NCBI GenBank assembly: GCA_964016885.1
Contig: CAXHJY010000150.1
Span: 1-57,481 of the forward strand
DNA: 57,481 nt
Direction of reading: 5' to 3'
From: Eledone cirrhosa
Lineage: Eukaryota
In this document: positions 1 to 57,481 of the stretch, piece by piece
Layout of the letters: each line of letters begins with the position of its first letter
How positions within the stretch are numbered: position 1 is the first letter of the stretch
Notes under the pieces: generated by a model
The model's database searches: none
The model's input: the letters and a program-made list of their open reading frames with translations, nothing else
What the model was told of the DNA's origin: nothing
Made by a program: the position numbers and the translations under genes

Positions 1-239
1 GTATATATCTATATATGTATAATGTATATATATATATATATATGTATATATCTATATATGTATAAATGTATATATATATATATGTATATATGTATATATC
101 GTATATATATATGTATATATATATATATGTATATATGTATATATGTATACATATGTATATATATATATGTATATATGTATATATGTATATATGTATATAT
201 TATAATATGTATAATTATATATGTATATATGTATATATA

Positions 240-272
<33 letters not shown>

Positions 273-808
273 ATATATGTATATATGTATATATGTATAT
301 ATATATGTATATATATATGTATATAGTATATATATGTATATATATATGTATATATATATAATGTATATATATATGTATATATATATATATATGTATATAT
401 ATAGTATATATATATGTATATATATATATGTATATATGTATATATATATGTATATATATATATATATGTATATAGTATATGTATATATATATATATATAT
501 ATTATATGTATATATATATATAGTATATATATATGTATATATATATATATAGTATATATATATGTATATATAGTATATATATATAGTATATATGTATATA
601 TATATGTATATATATGCATATATATTATATGTATATATATATTATATATATATATTATATATATGTATATATGTATATATGTATATATATTATGTATATG
701 TATATAGTATATAATATATGTATTATATGTATATGTATATATATATTATATATATGTATATATATATATATATGTATATATGTATATATTATATATGTAT
801 ATATTATG

Positions 809-843
<35 letters not shown>

Positions 844-863
844 ATGTATATATATATAGTATA

Positions 864-896
<33 letters not shown>

Positions 897-966
897 ATGT
901 ATATATATATGTATTATATGTATATATATATATATAGTATATATGTATATATAATGTATATATATG

Positions 967-1015
<49 letters not shown>

Positions 1016-1016
1016 G

Positions 1017-1051
<35 letters not shown>

Positions 1052-1800
1052 GTATATATGTATATATATATATGTATATATGTATATATATATATATATG
1101 TATATATATATGTATATATATATATGTATATATATATATGTATATATATATATGTATATATATATGTATATATATGTATATATATAGTATAGTATATATG
1201 TATATATATATATGTATATATATGTATATATATATGTATATATATATATGTATATATATATATTATGTATATATATATGTATATATATATGTATATATAA
1301 TGTATATATATATGTATATATATATGTATATATATATGTATATATATATGTTATATATATTATGTATATATATATATGTATATATATATGTATATATATA
1401 TATGTATATATATATGTATATATATATATGTATATATATATGTATATATATATATGTATATATATATGTATATATATATATGTATATATATATGTATATA
1501 TATATGTATAATTATATATATGTATATATATATGTATATATATATGTATATATATATGTATATATATATAGTATCTATATATATGTATTTATATATATGT
1601 ATTATATATATATGTATATATATATATGTATCTATATATATATGTATCTATATATATGTATTTATATATATGTATATATATATATATTTATATATATGTA
1701 TATATATATTTATATATATGTATATATATATATATTTATATATATATATTTATATATATGTATATATATATATATTTATATATATATATTTATATATATG

Positions 1801-1846
<46 letters not shown>

Positions 1847-1867
1847 CATATATGTATATATATATAT

Positions 1868-2020
1868 GATTCTGATGAAATGACAGTAAATAATAACATT
1901 GAAATATTGAATGTCTGCATAACCAAAAGTTTGTAGATAGCTGTTTTAGGTTATGTAACTGTTATAGAAACACGTGTCAATAAATTCCTTTCAACTAAAC
2001 TGTATCCATTCAAATCTTTC
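1868..2020 (+). mobile_element. 153-bp hammerhead-bearing island (Penelope pLTR-like), copy 1
   Basis: Unique sequence flanked by TA repeats; 3 substitutions versus 4705-4857; contains CTGATGA...GAAACACGTGTC-AATAAA. Confidence 0.7.
1869..1984 (+). ncRNA. Type-I hammerhead ribozyme-like motif, stem I truncated
   Basis: CTGATGA 1872-1878; stem II ATGACAGT (1880-1887)/ACTGTTAT (1958-1965); GAAA 1967-1970; palindromic stem III ACACGTGT; GUC site at 1978; stem I only ATT/AAT. Confidence 0.6.
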
Positions 2021-2036
2021 TATGTATATATATATG

Positions 2037-2067
<31 letters not shown>

Positions 2068-2846
2068 TATATATATATATGTATATATGTATATGTATAT
2101 GTATATATATATATATATGTATATATGTATATATGTATATGTCTATATATATATATATGTATATATGTATATATTTATATATATATGTATATGTATATAT
2201 ATATATGTATATGTATATATGTATATATATATATATGTATATATCTATATATGTATATATGTATATATATATATATATGTATATATGTATATATGTATAT
2301 ATATATGTATATGTATATATGTATATATGTATATATATATGTATATATGTATATATGTATATATGTATATATGTATATATATATGTATATATATATATAT
2401 GTATATATGTATATATATGTATATATATATGTATATGTATATATATATATGTATATATATGTATATATGTATATATATATGTATATATATATATATATGT
2501 ATATATATATGTATATATATATATATATGTATATATGTATATATATATGTATTATATATATATATATGTATATATATATGTATATATATGTATATATATA
2601 TGTATATATCTATATATGTATAAATGTATATATGTATATATATATGTATATATCTATATATGTATAAATGTATATATATATATGTATATATGTATATATA
2701 TATGTATATATCTATATATGTATAAATGTATATATATATATATATATGTATATATCTATATATGTATAAATGTATGTATATATATATGTATATATATATA
2801 TGTATATATGTATATATGTATATATGTATATATGTATATATATATG

Positions 2847-2881
<35 letters not shown>

Positions 2882-3148
2882 ATATATGTATATATATATG
2901 TATATATATGTATATATGTATATATATGTATATATATGTATATATATATATATGTATATATATATGTATATATATATATATATGTATATATATATGTATA
3001 TATATATATATGTATATATGTATATATATATGTATATATATATGTATATGTATATATATATGTATATATATATATATGTATATATGTATATATATATGTA
3101 TATATATATATATATGTATATATATATGTATATATGTATATATATATG

Positions 3149-3181
<33 letters not shown>

Positions 3182-3204
3182 GTATATATATGTATATATA
3201 TATG

Positions 3205-3237
<33 letters not shown>

Positions 3238-3477
3238 GTATATATATGTATATTGTATATATTATATATATAGTATATATGTATATATATATGTATATAT
3301 GTATATATGTATATATGTATATATATATGTATATATATGCATATATATAGATGTATATATGTATATATGTATATATATATGTATATATATGCATATATAT
3401 ATATGTATATATATATGTATATATGTATATATATATATGTATATATGTATATGTGTATATATGTATATATATATATG

Positions 3478-3576
<99 letters not shown>

Positions 3577-3807
3577 ATATATATGTATATATATATGTAT
3601 ATATATATGTATATATATATATGTATATATGTATATATGTATAGTATATATATATGTATATATATATATGTATATAGTATATATATATGTATATATATAT
3701 ATGTATATATATATATGTATATATATATGTATATATATATGTATATATATATATGTATAATATATATGTATATATATATGTATATATATATATGTATAAT
3801 ATATATG

Positions 3808-3865
<58 letters not shown>

Positions 3866-3960
3866 GTATATATGTATATATATATGTATATATATGTATA
3901 TATATATATATATGTATATATGTATATATATGTATATATATATATATATGTATATATATG

Positions 3961-4028
<68 letters not shown>

Positions 4029-4178
4029 TGTATGTATATATATATATATATATGTATGTATATATATGTATATATATATATGTATATATGTATATATATA
4101 TATGTATATATGTATATATATATGTATATATATACATGTATATATATATATGTATATATATATGTATATATATACATG

Positions 4179-4265
<87 letters not shown>

Positions 4266-4704
4266 GTATATATATATGTATATATATATGTATATATATG
4301 TATATATATATATGTATAAATATATATGTATATATATATGTATATATATATGTATATATATATGTATATATATATGTATATATATATGTATATATATATG
4401 TATATATATATATGTATATATATATGTATATATATATATGTATATATATATATGTATATATATATAGTATATATATATATGTATCTATATATATATGTAT
4501 ATATATATATGTATCTATATATATATGTATCTATATATATGTATTTATATATATGTATATATATATATGTATCTATATATATATGTATCTATATATATGT
4601 ATTATATATATGTATATATATATATATTTATATTATGTATATATATATTTATATATATGTATATATATATATGTATATATATACATATATGTATATATAT
4701 ATAT

Positions 4705-4857
4705 GATTCTGATGAAATGACAGTAAATAACAACATTGAAATATTGAATATCTGCATAACTAAAAGTTTGTAGATAGCTGTTTTAGGTTATGTAACTGTT
4801 ATAGAAACACGTGTCAATAAATTCCTTTCAACTAAACTGTATCCATTCAAATCTTTC
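4705..4857 (+). mobile_element. 153-bp hammerhead-bearing island, copy 2
   Basis: Direct repeat of 1868-2020 at a period of 2837 bp, with the same ribozyme motif. Confidence 0.7.
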
Positions 4858-4931
4858 TATGTATATATATATGTATATATATATGTATATATATATATAT
4901 ATGTATATATGTATATATGTATATGTATATG

Positions 4932-4962
<31 letters not shown>

Positions 4963-5059
4963 GTATATATGTATATGTCTATATATATATATATGTATAT
5001 ATGTATATATTTATATATATATGTATATGTATATATATATATGTATATATGTATATATG

Positions 5060-5090
<31 letters not shown>

Positions 5091-5238
5091 CTATATATGT
5101 ATATATGTATATATATATATATGTATATATGTATATATGTATATATATATGTATATATTATATATGTATATATGTATATATGTATATATATATGTATATA
5201 TATATATGTATATATGTATATATGTATATATGTATATA

Positions 5239-5283
<45 letters not shown>

Positions 5284-5460
5284 ATATATGTATATATATA
5301 TGTATATGTGTATATATATGTATATATATATATATGTATATATATGTATATATATATATATATGTATATATATATGTATATATATATATATTATATATGT
5401 ATATATATATGTATATATATATATATGTATATATATATGTATATATTGTATATATATATG

Positions 5461-5495
<35 letters not shown>

Positions 5496-5516
5496 GTATA
5501 TATGTATATATATGTA

Positions 5517-5547
<31 letters not shown>

Positions 5548-5895
5548 ATATATATATATATATTTATGTATATATATATATATGTATATATATATGTATC
5601 TATATATATATATGTATATATATATGTATATATATATACGTATATATGTATATATATATGTATATATATATGTATATATATATGTATATATATATGTATA
5701 TATATATGTATATATATATGTGTATATATATGTGTATATATATGTATATATATATGTATATATATATGTATATATATATGTATATATATATGTATATATA
5801 TATGTATATATATATGTATATATATATGTATATATATATGTATATAATATATGTATATATATATGTATATATATATGTATATATATATGTATATA

Positions 5896-5940
<45 letters not shown>

Positions 5941-6199
5941 GTATATATATATGTATATATTATATGTATATATATATATGTATATATATATATGTATATA
6001 TATATATGTATATATATATATGTATATATAATATGTATATATAATATGTATATATAATATGTATATATAATATGTATATATATATATGTATATATATATA
6101 TATGTATATATATATATGTATATATATATATGTATATATATATATGTATATATATATATATGTATATAATATATGTATATATATATAGATATGTGTATG

Positions 6200-6230
<31 letters not shown>

Positions 6231-6391
6231 GTTTATATATATATGTATATATATAGATATTGTGTATGTATATATATATACATATATATATATATGTATA
6301 TATATATAGATATGTGTATGTATATATATATACATATATATATATATGTATATATATATATGTTTATATATATATATATATATATATATGA

Positions 6392-6423
<32 letters not shown>

Positions 6424-6595
6424 GTAGACATATATATATATATATATATATGAATATACATATATATATATATATATAGAATATATATATATGTATGAAT
6501 ATATATGTATATATATATGTATATATATATATGTATATATATGTATATATATATGTATATATGTATATATACATATATATAAGTATATATATATG

Positions 6596-6628
<33 letters not shown>

Positions 6629-6739
6629 GTATATATGTATATATACATATATATAAGTATATATATATGTATATATATATATATATGTATATATATATGT
6701 ATATATGTATATATACATATATATAAGTATATATATATG

Positions 6740-6770
<31 letters not shown>

Positions 6771-6775
6771 GTATG

Positions 6776-6810
<35 letters not shown>

Positions 6811-6868
6811 GTATATATATATATATATGTATATTATATATATATATATGTATATAATTATGTATATG

Positions 6869-6933
<65 letters not shown>

Positions 6934-7525
6934 GTATATATATATGTATATATATATGTATATATATATATATGTATATATATATGTATATATATGTATA
7001 TATATATGTATATATATATGTATATATATATATATGTATATATATATGTATATATATGTATATATATATGTATGTATATATATATGTATATATATATGTA
7101 TATATATATGTATATATATATGTATATATATATGTATATATATTATATGTATATATATATGTATATATATGTGTATATATATGTATATATATATGTATAT
7201 ATATGTATATATATGTATATATATATGTATATATATGTATATATATATGTATATATATGTATATATATATATGTATATGTATATATATATATGTATATAT
7301 ATATATGTATATATATATATATGTATATATGTATATATATGTATATATATATGTATATATATATATGTATATATATATATGTATATATGTATATGTATGT
7401 ATATATATATATATGTATATATATATATGTATATATGTATATGTATATGTATGTATATATATATATATGTATATATATATGTATATATATATATATGTAT
7501 ATATGTATATATATATGTATGTAAT

Positions 7526-7559
<34 letters not shown>

Positions 7560-7574
7560 TTATATGTATATATG

Positions 7575-7609
<35 letters not shown>

Positions 7610-7617
7610 GTATATAT

Positions 7618-7692
<75 letters not shown>

Positions 7693-7775
7693 GTATATAT
7701 ATATATGTATATATATATATGTATATATATATATGTATATATATATGTATATATATGTATATATATATATGTATA

Positions 7776-7820
<45 letters not shown>

Positions 7821-7831
7821 GTATATATATG

Positions 7832-8053
<222 letters not shown>

Positions 8054-8137
8054 TATGTATATGTATATATATATGTATATATATATATGTATATATATAT
8101 ATGTATATATATATATGTATATATATGTATATATATG

Positions 8138-8168
<31 letters not shown>

Positions 8169-8191
8169 GTATATATATGTATATATATATG

Positions 8192-8222
<31 letters not shown>

Positions 8223-9671
8223 TATGTATATATATATGTATATATATGTATATATATGTATATATATATATGTATATATATATATATGTATATATATATG
8301 TATATATATGCGTATATGTATAAGTATATATGTATATATATGCGTATATGTATATGTATATATATATATATGCGTATATGTATATGTAAATATATATATA
8401 TATGCGTATATGTATATGTATATATATATATATGCGTATATGTATATGTAAATATATATATATATGCGTATATGTATATATATGTATATATATGCGTATA
8501 TGTATATGTATATATATATATATGTATATATATGTATATAAATGCGTATATGTATATGTATATATATGCGTATATGTATATGTATATATATGTATATGTA
8601 TATATATGTATATATATGCGTATATGTATATATATGTATATATATGCGTATATGTATATGTATATAAATGTATATATATATATATAAATGTACATATATG
8701 CGTATATATATATGTATATATATGTATATATATATATGTATATATGTATATATGTATATATATATATATGTGTATATATGTATATATATATATGTATATA
8801 TATGTATAAGTATATATATGTATATATGTATATATATGTATATATGTATATATATGTATATATATCGATATATATATGTATATATGTATATATATATATG
8901 TATATATATGTATATATGTATATATATATATGTGTATATATGTATATATATATATGTATATATATGTATATATATATGCGTATATATATGCGTATATATA
9001 TATGTATATATATGTATATATATATATGTATATATATGTATATATATATGTATATATATGCGTATATATATGTATATATATGCGTATATGTATATATATA
9101 TATATGTATATATATGCGTATATATATGTATATATATGCGTATATATATGTATATATATGCATATATATATATGTATATATATGCGTATATATATGTATA
9201 TATATGCATATATATATGTATATATATGTATATATATATATGTATATATATCCGTATATATATATGTATATATATATATATGTATATATATGGCTATATA
9301 TATTTATATACATATATATATGCGTATATATATACGTATATATATGTATATATATATGGTATATATGCGTATATATATGTATATATATGCGTATATATAT
9401 ATGTATATATATGCGTATATATATATCTATATATATTGTGTATATATGTATGTATATATATATGTATATATATGTGTATATATATATGTGTATATATATA
9501 TGTGTATATATATATATGCATATATATATGCATATATATATATGGAAATATATATATGTATATATATATATGTATATATATGTATATATATGTATGTATA
9601 TATATGTTATATATATGTATATATATATATATGTATATATATGTATATATTGTATATATATATATATATAT

Positions 9672-10105
9672 GTCAAAGGGCAAAGGAGCTCTTAAGAGTC
9701 AATGCCATCCAAAATCACCGGGAGATATGACCCCTTAGCCTTTGTCAAGGAAGAATTGTAGGTGAAGGAAACTCTGATATAACACCTGCAGCCCTGATGG
9801 TATCCAATGATGTTGACTTGTTCTTCTTTTTGGTAAATATTATCTTGGTTAAGAGAGTGGGACTGGCTTTGTGCAGTCCCTTTGCTCACTATAAAAGCTT
9901 CACGGCACAGGCATTCTGCACTTGTCATCACATGGTACCATGTGCCCAGCACTATGTTGTCAAGAATTGTCACACGTATAGTGTTTGTACCAGAGTTTTC
10001 AAGTCGCTGGCTGGAATAAAAAGTCACACTCGTTCAGCGCAACGGTAGGGGTTCTCCTACATGGATATAAAGTAGTGGCCGTACTCGAAAACGAGTTGGC
10101 AGCCA

Positions 10106-10108
<3 letters not shown>
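9672..10108 (+). mobile_element. RTE-derived non-autonomous element (family A), 5'-shortened
   Basis: Homologous to 15689-16297; starts at internal GTCAAA; small internal deletion; ends GTGGCCGTACTCGAAAACGAGTTGGCAGCCACCA then (TA)n. Confidence 0.85.
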
Positions 10109-10146
<38 letters not shown>

Positions 10147-10148
<2 letters not shown>

Positions 10149-10856
10149 CGAACATGCCAGACAACAATACGACGGTAACATAGACAACATAGAAATTAGA
10201 ATAATTTCTAAACATAGAAATGACCCAGCAAATGGCCAAATCAGAGAGGCCAGTGAAATAGAACTTAGAAGGCTAAGGATAAACAAAACAAATGAATGGA
10301 ATAACAACAACACCGAAACAAACAACACTGAGCTAAGAGAAGTATGAATAAATAAATAAATAAATAAATAGATAAATAAATAAATAAATAAGCACAATAA
10401 TAACAAACATATTAACATACACTAGTAAAGATAGAATACATTAACCAATACAGTCACACAATCAGGAACAGACATCAAACAAAACACTATACACACACGC
10501 AAACGCATGCGCAAAGAAGACAAAATAAAATAAACAAATAAATAAATAAATATATAAACAGACTAAATAAAGATGGCGTAGAAAATACAATGCAACGGGA
10601 GGAAACAATAGCACCACTGACGATATTGCAAGGTGCAACGAAAGAACTTTGATAAACTATTTATATGTGTTTGTGTCTATATTGTATCTGTATTTTTGAC
10701 CGTTGGTCAGTCAATGTCAACATTGAGGACCGAATAAATTAAATGACCGATATAAAAGACACAGAAGCGAAAAGCGAAAACCAACCAAACAGTGAGTGTG
10801 TTGTGTTATTAATGCCGGCAATATTACACAAATATGACCCTCTCCAAGTATAACAA
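10147..10856 (+). mobile_element. Penelope-like element 3' fragment (GIY-YIG C-terminus plus 3' UTR/pLTR), copy 1
   Basis: 10147-10347 translates YEHARQQYDGNIDNIEIRIISKHRNDPANGQIREASEIELRRLRINKTNEW, matching the H...QIxEAxxI...INxxxEW end of PLE endonucleases; degenerate hammerhead at 10617-10650; ends in (TA)n. Confidence 0.7.
10612..10654 (+). ncRNA. Degenerate hammerhead motif (second copy about 14683-14725)
   Basis: CTGACGA 10617-10623, stem II TTGCA/TGCAA, GAAA 10640-10643, short AG-aa-CT stem III; stem I poorly paired. Confidence 0.4.
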
Positions 10857-10937
10857 TATATATATACATATATGTATGTATATATATATGTATATATATA
10901 TATATTGTATATATATATGTATATATATATATGTATG

Positions 10938-10984
<47 letters not shown>

Positions 10985-11491
10985 GTATATATGTATATAT
11001 ATATATGTATATATATATGTATATATATGTATATGTATATGTATATATATATGTATATGTATATGTATATATATATGTATATATATGTATATGTATATAT
11101 ATATGTATATATATATATGTATGTATATATGTATATATATATATATGTATGTATGTATGTGTATATATATATATGTATGTATGTATGTGTATATATATAT
11201 GTATGTATGTATGTGTGTGTATATATATATATGTATGTATGTATGTGTCTATATATATATATGTATGTATGTATGTGTCTATATATATATATGTATGTAT
11301 ATATATATATGTGTGTATGTATGTGTGTATATATATGTATGTGTATATATATATATATGTATGTATATATATATATGTGTGTATGTATGTGTGTATATAT
11401 ATGAATGTATATATATATGTATGTATGTATGTGTATATATATATATGTATGTATGTATGTGTATATATATATATATGTATGTATGTTTGTG

Positions 11492-11522
<31 letters not shown>

Positions 11523-11638
11523 GTGTATACATATATATATATGTATGTATGTATGTGTATATATATATATATGTATGTATGTGTATATATATATATATAT
11601 GTATGTATGTGTGTATTATATATATATATATATGTATG

Positions 11639-11669
<31 letters not shown>

Positions 11670-11826
11670 GTTTGTATGTATGTGTGTATATATATATATA
11701 TGTGTGTATGTATGTATGTGTATATATATATATATATGTGTATGTATGTATGTGCATATATATATATATATATATGGATGTGCATATATATATATATATA
11801 TATGTATGCGTATATGTATATGTATA

Positions 11827-11869
<43 letters not shown>

Positions 11870-12115
11870 GCGTATATGTATATATATGTATATATATGCG
11901 TATATGTATATGTATATATATGTATATATATATATGTATATATATGCGTATATATATGTATATATATGTATATATATATGTATATATATGTATATATATG
12001 CGTATATGTATATATATGTATATATTATATATATGTATATATATCCGTATATATATATGTATATATATGTATATATATGTATATATATATATCTATATAT
12101 ATTTATATGTATATG

Positions 12116-12184
<69 letters not shown>

Positions 12185-12243
12185 ATATATATGTATATAT
12201 GTATATATATATGTATATATGTATATATATATGTATATATATG

Positions 12244-12300
<57 letters not shown>

Positions 12301-12518
12301 ATATATATATATATATATTGTATATATATGTATATATGTATATGTATATATATATATGTATATATATGTATATATGTATATATATATATATGTATATATG
12401 TATATATATATATATGTATATATATATATGTATATATATGTATATATATATATATGTATATATATGTATATATATATATATGTATATATATGTATATATA
12501 TATATATGTATATATATG

Positions 12519-12551
<33 letters not shown>

Positions 12552-12552
12552 G

Positions 12553-12587
<35 letters not shown>

Positions 12588-12772
12588 GTATATATGTATA
12601 TATATATGTATATATGTAAATATATATATATATATGTATATATATGTATATATATATATATATGTATATATATGCGTGTATATATATGTATATATATATA
12701 TATAGGTATATATATGTATATATATGCGTGTATATATATGTATATATATATATATATATAGGTATATATATG

Positions 12773-12803
<31 letters not shown>

Positions 12804-13442
12804 GTATATATATGTATATATATATATGTATATATATGTATATATATATATATGTATATATATGTATATATATATATATGTATATATATGCGTATATATA
12901 TATGTATATATATGCATATGTATATACATGCGTATATATATATGTATATATATGTATATATATGCGTATATGTATATATATATATGTATATATATGCGTA
13001 TATATATGTATATATATGCGTATATATATATGTATGTATATGTATATATATGCGTATATATATATATGTATATGTATATATATGCGTATACATATGTATA
13101 TATATATATATGTATATATATGCGTATATATATACGTATATATATGTATATATATATATATATGTGTATATATGCGTATATATATATATATGTATATATG
13201 CGTATATATATATATGTATATATACGTATATATATATATATATATGTATATATATGCGTATATATATATGTATATATATGTATATATATATATGTATATA
13301 TAAGCGTATACATATATGTATATATATGTGTATATATATATGTATATATATGTGTATATATATGTATATATATGTGTATATATATATGTATATATATATG
13401 TATATATATGTGTATATATATATGTATATATATATATATGTG

Positions 13443-13473
<31 letters not shown>

Positions 13474-13705
13474 GTGAATATATATATGTGTATATATGTG
13501 TATATATATATATGTATATATATATATATGGATATATATATATGTATATATATATATGTATATATATATATGTATATATATATATGTATATATATATATG
13601 TATATATATGTATGTATATATATGTATATATGTATGTATATATATGTATATATGTATATATATATATATGTATATATATGTATATATGTATATATATATA
13701 TATAT
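10857..13705. repeat. Compound TA/TATG/TGCG microsatellite
   Basis: Direct reading. Confidence 0.97.
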
Positions 13706-14159
13706 GTCAATGGGCAAAGGAGCTCTTAAGAGTCAATGCCATCCAAAATCACCGGGAGATATGACCCCTTAGCCTTTGTCAAGCAGAATTCTAGGAGAAG
13801 GAAAACTCTGATATAACACCTGCAGCCCTGATGGTATCCAATGATGTTGACTTGTTCTTCTTTTTGGTAAATATTATCTTGGTTAAGAGAGTGGGACTGG
13901 CTTTGTGCAGTGCCTTTGCTCACTATAAAAGCTTCACGGCACAGGCATTGCTTTATATCTGGAGATCTCTCTGCATTTGTCATCACATGGTACCATGAGC
14001 CCAGCACTATGTGTCCAGAATTGTCACACGTATAGTGTTTGTACCAGAGATTTCAAGTCGCTGGCTGGAATAAAAAGTCACAGTCGTTCAGCGCAACGGT
14101 AGGGGTTCTCCTACATGGATTTAAAGTAGTGGCCGTACTCGAAAACGAGTTGGCAGCCA

Positions 14160-14162
<3 letters not shown>
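13706..14162 (+). mobile_element. RTE-derived element family A, 5'-shortened
   Basis: Same start point and private variants (ATGCCATCC, GGGAGATATG, GGAATAAAAAG, GCAACGG) as 9672-10108. Confidence 0.85.
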
Positions 14163-14213
<51 letters not shown>

Positions 14214-14218
14214 ATATA

Positions 14219-14923
14219 TACGAACATGCCAGACAACAACACGACGGTAACATAGACAACATAGAAATTGGAATAATCTCTAAACATAGAAATGACCCAG
14301 CAAATGGCCAAATCAGAGAGGCCAGTGAAATAGAACTTAGAAGGCTAAGGATAAACAAAACAAATGAATGGAATAACAACAACACCGAAACAAACAACAC
14401 TGAGCTAAGAGAAGTATGAATAAATAAATAAATAAATAGATAAATAAATAAATAAATAAGCACAATAATAACAAACATATTAACATACACTAGTAAAGAT
14501 AGAATACATTAACCAATACACAGTCACACAATCAGGAACAGACATCAAACTAAACACTATACACACACGCAAACACATGCGCAAAGAAGACAAAATAAAA
14601 TAAACAAATAAATAAATAAATATATAAACAGACTAAATAAAGATGGCGTAGAAAATACAATGCAACAGGAGGGAAACAATAGCACCACTGACGATATTGC
14701 AGATGTGCAACGAAAGAACTTTGATAAACTATTTATATGTGTTTATGTCTATATTGTATCTGTATTTTTGACCGTTGGTCAGTCAATGTCAACATTGAGG
14801 ACTGAATAAATTAAATGACCGATATAAAAGACACAGGAGCGAAAAGCGAAAACCAACCAAACAGTGAGTGTGTTGTGTTATTAATGCTCGCAATATTACA
14901 CAAATATGACCCTCCCCAAGTAT

Positions 14924-14928
<5 letters not shown>
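14219..14928 (+). mobile_element. Penelope-like 3' fragment, copy 2
   Basis: Near-identical to 10147-10856. Confidence 0.7.
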
Positions 14929-14987
<59 letters not shown>

Positions 14988-14991
14988 CATG

Positions 14992-15050
<59 letters not shown>

Positions 15051-15141
15051 GTATATATATATGTATGTATGTATATATATATATATGTATATATACATAT
15101 ATATATATACATATGTATATGTATATATATATATATGTATG

Positions 15142-15177
<36 letters not shown>

Positions 15178-15184
15178 TGTATGC

Positions 15185-15242
<58 letters not shown>

Positions 15243-15267
15243 GTATGTATATATATATATATGTATG

Positions 15268-15298
<31 letters not shown>

Positions 15299-15371
15299 GT
15301 ATATATATATGTATATATATATGTATATATATGTATATATATATGTATATATATGTATATATATATGTATA

Positions 15372-15418
<47 letters not shown>

Positions 15419-15688
15419 GTATATATGTATATGTATATATACATGTATATATATATATATGTATATATGTGTATATATATATATATGTATGTATGTGTAT
15501 ATATATATATATGTATGTATGTATGTGTGTATATATATATATGTATGTATGTATGTGTGTATATATATATATATATGTATGTATGTATGTGTGTATATAT
15601 ATATGTATGTATGTATGTGTGTATATATATATGTATGTATGTATGTGTGTATATATATACATGTATGTATGTATGTGTATATATATAT

Positions 15689-16297
15689 GTCAGGTCACCA
15701 CTTGGTGCTACTGGTAACATGTATCCCAGTACAACCTGTCTCATGGTCGGGTCGTTGGCGACTAAACTGGCAACCCCACTAAGGTTTCTTGGTGAGGAGG
15801 GTGACTTTGGACATCCTGCAGGACTAAAAACAAAACCTGTCAAAGAGCAAAGGAGCTCTTAAGAGTCAATGGCCATCCAAAATCACCGGGAGAGATGACC
15901 CCTTAGCCTTTGTCAAGGCAGAATTCTAGGAGAAGGAAAACTCTGATATAACACCTGCAACCCTGATGGTATCCAATGATGTTGACTTGTTCTTCTTTTT
16001 GGTAAATATCATCTTGGTTAAGAGAGTGGGACTGGCTTTGTGCAGTGCCTTTGCTCACTATAAAAGCTTCACGGCACAGGCATTGCTTTGTATCTGGAGA
16101 TCTCTCTGCACTTGTCATTACATGGTACCATGGGCCCAGCACTATGTGTCAATAATTGTCACAAGTGTAGTGTTTGTACCAGAGTTTTCAAGTTGCTGGC
16201 TGGACTAAAAAGTCACACTCGTTCAGCGTATCGGTAGGGGTTCTCCTACATGGTTATAAAGTAGTGGCCGTACTCGAAAACGAGTTGGCAGCCACCA
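15689..16297 (+). mobile_element. RTE-derived element family A, longest form (609 bp)
   Basis: Contains CTAGGAGAAGGAAAACTCTGAT (motif typical of RTE 5' regions), a zinc-finger remnant, a 3' stem-loop and a (TATG)n tail. Confidence 0.85.
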
Positions 16298-16344
16298 TAT
16301 GTATGTATGTATGTATATATGTATGTATGTATGTATATATTTGT

Positions 16345-16953
16345 GTCAGGTCACCAGTTGGTGCTACTGGTAACATGTATCCCAGTACAACCTGTCTCAT
16401 GGTCGGGTCGTTGGCGACTAAACTGGCAACCCCACCAAGGTTTCTTGGTGAGGAGGGTGACTTTGGACATCCTGCAGGACTAAAAACAAAACCTGTCAAA
16501 GGGCAAAGGAGCTCTTAAGAGTCAATGGCCTTCCAAAATCACCGGGAGAGATGACCCCTTAGCCTTTGTCAAGGCAGAATTCTAGGAGAAGGAAAACTCT
16601 GATATAACACCTGCAACCCTGATGGTATCCAATGATGTTGACTTGTTCTTCTTTTTGGTAAATATCATCTTGGTTAAGAGAGTGGGACTGGCTTTGTGCA
16701 ATGCCTTTGCTCACTATAAAAGCTTCACGGCACAGGCATTGCTTTATATCTGGAGATCTCTCTGCACTTGTTATCACATGGTACCATGGGCCCAGCACTG
16801 TGTGTCAATAATTGTCACAGGTGTAGTGTTTGTACCAGAGTTTTCAAGTCGCTGGCTGGACTCAAAAGTCACACTCGTTCAGCGCATCGGTAGGGGTTCT
16901 CCTACATGGATATAAAGTAGTGGCCGTACTCGAAAACGAGTTGGCAGCCACCA
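16345..16953 (+). mobile_element. RTE-derived element family A, longest form, tandem to the previous copy
   Basis: Period 656 bp from 15689; separated only by a short TATG tail. Confidence 0.85.
16816..16893 (+). pseudogene. C2H2 zinc-finger remnant of an RTE ORF C-terminus
   Basis: Translates [25 protein letters not shown]-stop (C-x2-C-x3-F-x5-L-x2-H-x4-H). Confidence 0.75.
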
Positions 16954-18318
16954 TGTATATATATATATGTATGTATATATATATATATGTATGTATATGT
17001 GTATATATATATGTACGTATATATATATATATATGTATGTGTATATATATGTATGTGTGTGTATATATATGTGTGTATGTATATGTATATATATATATGT
17101 ATGTATATGTATATATATATATGTATGTGTATGTATATGTATGTATGTGTGTGTATATATATGTGTGTATGTATATGTATATATATATATGTATGTATAT
17201 GTATATATATATATGTATGTGTATGTATATATATGTATGTATGTATATGTATATATATATGTGTATGTATATGTATATGTATGTGTGTATGTATATGTAT
17301 ATATATATGTGTGTGTGTATGTATATATATGTATGTATGTATATGTATATATATATATGTGTGTATGTGTATGTGTGTGTATGTATGTATATATATATAT
17401 ATATGTATGTATATGTATGTATATATATATGTATGTATATGTATGTGTATATATGTGTATATGTATGTATATGTATATATATGTATGTATATATATATGT
17501 ATATATGTATGTGTGTGTATATATGTATGTGTAAGTATATGTGTATATATATATGTATGTATATGTGTATATATATATATGTATGTATATGTATATGTAT
17601 ATATATATATTTATGTATATGTATATATATATGTGTGTATGTATATGTATATATATATGTATGTGTGTATATGTATGTATATATATATATTTATGTATAT
17701 GTGTATATATATATATGTATGTATGTGTATATATATATATATATTTATGTATATGTATGTATATGTGTATGTATATGTATATATATGTGTATGTATATGT
17801 ATATGTATATATATATTTATGTATATGTATATGTGTGTATGTATGTGTGTGTATGTATATATGTATATATATGTGTATATGTATGTATATGTATATATGT
17901 ATGTATGTGTATGTATGTATGTATATGTATGTATGTATGTATGTATATATATATATATATGTATGTATATGTATATATATGTATGTATGTGTGTGTATAT
18001 GTGTATGTATGTATATGTATATGTATGTATGTATGTATGTGTATGTATGTATGTATATGTATGTATGTATATGTATATGTATGTATGTATGTATATGTAT
18101 ATATATGTATATGTATATGTATGTATGTGTATGTATGTGTATATATATGTATGTATGTATATGTATATATGTGTATGTGTGTATATGTATGTATGTATAT
18201 GTATATGTATGTATGTATATGTGTATATGTATGTATGTATATGTGTATATGTATATGTGTATATATGTATGTATGTATATGTGTATATATGTATGTATGT
18301 ATATGTGTATATATGTAT
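16954..18318. repeat. (TATG/TG/TA)n microsatellite
   Basis: Direct reading. Confidence 0.97.
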
Positions 18319-18777
18319 GTCAAAAGGCAAAGGAGCTCTTAAGAGTCAATGGCCATCCAAAATCACCGGGAGAGATGACCCCTTAGCCTTTGTCAAGGCA
18401 GAATTCTAGGAGAAGGAAAACTCTGATATAACACCTGCAACCCTGATGGTATCCAATGATGTTGACTTGTTCTTCTTTTTGGTAAATATCATCTTGGTTA
18501 AGAGAGTGGGACTGGCTTTGTGCAGTGCCTTTGCTCACGATAAAAGCTTCACGGCACAGGCATTGCTTTATATCTGGAGATCTCTCTGCATTTGTCGTCA
18601 CATGGTACCATGGGCCCAGCACTATGTGTCAATGATTGTCACAAGTGTAGTGTTTGTACCAGAGCTTTCAAGTCGCTGGCTGGACTAAAAAGTCACACTC
18701 GTTCAGCGCATCAGTAGGGGTTCTCCTACATGGATATAAAGTAGTGGCCGTACTCGAAAACGAGTTGGCAGCCACCA
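18319..18777 (+). mobile_element. RTE-derived element family A, 5'-shortened
   Basis: Starts at internal GTCAAA; same 3' end. Confidence 0.85.
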
Positions 18778-18928
18778 TATATATATGTATATGTATGTAT
18801 ATATATATGTATATATATGTATATGTATATATATATGTATATATATGTGAAAATGTATATAAATGGGTAGGTGTGTATATGTTTGATGTGTGTAGTTGGA
18901 TGTAGGTGTATTCATGTATTGAAGTGCT

Positions 18929-18966
<38 letters not shown>

Positions 18967-19382
18967 TATGTGTATGTATATATATGTATGTGTATGTATG
19001 TGTATATATATGTGTGTATATATATATGTATGTATGTGTGTGTGTGTGTATATATGTATGTATATATATATATGTGTATGTGTGTATATGTGTATGTATG
19101 TATATATGTATGTATGTATATGTATGTGTATATATGTATGTGTGTATGTATATGTATGTATGTGTATATGTATGTATGTATATGTATATGTATGTATGTA
19201 TATATATATATATGTATGTATATGTGTATATATGTATGTATGTGTATATATGTATGTATGTATATATATGTGTATGTATATGTATATATGTGTGTGTGTA
19301 TGTGGGCGCTTTAATGCATGAATGCACTTGCATCTGGCTGTACACATCGGGCATGTATGTATTTACTTATTTATATACATCT

Positions 19383-19792
19383 GGGAGAGATGACCCCTTA
19401 GCCTTTGTCAAGGCAGAATTCTAGGAGAAGGAAAACTCTGATATAACACCTGCAACCCTGATGGTATCCAATGATGTTGACTTGTTCTTCTTTTTGGTAA
19501 ATATTATCTTGGTTAAGAGAGTGGGACTGGCTTTGTGCAGTGCCTTTGCTCACTATAAAAGCTTCACGGCACAGGCATTGCTTTATATCTGGAGATCTCT
19601 CTGCACTTGTCGTCACATGGTACCATTGGCCCAGCACTATGTGTCAATAATTGTCACAGGTATAGTGTTTGTACCAGAGTTTTCAAGTCGCTGGCTGGAC
19701 TAAAAAGTCACACTCGTTCAGCGCATTGGTAGGGGTTCTCCTACATGGATATAAAGTAGTGGCCGTACTCGAAAACGAGTTGGCAGCCACCA
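19383..19792 (+). mobile_element. RTE-derived element family A, 5'-truncated
   Basis: Starts GGGAGAGATGACCCC; same 3' end. Confidence 0.85.
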
Positions 19793-19876
19793 TATGTATA
19801 TATATATATATGTATGTATGTGTGTATATATATGTATGTGTGTATATATATGTATGTATGTATATATATATGTATG

Positions 19877-19919
<43 letters not shown>

Positions 19920-20154
19920 GTATATATGTATGTATGTATGTGTATGTATGTATGTGTATATATATATGTATGTATGTATGTGTATATATATATGTATGTT
20001 TGTATGTGTATATATATATGTATGTATGTATGTGTATATATATATGTATGTATGTATGTGTATATATATATATATGTATGTATGTATGTATGTGTATATA
20101 TATATATATGTATGTATGTATGTGTATATATATATATATGTATGTATGTATGTG

Positions 20155-20187
<33 letters not shown>

Positions 20188-20190
20188 GTG

Positions 20191-20225
<35 letters not shown>

Positions 20226-20255
20226 GTGTATATATATATATATTGTATGTATGTG

Positions 20256-20286
<31 letters not shown>

Positions 20287-20287
20287 G

Positions 20288-20322
<35 letters not shown>

Positions 20323-21236
20323 GTGTATATATATATATATATGTATGTATGTATGTGTATATATATATATATATGTATGTATGTATGTGTATATATATAT
20401 ATATATGTATGTATGTATGTGTATATATATATATATATGTATGTATGTATGTGTATATATATATATGTATGTATGTATGTGTATATATATATATGTATGT
20501 ATGTATGTATGTGTTATATATATATGTATGTATGTATGTGTATATATATATATGTATGTATGTGTATATAGATATATATGCATGTGTATGTGTATATATA
20601 TATATGTATGTGTATATATATATATATATATATGTATGTGTATATATATATATATGTATGTATGTGTATATATATATATATATGTATGTGTATATATATA
20701 TATGTATGTATGTGTATATATATATATATATGTATGTGTATATATATATATGTATGTATGTGTATATATATATATGTATGTATGTGTATATATATATATA
20801 TATGTATGTATGTGTGTATATATATATATATGTATGTATGTGTATATATATATATATATTTATGTATGTGTATATATATATATATATATATTTATGTATG
20901 TGTATATATATATATATATTTATGTATGTGTATATATATATATGTATGTATGTGTATATATATATATATGTATGTATGTGTATATATATATATATGTATG
21001 TATGTGTATATATATATATATGTATGTATGTGTATATATATATATATATGTATGTGTATATATATATATGTATGTATGTGTATATATATATATATGTATG
21101 TGTATATATATATATATGTATGTATGTGTATATATATATATATGTATGTGTGTATATATATATATGTATGTATGTGTATATATATATATATATATGTATG
21201 TATGTGTATATATATATATATATATGTATGTATGTG

Positions 21237-21269
<33 letters not shown>

Positions 21270-21518
21270 GTATATATATATATATATATGTATGTATGTG
21301 TATATATATATATATATGTATGTATGTGTATATATATATATATATGTATGTATGTGTATATATATATATATATGTATGTATGTGTATATATATATATATA
21401 TATGTATGTATGTGTATATATATATATGTATGTATGTGTATATATTTATATATGCATGTATGTGTATATGTATGTATGTGTATATATATATGTGTATATA
21501 TATATATATATACATGTG

Positions 21519-21549
<31 letters not shown>

Positions 21550-22246
21550 ATGTGTGTATATATATATATATATGTATGTATATATGTGTATATATATATA
21601 TATGTATGTATATATGTGTGTATATATATATGTGTATGTATATATATGTGTATATATATATATATATGTATATATGTGTATATATATATATATGTATATA
21701 TGTGTATATATATATATATGTATGTATGTATATATACATATATATATGTATGCATGGGTGTATATATATATATATATGTATATGTATGTATTTGTATATA
21801 TATATGTATATGTATGTATTTGTATATATATATGTATATGTATGTATGTGTATATATATATATCTATATATATGTATATGTATGTATTTGTATATATATA
21901 TATGTATATGTATGTATGTGTATATATATATATCTATATATATGTATATGTATGTATTTGTATATATATATGTATATGTATGTATGTGTATATATATCTA
22001 TATCTATATATATGTATATGTATGTATGTATGTGTATATATATATGTATATGTATGTATGTATGTGTATATATGTATATGTATGTATGTATGTGTATATA
22101 TATATATGTATATGTATGTATGTGTAAATATATATATATGTATATGTATGTGTATATATGTATATGTATATATGTATATGAATGTATGTATCTGTATATG
22201 TATATGCATGTACGTATCTGTATATATATATATATATATATATATA
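19793..22246. repeat. (TATG)2-3-TG-(TA)n higher-order microsatellite
   Basis: Regular units of roughly 20-30 bp to about 21450, then more degenerate. Confidence 0.95.
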
Positions 22247-22360
22247 AAGAATTAGTATATCTACCAACATATATATACAGATGCATACCTATGCTAGCAA
22301 ATATATAGGTTTTGTCTTAGTTACGTAGTGGTTCAATGCAAGGGATTCAGAACAATTATA

Positions 22361-22454
22361 TGAAAGACGTAAACTAAGAAAATGATATAAATCAATTTAC
22401 TTACTAAAATTTTAGTAAGTTAATTTTTATAATTTTCTTATTTTACGCCTTTCA
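22361..22454. repeat. Imperfect 94-bp palindrome (MITE-like) flanked by TA
   Basis: TGAAAGACGTAAA...TTTACGCCTTTCA with perfect centre ACTTACTAAAATTTTAGTAAGT. Confidence 0.75.
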
Positions 22455-22492
22455 TATATATATATATATATATATGTAGATGTATGTATGAA

Positions 22493-22545
<53 letters not shown>

Positions 22546-22604
22546 GTATGTTTGTATATATATATATTTATGTATATATATGTATGTATATATATATATA
22601 TATG

Positions 22605-22787
<183 letters not shown>

Positions 22788-22824
22788 TTATATATATATG
22801 TATATATATATGTATATATATATG

Positions 22825-22857
<33 letters not shown>

Positions 22858-22962
22858 GTATATATATATGTATATATATATGTATATATATATGTATATA
22901 TATATATGTATATATATATGTATATATATATATGTATATATATATATGTATATATATATATG

Positions 22963-23032
<70 letters not shown>

Positions 23033-23037
<5 letters not shown>

Positions 23038-23798
23038 ATACGGAGAAAAAGACGCTTATTAGTCAGAAAAATATTTTTTTTCCTTTTGTCTTTTACTCTT
23101 TTTTCTGGGTTAGAAAATGTTTAAAACAAAATATTTTGCATTGTGTGAAGTGTTAGGGTATTCGTTAATTTATTAATTAATTAAAAATGGCATTTATTTA
23201 TTTATTTATTTATTTATATATTTAATAATTATCGGTTTCAGTATTTTATGCATTATCAAAGGCGGGCAATTTGTATTGATATAAAATGTTGGAAAGACCC
23301 CAGACTACCATTTGCTTCCATTATGGACCAACTAAGCGTTCTTGCTATAATAACACTTTTTGAACTGCTTATCCTCAAGAACTATGCTTGTAAATAATAT
23401 TATTCTTTCTTTCCCATTACCTTATCATGTCCAACATCACCCCCTTTTTTTTCTTTTTTCTTTTTACTTCAAAAACCTTGTTTGTAAATAATATTATTCT
23501 TTCTTTCCATTTCCTTAACGTATTCAACATCAAATTATTTTCTTTCCAACATTTTATACCACTACAAATTCCCCCCTTTCATAATGCATAAAATGCTGAA
23601 ACCGGTAATAGACAATTATTAAATAAATAAATAAATAAATAAATGCCATTGTTAATTAATAAGTAAATTAACTAATACCTTAACACTTCACACAAAGTAA
23701 AATATTTCTTTTTAAACATTCTCTAACCCAGAAAAAAGAGGAAAAATTTAAAAAAAAAATGTTTTCTTCCTAACAATCGTCTTTTCTCTCTATTTACA
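23033..23798. mobile_element. Fold-back/MITE with about 260-bp imperfect terminal inverted repeats inside (TA)n
   Basis: About 23033-23296 is the reverse complement of about 23541-23798; internal direct repeat TTGTAAATAATATTATTCTTTCTTTCC twice; TA tracts on both sides. Confidence 0.8.
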
Positions 23799-23859
23799 TA
23801 TATATATATATATATATTCCAACTCATGTCATCCTTCTCTCCATCTTATAATTATATAT

Positions 23860-24222
23860 ATATACAATATATTAATAAATGGAAACTATATTCATAAATA
23901 TAACGGTTGAAATAAATATAACGAAATAAATATAACGGTTGAAATTCACTATCCAGCGAATTTCAACCGTTGAGGTTGTCTTTTTTCCGGGTAAGTCAAT
24001 ATTTATTTATAAAACAAATCTGTATTTTATCTGATGAAAGCGCACCATAATTTACCTTGGTCGCCCTTGAAATATATATAATAAAATAAATATGGTTTCA
24101 TAAATATAGTTTCCATTTATTAATATATTGTGTATTTACTCCACCCTTTGTTGAGTGCTTTATATCAGTTATAAAAATGTTTAAGCTTGTTGAATCCCAA
24201 CAAATTAAATATAACCTCTGCA
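23860..24222 (+). mobile_element. Hammerhead-bearing Penelope pLTR-like element with partial inverted copy at its 5' side
   Basis: Homologous to 47878-48150 (-); ends TGCA-(TA)n; about 23864-23898 is inverted relative to about 24097-24131. Confidence 0.7.
24023..24088 (+). ncRNA. Type-I hammerhead ribozyme
   Basis: Stem I TATTTTAT/ATAAAATA; CTGATGA 24031-24037; stem II AAG.GC.ACCA/TGGTCGCCCTT; GAAA 24069-24072; palindromic stem III ATATATAT; predicted cleavage after 24080. Confidence 0.8.
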
Positions 24223-24257
24223 TATATATATATGTATGTGTGTATATATATATACAC

Positions 24258-24308
<51 letters not shown>

Positions 24309-25011
24309 ATACATTTATGTATATACGTGTGTATATACATTTATGCATACGTATTTATCTACTTGTGTGAGCTTATATTTGTGTATATGTAGGTACGACT
24401 ATGTTTTCTCTATATATTTGTGTACTAGTTATTATCATATTGTTTGACAATAGATTTATTCACTAAATTTACATACTAACTTTTATATAGGATTTATTTT
24501 GCTATTTAACAGAAACCATAAGAATGCATTACTTAAATATAGAATTCTCTCTATTACCTCATAATATTTTCACCTCACTGATTATCACTTAGTAATACCG
24601 ACCCACCCCACTCAGTCTATTTTCTTTCTGTATACTTAAAGTATTAATGTTGATAATATTGTTGATATGTATATATATAAATATATATATATGTATCTAT
24701 ACGTATGTATATATACGTATGTAATCTGAGTTTTTCGAATTAATAATCATGTTCGATTCGTTTGCAATTATGCAAACACGCCTCTTTTAAGCCATGTCAG
24801 TAGAATGAGCCCCTCATTCTTCCTCTTGTGTTGGCATGTAAACAGAACTGCAGACACTAATGTTTCTGGGTGATTACCTTTCATCAGTGCAGTTTACTGT
24901 TCACCTGCCAACTGTCAAAGTTAGTTAAAATATATGATATTTTCTAAAATATACAGTGACTGATCGACCTCATTTTTATATTAGTAGACTGGCTAGTTAG
25001 TTATATATACG

Positions 25012-25065
<54 letters not shown>

Positions 25066-25353
25066 TATATAATGTGTGTGTGTGTATATTTACCTGTACG
25101 TATGTGTGTGTGTGTGTTGCTGCTTGTTTTTTGTTGGCCAACCAATATGATTCATGTAGATCATAACCAAGGAATATCAAATTATGTCGATAGATTTAAA
25201 TATTATATAGAGACCAATAGTGTCACTAAGAGGAGAAAGAGCCTAAGATAATAGGAGGGCGTTTCGTTATTTTGTATCATGGCATGAAGACGGCTTCAGC
25301 GATATTTTAATGTCCAATTAATTTCCCAATGAAGGGAAGTCATATTTATTATT

Positions 25354-25571
25354 GCGGTGGATTGGGTGTATCGGTAGAGTGTCAGACACCATGCTTTGCA
25401 GCATAGAGTTATGGCCCTTTACGTTCTGAATTCAAATTCCGTCGAGGTAGTTTTGTCAATCATCCTTACGTGGTTGATAAAATAAAGCACCAGTAATGCA
25501 ATGGGTCGATTTAATCGACTTTCCACTCCCCCAAATTTGCTGGCCTTGTGCCTTTACTAGAAATCATTATT
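25354..25571 (+). mobile_element. tRNA-derived SINE family S1, long form
   Basis: GCGGTGGATTGG head, TTCAAATTCC B-box-like, CATCCTTACG..GATAAAATAAAG core, ATT tail. Confidence 0.8.
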
Positions 25572-26148
25572 GTTATTCTTGAGCATAAACCAGCAACATA
25601 TTTGAGTAGTCAAGTATCTACCTGCTCATTATGTAATGACATAACATCTTACTGAAAATATTACGTGGCGTTCTATGTATAAAGACTTATATCTCCATTA
25701 ACCAATCACATCAGATAATGTTTCATAACAGAACCTGGATAAATAATTAATCTATATATCAATAAATTTTAATCGTTCTGCTATGCTATTTCATAAAACG
25801 AATGGTAGAATTTGTATAAGGGGTGGCTTCCTTTAAAAAGTAATATATGAAGATTTAATATATTATTGATTACCTTCATCGTATTATTCAATGTTTCGTG
25901 TGAATTTAGCGTATGCAATATTCCTTTAATATTAGATTTGCCTTCATTTTGTAATTTTGTAATAAGCTATAACTATCTTAATTTGACAAAGTAAACTTCA
26001 ATCAATATGCTACGAATATCAATCAAAATTGTACAAAACTACGATGTAAGTAATCAATGAGAATCTATAGGAATTTAAAATATACTATGGCATAGTCTTT
26101 GTGGGTATTTTCATGTTTCATTTCGACAAGTTTTCTATAATATTTATG

Positions 26149-26370
26149 GAGCAGTGGAGTGGCAGTATTGGTAGAGGGTCGGACGCCATGCGTTTGCAAT
26201 ATAGAGTTAGAGCCCTTTATGATCTGAGTTCATATCCCGCCGAGGTTAACTTTGCTTTTAATCCTTACGGGGTCGATAAACAAAGTACCAGTAATGCACT
26301 GGCGTCGATTTAATCGACTTTCTCCTCCAAAAAGATTGCTGGCCTTGTGCCTATATAAGAAACCAATATT
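26149..26370 (+). mobile_element. SINE S1, long form
   Basis: Homology to 34227-34446 and 50720-50943. Confidence 0.85.
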
Positions 26371-26531
26371 TATGAAAATTATTACTAAAATTAATGTAAA
26401 AATACAAACTATTAGTAGACTGAAAAGTCTATAATTGTTTGAATTCCATCTTGGTTTGCAGCTGCTGCTGAATAGATCCTTTACATAATATTTGTGAAAT
26501 TGCTTTAGTTATCAAGTATAGTAATACAATT

Positions 26532-26890
26532 AGTAAGATCGGAACGTCTGCGGTCCGTCTGAGGAAGGAGCCCCGTGAAATGGGGAGGCTGGTGCAGCGG
26601 GTGTCGCTAACCATTGTCCACAGGAATGCTTTTGTGGTCTTGTTCGCAAGGTGCAGCCCCATTATCGCCGCGCCCTAAGCCCAGAGCCCATCGTCCTCTC
26701 CCTCCCCATTCTTCTGTGACACTAGAGTCCTTGCCTTGCCCTTCATTTTCCGTTTTTCCATTTTCTTATTTAACATTCCATACCTTAAATTGTGTATGAT
26801 CGCTTCGGTCTGATGATAATTAGCAAATTAATTAGTGACACTGTTATTTTATTTCTCTTTGTAACACACGTACCCGCTCTACCGATCCAA
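26532..26890 (+). mobile_element. 3' end of a restriction-like-endonuclease LINE (CRE-like) with pyrimidine-rich 3' UTR
   Basis: 26532-26678 translates SKIGTSAVRLRKEPREMGRLVQRVSLTIVHRNAFVVL..., resembling the DPRE..L.QRISLAI.RGNA C-terminus of CRE-clade elements; locally GC-rich. Confidence 0.6.
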
Positions 26891-27170
26891 ATTAAACTAA
26901 ACGTCACATAGTTTCATACAATGGAGCAGACATATGTGTTTAAAGTTGAAATAAATATATATTTAAGAGATAAAAAATAGAGGGGAACAGGTGAGGGAAG
27001 TGGATGAGAACAAAACAGAGTATATAAGAAAGGTGAGATGAGAATGAGTATCAGAATGCCGAGGAAAAGGGAGTAGGAAGTAAGTCTAGTTGGACAGGGA
27101 TATAACATTGATGTGGCTCATTGGCTTTCACAAAATTCTTTTCGTGTGTAATAAACTATGTACTATATAT

Positions 27171-27385
27171 GTGTCCTTCAGCAAGACACTTTATTTCACG
27201 TTGTTCCAGTGTACCCAGCTGGTAAAAATGATTTGTACCTTAATTCAAAGGGCCAGCCTTGTCACGTTAAGTGTCACGCCGATTCTGTAGAATGCTGAGC
27301 CACTAGCACGTTAATTTCACGACCAAGCTGTTCCGTTGATCGTAGCAACTGGAACACTCGATGTCGTAACTGACGGAGTGCCAGA
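27171..27385 (+). mobile_element. tRNA-derived SINE family S2, headless
   Basis: GTGTCCTTCAGCAAGACACTTTATTTCAC core; homologous to 32092-32400 and 29745-30043 (-). Confidence 0.7.
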
Positions 27386-28509
27386 AAGTACTATATTATC
27401 CATTGTGGTCATATGAGGGAAAGTTAGTTACTATTTCACACAGCTTGAGAGACCACGCAGAAGGTTTCTAAAGCGGAAACCAATGAAAGGCCATGCTAAC
27501 ATGTAATAGTCAATGTGATCAAAAGAAATCTTTGATATATCAACCAAATATCTTTCAAATCAAATCGTAATCTTAAAAATTGTAAAGGAGACATTGGACA
27601 ATATAGTCTTAAATATACTACGTCAAACATATAGGCATGTCTGGATTGTCTTTCTTCGTACATTTACCTAATCAGGGTTTCCAAGGGTTTAAACAATAAC
27701 AGTAGCGGTGATAGCATATTCTGTGGAAACTTAAATATATTCAACGTAATTACTCAACATTTCCCCACATTAATGTTACTACTAATCCTCAAATCAACGG
27801 AATTTGTTTTAAGACTAAATTAGGTTAATTAATTGTCAGTTTCCTTCTGATTATCAAAAGTGAAATCTCTTTTAGAGTATTCTTAAGATACCAATTAGGA
27901 GTTCTTTAAATGAGTTGCAATTTTTATGAGAAGTCATTCTGAGATCATAATCAAATATATTACTGTGAACTTTTAAATCTTTCAATTCTATAATTCAATT
28001 CTCTCTTAAAACGTATTGTAGTAATTAAAGAGAATTGTTATTTTATTAAACTCATTTCCCTAACCATAATTCTATTCTTAAATACTGTTACACCTACACA
28101 CATGCATACATACATATATAGTCACACAGACACAGGCACACACATACACACGTACACATATATATATATATATATACACACAAACATATATAGACTGATA
28201 TATATTTAGAAGTGACAGATATATATTTATATGATGAATTTATATTTGTATATATAGTATATAGGTAACCGAGACTGCGTAAAAAATGTATATGAATTTT
28301 CACATTGAGTATATAGACATGTAGATTGAAAACAATGATAAATATCTTTAAGCGATTTTTGATTTATGTTGGGCTCTGATCAGAAGATATGTACAGTATC
28401 TAAACAACCATAAAGAGCCTGATATACTCTATCACTTATAGTAGAATACTGAAAGGAATTTAATAATTTGTATATTATTAGCGCCTATGCTGGTCATTTA
28501 TTTGATATA

Positions 28510-28723
28510 CACGGTGACCACAAAAACACACCTTGATTTAAAATACTTATAATATAAAAAACTTAAATGAATATTCTTACAATATTTGTGGCTTCAGTTG
28601 CATAAACTAACGAAGTTTCTTGTGGTATTAATTGATATCATAGGCAGTCGATGTGTTCCCCTTTTGTTACTCGGCAAATACCAATGCGATAACCAAGCTT
28701 GGCGTATTTTTGTGACCACGCTG
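28510..28723. mobile_element. Tc1/mariner-type MITE
   Basis: 23-bp imperfect TIRs (17/23 matches) CACGGTGACCACAAAAACACACC / GGCGTATTTTTGTGACCACGCTG with TA on both sides. Confidence 0.55.
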
Positions 28724-28940
28724 TATATTATGCTCTAGCAGCCGATGTATACGATAAATTCATATCTGCATACAAAACTAGTCAACGGAAAATTCACTTA
28801 TAACGAAATCTCATATCATCCCAATTGTCGGTGTTTGTAAATATATACTGTATTTATGTATACATACTTACATATAAATATATATGGACGCGTGCGCACA
28901 CACACGCACGCACGCACGCACGCACGCACGCCCGCCCGCA

Positions 28941-28972
<32 letters not shown>

Positions 28973-29319
28973 CACATACACATACACACACACACACACA
29001 CTATTCCGATATTCTTCGAAATATAAAACACGAAATTCAATGTTTATGTAACATACAAAATACCATTAGCAATATACTATTTCGTGATGTTTTACCATGT
29101 CGAGGGATATTTGTAATACTAATTCCTAAATGGCAAATATGAATTAATTTTGATTTCATTAGATTTGAAATTGATAGCTGTCATTGGTTTTTAAAGAAAA
29201 AGTGTAATTGATTTCATTTCTGTTCCGTCATGCATCAGATAATTCAATTTTTATATCGACACATTAAGATGTACAGGAATTTTGTTTCCATTTGACTGGT
29301 CACACACTAATGAAGTTCT

Positions 29320-29632
29320 TTGTAGTAAAACTAGCCACCGACTTAAGTTAATCTATCATTTTATTAAGCTAAATCTGTGAGGTTATAATTATAATTTACA
29401 AATTAACGGATTTATATTATCGTTTGAATATTGGGGTTGGTAGAGCGTCGGAAAGAATAGTGTGTGGTCGTTGTAGTAAAACTAGCCACCAACTTTAGTT
29501 GATCTAAAGTAAATATCTATCATATTGTTTGGCTAAATCTGTGAAAATATAATTGTAATTTACAAATTATTGGATTCATATGATCGTTTGAATATTGGGG
29601 TTGGTAGAGCATCGGAAAGAATGGTGTGTTGA
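29320..29632 (+). repeat. Diverged tandem duplication of about 150-160 bp
   Basis: TTGTAGTAAAACTAGCCACC at 29320 and 29471; both units end in ATCGTTTGAATATTGGGGTTGGTAGAGC.TCGGAAAGAAT. Confidence 0.85.
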
Positions 29633-29744
29633 TTTGTTCCTACTCTCTAATTTTGATATATATTAAAATGAAATCTCGAAGAGGCCAACGTTTCCTTCCA
29701 TCTTTTGGGGATAAAGTCCCAGTCAATATTATACTGTAGTTGAT

Positions 29745-30043
29745 GGACTTTCGTCGACTGCGACGGCGAGTGTTCCAGCTATTTGTTCAACGAAACGCTG
29801 TAATCGTGAATTTATCGAACCAGCGGTTGGATATTTCTTAGCCATGTGTACCGTTAACGTAGTTTTGAGAGCGTTTCAGCGTGACACTATGTGACAAGGC
29901 TGGCCCCTTGAATTACACATAATATTTCTTTTTGTCAGCTGAATGGATTGGAGCAGCGTCAAATACAATTACTTGCTCAACGATTGAATTCACGACCTTA
30001 GAACCGTGAACCGAACATACAAATCACTAAACCATACGCACAC
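29745..30043 (-). mobile_element. SINE S2, diverged
   Basis: Reverse-complement similarity to 27171-27385. Confidence 0.65.
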
Positions 30044-30069
30044 TACATTCACGCATATATATAATAAAT

Positions 30070-30388
30070 ATAAAAGTCAAGACACCTTCGGTCACGAATG
30101 ATCATAGGTTTTACACCTAGTAAGTTCCTCTCAAAGGCACAAGACCGGATAAGTTGTTTTGTGGAAGAACAGCAGTTGCCCTTGCATATGAGTTTCCCAT
30201 CTCCACACCAAGGAAACGTGAAAGACCGATACAACTTGGCACTAGTGACGTCGCAGCTAATTTTTCCAGCTGAGTGAACTGGAGCAGCATAAAATAAAGT
30301 ACCTTGCCTTAGGACACAACGCACTGCCCGGTCCGGAAATCTAACTCAACCTCACGATTTCGAATTCAATGCCCTAACCATGCGCCTT
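30070..30388 (-). mobile_element. tRNA-headed SINE sharing the S2 core with a different tail
   Basis: Minus strand GGCGCATGGTTAGGGCATT head and GTGCGTTGTGTCCTAAGGCAAGGTACTTTATTTTATGCTGCTCCAGTTCACTCAGCTGG. Confidence 0.6.
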
Positions 30389-30979
30389 CATCAAAATATG
30401 AATATATAGTATGTTTAAGTTAATGTACTGAGAGCAGAGAATCGATACAAAGAAATATATGCTACAGCTTGCAATTCTCTCCCCCAAATTACCGCCCTGT
30501 CCTAGGCATAGAGCATGCTAACCCCTCCCCTTCCCTTCTCTTTCTTCCGTGGCCTAATAGTCCTTGCTCTTTCCCTCCTATTTCTCTCATTTATAGCATT
30601 TACAGCCCTTCTATTTTCCTATACAACCAAATCTGCTCTTCTTTACTCCTTCTTCCCTTTTTTGCCATTATTTAAATCTGTTTTATCTTTATTTTTCATA
30701 CTTCCATCATTGTATAACTTCTGTTTGTAAAATATAGTTAACATAACATTAACAAACAGACATTTACGTATGAGAAATAAAAATATATTAAAATTACGAA
30801 TATATTAACAAACGTATTTACACATATATGATTGTTTACGTACTTTTGTACGTGTAGCTTTCATTGTAATATTCAAATATTTATTTGTAGCTATATTATT
30901 GCATTCCTAAATATTCAATTTCACATTTTTCCGATTACTGATGTGTAATCATAATCTTGATCTTATACTTATAAATGTT

Positions 30980-31559
<580 letters not shown>

Positions 31560-32091
31560 AAAAAAAAACATGATATCATATACAATTTCATAAAGGAGAG
31601 GATACTTATATTCACACTTTCCTATATTCATTATCTCTTTAGTATAATATACGAAATTTGTTGAAGTATTATTTTAGCGGTATGACGTGCAATAAATCCT
31701 GTAGCTAGGAAAATGTTGCCTATCCCTAACATTATGCTGGCACGTAACTTTATAAGAGGCTGTAGCTTCAAGTAATATCAATATAACAACGTAGTATCAT
31801 CAAACAGGAACCAATTTTGAAAATATGCAACTTAAAATATTTCAACACATTTCATTTATGTCTATTCACATTTTCTTTTCTGGCTAAGTATCAACTGTAA
31901 AACATTGGTCGCTAATCTGTCCCGCTATCCTCTGGGATAAAACTTTCAAAGTTTTCTTCGCTGTAACCACGAGGAAATGTCCACCTGATGTTTTGCAAAG
32001 ACGAACGTGAGATGGCTGTGTTAACAAACTTTTAAAGGGTTAAATTGACATTGAATTGCGTATAGCATTTTGTACATCTTAGCTTAAAGAT

Positions 32092-32400
32092 GTGCATAAG
32101 CCTTTGTGGTTAGCGAGTTCGACTCGCGATCATGAGTTTGATTTCCAGTGACGAGTCTTACCCTTGAGCAAGAAAAATTATTTCACATTGCTCCAGTTCA
32201 TTCAACCGACAAAAATGAATTCTACCAGTAATTCTAAGGGTCAGCTTCTTCAGGCACTGCCACACGGAATCTTCCAGGGAACTACGTTAGTAGTACATAT
32301 GTCTGTGAAATACTCAGCAGCTTGCATATTAATTTCATGAGCAGACTGTTGTAGTGTAGGAACAACTGGAACTCATCGTCATCACTGACGAAAGTCAAAC
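32092..32400 (+). mobile_element. SINE S2, near full length, followed by (CA)n
   Basis: tRNA-like head, CCTTGAGCAAG core, CAACTGGAACTCATCGTC 3' part. Confidence 0.7.
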
Positions 32401-32402
32401 AA

Positions 32403-32464
<62 letters not shown>

Positions 32465-32616
32465 GCACGCGCACACGCACGCGCACACGCACACACGCAC
32501 ACACGCACACACGCACACACACACAGACACACGGGTATATCTGCTTGTCTGTCTCTCAGTTAGACTTCGTGTCGTGAAGACGTGAGAATTAGTGTACATA
32601 ATGTATTATATTATTA

Positions 32617-32724
32617 CCACCGAGGTTAACTTTGCCTTTCATCCTTACGGGGTCGATAAAATAAAGGACCAGTGATGCACTGGATAATAGCTGGCCTTGT
32701 GCCAAAAAGTAGAAACAATTATTA
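32617..32724 (+). mobile_element. SINE S1 3' half, short form
   Basis: CCGAGGTTAACTTTGCCTTTCATCCTTACGGGGTCGATAAAATAAAG. Confidence 0.8.
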
Positions 32725-33854
32725 ATATAAAAACTTATCCAGTCGACTCCTGCACACTGTAAAAAACAAAGATCGACACCAATAAACAGATTCATATCAC
32801 TCCTATCTCACACGCTTGGAATTATTTCTTTCACTTGACTTTTAATTAACGTTTGGTGCAAAGTGTTAATGCAGCTTACTCCGTTTAATACAGTTTACAA
32901 ATGAACTATATTGACTAAATTTCAAAGCTGGTCTACTGCAGAGCAATGAATACTTCTTGATAATTATTCAAACAAGACTTGAATTTAATTGCTCGATGAC
33001 TCATTTAACGACTTGTTCACTCAATCATGACTATTTGCAAACCTAATAAACGTTTAATCTTATTCAGCTGACACGCATATCAATCCTAATTCTTTAAACT
33101 CTATCTCACCAGCCTTATCCGAGCTAATTATTAGGCTATAGAGAAATAATGTCTTCGACTTTATCATCATCATCACCTTCTTTTTCGACCTCATCCTCAT
33201 CAACACCACTGCATCTCTCGTCCCTCCTCTACCTCATCATCATACGCACCATCATCACCTCCACACCACACACACCCATTATCATTCCCATCGTTATCAA
33301 CATTATCATAGTGACAAAAAATGTCTACGACAAAAAATGTCTACGACACAGTCAATTACTATGACCTATGTACTGACATTAAGATCAGCCACAAGAACAC
33401 TAATCAATGTAAAATCTAATGACAGCAGAATTGCAGCCTTATGTGCAACGTTATAGAAAGCGCATCAACTATCGAATAACATTGCTTGAATTCATTTAAT
33501 ATGTAAATTCGAGCCAATGAAATTGTAACACTTTATATTGATAGAGTTTATCCATCAAACATTATTTTTTGCAGCTTGAGTTTCAATGCAGATCCGAGCT
33601 ATGTGATTAGTATTTTAATGTTCATGCATTATTCGTTTTAAGCAGACGTTTCTAGAATATTCTAGAAACTATTTGGAAGCCCACCGGATGGACTGTACTT
33701 GTAAATTCGAAGGCTTGCCTTGTTACATACTGTGTTACGGCAAATGTCCTAGAGAATTGCATTAAAGGTACATTTGTCTATATAATGCTCAACTACTTAC
33801 AAGTTCATATCACTCTTTGTCCATTTACACCCCCCCATATATATATATAGAGAG

Positions 33855-33917
<63 letters not shown>

Positions 33918-34226
33918 GAGAGAGAGACACACACAAATACCAACGCTAGCACATGAACAACAGCATAATACCATACACCCCAATACCCATCGTATGTCTT
34001 AAAACTAATGTTTAGAAATAGAGTTTGGCTTCTAATCAACGTATTAAATGCATTAAGTTACATGTCGGTATTTATATAGAACAGTTTTGATCGTTTTGAG
34101 GTAATGAGATAGTTATTGTACCATCTACTTTCTTCACGCCAAACAATTAAATCGACAACAAAAATAAATATTTATTGATTAACTTACAATGGGCTTTCTC
34201 AGTTATTCATATTACTATAACAAGAA

Positions 34227-34446
34227 GGGCGGTGGATTGGCAGTATCACTAGAGGGTTGGACGCCATGCGTTTGCAGCATAGAGTTACGGCCCTTTATGA
34301 TCAGAGTTCAAATCCCGCCGAGGATAACTTTGCCTTTCATCCTTACGAGGTCGATAAAATAAAGTACAGTCACACTGGAGTCGATTTAATCGACTTTCCC
34401 CTCCCCCAAAATTGCTGGCCTTGTGCCTATATAAGAAACCATATTA
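34227..34446 (+). mobile_element. SINE S1, long form
   Basis: GGGCGGTGGATTGGCAG head; GAGTTCAAATCCC B box. Confidence 0.9.
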
Positions 34447-34837
34447 CTATAACAACTAACATATACACACAAACATGATGATAGCCTTACAATTAACAAA
34501 CTTTTCCTAATCCCGAAGCTATAGAATAATAATCATTACACGAGTTGTCATCTTATCACTTTAACGACCACCAAGTGTTTTGTTTTTGCTTACAATATTT
34601 AGTGAAACTAAGCAATCGACTAAATGCGCTGGTTCTTATCTATTATATATTTAATTTTGTTTTATTCTTTGTAAATCCATATAGAGCAAGCAATAATTTC
34701 CTTATATAAAATATTAGATTAATGTTAATCAAGATCTAACTATTTCTTTCGATTGCTTTCTTTAACACATTGGTAAATTATATTAAATAAGGCGTGATAG
34801 TGGATTGCATGAACCTTGGTAACTTTCTCTTTTGAAC

Positions 34838-34908
34838 GATATCCAATGGATAAACCTGGTGTAATAAGACACGAAGTCTTATTAAACCAGGTTTATCCAT
34901 TGGATATC
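34838..34908. repeat. 71-bp hairpin (33-bp arms, one mismatch)
   Basis: GATATCCAATGGATAAACCTGGTGTAATAAGAC-acgaa-GTCTTATTAAACCAGGTTTATCCATTGGATATC. Confidence 0.9.
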
Positions 34909-35830
34909 TCTATATATAAAACTGAGGATGTCTGTCTGTGTGTGTGTGAGTTTGAATCCCTAAAACTCGAGAACCACCCAACCGACTGTTTTCAAACTTT
35001 ACACATGTAATACTTATGTTTCAGGGAGTGTTCTGAGCAAAGTAAAATTTCAAATTTTCAATGCCCTAGGGACCATATTAGGTGATTTAGCGATCTCTCT
35101 CTATAATTCTTAGTCTTTCACTTTTTAGATAGATACATACATATAACGTCGCGGCCTTATAATATCTGTCTGTATGTCTGCTGTCTGCATTACGTCACTT
35201 CCCTGAGGATGTCTGTGTGTGTGTGTCTGTGAGTTTGAATCCCTAAAACTCGAGAAGTATCCAACCGAATTTTTCAAACTTTACATGTGTATTACTTATG
35301 TTTCAGGGAGTGTTATGCACATAAAAGAATTCAACTTTTTGATCTCCTAGGGACCGCATTAGGTGAAAAACTGCATTTTAAAGCTTTTTATTGTTTTTTT
35401 GAGGCGTTACGTCACACCAATTTCCTTGAAATTGTAACCATGTATTAGTCAGTCTCTACTTCATACCGTGAGCAAAGAAAATCCAACTTTTTTATGGCCT
35501 AGGTGAAAAACTTCATTAGGTGAAAAACTTCATTTTTTCAGCTTCTTAGGGCTTTTTGGAGGCGTTACGTCTAGCCGATTTTCCCGAAATTTCAAGGCAT
35601 ATTATGCACATAAAAAATTCATTTTCTTGATCCCCTAGGGCCTGCATTAGGTGAAAACCTGCATTTTTCCTTCTTCATCGAGGAACATCTTAAAGATTAT
35701 CCAGTCATCAGAGTATTCGGTTTATTTTCTTTACATATTGTCCAGGCATGCAGTTTTTCCACGATTAGGTCTGTTGGCGGCACGCCTTCCAAAATACCTT
35801 ATCCCGTGCAACGCCGAGTACCACTGCTAG
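34907..35830 (+). mobile_element. Non-autonomous Helitron
   Basis: A|TCTCTATATATAAA 5' end; subterminal CCCGTGCAACGCCGAG hairpin-like motif; CTAG|T 3' end; internal duplications (34922 vs 35203; repeated TAGGTGAAAA blocks). Confidence 0.8.
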
Positions 35831-36121
35831 TATAATATAAAACCGAAGTATTTACACACACATATATGATACATACATGCATACACAGTGGCGGATTAGG
35901 TCTAAAAATATTGGTTGCCAGGAGATGAAGGGGGCCTACCTGCATATAGAATGGTATCATTTAATTTTTATCATGAATAAATAACATTTTCGTAAATTAC
36001 ATAAGGAGATCAAAACAGTGCAACCAAATTTTTTCTGAAAAATATCTTCGCCAATAAAAAATATCAAGTATTTTGCGAAATCCAGAGACTTTCAATAATG
36101 ACCTTTGGTCTTTCGCACTCA

Positions 36122-36193
<72 letters not shown>

Positions 36194-36664
36194 CTATCTC
36201 TCTCTATATATATACAATAAAGAAAGATATATATATATATATATATATACACCACCTTCACCACCAATTCATTTGACAGATGTCTTTAACCCATTGATAC
36301 CAAATATTATTTGGTCAATAGTTCGAGTGTAAGTATATAAATTAAAAAAAAAATATATATGCTTGTGTGACTGCGTATGTTTGCAAGCATGAATGAATAC
36401 ACGAAGCTTTAGATTTAGTAGAATGTATAACCACTGATTCCAGTAATTTGCACTATCGTATACTTTGGTTTCTAGTAATTCCCTGGGGAATTAGTTGACC
36501 AAATGCTTTGCTTAATTGTTTTATTAATTAAAAAAAATTAATTGTTTTATTAATTTAAAAAAAATATTATTCTTTCTCTTAGATTTCAGGTATCTTTAGT
36601 AAATAAAGCATTGGCCCCTAAAATACTACATTGGGCAACCTGGCAACCTGGCCAGTCCACCACT

Positions 36665-36666
<2 letters not shown>

Positions 36667-36733
<67 letters not shown>
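36667..36733. repeat. (AC)n microsatellite
   Basis: Direct reading. Confidence 0.98.
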
Positions 36734-36734
<1 letters not shown>

Positions 36735-36735
<1 letters not shown>

Positions 36736-37010
36736 GGAGGCACGTGGCCTAGTGGTAAGAGTGTTGGACTTACGATCATAATGTCGTGGGTTCGATTCCT
36801 GGGCTGCGTGTTGTTCTTGAGCAAAACACTTCATTTCACGTGGCTCCAGTATACTCAGCTGAAAATGAGTACCAGCAATAGCTGGAGGTTTAACCCTGCA
36901 ATGGACTGGCGTCCTGTCCAGGGGGGAGTCTTGTACTCTTAGTCACTTCACGCCATGAAACCGGGATAAGCACCGGCCAAATGAGCCTTCTGGCTTAAGA
37001 CAGACTTTAG
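36735..37010 (+). mobile_element. tRNA-derived SINE family S3
   Basis: A box TGGCCTAGTGG, B box GGTTCGATTCC, TTCTTGAGCAAAACACTT core, CCCTGCAATGGACTGGCGTCCTGTCCAGGG block, ACTTT tail. Confidence 0.85.
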
Positions 37011-37069
37011 ATTTTTTAGATATACATAGAGAGAGAGAAAGAGAAACAGAGAGTAAAGGGTTAACAGAA

Positions 37070-37180
37070 CATGGATGTGCTGATCATGGATGTGCTGATC
37101 ACACCATGATGTGCTGATCACATCATGGATGTGCTGATCATGGATGTGCTGAACATGGATGTGCTGATCACATCATGATA
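37070..37180 (+). repeat. Minisatellite CATGGATGTGCTGAT(CACAT), about 6 units
   Basis: Direct reading. Confidence 0.9.
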
Positions 37181-37275
37181 TGTCGGTTGTGAAGCAAATA
37201 AAAAGAAGCGCTCAGCGACCTGTATAAATTGTAAAGGACGGAGCATTATATAATAATAATAAATCAGAGGCCATA

Positions 37276-37316
<41 letters not shown>

Positions 37317-37745
37317 TAGGAGATATGGCACCTTTATGTGTTTGTTGCGCTGTAATTTGGTGAGGATAAGCCGGTTCAAGCGATCCAGGCAAAACTTCAC
37401 GTCAGTAGTTTATCCCAGTTAAAAATTGGTGATGGAATATTCATGTATCAAATTTAGACGTGGTTACTTCATCATAATTACTTTATTGCAATATACCAAT
37501 TATGGTGAAGTAACCTTAACTTAACTACTCTTAATTTAATATATAGAAATGTGATTAAGACGAAGCATTGTGAAATATGTTGTAAAAGACCGATAAACCG
37601 TTTTAAAAGGTGGTGCAATATGGTGGAAAATACGAAGGGCAAATGGTGACAAATGAAACATAACAAAACAAAGTTGTTCTGTTTTATTTCATTTGCTCAT
37701 CGTATTCTCTACCGTAGTGTACCGGCTTTTAAACATATATGGGTC

Positions 37746-37828
<83 letters not shown>

Positions 37829-37923
37829 ATCTATCTAACTATCTATCTATCTATCTATCTATCTATCTCTCTCCCTATATATATATATATATATATACAC
37901 AATAAAGAAAGATATCTATCTAC

Positions 37924-37959
<36 letters not shown>

Positions 37960-37961
<2 letters not shown>

Positions 37962-38081
37962 CGAAGGAGTTGTGGTAAGGAACCAGATGGACCATAACGC
38001 ACAAGAGTACTCAATACTTAGGGTAGTAGAGTGGGTAATAGGAACGAGTAGGACTCCGACGGCTGAGCTCAAGCCGTTTCG
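37960..38081 (-). mobile_element. Penelope pLTR-like 3' end starting at a hammerhead 3' half
   Basis: Minus strand GAAACGGCTTGAGCTCAGCCGTC-GGAGTC...TTCGTT-(TA)n; homologous to 52028-52147. Confidence 0.65.
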
Positions 38082-38688
38082 ACGGCTAATTCTGGACTAA
38101 ATGAAAATTAGGGTAGAAACAATTATTTCGTATTAGTCTCGGGACTCTGAATTATTATTTCGTGGTAGTTTCTTTAGTATTTTGGCCCCCCACTTGTTGA
38201 TCTGTCACCGTAAGATATACTCGGTTGATTACTACTAACTCTTAAAATGGTCTCATTATAATTCCGTCCCACCAAGTAAACTTTTCTATAGTTTAGCAGT
38301 ACCAGTGAGAGACTTGATGACTGTCGTTAGGGAATAGTAAGCAGAAATTGTTTTTTTTTATACCTTTAACATTCTTGGTATTCTTCTATATATTTACCCC
38401 ATATTGTTTTACTTATTGTTTCGACTTCCCCCCTCCCCCTCCCTAGTATACTTGCTTGACCTCCTGCCCTGCTGTAGTTGGCACTATCAACGCACGACTA
38501 GGTTTCCTCCACCCCCTCTCCCGCTTTCTTCTACTGGCAGGTTCAGCTACCCCTTCCTTCCACAAATTGCCATGATAGAATTATGTGTCTCAACAACAAG
38601 CTTTTGACCAATCCTTGTGACAATCACTTTTAAAATATATGGAATTACCCCCTGAGAAGCTCGGCTATTCATATACCAGGATAAAAAT

Positions 38689-38800
38689 GTTCATTTAGTC
38701 CAGAATTAGCCGTCGGGGTCCTACTCGTTCCTATATATATATATATATATATATATAGGAACGAGTAGGACCCCGACGGCTAATTCTGGACTAAATGAAC
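38689..38800. repeat. Perfect inverted repeat centred on a (TA)n tract
   Basis: GTTCATTTAGTCCAGAATTAGCCGTCGGGGTCCTACTCGTTCC-(TA)n-exact reverse complement. Confidence 0.95.
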
Positions 38801-38814
38801 AGAACTTAGAACTG

Positions 38815-39267
<453 letters not shown>

Positions 39268-39290
39268 CTATTTCTATACTAAATATATAT

Positions 39291-39351
<61 letters not shown>

Positions 39352-39355
<4 letters not shown>

Positions 39356-39514
39356 CAAGGCTCTGATACCATCAACACTATAAACACAGAGCTAGCATAT
39401 CTAAGAACTGACTAACTGCCTGATGAGCTCATAGCCATTCAATGGCTATCATCGAAATATATATAGCAGTAAATAAAGGATTATGAGTTCATGCAATTGA
39501 CTTATGTTTCGTCA
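39352..39514 (+). mobile_element. About 160-bp hammerhead-bearing island between TA tracts
   Basis: Flanked by (TA)n on both sides; contains an intact ribozyme motif. Confidence 0.65.
39415..39470 (+). ncRNA. Type-I hammerhead ribozyme
   Basis: Stem I ACTGC/GCAGT; CTGATGA 39420-39426; stem II closing G-C pair plus ATAGCCAT/ATGGCTAT; GAAA 39454-39457; stem III ATATATAT; cleavage after 39465; AATAAA follows. Confidence 0.82.
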
Positions 39515-41200
39515 CTATATATATATATATAGTCTGTGTTACTGTGTGTATCTTTCAAAATAGTAAGAAACCAGGGTTCATCATTCCTTACGTAATATAA
39601 TTTGAAGCAATATCTTCGAAAATATAGTTTAGCATAAGCTAACAGTACATATGACATTTTACTATATGAGGTTATACTTTCCTGTGTCGATTTATAAGGA
39701 TGAAATTGAGGTAGCACAAATGGGAACAGAACACAGTGTAATATATTACGATCTAATCCAATTCAAATCGACATCTATGAGTAAGCGAACTAAAGTAAAA
39801 TATCTTAATAAGATATCAAAATCCCACTTAAAGACATGAAAATAGTGATTCTAAAATATGGCAAACCAAATCTTACAGGGAATTGAATTATATTTAATTT
39901 CAGGTTTATCTTTCGAAGTAATTTATACTCCCCAGAATAAAGATAGATTTATAAATAAATCAGTGATCTGGTCTTTTTTGTATGTTAGTGTAGAATTATA
40001 GAATTAGTGTAGAATTATCACTAGATTACAAACGGGGATGGAATAAATTCAAATTGGTTTTGGACATGAAAAGATATTTTATTATCTCTTTATTTGTTAT
40101 CTCAGCTTATTATAAAAATGGAGAGATAAAACAGCTAATCATGTGCTTTCTAGTAACTGTTGCAATTAAACATGAAAGAATAGAAACATGAGTTATAAAA
40201 ATCATTTTTCTTTCTTCTGACGAGAAGTATTTACTCCCAATCTTTCTATAGCTAATATTCATTATATATACATATATGTGTACTTGGTGTGTGTGTGCGC
40301 GTGCGTGTATGTGTGTGTGTGTGTGTGCATATATGAGTTATGCAACATAAAACGTGCGAGTGAGTGTCTGTGTGTGCGTGTGAAAGAGTGAGTGAGTGTG
40401 TGTGTGTGTGTGTGTGTGTGCATATATGAGTTATATAACGCATAAAAAGTTCTTATGCCGTGAATTGAATCCGAGCAACTTGTATAAGAGCCAGGAATCC
40501 TAACAAAAAGAGTAAATTTGCAGTCCCTTGAATTGTTTCACCTGTTACAATAGAATATATATCATTCAGTTTATGTATTGAATTCTGTTTTTTCCATTTG
40601 CACAGCTATAGGATAATCATAAAACTAGATACACGTAAATAAAACATCGGATTTCATGATTTCAACTTTAAACACAGCTAACAACTTCAAAATAGCATAA
40701 ATCCAAATATGGAAATCCCTAAAGATTATGAAATTGAGTTTCAACAGTTATCGAAGGAATAAAAACAGAGTAAAGTGTGGTAATTGCCTTCATATAACGG
40801 AAAAATAATACAGGTAGTAGCTCTGTAATGTATATGTATAAACTAACGAAACCGGAGTAAAAGTAAATACCTATTTTACAAGTAGAAATTTTTTTAGAGA
40901 AACATAAATTGTAGACATGTCAAAGTAGCATCTAAATAAATTACAGCAGCAGTCATAACACTTTGCACATGGTTCTTATGAAACAAAAATGAGGTTATAA
41001 TACTATCATAGGCATGTAACAGAGTTTCAGTAGTAAAAATAGCAGATATTTCAACGAATTAAAACACTGGGCTAATATCTTTTAGCGTCTGGTAATGTTA
41101 TGTGGTATTTGTTCCGGCTGTTGCAGTATTTGTTCCAGTTCTATCCGTTCTGATTTCAAATTCTTTTGAGGTCAGATTTGTCGGTCATTCTTCAATGTAT

Positions 41201-41417
41201 TGGATTAGTAGAATTAGTGGAGAGTCAGGTAAAATGATAGTGCAGTATTTCATGGGTTCTTTACATTCTGATTTCAACCCCACTCCCGGTCAACATTTCC
41301 TTTGATCCTTTCAGGGTCAATAAAATAAAGTATCAGTCAAGTACTGGATTTGGTTTAATCAACTTTGCCTTTACTCAAAAATTGCTGGCCTTGTGCCCAA
41401 ATTAGAAACCAATAATA
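41201..41417 (+). mobile_element. SINE S1, older diverged copy
   Basis: ATAAAATAAAGTATCAG...AATTGCTGGCCTTGTGCCCAAATTAGAAACCAATAAT. Confidence 0.7.
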
Positions 41418-41554
41418 AGGGAATACATCTTTGGATGTAGGATGCGTTTTGTAAGTTCGAACGTTCAAGATTCCCACGTAATGTTTGTTTACATTCTCAA
41501 AAGCTATTTGATTTCGCTCCTTCATTTAGAATGTAAGATGTTTCCAAAGGTATA

Positions 41555-41670
41555 TTAGCTAAATGGTTACAGCACTCAGCCAGTATCTGAGAGACACGAA
41601 GTTCGATCCCTCGTAGCGGCCGCTGTAACTTCTTGTTCCGTCTCTAAAGGTGTTTTCCTGTTTTTATAAG
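41555..41670 (+). mobile_element. tRNA-like SINE head fragment
   Basis: TAGCTAAATGG A-box-like and GTTCGATCCC B-box-like; no complete cloverleaf seen. Confidence 0.45.
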
Positions 41671-41858
41671 TTATTATATAGCTCCCAACTGTACTTGCAG
41701 ATATTTTCTACACTTAAGCATCCTATATCTATAAATATATATAAGAATACACACACACACACACACACATATATATACGTATGTATGTACATATATGTAT
41801 ATGTATATATGTATAAGTATATATATATATATATTTGTATTTATTTATACATTTATAG

Positions 41859-42006
41859 TGAGTTCAAATCCTTTCGAGGTTAGCTTTGCCTCTCATCCTT
41901 ACGGGGTTGATAAATAAAGCACCAGTAATGCACTGGGGTCGATTTAATAGACTTTCTCCTCCCTCCAAAATGTCTGGCCTTGTATCTAAAATAGAAACAA
42001 TTATTA
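41859..42006 (+). mobile_element. SINE S1, 5'-truncated long form
   Basis: Homology to other S1 copies. Confidence 0.8.
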
Positions 42007-42254
42007 ATAAATTGCTATTAACTATAGTGAGTATAATGTAATTATATTTCCTGAATATAAACAGAATATATTTAATAGAACAACGTGAATTTTTGGATTA
42101 GAAAGAAAACTTTGATTATTTTTTTTTAGATTGAAACAATATCATACATATATTTATATAGTTAATTACATGAGCCCCGAATATATTGTGCGTATTTTGT
42201 TAACCTCAAAAACACAAGAGGAAAGGTCAGATGTCATTATATACTGCAAATCTA

Positions 42255-42475
42255 GGGCGGTGGATTGGCAGTATCGGTAGAACGTCAGACACCATGCTTT
42301 GCAGCATAGAGTTACGGTCCTTTACGGTCTGAATTCAAATCCAGCCGTGGTTAACTTTGCCTTTCATCCTTACGGGGTCGATAAAATAAAGCATCTTTAA
42401 CGTACTGGGGTCGATTTAATCGACTTTCCCCTCCCCCCAAATTACAGGCCTTGTGCCTATACTAGAAGTCATTAT
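42255..42475 (+). mobile_element. SINE S1, long form
   Basis: Full head to tail homology. Confidence 0.9.
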
Positions 42476-42524
42476 AAACTGCAAATTATTTAGTTTAATC
42501 TACTACCTCGTTCTGCCTCACCCA

Positions 42525-42697
42525 ATCGGTAGAGGGTCGGACGCCATACTTTCAATCATAGTTATGTCCCTTTACGGTCTGAGTTCAAATCCCGTCGAGG
42601 TTAACTTTGCCTTTCATCCTTACGGAGTCGATAAAATAAAGTAGCAGTAATGCACTGGTTAATTGCTGGCCTTGTGCCAAATGTAGAAACAATTATT
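42525..42697 (+). mobile_element. SINE S1, short form
   Basis: Lacks the GTCGATTTAATCGAC block. Confidence 0.85.
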
Positions 42698-43203
42698 TAA
42701 AAAAATACTGTTAGAATAACTATGTACTCTCTCACTGTCTGTGAAGCTATGCATACTGTTCAACCTCAGATGAATCGTGCACATTAATATGAATTTTTCA
42801 GTGTGGGCAATGAGAGAATATTCATCTTCAACATAAGCATATCTGTAAAGCGAATAAATACAGAGCCAATGATTATACAGGTAACACTCTGAAATCAATT
42901 CTTGCACCGGTATTTTTCTTAAATCAGTATAACTTCCACATATTCTTTACCTACAAAAATTTGGCTTTGTGCCTACTTGAAAGAAATCGTAATTATTTAG
43001 TTGTTTCTGTTGAAGGTGAATACCAAACACAAGGCCACGTTTACTAAACATAAGAAAATCTCAAGTATTTTTCATTATGGGCATGTGCACACAAATCTAT
43101 TTATTTACAATCTATGAGTATAAAAAGTCCATGCTTACATAAAGGTGTTGCAAACGTATACTTTATGTAAGTACATATCGCTTTATATGAATATGTGTAC
43201 TTG

Positions 43204-43590
<387 letters not shown>

Positions 43591-43630
43591 ATTTCAAATT
43601 CGCTCGCTGAATCGAAAATATTATTACCTA

Positions 43631-43901
43631 ACGGGGGTCGATAAAATAAAGTACCAGTAATACACTGGATTAATTGCTGGCATTGTGCCTATTGTAGAAA
43701 CAATTATTACAGGGCGGTGGATTGGCAGTATCAGTAGAGGGTCGGACGCCATGCTTTCCAGCATAGTTACGTCCCTTTACTATCTGAGTTCAAATCCCGC
43801 CGAGGGTGACTTTGCCTTTCATCCTTACGGGGTCAATAAAATAAAGTACCAGTAATGTACTGGATAATTGCTGGCCTTGTGCCTAAAGTAGAAACAATTA
43901 T

Positions 43902-43903
<2 letters not shown>
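43631..43903 (+). mobile_element. SINE S1 short form: 3' fragment (43631-43709) plus full copy (43712-43903) in tandem
   Basis: Homology to other S1 copies. Confidence 0.88.
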
Positions 43904-43946
<43 letters not shown>

Positions 43947-45780
43947 TAAATATGATCAGCCATGCTGTAGGGCAGTATGTTTTCAAACAAAGCTTATGAG
44001 TGAGGGATAGTGATACACGCCTTCATCTTGTGCAACCCTACACCGATTGAACACTGGTGATGTTGCTTCGCTTTTCTATTGGCAACTATATTAATGAGAA
44101 ACTGTTCAGCACAGTCACAGACCACTTTCTTTCCCCCTCCTTGCTAGCTAATCATCCCTTTGGCAGTTATTTCAAAATAACACATTCAACTAACCTGTGT
44201 ACAATTTATACATAGCATTTAGGTATGTTATGAGTTTGTAGGTTTTGGTCATATGTGTTTCCTTATTCCTGTGTATTTTCTGGGCAATTGCCAACCAGAC
44301 TGCTACATCAAGTTCAACACATGTTGCAATGTAATATGTCAATCAGAACTACCCTATAAAACGTAAACTCATCATATCAAAAACCAACTAACAAGTCTGC
44401 CTCAGGTGATTTTTAATTCTGTAATTTTGCATCAACCGTCTGGGGAGTTCTACTGGTGATCTTATGCTTTGAGAAAGTCGTTTGCACATTATTAATGCCG
44501 TAGCTCGTTTAGCCATACTACTGCATCGAAGTTTTATTGATTACTTAAATTCACGCCCTAGTCAGATTGATTAGTTTCTCGTAATTAGTCAATGCACGTA
44601 AACTCATGTTTGAAACGAAGCAGACACTTTACTTGAAGTCACTTGCTGAAAGTAAGGTGTAGCTGGATCGACAAAATAGGGATCGCACCACGAAGCACGT
44701 GGTTGCAAAGCTAACGTTTAACTACACAGTTGTCTGATATATATGCAGTATGTATTGAATTTACTTTTGTAACTATCTTAGATAATACAGGAACGTATTA
44801 TTCATGTACAAATGAGAAAAGCTTGTTTACATCAGTACTTCAGTTGTGTATCTTTAGCTTTAATACAATAATTATCATTTATATTCTAAGAGCTTATATT
44901 TATAAGATAAAGGTCCACATCAGTTATGATAGATGCAAGTCTTCACTCCAGTAAAAGAATATCGTTTTAGAGAACCATTCGAACATAAATAAATTGATAT
45001 TAAAGTACCCCTAGATCATATATAAAACTCTAATCATAATTCTAACAATTTATTTATCAATCATTACACACAATATTCTAAAATATTTGAAAATTCAAAC
45101 TCGAATCGAATATAAAAGGAGTAATTCTTGGAATCAAAATGTTATTTGATTGTACAGATCTGTGTTTTTCAAACATATTTTATCTTGAAACCCTTCTAAA
45201 ATTTTCTAATAATCCAGAAACTTAGTCCTGCGTTGTATGAACAATTCACACCTTAATTTCAATACAACATTAAATAGAACAAAAGAGAGAATTTTACTCA
45301 TATAAGAAAATGAAAACAATAAATATCTTCATTTAAATATCTTATTTAAAGCTACCTTATCACTGGAAACCTCAGATATTTATCAGAACCTAGTTTAAGA
45401 AATATTGGTATAGATCTATTGTTATTAGGCAGTTGATACTTTTACAATTAGGAAATTCATAACTTTATGCTTAGTTTGATATATGAATTTAGTTTATCTT
45501 ATATAAAAGTACGAGGTGGCGAACTGGCAGAGTTGTTAAAATATCGGTATTAGTTCTGCTCTCCAAACTTTGAGGACAAATTTGCCTTTCAGCATTTTGA
45601 GGTCTTTAAAAATGTGCTGGTCAAATATTGAGGTTGATTCTTCCTCTATATCTCTTTCACACTTCCACTCTCTCCCTCTTCATTCTTATCTGGAGGAAAT
45701 TGTTATGTTGTGACCTGAAGTGGAATGTGTCTCGTCAAGATTCTATCGGGAGTTATGCATACATACATACATACATACAT

Positions 45781-46134
45781 GATGGCTGTCCCCTCTTTAT
45801 CGAGTATGGCTATTGCACGATATAACATTAATAATAATTATTAATTAATGCTACCGTGCAATGCCTGTGCGTGAAGATTTTCTTAAAAGTGACGAAAGAC
45901 TGTGCATTGAGCAATCCTACTTTCTGAGCAACAGTAGCTATAACTCGAAAAAAAGAAAAGATCAACATCATCGGTAACTAGTGAGTGGCAGGTATCCCAG
46001 TTTGTCGGAGTTATCCCAGTTTCCTGAGTTGCCTTCCCCTAGAAGAATGCCCTGGCAAAGGCTAGGGGTCCTTCACTCGCAGTGGATTAACCCCGCGATC
46101 GGGTGTCCAGCCCGATTATTTCTATGGCTCCGCT
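45781..46134 (-). mobile_element. RTE-derived non-autonomous element family B (relative of A without the zinc finger)
   Basis: Minus strand shares GACCCCTAGCCTTTG, CTAGGGGAAGGCAACTC, GATGTTGA and CACAGGCATTGC blocks with family A; 3' stem-loop GCCATACTCGATAAAGAGGGGACAGCCATC; (CATA)n on both sides. Confidence 0.75.
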
Positions 46135-46652
46135 CATACATACATACATACATACATACTACATACATATAAAAGTACTGTTTCGATTTAATGATAGTTT
46201 GCACTACGTAGTTTATCTATAGATTTAGCTAACTCTATGTCATAAACAAATGTGAAAACTGTCTCGCTACATACTATATCCTAAAAGTAAAGGTTCTCGA
46301 CGAGGATGACCCCAGGGGTGCGTTTCGAGCTTCAGAGGGGCGGGCGTTAGGGGGTCGTTTGAAGCTTTGAGGGGCGTTAGGGGGGGGGGGGGCACTGGAA
46401 GGGTATTTACTTAGGTAAGTTTTATAAGCCATATTTGTACATCTCTGAGACAGCCAGTGTGAATGCATTAATGAAGAAAACGAAGAAAATAAATAAAAGA
46501 AGCTTGTCAACGAATTCCCTTGGGAGATAAGAGAAAAACGAAAGAAATCAAAGAAAAGGAAAATAAGGACAACTTCAACTTTGACAACAGTTACAAGAAC
46601 AACAGAAACGACGAGAAAAAGAAGCAATCATACACACACATGCATACGTACA

Positions 46653-47229
46653 TGGTGGCTGCCAACTCGTTTTCGAGTACGGCCACTACTTTATATCCAT
46701 GTAGGAGAACCCCTACCGATGCGCTGAACGAGTGTGACTTTTTAGTCCAGCCAGCGACTTGAAAACTCTGGTACAAACACTACACTTGTGACAATTACTG
46801 ACACATAGTGCTGGACCCATGGTTCCATGTGATGACAAGTGCAGAGAGATCTCCAGATATAAAGCAATGCCTGTGCCGTGAAGCTTTTATAGTGAGCAAA
46901 GGCACTGCACAAAGTCAGTCCCACTCTCTTAACCAAGATGAAATTTACCAAAAAAAAGAACAAGTCAACATCATTGGATACCATCAGGGTTGCAGGTGCT
47001 ATATCAGAGTTTTCCTTCTCCTAGAATTCTGCCTTGACAAAGGCTAAGGGGTCATCTCTCCCGGTGATTTTGGATGGCCATTGACTCTTAAGAGCTACTT
47101 TGCCCTTTGACAGGTTTCGTTTTTAGTCCTGCAGGATGTCCAAAGTCACCCTCCTCCCCAAGAAACCTTGGTGGGGTTGCCAGTTTAGTCGCCAACGACC
47201 CGACCATGAGACAGGTTGTACTGGGATAC
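46653..47229 (-). mobile_element. RTE-derived element family A, nearly full length
   Basis: Reverse complement of 16345-16953 lacking about the first 30 nt; CA/CATA/TA flanks. Confidence 0.88.
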
Positions 47230-47230
47230 G

Positions 47231-47279
<49 letters not shown>

Positions 47280-47513
47280 GCAGGCCGGTGTTGTTGTTTG
47301 ATCAGGTTGAGAATTTGGTCAGCTTTTACCCAGAGCTGTGGTATTTAATCTCCCTAGGTAATAAAATCTAGAGTCAAAATTCTCTCCTTACCAAAAAACA
47401 TCACTCATGTCAACATCCTTACACACTTAAATATAAATGCATGTATATATATACAAATGTATAAATGCATAGCTATATACATAGGTAAATGTATGTATGT
47501 GTGTATGTAGATT

Positions 47514-47566
<53 letters not shown>

Positions 47567-47839
47567 CACACACACAGACACACGCATATATATATATTTT
47601 CTTTTTTCAGTCTGGTCTGCCTCTGGATAGAACTGAATGTAATCTTGTAAAATCCATAGAGAAGTTCTGTGTTTCGCTGAATTAATTCTTTAGATACAGA
47701 GTCAGGTATTAGGTATTAAATTAACAATAAAAATAAAAACAACAAAATAAAAACAAAGTTATAAAGTAACTTGACTTTTTTTTTTTATTTTCACTGATAA
47801 TTTGATAACACACACACACACACACTTACACCCCCCCCC

Positions 47840-47877
<38 letters not shown>

Positions 47878-47881
<4 letters not shown>

Positions 47882-48147
47882 AAAGTTCTATTTAAATTGT
47901 TGGGATACAACAAGTAAATATTTTTATAACTGATATAAAGCACTCGACAAGTATTTGGAGTAGATATACGATATTAACAAATGGAAACTATATTTATAAA
48001 ACCATATTTATTTCATTATACATATTTCAAGGATACCAAGTTAAATTATGGTATGCCTTCATCAGACAAAATACAATATATACCAGTTTTATAAATAGAC
48101 ATTGACGTACCCTTTTAAAATGCGACCGTTACTTTTGGAAGACATCA

Positions 48148-48150
<3 letters not shown>
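47878..48150 (-). mobile_element. Hammerhead-bearing pLTR-like element, same family as 23990-24222
   Basis: Colinear homology, same TGCA-(TA)n 3' end, TA tracts on both sides. Confidence 0.75.
48009..48073 (-). ncRNA. Type-I hammerhead ribozyme
   Basis: Minus strand TATTTTGT-CTGATGA-AGGCATACCA...TGGTATCCTT-GAAA-TATGTA-TA-ATGAAATA; stems retained through G-U pairs. Confidence 0.78.
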
Positions 48151-48202
<52 letters not shown>

Positions 48203-48367
48203 GTTGTTATTTGACGTTGTTGAAAAGAGCAGTGGCCTTTGACCCGGCAATAAAAACTGGAGACAAAATTCTTTCTGTACCCAAAACAAGGCACACACAA
48301 ACACACACACAAGTGTGTGTGTGTGTGAGCGCGTGCGTATGTGTGTGTGTGTATGTGTGTATCTATC

Positions 48368-48408
<41 letters not shown>

Positions 48409-48539
48409 GATACAGATATTTTTTGCTCACTGTCACAAACATCTCAATTTATTCGTTGCAACTAAGTTTGTGATCGAGGCAAAGTACTATTTTTCCCTTG
48501 AGTTTGTGATTCAAGAGAAAGGTAAGAAATTCTTCATAT

Positions 48540-48926
48540 TTTGCATCTTTTGTATTTTGACTTTACAGTTTGAATTGTAGCATTGTCTATCCACTCAAAA
48601 TATTACAACAGCTAAATATAGAATTAAAAAAAAAAAATGCTTTTCGACTGAGATCAAATCTTTGAGAAAATTCACGTCCATTTTTCAAACATTTGAAATA
48701 GCTTGCTTTTGTTTTGGACTGAAACTTTTTTGTATTTAATTCGTACGAGTATTTTTTAAAGATCTCTTTAAAGATTCTAACATAACTTGATTCGTCCCAG
48801 TAATCTACTGATATTAAAATCAGTAGTATACTGAAAAATGGAAAAATAGGATAGGGGGTAGGGGGTCGTTTTGTGATTTTGAGGGGCAAAAGAGGGCGTT
48901 TGGCCGAAATGGGTTGAGAACCTTTG
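48540..48926 (-). mobile_element. Possible hAT (Charlie/Buster-like) terminal remnant
   Basis: Minus strand begins CAAAGGTTCTCAACC (CAGTGGTTCTCAAC-like TIR); a similar end at about 46288-46400; inner boundary approximate. Confidence 0.4.
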
Positions 48927-49619
48927 TCCTAAATGAAAGAAAGAGGGATCTTTCAGGTTACTCCAGCTGGTGCCTAACGTTCTGTCCACAACGATATTGT
49001 GTATAAAGACAAAGTAGTAACATCTGTCTATTATAAACCATGTTGGGTAAAATCTGTAGATATTCTCTGTAGTATAGAATGGAATAGTTTGATGTATCAA
49101 CTAGAATCCAGAAGAAATATATCACCATAAAAATGAATTATTTTGAGTCGACGTATCCAGAAATATCTCTTCTGGTATTCATTTTGAAATAAACTGATCT
49201 CATATATAATTAATTCTATTTGAAAGCTACTTAATCATACACACACATACCTCACACAGACACAAACACACACATACACACATACACACATACACAAACA
49301 TACACACAGACACACAAACACACACACACAGACACACATACACACACATACATACACACACACACACACAAAAATACACACACACAGAGATACAGACACA
49401 CACAATTTTTTCGTTGATTTTGCTCATTTTTTATTCTCTATTTACATTATAATCGTCAGAAACTGATTTTTTTCTTACACACACGAGGTTTTAATAAATA
49501 GAACCTTATTTGTTTGCAATTAGTCTCCTTCAATGGTGTTATAAATAGGAGAATTGCATTATTATACATTTAGATTATAAATTTACAAATTCAACATGCT
49601 AAATAAAATCAACTGTTTT

Positions 49620-50400
49620 TTGAATATGTATAAAGATATATCAAATTCAGTGTCATAACATTAGATCAGACAAATTAGTCGATACTCATTATATCCGCTC
49701 CGTATATATTTCAATCGTTCGCATGTAGGGGATGCATTGTGACAGATATGTAAATCATTGTATAACGGCGTATCTATAGTAAATGGATCGACATTTTTGA
49801 CTCTTTACAAAGATTAATGACAACTTTGCTTTTCCAATGAAATATCAATGTAAGCAAAAAGTTCATACATAAGCGATATATTCGCCAACGAAATACAAAC
49901 AAACTTTAAGCAGTCTAAATCTCCTTTACTGACATCCATCCAATTCAATTCTGTAGCGCTGGAAAAAATTAATGAAATCGAAGAAAATAAATACACTTGA
50001 AGGCTATCAGTGTAGGTTTGACGAAACATCTGTAAATATTGATTGCTGAATTTTCGACAGCTTTTGACAAAATCGATTTACTTGCTCTACTTCATACACT
50101 TAACCAAGTTTACATTCGTTAGCCTAGCTACAGGGTTCCGTTCAACGACATATCCTTCTTCCCTTTCCATCGCCATCTCTTAATTACTTTTCAGTTGAAT
50201 ATATTGTTTTTTTTTCGACTAAACACGTTCAGGTGTTTGACTGGCCCACATTCTATCTTGTTCCACCTTCCATCTAATGAGATTTTTGAAGTGAAAACAA
50301 TTCTCAAATAATCGAAATGTTTTTAATTAGCTGTCGAACTTTCCAGATCCAAAGCACTCGAATAATATTTTTCTTTTCTTTTCTTAAAGGGAACCTAACA
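49620..50400 (-). pseudogene. Degraded hAT transposase C-terminal region
   Basis: Minus strand around 49662-49750 gives ISVT / NASPTCERLKYIRS..EYRLICL, similar to the hAT dimerisation motif (PVT.AS.ERSFS.LK.I..RL); frameshifted; extent approximate. Confidence 0.4.
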
Positions 50401-50719
50401 CTCCCCAAATCAACATTATTCCTCTTTGTATGTTCATGGGAAACCCACCATTTTTGTCTCACTCACCAAAAACGTCAGAAATTATTTTTTATATGATTAT
50501 ATAATTGAAAATTAATCTATATCGACTTCAGCACACACTTCAGACTAATATGCAAAAAGAGAGAGAATTCCTATTAATCTATATACGTCTTTTAAAACTA
50601 CATACAGTCAATTTTATTGAAGTTGTTACTATCCCCACCTTGAACTAGTTTAATGTGAATCAGAATGTAGATTGAATTCAATTTTTATAAGTATTATTAT
50701 CATTATTAGAGAGTTTTGA

Positions 50720-50943
50720 GGGCGGTGGATTGGCAATATCGGTAGAGGGTCGGACGCCTTGCTTTGCAGCATAGAGTTACGGCCATTTATGATCTGAGTT
50801 CAAATCCCGCCGCGGTTAACTTTGCCTTTCGTCCTTACGGGGTCGATAAAATAAAGTACCAGTGACGCACTGGGGTCGATTTAATCGACTCCCCCCTCCT
50901 ACCAAAATTTCTGGCCTTGTGCCTATATAAGAAATTATTATTA
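50720..50943 (+). mobile_element. SINE S1 long form with target-site duplication
   Basis: ATTATTAGAGAGTT at 50702-50715 and again overlapping the tail to 50950. Confidence 0.9.
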
Positions 50944-51117
50944 GAGAGTTATCCATTATATGATAAGTATATCTTGGTGCTTCCATTTGTCACTGTAGGT
51001 AACAGTAGGTAAATAAATAATGTATGTGTTAATAAAAATAAATGACATCACTACAACCGGAACATTACAGATATACGACAAATACATATATGTACAAAAA
51101 CAGTATAGAACCAACCG

Positions 51118-51190
51118 ATACTGCATGAACGAGCATATCTGAATACTGCATGAATGAGCATATATGAATACTGCATGAATGAGCATATAT
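51118..51190 (+). repeat. 25-bp tandem repeat, about 3 units
   Basis: ATACTGCATGAAYGAGCATATMTGA. Confidence 0.9.
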
Positions 51191-51638
51191 AGACATTATG
51201 TAAACATATTTAAAATATACTACATACATAGTATCGAAAGAAAGCCGCAATTTGAAGAAAAGGAAAGAAGAGAAATTGATGTAAAGTATATATACTTTGA
51301 TGCGATGAATTTGTTTTGCAAAGTTTTTGATATGAAATCGTGTGTTGAAACAAATATTGCTTTTATTTGGGAAGGGTCATGTTGTTATAATATTGCGCTG
51401 GAGTCGATATAGTTTATTCTATTAGTCAGAAAGGAAGAAGTGCGAACAGAAAAAAAATATAAACCTCGTACAAACGCAGACAACAATTATATTTATGCAT
51501 GTATATGTGTATGCATATGTATATGCATGTGTGCATACCTTCAATTAAGCCCTTTTACCTCGTCATCTCTCTCGGTTTGCTCCCTGTACATTATGTATAC
51601 ACCTCGTTCACTCCCCATGTTAATCCACTCTCTCTCTC

Positions 51639-51686
<48 letters not shown>

Positions 51687-51691
<5 letters not shown>

Positions 51692-51782
51692 AGATTCAGA
51701 ACCCACCCCGGCGGCTGAGCTCTAGCCGTTTCGAGAACTAGATCCGAACTATGGTCCCCCTGGATTTTTTTACCACACCTTA

Positions 51783-51844
<62 letters not shown>

Positions 51845-51985
51845 TAAGGTGTGGTAAAAAAATCCAGGGGGACCATAGTTCGATATATATCAGATAAGGT
51901 GTGGTAAAAAAATCCAGGGGGACCATAGTTCGGATCTAGTTCTCGAAACGGCTAGAGCTCAGCCGCCGGGGTGGGTTCTGAATCT

Positions 51986-51990
<5 letters not shown>
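51687..51990. mobile_element. Perfect fold-back element around (TA)n with an extra partial arm
   Basis: 51687-51787 is the exact reverse complement of about 51890-51990; 51840-51882 repeats part of the right arm; arm carries the hammerhead 3' half GAAACGGCTAGAGCTCAGCCGCC-GGGGT. Confidence 0.85.
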
Positions 51991-52027
<37 letters not shown>

Positions 52028-52029
<2 letters not shown>

Positions 52030-52185
52030 CGAAGGAAATGTGGTAAGGAACCAGGTGGACCATAACGCACCAAAGTACTCAATACTTAGGGTAGTAGAGT
52101 GGGTAATAGGAACCAGTAAGACCCCGACGGCTGAGCTCAAGCCGTTTAGAAACGGCTTGAGCTCAGCCGTCGTGGTCTTACTGGT

Positions 52186-52190
<5 letters not shown>
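52028..52190 (-). mobile_element. pLTR-like 3' end with terminal fold-back hairpin (about 52107-52190)
   Basis: Homologous to 37960-38081; hairpin centred on GTTTAGAAAC; TA tracts on both sides. Confidence 0.75.
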
Positions 52191-52224
<34 letters not shown>

Positions 52225-52649
52225 TAAAAAAATAATGAATAAAACAATGAAACAGTTCCTTATATTAAACAAAAAAAGTTCATTATTTAACGATCGTTTC
52301 TAGGATATATATGTGTTAGAATTGGCATGCATATTCAACAGATCTATGTACAAAATTATACAAAATTATACAAACTATCAAGATTAAATATACATACCAA
52401 ACACACATATATGCCGTCTTCAGAAATAATGAAATATATTTATTGATAATAACAACAATTCAAAATTTCAGGTCCGTTTGGGAACGGAGTTCAAATTGAC
52501 CAATGAAAATACAAAAAATTTTATGCAGTTTGGTGTGTGTATATACATGTAATTAACTTCATACACATATTTATACAAAGATATATGCTCACATGCATTG
52601 AGTTCTTCATACGGATTGGACACTACCGTAAACTCTTGGTAGATTTATC

Positions 52650-52719
<70 letters not shown>

Positions 52720-53068
52720 ACTTTTTATATGTTGTGAAACGTGACCAAACAACATACCCGGTATTATATATCAGTTATGGCATGAGTGAATACGCTGGAT
52801 TAACTTGACCAAAAGAAATTAAATCAATACCAGTATATTACTGTATATAATACTAACCTCGCAAAACATACGCATCAAATGAACCGAAATACATTTTTAA
52901 CTCACTCTATTATATTTCCTATAATAGTAAGTTAGTTGCCGACGGACTGGTGTTTGTTTACACATGCTATATACAACAGAAGACTCGGAACCTTTTCGTT
53001 AATACAATAAAAATATTTTTTTCCTACCAGACTATGACTAAAACATTTTTGCCTGCATTATTACTAAA

Positions 53069-53460
53069 GGGCGGTGGATTGTCAGAATTGGTAGAGGGTT
53101 GGACATGCTTTCCAGCATAGTTACGTCCCTGTACAGTCTTAGTTCAAATCCCGCCAAGGTTAACTTTGCCTTTCATCCTTACGAGGTCGATAAAATAAAG
53201 TACCAGTAATGTACTGGGTAATTGCTGGTCTTGTGCCGAAAGTAGAAACAATTATTACTAAAGGGCGGTGAATTGGCAGTATCGGTAGAGGGTTGGACGC
53301 CATGCTTTCTAGCATAGTTACGTCCCTTTACAGTCTGAGTTCAAATCCCGCCGAGGTTAACTTTGCCTTTCATCCTTACGGGGTCGATAAAATAAAGTAC
53401 CAGTAATGCACTGGGATAATTGCTGGCCTTGTGCCTAAAGTAGAAACAATTATTACTAAA
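53069..53460 (+). mobile_element. Head-to-tail dimer of SINE S1 short form
   Basis: Units start at 53069 and 53263; ATTATTACTAAAGG occurs before, between and after. Confidence 0.92.
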
Positions 53461-53678
53461 GGAAGTTGAAAGAATCTTTGGAGTGTCAGACTGAATGACT
53501 TACATCAGTATCTAATAACGTTTCTTCACGATCTGGGGTCAAAATGTTTTTAACCCTCACCCCACAACGTCGATGACATAAATATCACTTCCATATTGTT
53601 ATCTATCCAATCTCTTTCTTGCAAATTTATGGCTTTACTCCAATATAAAACAACAACTCATCATTGATATTATTATTA

Positions 53679-53860
53679 TGGCAGTATCGGTAGAGGGTCG
53701 GACGCCATGCTTTCCAGCATAGAGTTACGCCACTTTATGGACTGAGTTCAAATCCCTCCGAGATTAACTTTGCCTTTCATCCTTATGAGATCGATAAATA
53801 AAGTACTAGTAATGTACTGGGTAATTGCTGGCCTTGTGCCAAACGTAGAAACAATTATTA
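53679..53860 (+). mobile_element. SINE S1 short form in an ATT repeat
   Basis: Homology to other S1 copies. Confidence 0.88.
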
Positions 53861-54405
53861 GTAGTATTGTCATGTCAGTCTAAATATTCACTTGTGCCAC
53901 ATTCGTGGCAATAACATCTATTATTTCCTTTTTACACCTTCCTCGTGTGTTTCAACATAATATAACTATCATTAAATTTTCTTTTTATAAATGTGATAAC
54001 ATACGTATAGTTTAAATTGTTGGGTAAAAAGTTATTATATTTTTTATGATACAAACTCAAATAAGGTGTATTATCAGCTTCAATCAGCTACGTACTACAA
54101 ACGAAAGAAAGACATTGAGCCTTTTAAAGAACTAGAAGAAGTAGTAAGTAGAGTATTATAAAGTATAGTGAGCTGCGAAATAATACTGAGTGCATATGTG
54201 AAGCTAAAGACAGATTATAGGTTAACAATAAGCACGGAATATTAAGTGTTGTTGGATGTTATTAGATGTGGTTTCAGATCGTAGAATAATGTATTTATGC
54301 TCTCTTCCATGGCTCATTAGATATTTAACTGGAAATATGCTGAAAAGCAACACTTCTGTTTTGAAATAGTCCTACACTATTTTTAGATTTGAAGGAATGA
54401 GTCTG

Positions 54406-54535
54406 TTCTTCTTCTTCTTCTTCTTCTTCTTCTTCTTCTTCTTCTTCTTCTTCTTCTTCTTCTTCTTCTTCTTCTTCTTCTTCTTCTTCTTCTTCTTCTT
54501 CTTCTTCTTCTTCTTCTTCTTCTTCTTCTTCTTCT
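54406..54535. repeat. (CTT)n trinucleotide tract
   Basis: Direct reading, about 43 units. Confidence 0.98.
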
Positions 54536-54620
54536 CGGGAGGGTCATGAGAGTAGAGTCCTCAAAGATGCCTTCCAGCGGCTCCTGGCAGACGCATTCGT
54601 CTCCTTCTTCTCCTCGAGGA
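54536..54620 (-). mobile_element. Probable LINE 3' end whose (GAA)n tail is the adjacent tract
   Basis: Minus strand LEEKKETNASARSRWKASLRTLLS-stop resembles the A..R..W end of RTE-group ORFs. Confidence 0.45.
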
Positions 54621-55362
54621 ATATTCTATGAGATCAGAACATCCATAATTTGCAGTTGTAAATATACAATATTGCCTGAGTTGACCAAATAACTGATTAC
54701 ATGGGAAGATGAAATACCACCAACAACACTGAGAATATAGTTTTGTTATGTAATGGTTAATGACAACTTTCTGGACACCTTATGTCAAAGTAACAGTGAT
54801 ATTCAAGAACAAGTCCAGGAAGTGGATGAAGCACAGTACTCAGAACACGAAAGACAATTTTGTCCGTGCCAGAGACTGTACCAATGATGTGGTCTGTGTG
54901 GTACCTACAGATAGGCACCTACATAAGCATGTCTTGGCCCTTACCACGAATAAGATGTTGGTCTAAGGGTCATTCCTTCTCTCGCCCTTGAACTGTTTGC
55001 TAATGTCGTTCCTATTTTTCATTGTATACCAATCGCTGGAGTTATATACGTATATGAAAACAAAAAGACTTATGTATGAGTTAAATTCCTTACAAATTGA
55101 CTGTATCTCCCATCATGTGTCCTGTTACAAGAACAGACGTATGAAGTCGCAAACTAAATTACTATTTATTTATTTACGAGGTGTAATACACCCGTAAAGA
55201 GAATTTATTCATAAAATAAAATAAATAAAAGAGTATAAAAATCACAAACGCATAACAAATCAAATATTGATGAAATAGAAGAAGAAATGAATATTGTTTG
55301 CTAGCAACAGTTAACTCTATATATTGTCTACAAATAAAAGGTTAATGAATCTTGAATTAATA

Positions 55363-55958
55363 TAATTGTTTCTACTTTAGGCACAAGACCTTTAATTACC
55401 CCAGTACATTACTGGTACATGTTTTTGAAAATATTGTTTTGACAATTTACTTGAAAATTTTTAAATTTTTTCTTTTACATGTATTCGTGAGTGAATAATA
55501 ATGGTTTCTTATATAGGCACAAGGCCAGTAATTTTTGGGGAGGAGAAAGTCAATTAAATCGACCCCAGTGCGTGACTGGTATTTTATTTTATCAACCCCG
55601 TAAGGAGGAAAAGCGAAGTTAACCTCGGCGGGATTTGCACTCAGATCATAAAGGGCCGTAATTCTATGCTGCAAAGCATGGTGTCCGACCCTCTGCTGAT
55701 ACTGCCAATCCACCACCAGTGAATAGTAATAATTGTTTCTACTTTTGGCACAAAGCCACAGTGGATAGTAATAATAATTGTTTCTACTTTTGGCACAAGG
55801 CCAACAATTATCCCAGTTCATTACTGGTACTTTATTTTATCGAACCCATAAGGATGAAAGGCAAAGTTAACCTCGACGGGATTTGAACTCAGGCCGTAAA
55901 GGGGCGTAACACTATGCTGCAAAGTATAGCGTCCGACCCTCTACTGATACCGCCAATC
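55363..55958 (-). mobile_element. Cluster of SINE S1 copies and fragments (55363-55418, 55494-55717, 55728-55758, 55770-55958)
   Basis: Reverse-complement homology to S1. Confidence 0.88.
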
Positions 55959-55997
55959 TTACGGAAGTGAAAGAGGTATGGCATAAATTTATTAATA

Positions 55998-56158
55998 GGC
56001 GGTGTATTTTCAGAATTGTTTGAGCGATAGACATTATGCTTTGTGGAATTTGTTCCGGTTCATTATGGTCTCAGTTAAAATCCCTCCGAGATGAATCTTG
56101 CCTATCATCATTCTGGGATGAATAAGATAAAGTACCAGTAAGATACTGAGGTCGATTT
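55998..56158 (+). mobile_element. SINE S1, diverged
   Basis: GGCGGTG head, AAATCCCTCCGAG, ATAAAGTACCAG. Confidence 0.65.
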
Positions 56159-56385
56159 GTGTCAACAGCAAGATCTAAATTCTTCTCCTAACGCGGAGCT
56201 CTGACGGCAGGTGAGGTAGCACTCGAGCTGGATTTCACTGCCGATATTTATCTGAAAAACTCTATATTACTTCCAGAAAATCACACCCCAACACACACAC
56301 ACACACACGCGCGCGTCCTACAATATGTATATTCTCGCTAAAAGATAACCCCATAAAAAGGGCTAACTCTAATATATATATACAT

Positions 56386-56434
<49 letters not shown>

Positions 56435-56580
56435 TAAACGGAATAGAAAATGCTGACAAATTGTTCACAGTGAAAAATAGTTTAATTAGGAATAAGTGAG
56501 AATTAGTAATAGTATTGGTTAGTATTCAGTTTTGGTTTTTATTTTCACCGGTTGCGCATTTCTAATGCTTTTCAAAAATA

Positions 56581-56650
56581 ATTTTGAGATAGAGCGTCCG
56601 TGATGTTTGCTCTGATCAGAGCAAACATCACGGACGCTCTATCTCAAAAT
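56581..56650. repeat. Perfect 70-bp palindrome with no loop
   Basis: ATTTTGAGATAGAGCGTCCGTGATGTTTGCTCTGA|TCAGAGCAAACATCACGGACGCTCTATCTCAAAAT. Confidence 0.97.
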
Positions 56651-56759
56651 GAAACAGTTCTAGTCCTGTAGAATCTCATCTATATTAAAACTTTTATACT
56701 CTGCAATGTATTGAGTACCTTACTTACTGTGGTTACCTCCGATTCAACCCGGAATAACG
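56651..56759 (+). mobile_element. pLTR-like 3' end starting at a hammerhead 3' half
   Basis: GAAAC-AGTTCTAGTCCTG-TA-GAA, related to 39243-39282; ends at (TA)n. Confidence 0.55.
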
Positions 56760-57007
56760 TATATATATATATATATATATCTATATATATATATATATAT
56801 ATTAATTACAATAACAGATTAAAGTTTAATCAAAGAATGGCTGCTTTCACCCTTAACGGATCTTCTGAAACTAACAAAGTCAATCTGTGAACGCAGAAGT
56901 AAATATTTCAAAACAACGTTGCAACCGGAGGAAGACAGGAAGACGATACTTTCGTTCGTGGAAACGTTCCCTATACAAATAAGTAATGGTATAAACATAA
57001 CATATAC

Positions 57008-57375
57008 TTATCCGGGAAATGTCTCTCTAGTAACATTGTCTACAAATGCAAGGTTGAAACACCCACGTCCCGTAGGGCCTACACAGGGTTAACCGCCAAT
57101 AGATTCAAGCAGCGTCTTTACATGCATACCGATTCTTTTCGTAACCCTTTAAGAAGAAATATGACGTCACTTTCAGCTTATATCTGGAGTCTAAAAGACA
57201 ACCACACCCAATATAAGTTACACTGGGAGATCCTAGCTAGGGCTAGATTGTATAACGGAAATAAAAGACCGCTGAGGCCCTGGAAATACTCTACGCCCAA
57301 AACCACATCTTAAACAAAAAGTCTGAGGCAATTTCGGCTTGTAAACATAAATTGCACAAAACATTCCTGTATTAC
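57008..57375 (+). pseudogene. Penelope-like GIY-YIG endonuclease fragment
   Basis: LSGKCLSSNIVYKCKVETPTSRRAYTGLTANRFKQRLYMHTDSFRNPLRRNMTSLSAYIWSLKD...WEILARARLY, then after a frameshift LEILYAQNHILNKKSEAISACKHK: IVY/YTG, catalytic R, LNK.SE and C.H motifs. Confidence 0.85.
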
Positions 57376-57481
57376 AGCCCCACATTTTATACCCTAACGG
57401 ATAGTCCGAACTATACGCGGATATTTTTCATTTTGATGTGGTTGCTAAGTATATGTTATGTTTATACCATTACTTATTTGT

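What the first reader, a model, noticed from the sequence alone, without database searches (positions are those of the whole stretch)
24023..24088. Intact hammerhead with structure-preserving changes in a second copy
It has a perfect 8-bp stem I and a full core. The diverged copy at 48009-48073 (-) keeps CTGATGA/GAAA/TA and retains stems I and II through G-U and altered pairs. Both elements end at the same TGCA|(TA)n junction, implying a defined 3' end and target.
Basis: partly seen in the sequence, partly recalled or inferred. Interest (0 to 1): 0.75.

Follow-up and report, generated by a model that had tools for sequence, protein, structure and literature searches.

The report
Penelope retroelement end with hammerhead

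Summary
Observation confirmed. 24023-24088 (+) and 48009-48073 (-) are minimal type I hammerheads: full core, 8-bp stem I, interrupted stem II, palindromic stem III that likely needs a dimer. Both lie in 5'-truncated pseudo-LTR ends of a Hydra-clade Penelope-like element: elsewhere the same repeat flanks an RT + C-terminal GIY-YIG ORF with the Hydra motifs; 24,710 exact pattern matches genome-wide, control 0. Copy 2 is not a decayed copy but a second, young subfamily (98-99% to 39 others). Across subfamilies no catalytic position is replaced, while N7 takes all four bases and stem II covaries. The TGCA|(TA)n junction is one of two fixed ends (J1, J2) inside the element's 5' UTR; head-to-head arms nearly always pair one J1 with one J2, and each end lies 2-3 nt after TATAT before a copy of a bulged hairpin, likely the RT-positioning signal. 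The scan found both the Hydra reading and the twin hairpin before on other DNA. Cleavage and expression untested. Known kind, new family.

The parts
23864..23892 (-). Short inverted arm of the same insertion; its outer end is the J1 end joined to (TA)n
   Evidence: Reverse complement of 24103-24131
23893..23946 (.). Scrambled joint between the arms: short repeated pieces of the element, including a piece carrying the same private base as 24099
   Evidence: Sequence; template switching is inferred
23947..24227 (+). 5'-truncated pseudo-LTR plus tail of a Hydra-clade Penelope-like element, subfamily A
   Evidence: 95-97% identical best copies, 2201 candidates; the same sequence precedes the RT-EN ORF in L039, L034, L047, L050, L060
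24004..24106 (+). Extended stem I: distal 12-bp helix 24004-24015 / 24095-24106 (one private mismatch at 24099) closing an internal loop
   Evidence: MFE of the 106-nt stretch; kept with other sequence in subfamily F by eye
24023..24088 (+). Minimal type I hammerhead: stem I 8 bp, core 24031-24037 and 24069-24072, stem II 3 + 2 + 4 bp with a C-C mismatch and a bulge, palindromic stem III 24072-24079, predicted cut 24080|24081
24130..24135 (+). J1: first fixed end of the family (most copies read G-TATAT here; this copy has one change)
   Evidence: 21 of 53 arms in subfamily-A loci and 48 of 94 arms in the chromosome-1 sample end here
24138..24159 (+). Bulged hairpin 1 (RCTC, upper stem-loop, 2-nt bulge, GAGY, RCT); loop hypervariable among subfamily-A copies; likely RT-positioning signal
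   Evidence: function inferred
24219..24227 (+). J2: the TGCA|(TA)n junction; TATAT 24223-24227 is element-encoded, so the exact end is ambiguous by up to 5 nt; in full elements hairpin 2 and the start codon follow
47873..48150 (-). Second 5'-truncated pseudo-LTR plus tail, young subfamily B, (TA)n on both sides, no inverted arm
   Evidence: 98-99% identical to 39 other copies, 1648 candidates; one copy lies downstream of a related ORF on the same strand (L297)
48009..48073 (-). Hammerhead of subfamily B, identical to the commonest form of that subfamily
   Evidence: 30 of 143 hammerhead stretches parsed have exactly this sequence
47939..47961 (-). Bulged hairpin 1 of subfamily B (3-bp upper stem)

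Best explanation
Both motifs are minimal type I hammerheads in 5'-truncated pseudo-LTR ends of a high-copy Hydra-clade Penelope-like retroelement that inserts in (TA)n; the ribozyme likely cuts the tandem precursor RNA slowly, as a dimer or with help from the element's protein, and these two ORF-less copies are likely inert. Steps: (shown) the full unit is pLTR - 5' UTR - RT/GIY-YIG ORF - AT-rich 3' UTR - pLTR, about 4.2 kb, hammerhead in the sense of the ORF; insertions end at one of two fixed TATAT sites (J1, J2), about 50 and 140 nt past the cut site; head-to-head arms pair J1 with J2; a bulged hairpin starts 2-3 nt after each TATAT. (Inferred) the RT-EN protein nicks both strands of a (TA)n tract and primes reverse transcription internally at J1 on one strand and at J2 on the other, positioned by the two hairpins and helped by 2-5 nt of TATAT pairing; early termination leaves stubs like these two. 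(Inferred) selection on the ribozyme acts on the master copies; most insertions are copied from uncut RNA, so cutting is not a required step of each insertion.
For: ORF link: 5 of 30 RT loci carry the hammerhead directly upstream of the ORF on the same strand, 1 downstream and 6 on inverted arms; full units in L061, L063, L064, L066; P0001, 743 aa, has RWR, DKT, FLD, SNHP, a VY...YVG GIY-YIG domain and CxxC..E..N..CxH, sister copies the CxCX5C linker, the features listed for Hydra in PMC8557442 section 11. Selection: in 97 of the first 100 core-free matches (3 dropped for indels) 0 of 12 catalytic columns but 20 of 43 other columns carry a variant shared by 3 or more insertions (Fisher p 0.002, relatedness not modelled); N7 is T70, A11, G10, C6. 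26 subfamily representatives: 95.5% of cells paired against 38-51% when slid; 6 of 9 stem II pairs change on both sides. Ends: J1+J2 in 16 of 19 head-to-head pairs (A loci) and 12 of 14 (B loci); no J1+J1 in any set. Internal RT starts defining the tail, cleavage and extension of both strands, a protein-assisted hammerhead dispensable for insertion in vitro: PMC11167929. Uncut template: 88 of 122 arms run 130 nt or more upstream across the cut site.
Against: No cleavage or expression was tested. Stem II starts with A-U, not the usual G10.1-C11.1, and its first pair is unpaired in 6 of 26 representatives. RNAalifold recovers stem II but puts stem I in another register. Stem I shows only 1 double-sided change in 1 of 26 rows. 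The 26 rows were hand-picked, many through a pattern that fixes core and stem I. Clade placement rests on motifs and by-eye comparison with published sequences, not a tree; Pfam gave no family for P0001. P0001 itself is a decayed copy (changed YRDD motif, shortened linker). A and B loci were fetched by a query ending at J2, so only the partner's end is a free observation. The hairpin's role is a correlation of position; the third hammerhead family gave no copy running past its end (0 of 12 loci), so no independent family was tested in this genome.
Confidence: 0.88

Rival explanations
1. The ~270-nt units are a non-autonomous retrozyme or SINE-like family that replicates as its own small (circular) RNA, cut out by the hammerhead.
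For: Most copies are short, ORF-less and very numerous; animal retrozymes are proposed to derive from PLE pLTRs (bioRxiv 10.64898/2026.07.22.740005, part 1 of 5 read); no strict subfamily-B copy was seen running into the 5' UTR (0 of 24 loci).
Against: 5' ends are ragged and run into a shared AT-rich 3' UTR and the ORF; no head-to-tail arrays of complete short units in the loci read (one locus has four 102-nt partial repeats); ends are at J1/J2, not at the cut site.
Confidence: 0.06
2. The motif is kept as a folded protein-binding or processing element (or a passenger) and does not cleave in vivo.
For: Weak stem II base and 2-bp stem III; low in vitro activity of metazoan PLE hammerheads (PMC4209133); no reads ending at the cut site for the anole element (PMC11167929); no clear pile-up of 5' ends at the cut site here (about 4 of 122 arms within -1 to +6).
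Against: Exactly the catalytic nucleotides, including U16.1 and H17, are invariant across subfamilies while N7 is free, the pattern expected of selection for the catalytic fold; the anole hammerhead does cleave with protein.
Confidence: 0.2
3. This particular copy is a domesticated host ribozyme acting at this locus.
For: The 66-nt motif is intact.
Against: It is identical to the commonest form of a recent subfamily (20 of 143 stretches), carries a private break in distal stem I, sits in microsatellite-rich DNA, and its only close relative in the window is 24 kb away on the other strand, so no cis dimer.
Confidence: 0.02

Closest known systems
Hydra clade of C-terminal EN+ Penelope-like elements, including Hydra-1_Obim (Craig et al. 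2021, PMC8557442; passages, section 11 and supplement parts 2, 52, 53 read)
   Same: Single RT + C-terminal GIY-YIG ORF, DKT, CxCX5C linker, CxxC and CxH around E and N, (TA)n target, sense hammerhead in the pLTR, inverted 5' arm and one-sided tail.
   Different: A different family from Hydra-1_Obim (other hammerhead, other UTRs; protein similar only at family level, by eye). Unit about 4.2 kb with a 1.3-1.5 kb 3' UTR against under 3 kb; RWR for RWK; tail about 90 nt against the 30-40 bp given for PLEs; hammerhead with longer stem I and a C-C mismatch in stem II than the 26 Hydra families listed in File S2; about 25,000 hammerhead-bearing ends.
Minimal type I hammerheads of metazoan PLE pseudo-LTRs (Cervera and De la Pena 2014, PMC4209133; parts 1-2 of 4 read)
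   Same: Type I, long stem II, tiny palindromic stem III predicted to work as a dimer, many covarying families per genome, mostly solitary truncated copies, pairs on opposite strands 100-700 bp apart.
   Different: G10.1-C11.1 is not kept in most subfamilies here; stem I is 8 bp plus a 12-bp distal helix rather than 4-5 bp.
Poseidon element of Anolis carolinensis, PAc (Frangieh et al. 2024, PMC11167929; parts 1-2 of 4 read)
   Same: Two internal RT start sites that delimit the tail, both target strands cut and extended, AT-rich target, protein-binding region 3' of the start, hammerhead not needed for insertion in vitro.
   Different: There the starts lie in the ORF, in an AC-rich stem-loop, and are not homologous to the target; here both lie in the 5' UTR at TATAT tracts that match the (TA)n target and each precedes a copy of one bulged hairpin.

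Membership tests
Type I hammerhead ribozyme | CUGANGA, GAAA and UH core in order around three helices, ends in stem I | tested here: met
Type I hammerhead ribozyme | Helices supported by covariation | tested here: met
   Stem II 6 of 9 pairs double-sided; stem I 98.6% paired but only 1 double-sided change; stem III invariant
Type I hammerhead ribozyme | Match to an Rfam hammerhead model | tested here: not met
   No hammerhead family among 8 matches at E up to 10; not a defining test for minimal PLE variants, which needed custom descriptors in PMC4209133
Type I hammerhead ribozyme | Self-cleavage 3' of H17 | not testable with these tools
   Needs an in vitro assay
Minimal PLE hammerhead (dimer type) | Stem III of 1-2 bp around a palindrome able to pair between two copies | tested here: met
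   8-nt self-duplex -3.2 kcal/mol (copy 1), -2.2 with G-U pairs (copy 2); loop III varies in a shared way at one A/G position only
Minimal PLE hammerhead (dimer type) | G10.1-C11.1 pair with an extra base after A9 | tested here: not met
   First stem II pair A-U in 17, G-U in 3, unpaired in 6 of 26; an extra-base register gives G-C only in some subfamilies
EN+ Penelope-like element | Single ORF with PLE-type RT and GIY-YIG endonuclease flanked by pseudo-LTRs in tandem | tested here: met
   L039/L061, L063, L064, L066; no ORF beside the two window copies
EN+ Penelope-like element | 5' truncation, inverted 5' arm, tail at one end | tested here: met
Hydra clade | C-terminal EN with CxCX5C linker; CxxC and CxH around E and N; DKT; RWK | tested here: met
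   CxCX5C in L041 and L053 (shortened in P0001), CSLC..E, N..CKH, DKT; RWR in place of RWK
Hydra clade | Insertion into (TA)n | tested here: met
   All 30 subfamily-A loci end in TA repeats; J1 and J2 classes
Hydra clade | RT groups with Hydra families in a phylogeny | not tested
   Published reference proteins were only read in the supplement and compared by eye; no tree was built
Non-LTR retrozyme | Head-to-tail tandem units each with a hammerhead, no link to an ORF | tested here: not met

The most novel reading that the evidence does not exclude
Hydra-clade Penelope elements carry two copies of one small bulged hairpin (RCTC, stem-loop, 2-nt bulge, GAGY, RCT) in the 5' UTR, and the RT starts copying a few bases 5' of each, one start on each cut strand of a (TA)n target. 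This would explain the inverted arm, the one-sided tail and the need for tandem copies (a stub carries at most one signal), and the four-way freedom of N7 against a frozen core in about 25,000 ends would show that ribozyme catalysis is selected in vivo although it is dispensable for insertion in vitro. I found no description of the hairpin in print (search; PMC8557442 and PMC11167929 as read); this scan noted it before on other DNA.
Probability: 0.55. Interest if true: 0.6.

Novelty: new member of a known kind. Interest (0 to 1): 0.32.

Why it matters
The hammerhead itself is expected: PLE pseudo-LTRs carry them, and Hydra elements with (TA)n targets are described, also in octopus. What this family adds is scale and a natural mutational scan: many active subfamilies kept every catalytic base while changing N7 and stem II, which bears on the open question whether PLE hammerheads have a function (PMC8557442 calls it unclear; PMC11167929 finds it dispensable in vitro). 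The two fixed ends, each beside a copy of one hairpin, give a concrete, small, testable model for how these telomerase relatives choose their start sites and make inverted-plus-tail insertions.

Tried and rejected
Rfam on the whole window gave only microsatellite-driven miRNA matches among the 150 of 594 listed and no hammerhead on the element. Pfam found nothing for the RT fragment or P0001; the PDB sequence search gave 2 irrelevant hits; the protein search gave 24 unnamed or mis-named relatives at 30-39%. My first clade guess, Neptune, was dropped after reading the Hydra diagnostics. Sequencing runs: no RNA holder listed; nothing was laid. Whether the two arms come from one RNA or two: 52 head-to-head pairs differ by 0-6% and several share variants absent from other copies, so a common source is indicated but one molecule cannot be told from two. 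A pile-up of 5' ends at the cut site as a sign of cleavage in vivo: not seen; 5 of 122 rows lie at -1 to +6, one of them an alignment artefact by eye. A strict subfamily-B copy running into the 5' UTR: 0 of 24 pattern matches; 1 of 8 extended B loci has a related ORF upstream. A tail for the third hammerhead family: 0 of 12 of 60 matches read. Luense et al. 2016 (dimer cleavage) is not held and is cited only through the review PMC6765202 (passages). PMC13282606 (passages) reports Penelope-like expansions in Octopus vulgaris but has no occurrence of hammerhead, ribozyme or Hydra in its main text; its supplements and repeat library were not seen and may already hold this family. Sequence look-up in earlier findings gave nothing.

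Full report
Observation. The window is a whole 57-kb contig of a 3.0-Gb, AT- and microsatellite-rich animal genome; a cephalopod is my inference from composition and from one named relative of the protein. At 24023-24088 the sequence reads stem I (8 A-U pairs), CUGAUGA, an interrupted stem II (3 bp, C-C mismatch, 2 bp, bulge, 4 bp, 10-nt loop), GAAA, a palindromic 8-mer for stem III, UA and the 3' half of stem I. Copy 2 at 48073-48009 keeps the core. The elements align at 83.5% over 272 nt. A relaxed descriptor finds these two and a third hammerhead at 39420 in 23001-57481, against 0.015 per shuffle; a stricter one missed copy 1. Folding alone is unremarkable (z -0.76 and -1.32, stem I not in the MFE) and Rfam has no hammerhead match. 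A distal 12-bp helix extends stem I; with it the MFE forms stem I in copy 1 and most of it in copy 2.

Copy number and subfamilies. Copy 1 has 2201 candidates (40 scored, 95-97% identical). Copy 2 has 1648 candidates, and the 39 other scored copies are 98-99% identical, so it is a separate young subfamily, not a decayed copy. A core-anchored pattern has 12,555 + 12,155 exact matches and a flank-anchored, core-free pattern 9,072 + 9,064, with 0 for the reversed controls.

Selection on the ribozyme. I fetched the first 100 listed core-free matches. Dropping 3 with indels, 0 of 12 catalytic columns carry a variant shared by three or more insertions, against 20 of 43 other columns (Fisher p 0.002, columns treated as independent); the catalytic columns hold only 8 private changes, while N7 is T70, A11, G10, C6. 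In 26 hand-picked subfamily representatives 95.5% of cells pair (38-51% when slid), 6 of 9 stem II pairs change on both sides, and stem I changes almost only to G-U (1 double-sided cell). Between the two window copies there are two true compensatory changes in stem II. Against this: the base of stem II is sloppy (unpaired in 6 of 26) and lacks G10.1-C11.1, RNAalifold misplaces stem I, and many representatives came through a pattern that fixes core and stem I.

The host element. Longer copies run upstream into a shared AT-rich region and RT remnants. A search with the RT fragment gave 26,226 candidates. Of 30 such loci, 5 have the hammerhead repeat just upstream of the ORF on the same strand, 1 downstream, 6 on inverted arms. 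Full units read pLTR, ORF, 1.3-1.5 kb 3' UTR, pLTR, about 4.2 kb, with an inverted arm at the 5' side (L061, L063, L064, L066). The ORF (P0001, 743 aa, a slightly decayed copy) has RWR, DKT, FLD, SNHP, a C-terminal GIY-YIG domain, CxxC before E and CxH after N; sisters have the CxCX5C linker. These are the Hydra-clade marks in PMC8557442 section 11, which also gives (TA)n targeting and hammerheads. Its supplement lists Hydra-1_Obim from Octopus bimaculoides, with another hammerhead and other UTRs: same clade, different family, by eye. Subfamilies close to B are linked to ORFs 68-76% identical to P0001, and one strict B copy follows such an ORF across an interrupted 3' UTR (L297). No tree was built.

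The junction. In ORF-linked copies TGCA continues as TATAT and about 45 more nt to the start codon, so the junction is internal to the 5' UTR and TATAT is element-encoded. A second sharp end, J1, lies about 90 nt upstream at another G-TATAT. Arms fall into these two classes: 30 J2, 21 J1, 2 other in A loci; 30, 12, 4 in B loci; 31 J2, 48 J1, 9 other, 4 cut, 2 running to the ORF in the chromosome-1 sample. Head-to-head pairs are J1+J2 in 16 of 19 (A), 12 of 14 (B) and 8 of 18 in the sample (the other 10 have one arm cut, unclassified or running to the ORF); J1+J1 never occurs and J2+J2 once. Either end can be the outer end of the inverted arm. Window copy 1 has this layout in miniature: a 29-nt inverted J1 arm, a scrambled joint and a direct arm ending at J2. 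This matches the inverted arm and one-sided tail of PLEs (PMC8557442) and the two internal RT starts measured for the anole Poseidon element, which cuts and extends both strands (PMC11167929). Subfamilies that have lost the internal TATAT still end at J1, so position matters more than pairing.

A candidate signal. Each end lies 2-3 nt after TATAT before a copy of one hairpin: RCTC, an upper stem-loop, a 2-nt bulge, GAGY, RCT. Copy 1 is in the tail (24138-24159); copy 2 is just before the start codon and is seen only in copies that run on (11 stretches); the first pair is A-U in one and G-C in the other. The motif occurs 292 times in 825 kb of fetched loci (enriched for this family, overlaps not merged) against 1-17 in 20 shuffles; in 104 of 127 distinct forms the upper stem pairs with a 2-nt bulge, against 11-16 for other bulge sizes, and several forms belong to unrelated repeats. 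By eye it is present in 4 of the 6 published Hydra consensus sequences (twice in Hydra-1_Ajap; a few bases after a TATAT in Hydra-2_Ajap and Hydra-1_Crog), weak in Hydra-1_Obim and not seen in Hydra-1_Amil. Its role is inferred from position only. I had noted hairpin 1; an earlier scan note spoke of a shared hairpin before I saw the duplication, and two further notes state the same twin-hairpin reading; these are unchecked AI notes and not independent support.

What the ribozyme does. 88 of 122 arms read 130 nt or more across the cut site and there is no clear pile-up of 5' ends at it, so uncut RNA is the usual template, as for the anole element. Metazoan PLE hammerheads cleave weakly and as dimers (PMC4209133; review PMC6765202). 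The most likely role is slow or protein-assisted cutting of tandem or read-through precursor RNA in master elements. The two window copies are ORF-less, 24 kb apart on opposite strands, and likely inert.

Verdict. Real, conserved hammerhead; known kind of element; new, very abundant family. The junction is better read as an internal reverse-transcription start than as a 3' end. Interest 0.32.

Noticed in passing
window 39415-39470 (+), element about 39350-39520: A third minimal hammerhead of an unrelated family (5-bp stem I, same palindromic stem III), 97-99% identical to 39 other copies that end at one (TA)n junction; Hydra-like endonuclease remnants lie upstream in 4 of 32 loci read.
   Followed up: partly
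window 57020-57372 (+): Decayed GIY-YIG endonuclease fragment, 41% identical to P0001 (E 4e-13), a further Hydra-like family cut by the contig end.
   Followed up: partly
window 24144-24147; L001-L030: The loop of hairpin 1 is hypervariable among subfamily-A copies that are 96-97% identical elsewhere, but nearly invariant in subfamily B: many masters with a free loop, or an RT error hot spot.
   Followed up: partly
window 52074-52100 (-) and 38006-38032 (-): The same bulged-hairpin motif in another, unrelated repeat family, twice in this window and many times in fetched loci.
   Followed up: no
window 38688-38801, 38816-39266, 51649-52028, 52106-52191: Perfect or near-perfect fold-backs, several centred on (TA)n (57-, 107-, 146- and 69-bp arms); probably other head-to-head or tail-to-tail retroelement stubs.
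   Followed up: no
window 22925-23297 and 23541-23902: A 375-nt inverted repeat at 81-86% identity immediately left of the element.
   Followed up: no
window 1-23033: About 23 kb of TA/TATG-rich satellite with interspersed repeated unique blocks (e.g. 1872 and 4709; 10617 and 14688).
   Followed up: no
L297 (G000:C1:393229200-393234900): A LINE-like RT fragment with an (ATG)n tail sits inside the 3' UTR of a subfamily-B element (by eye).
   Followed up: no
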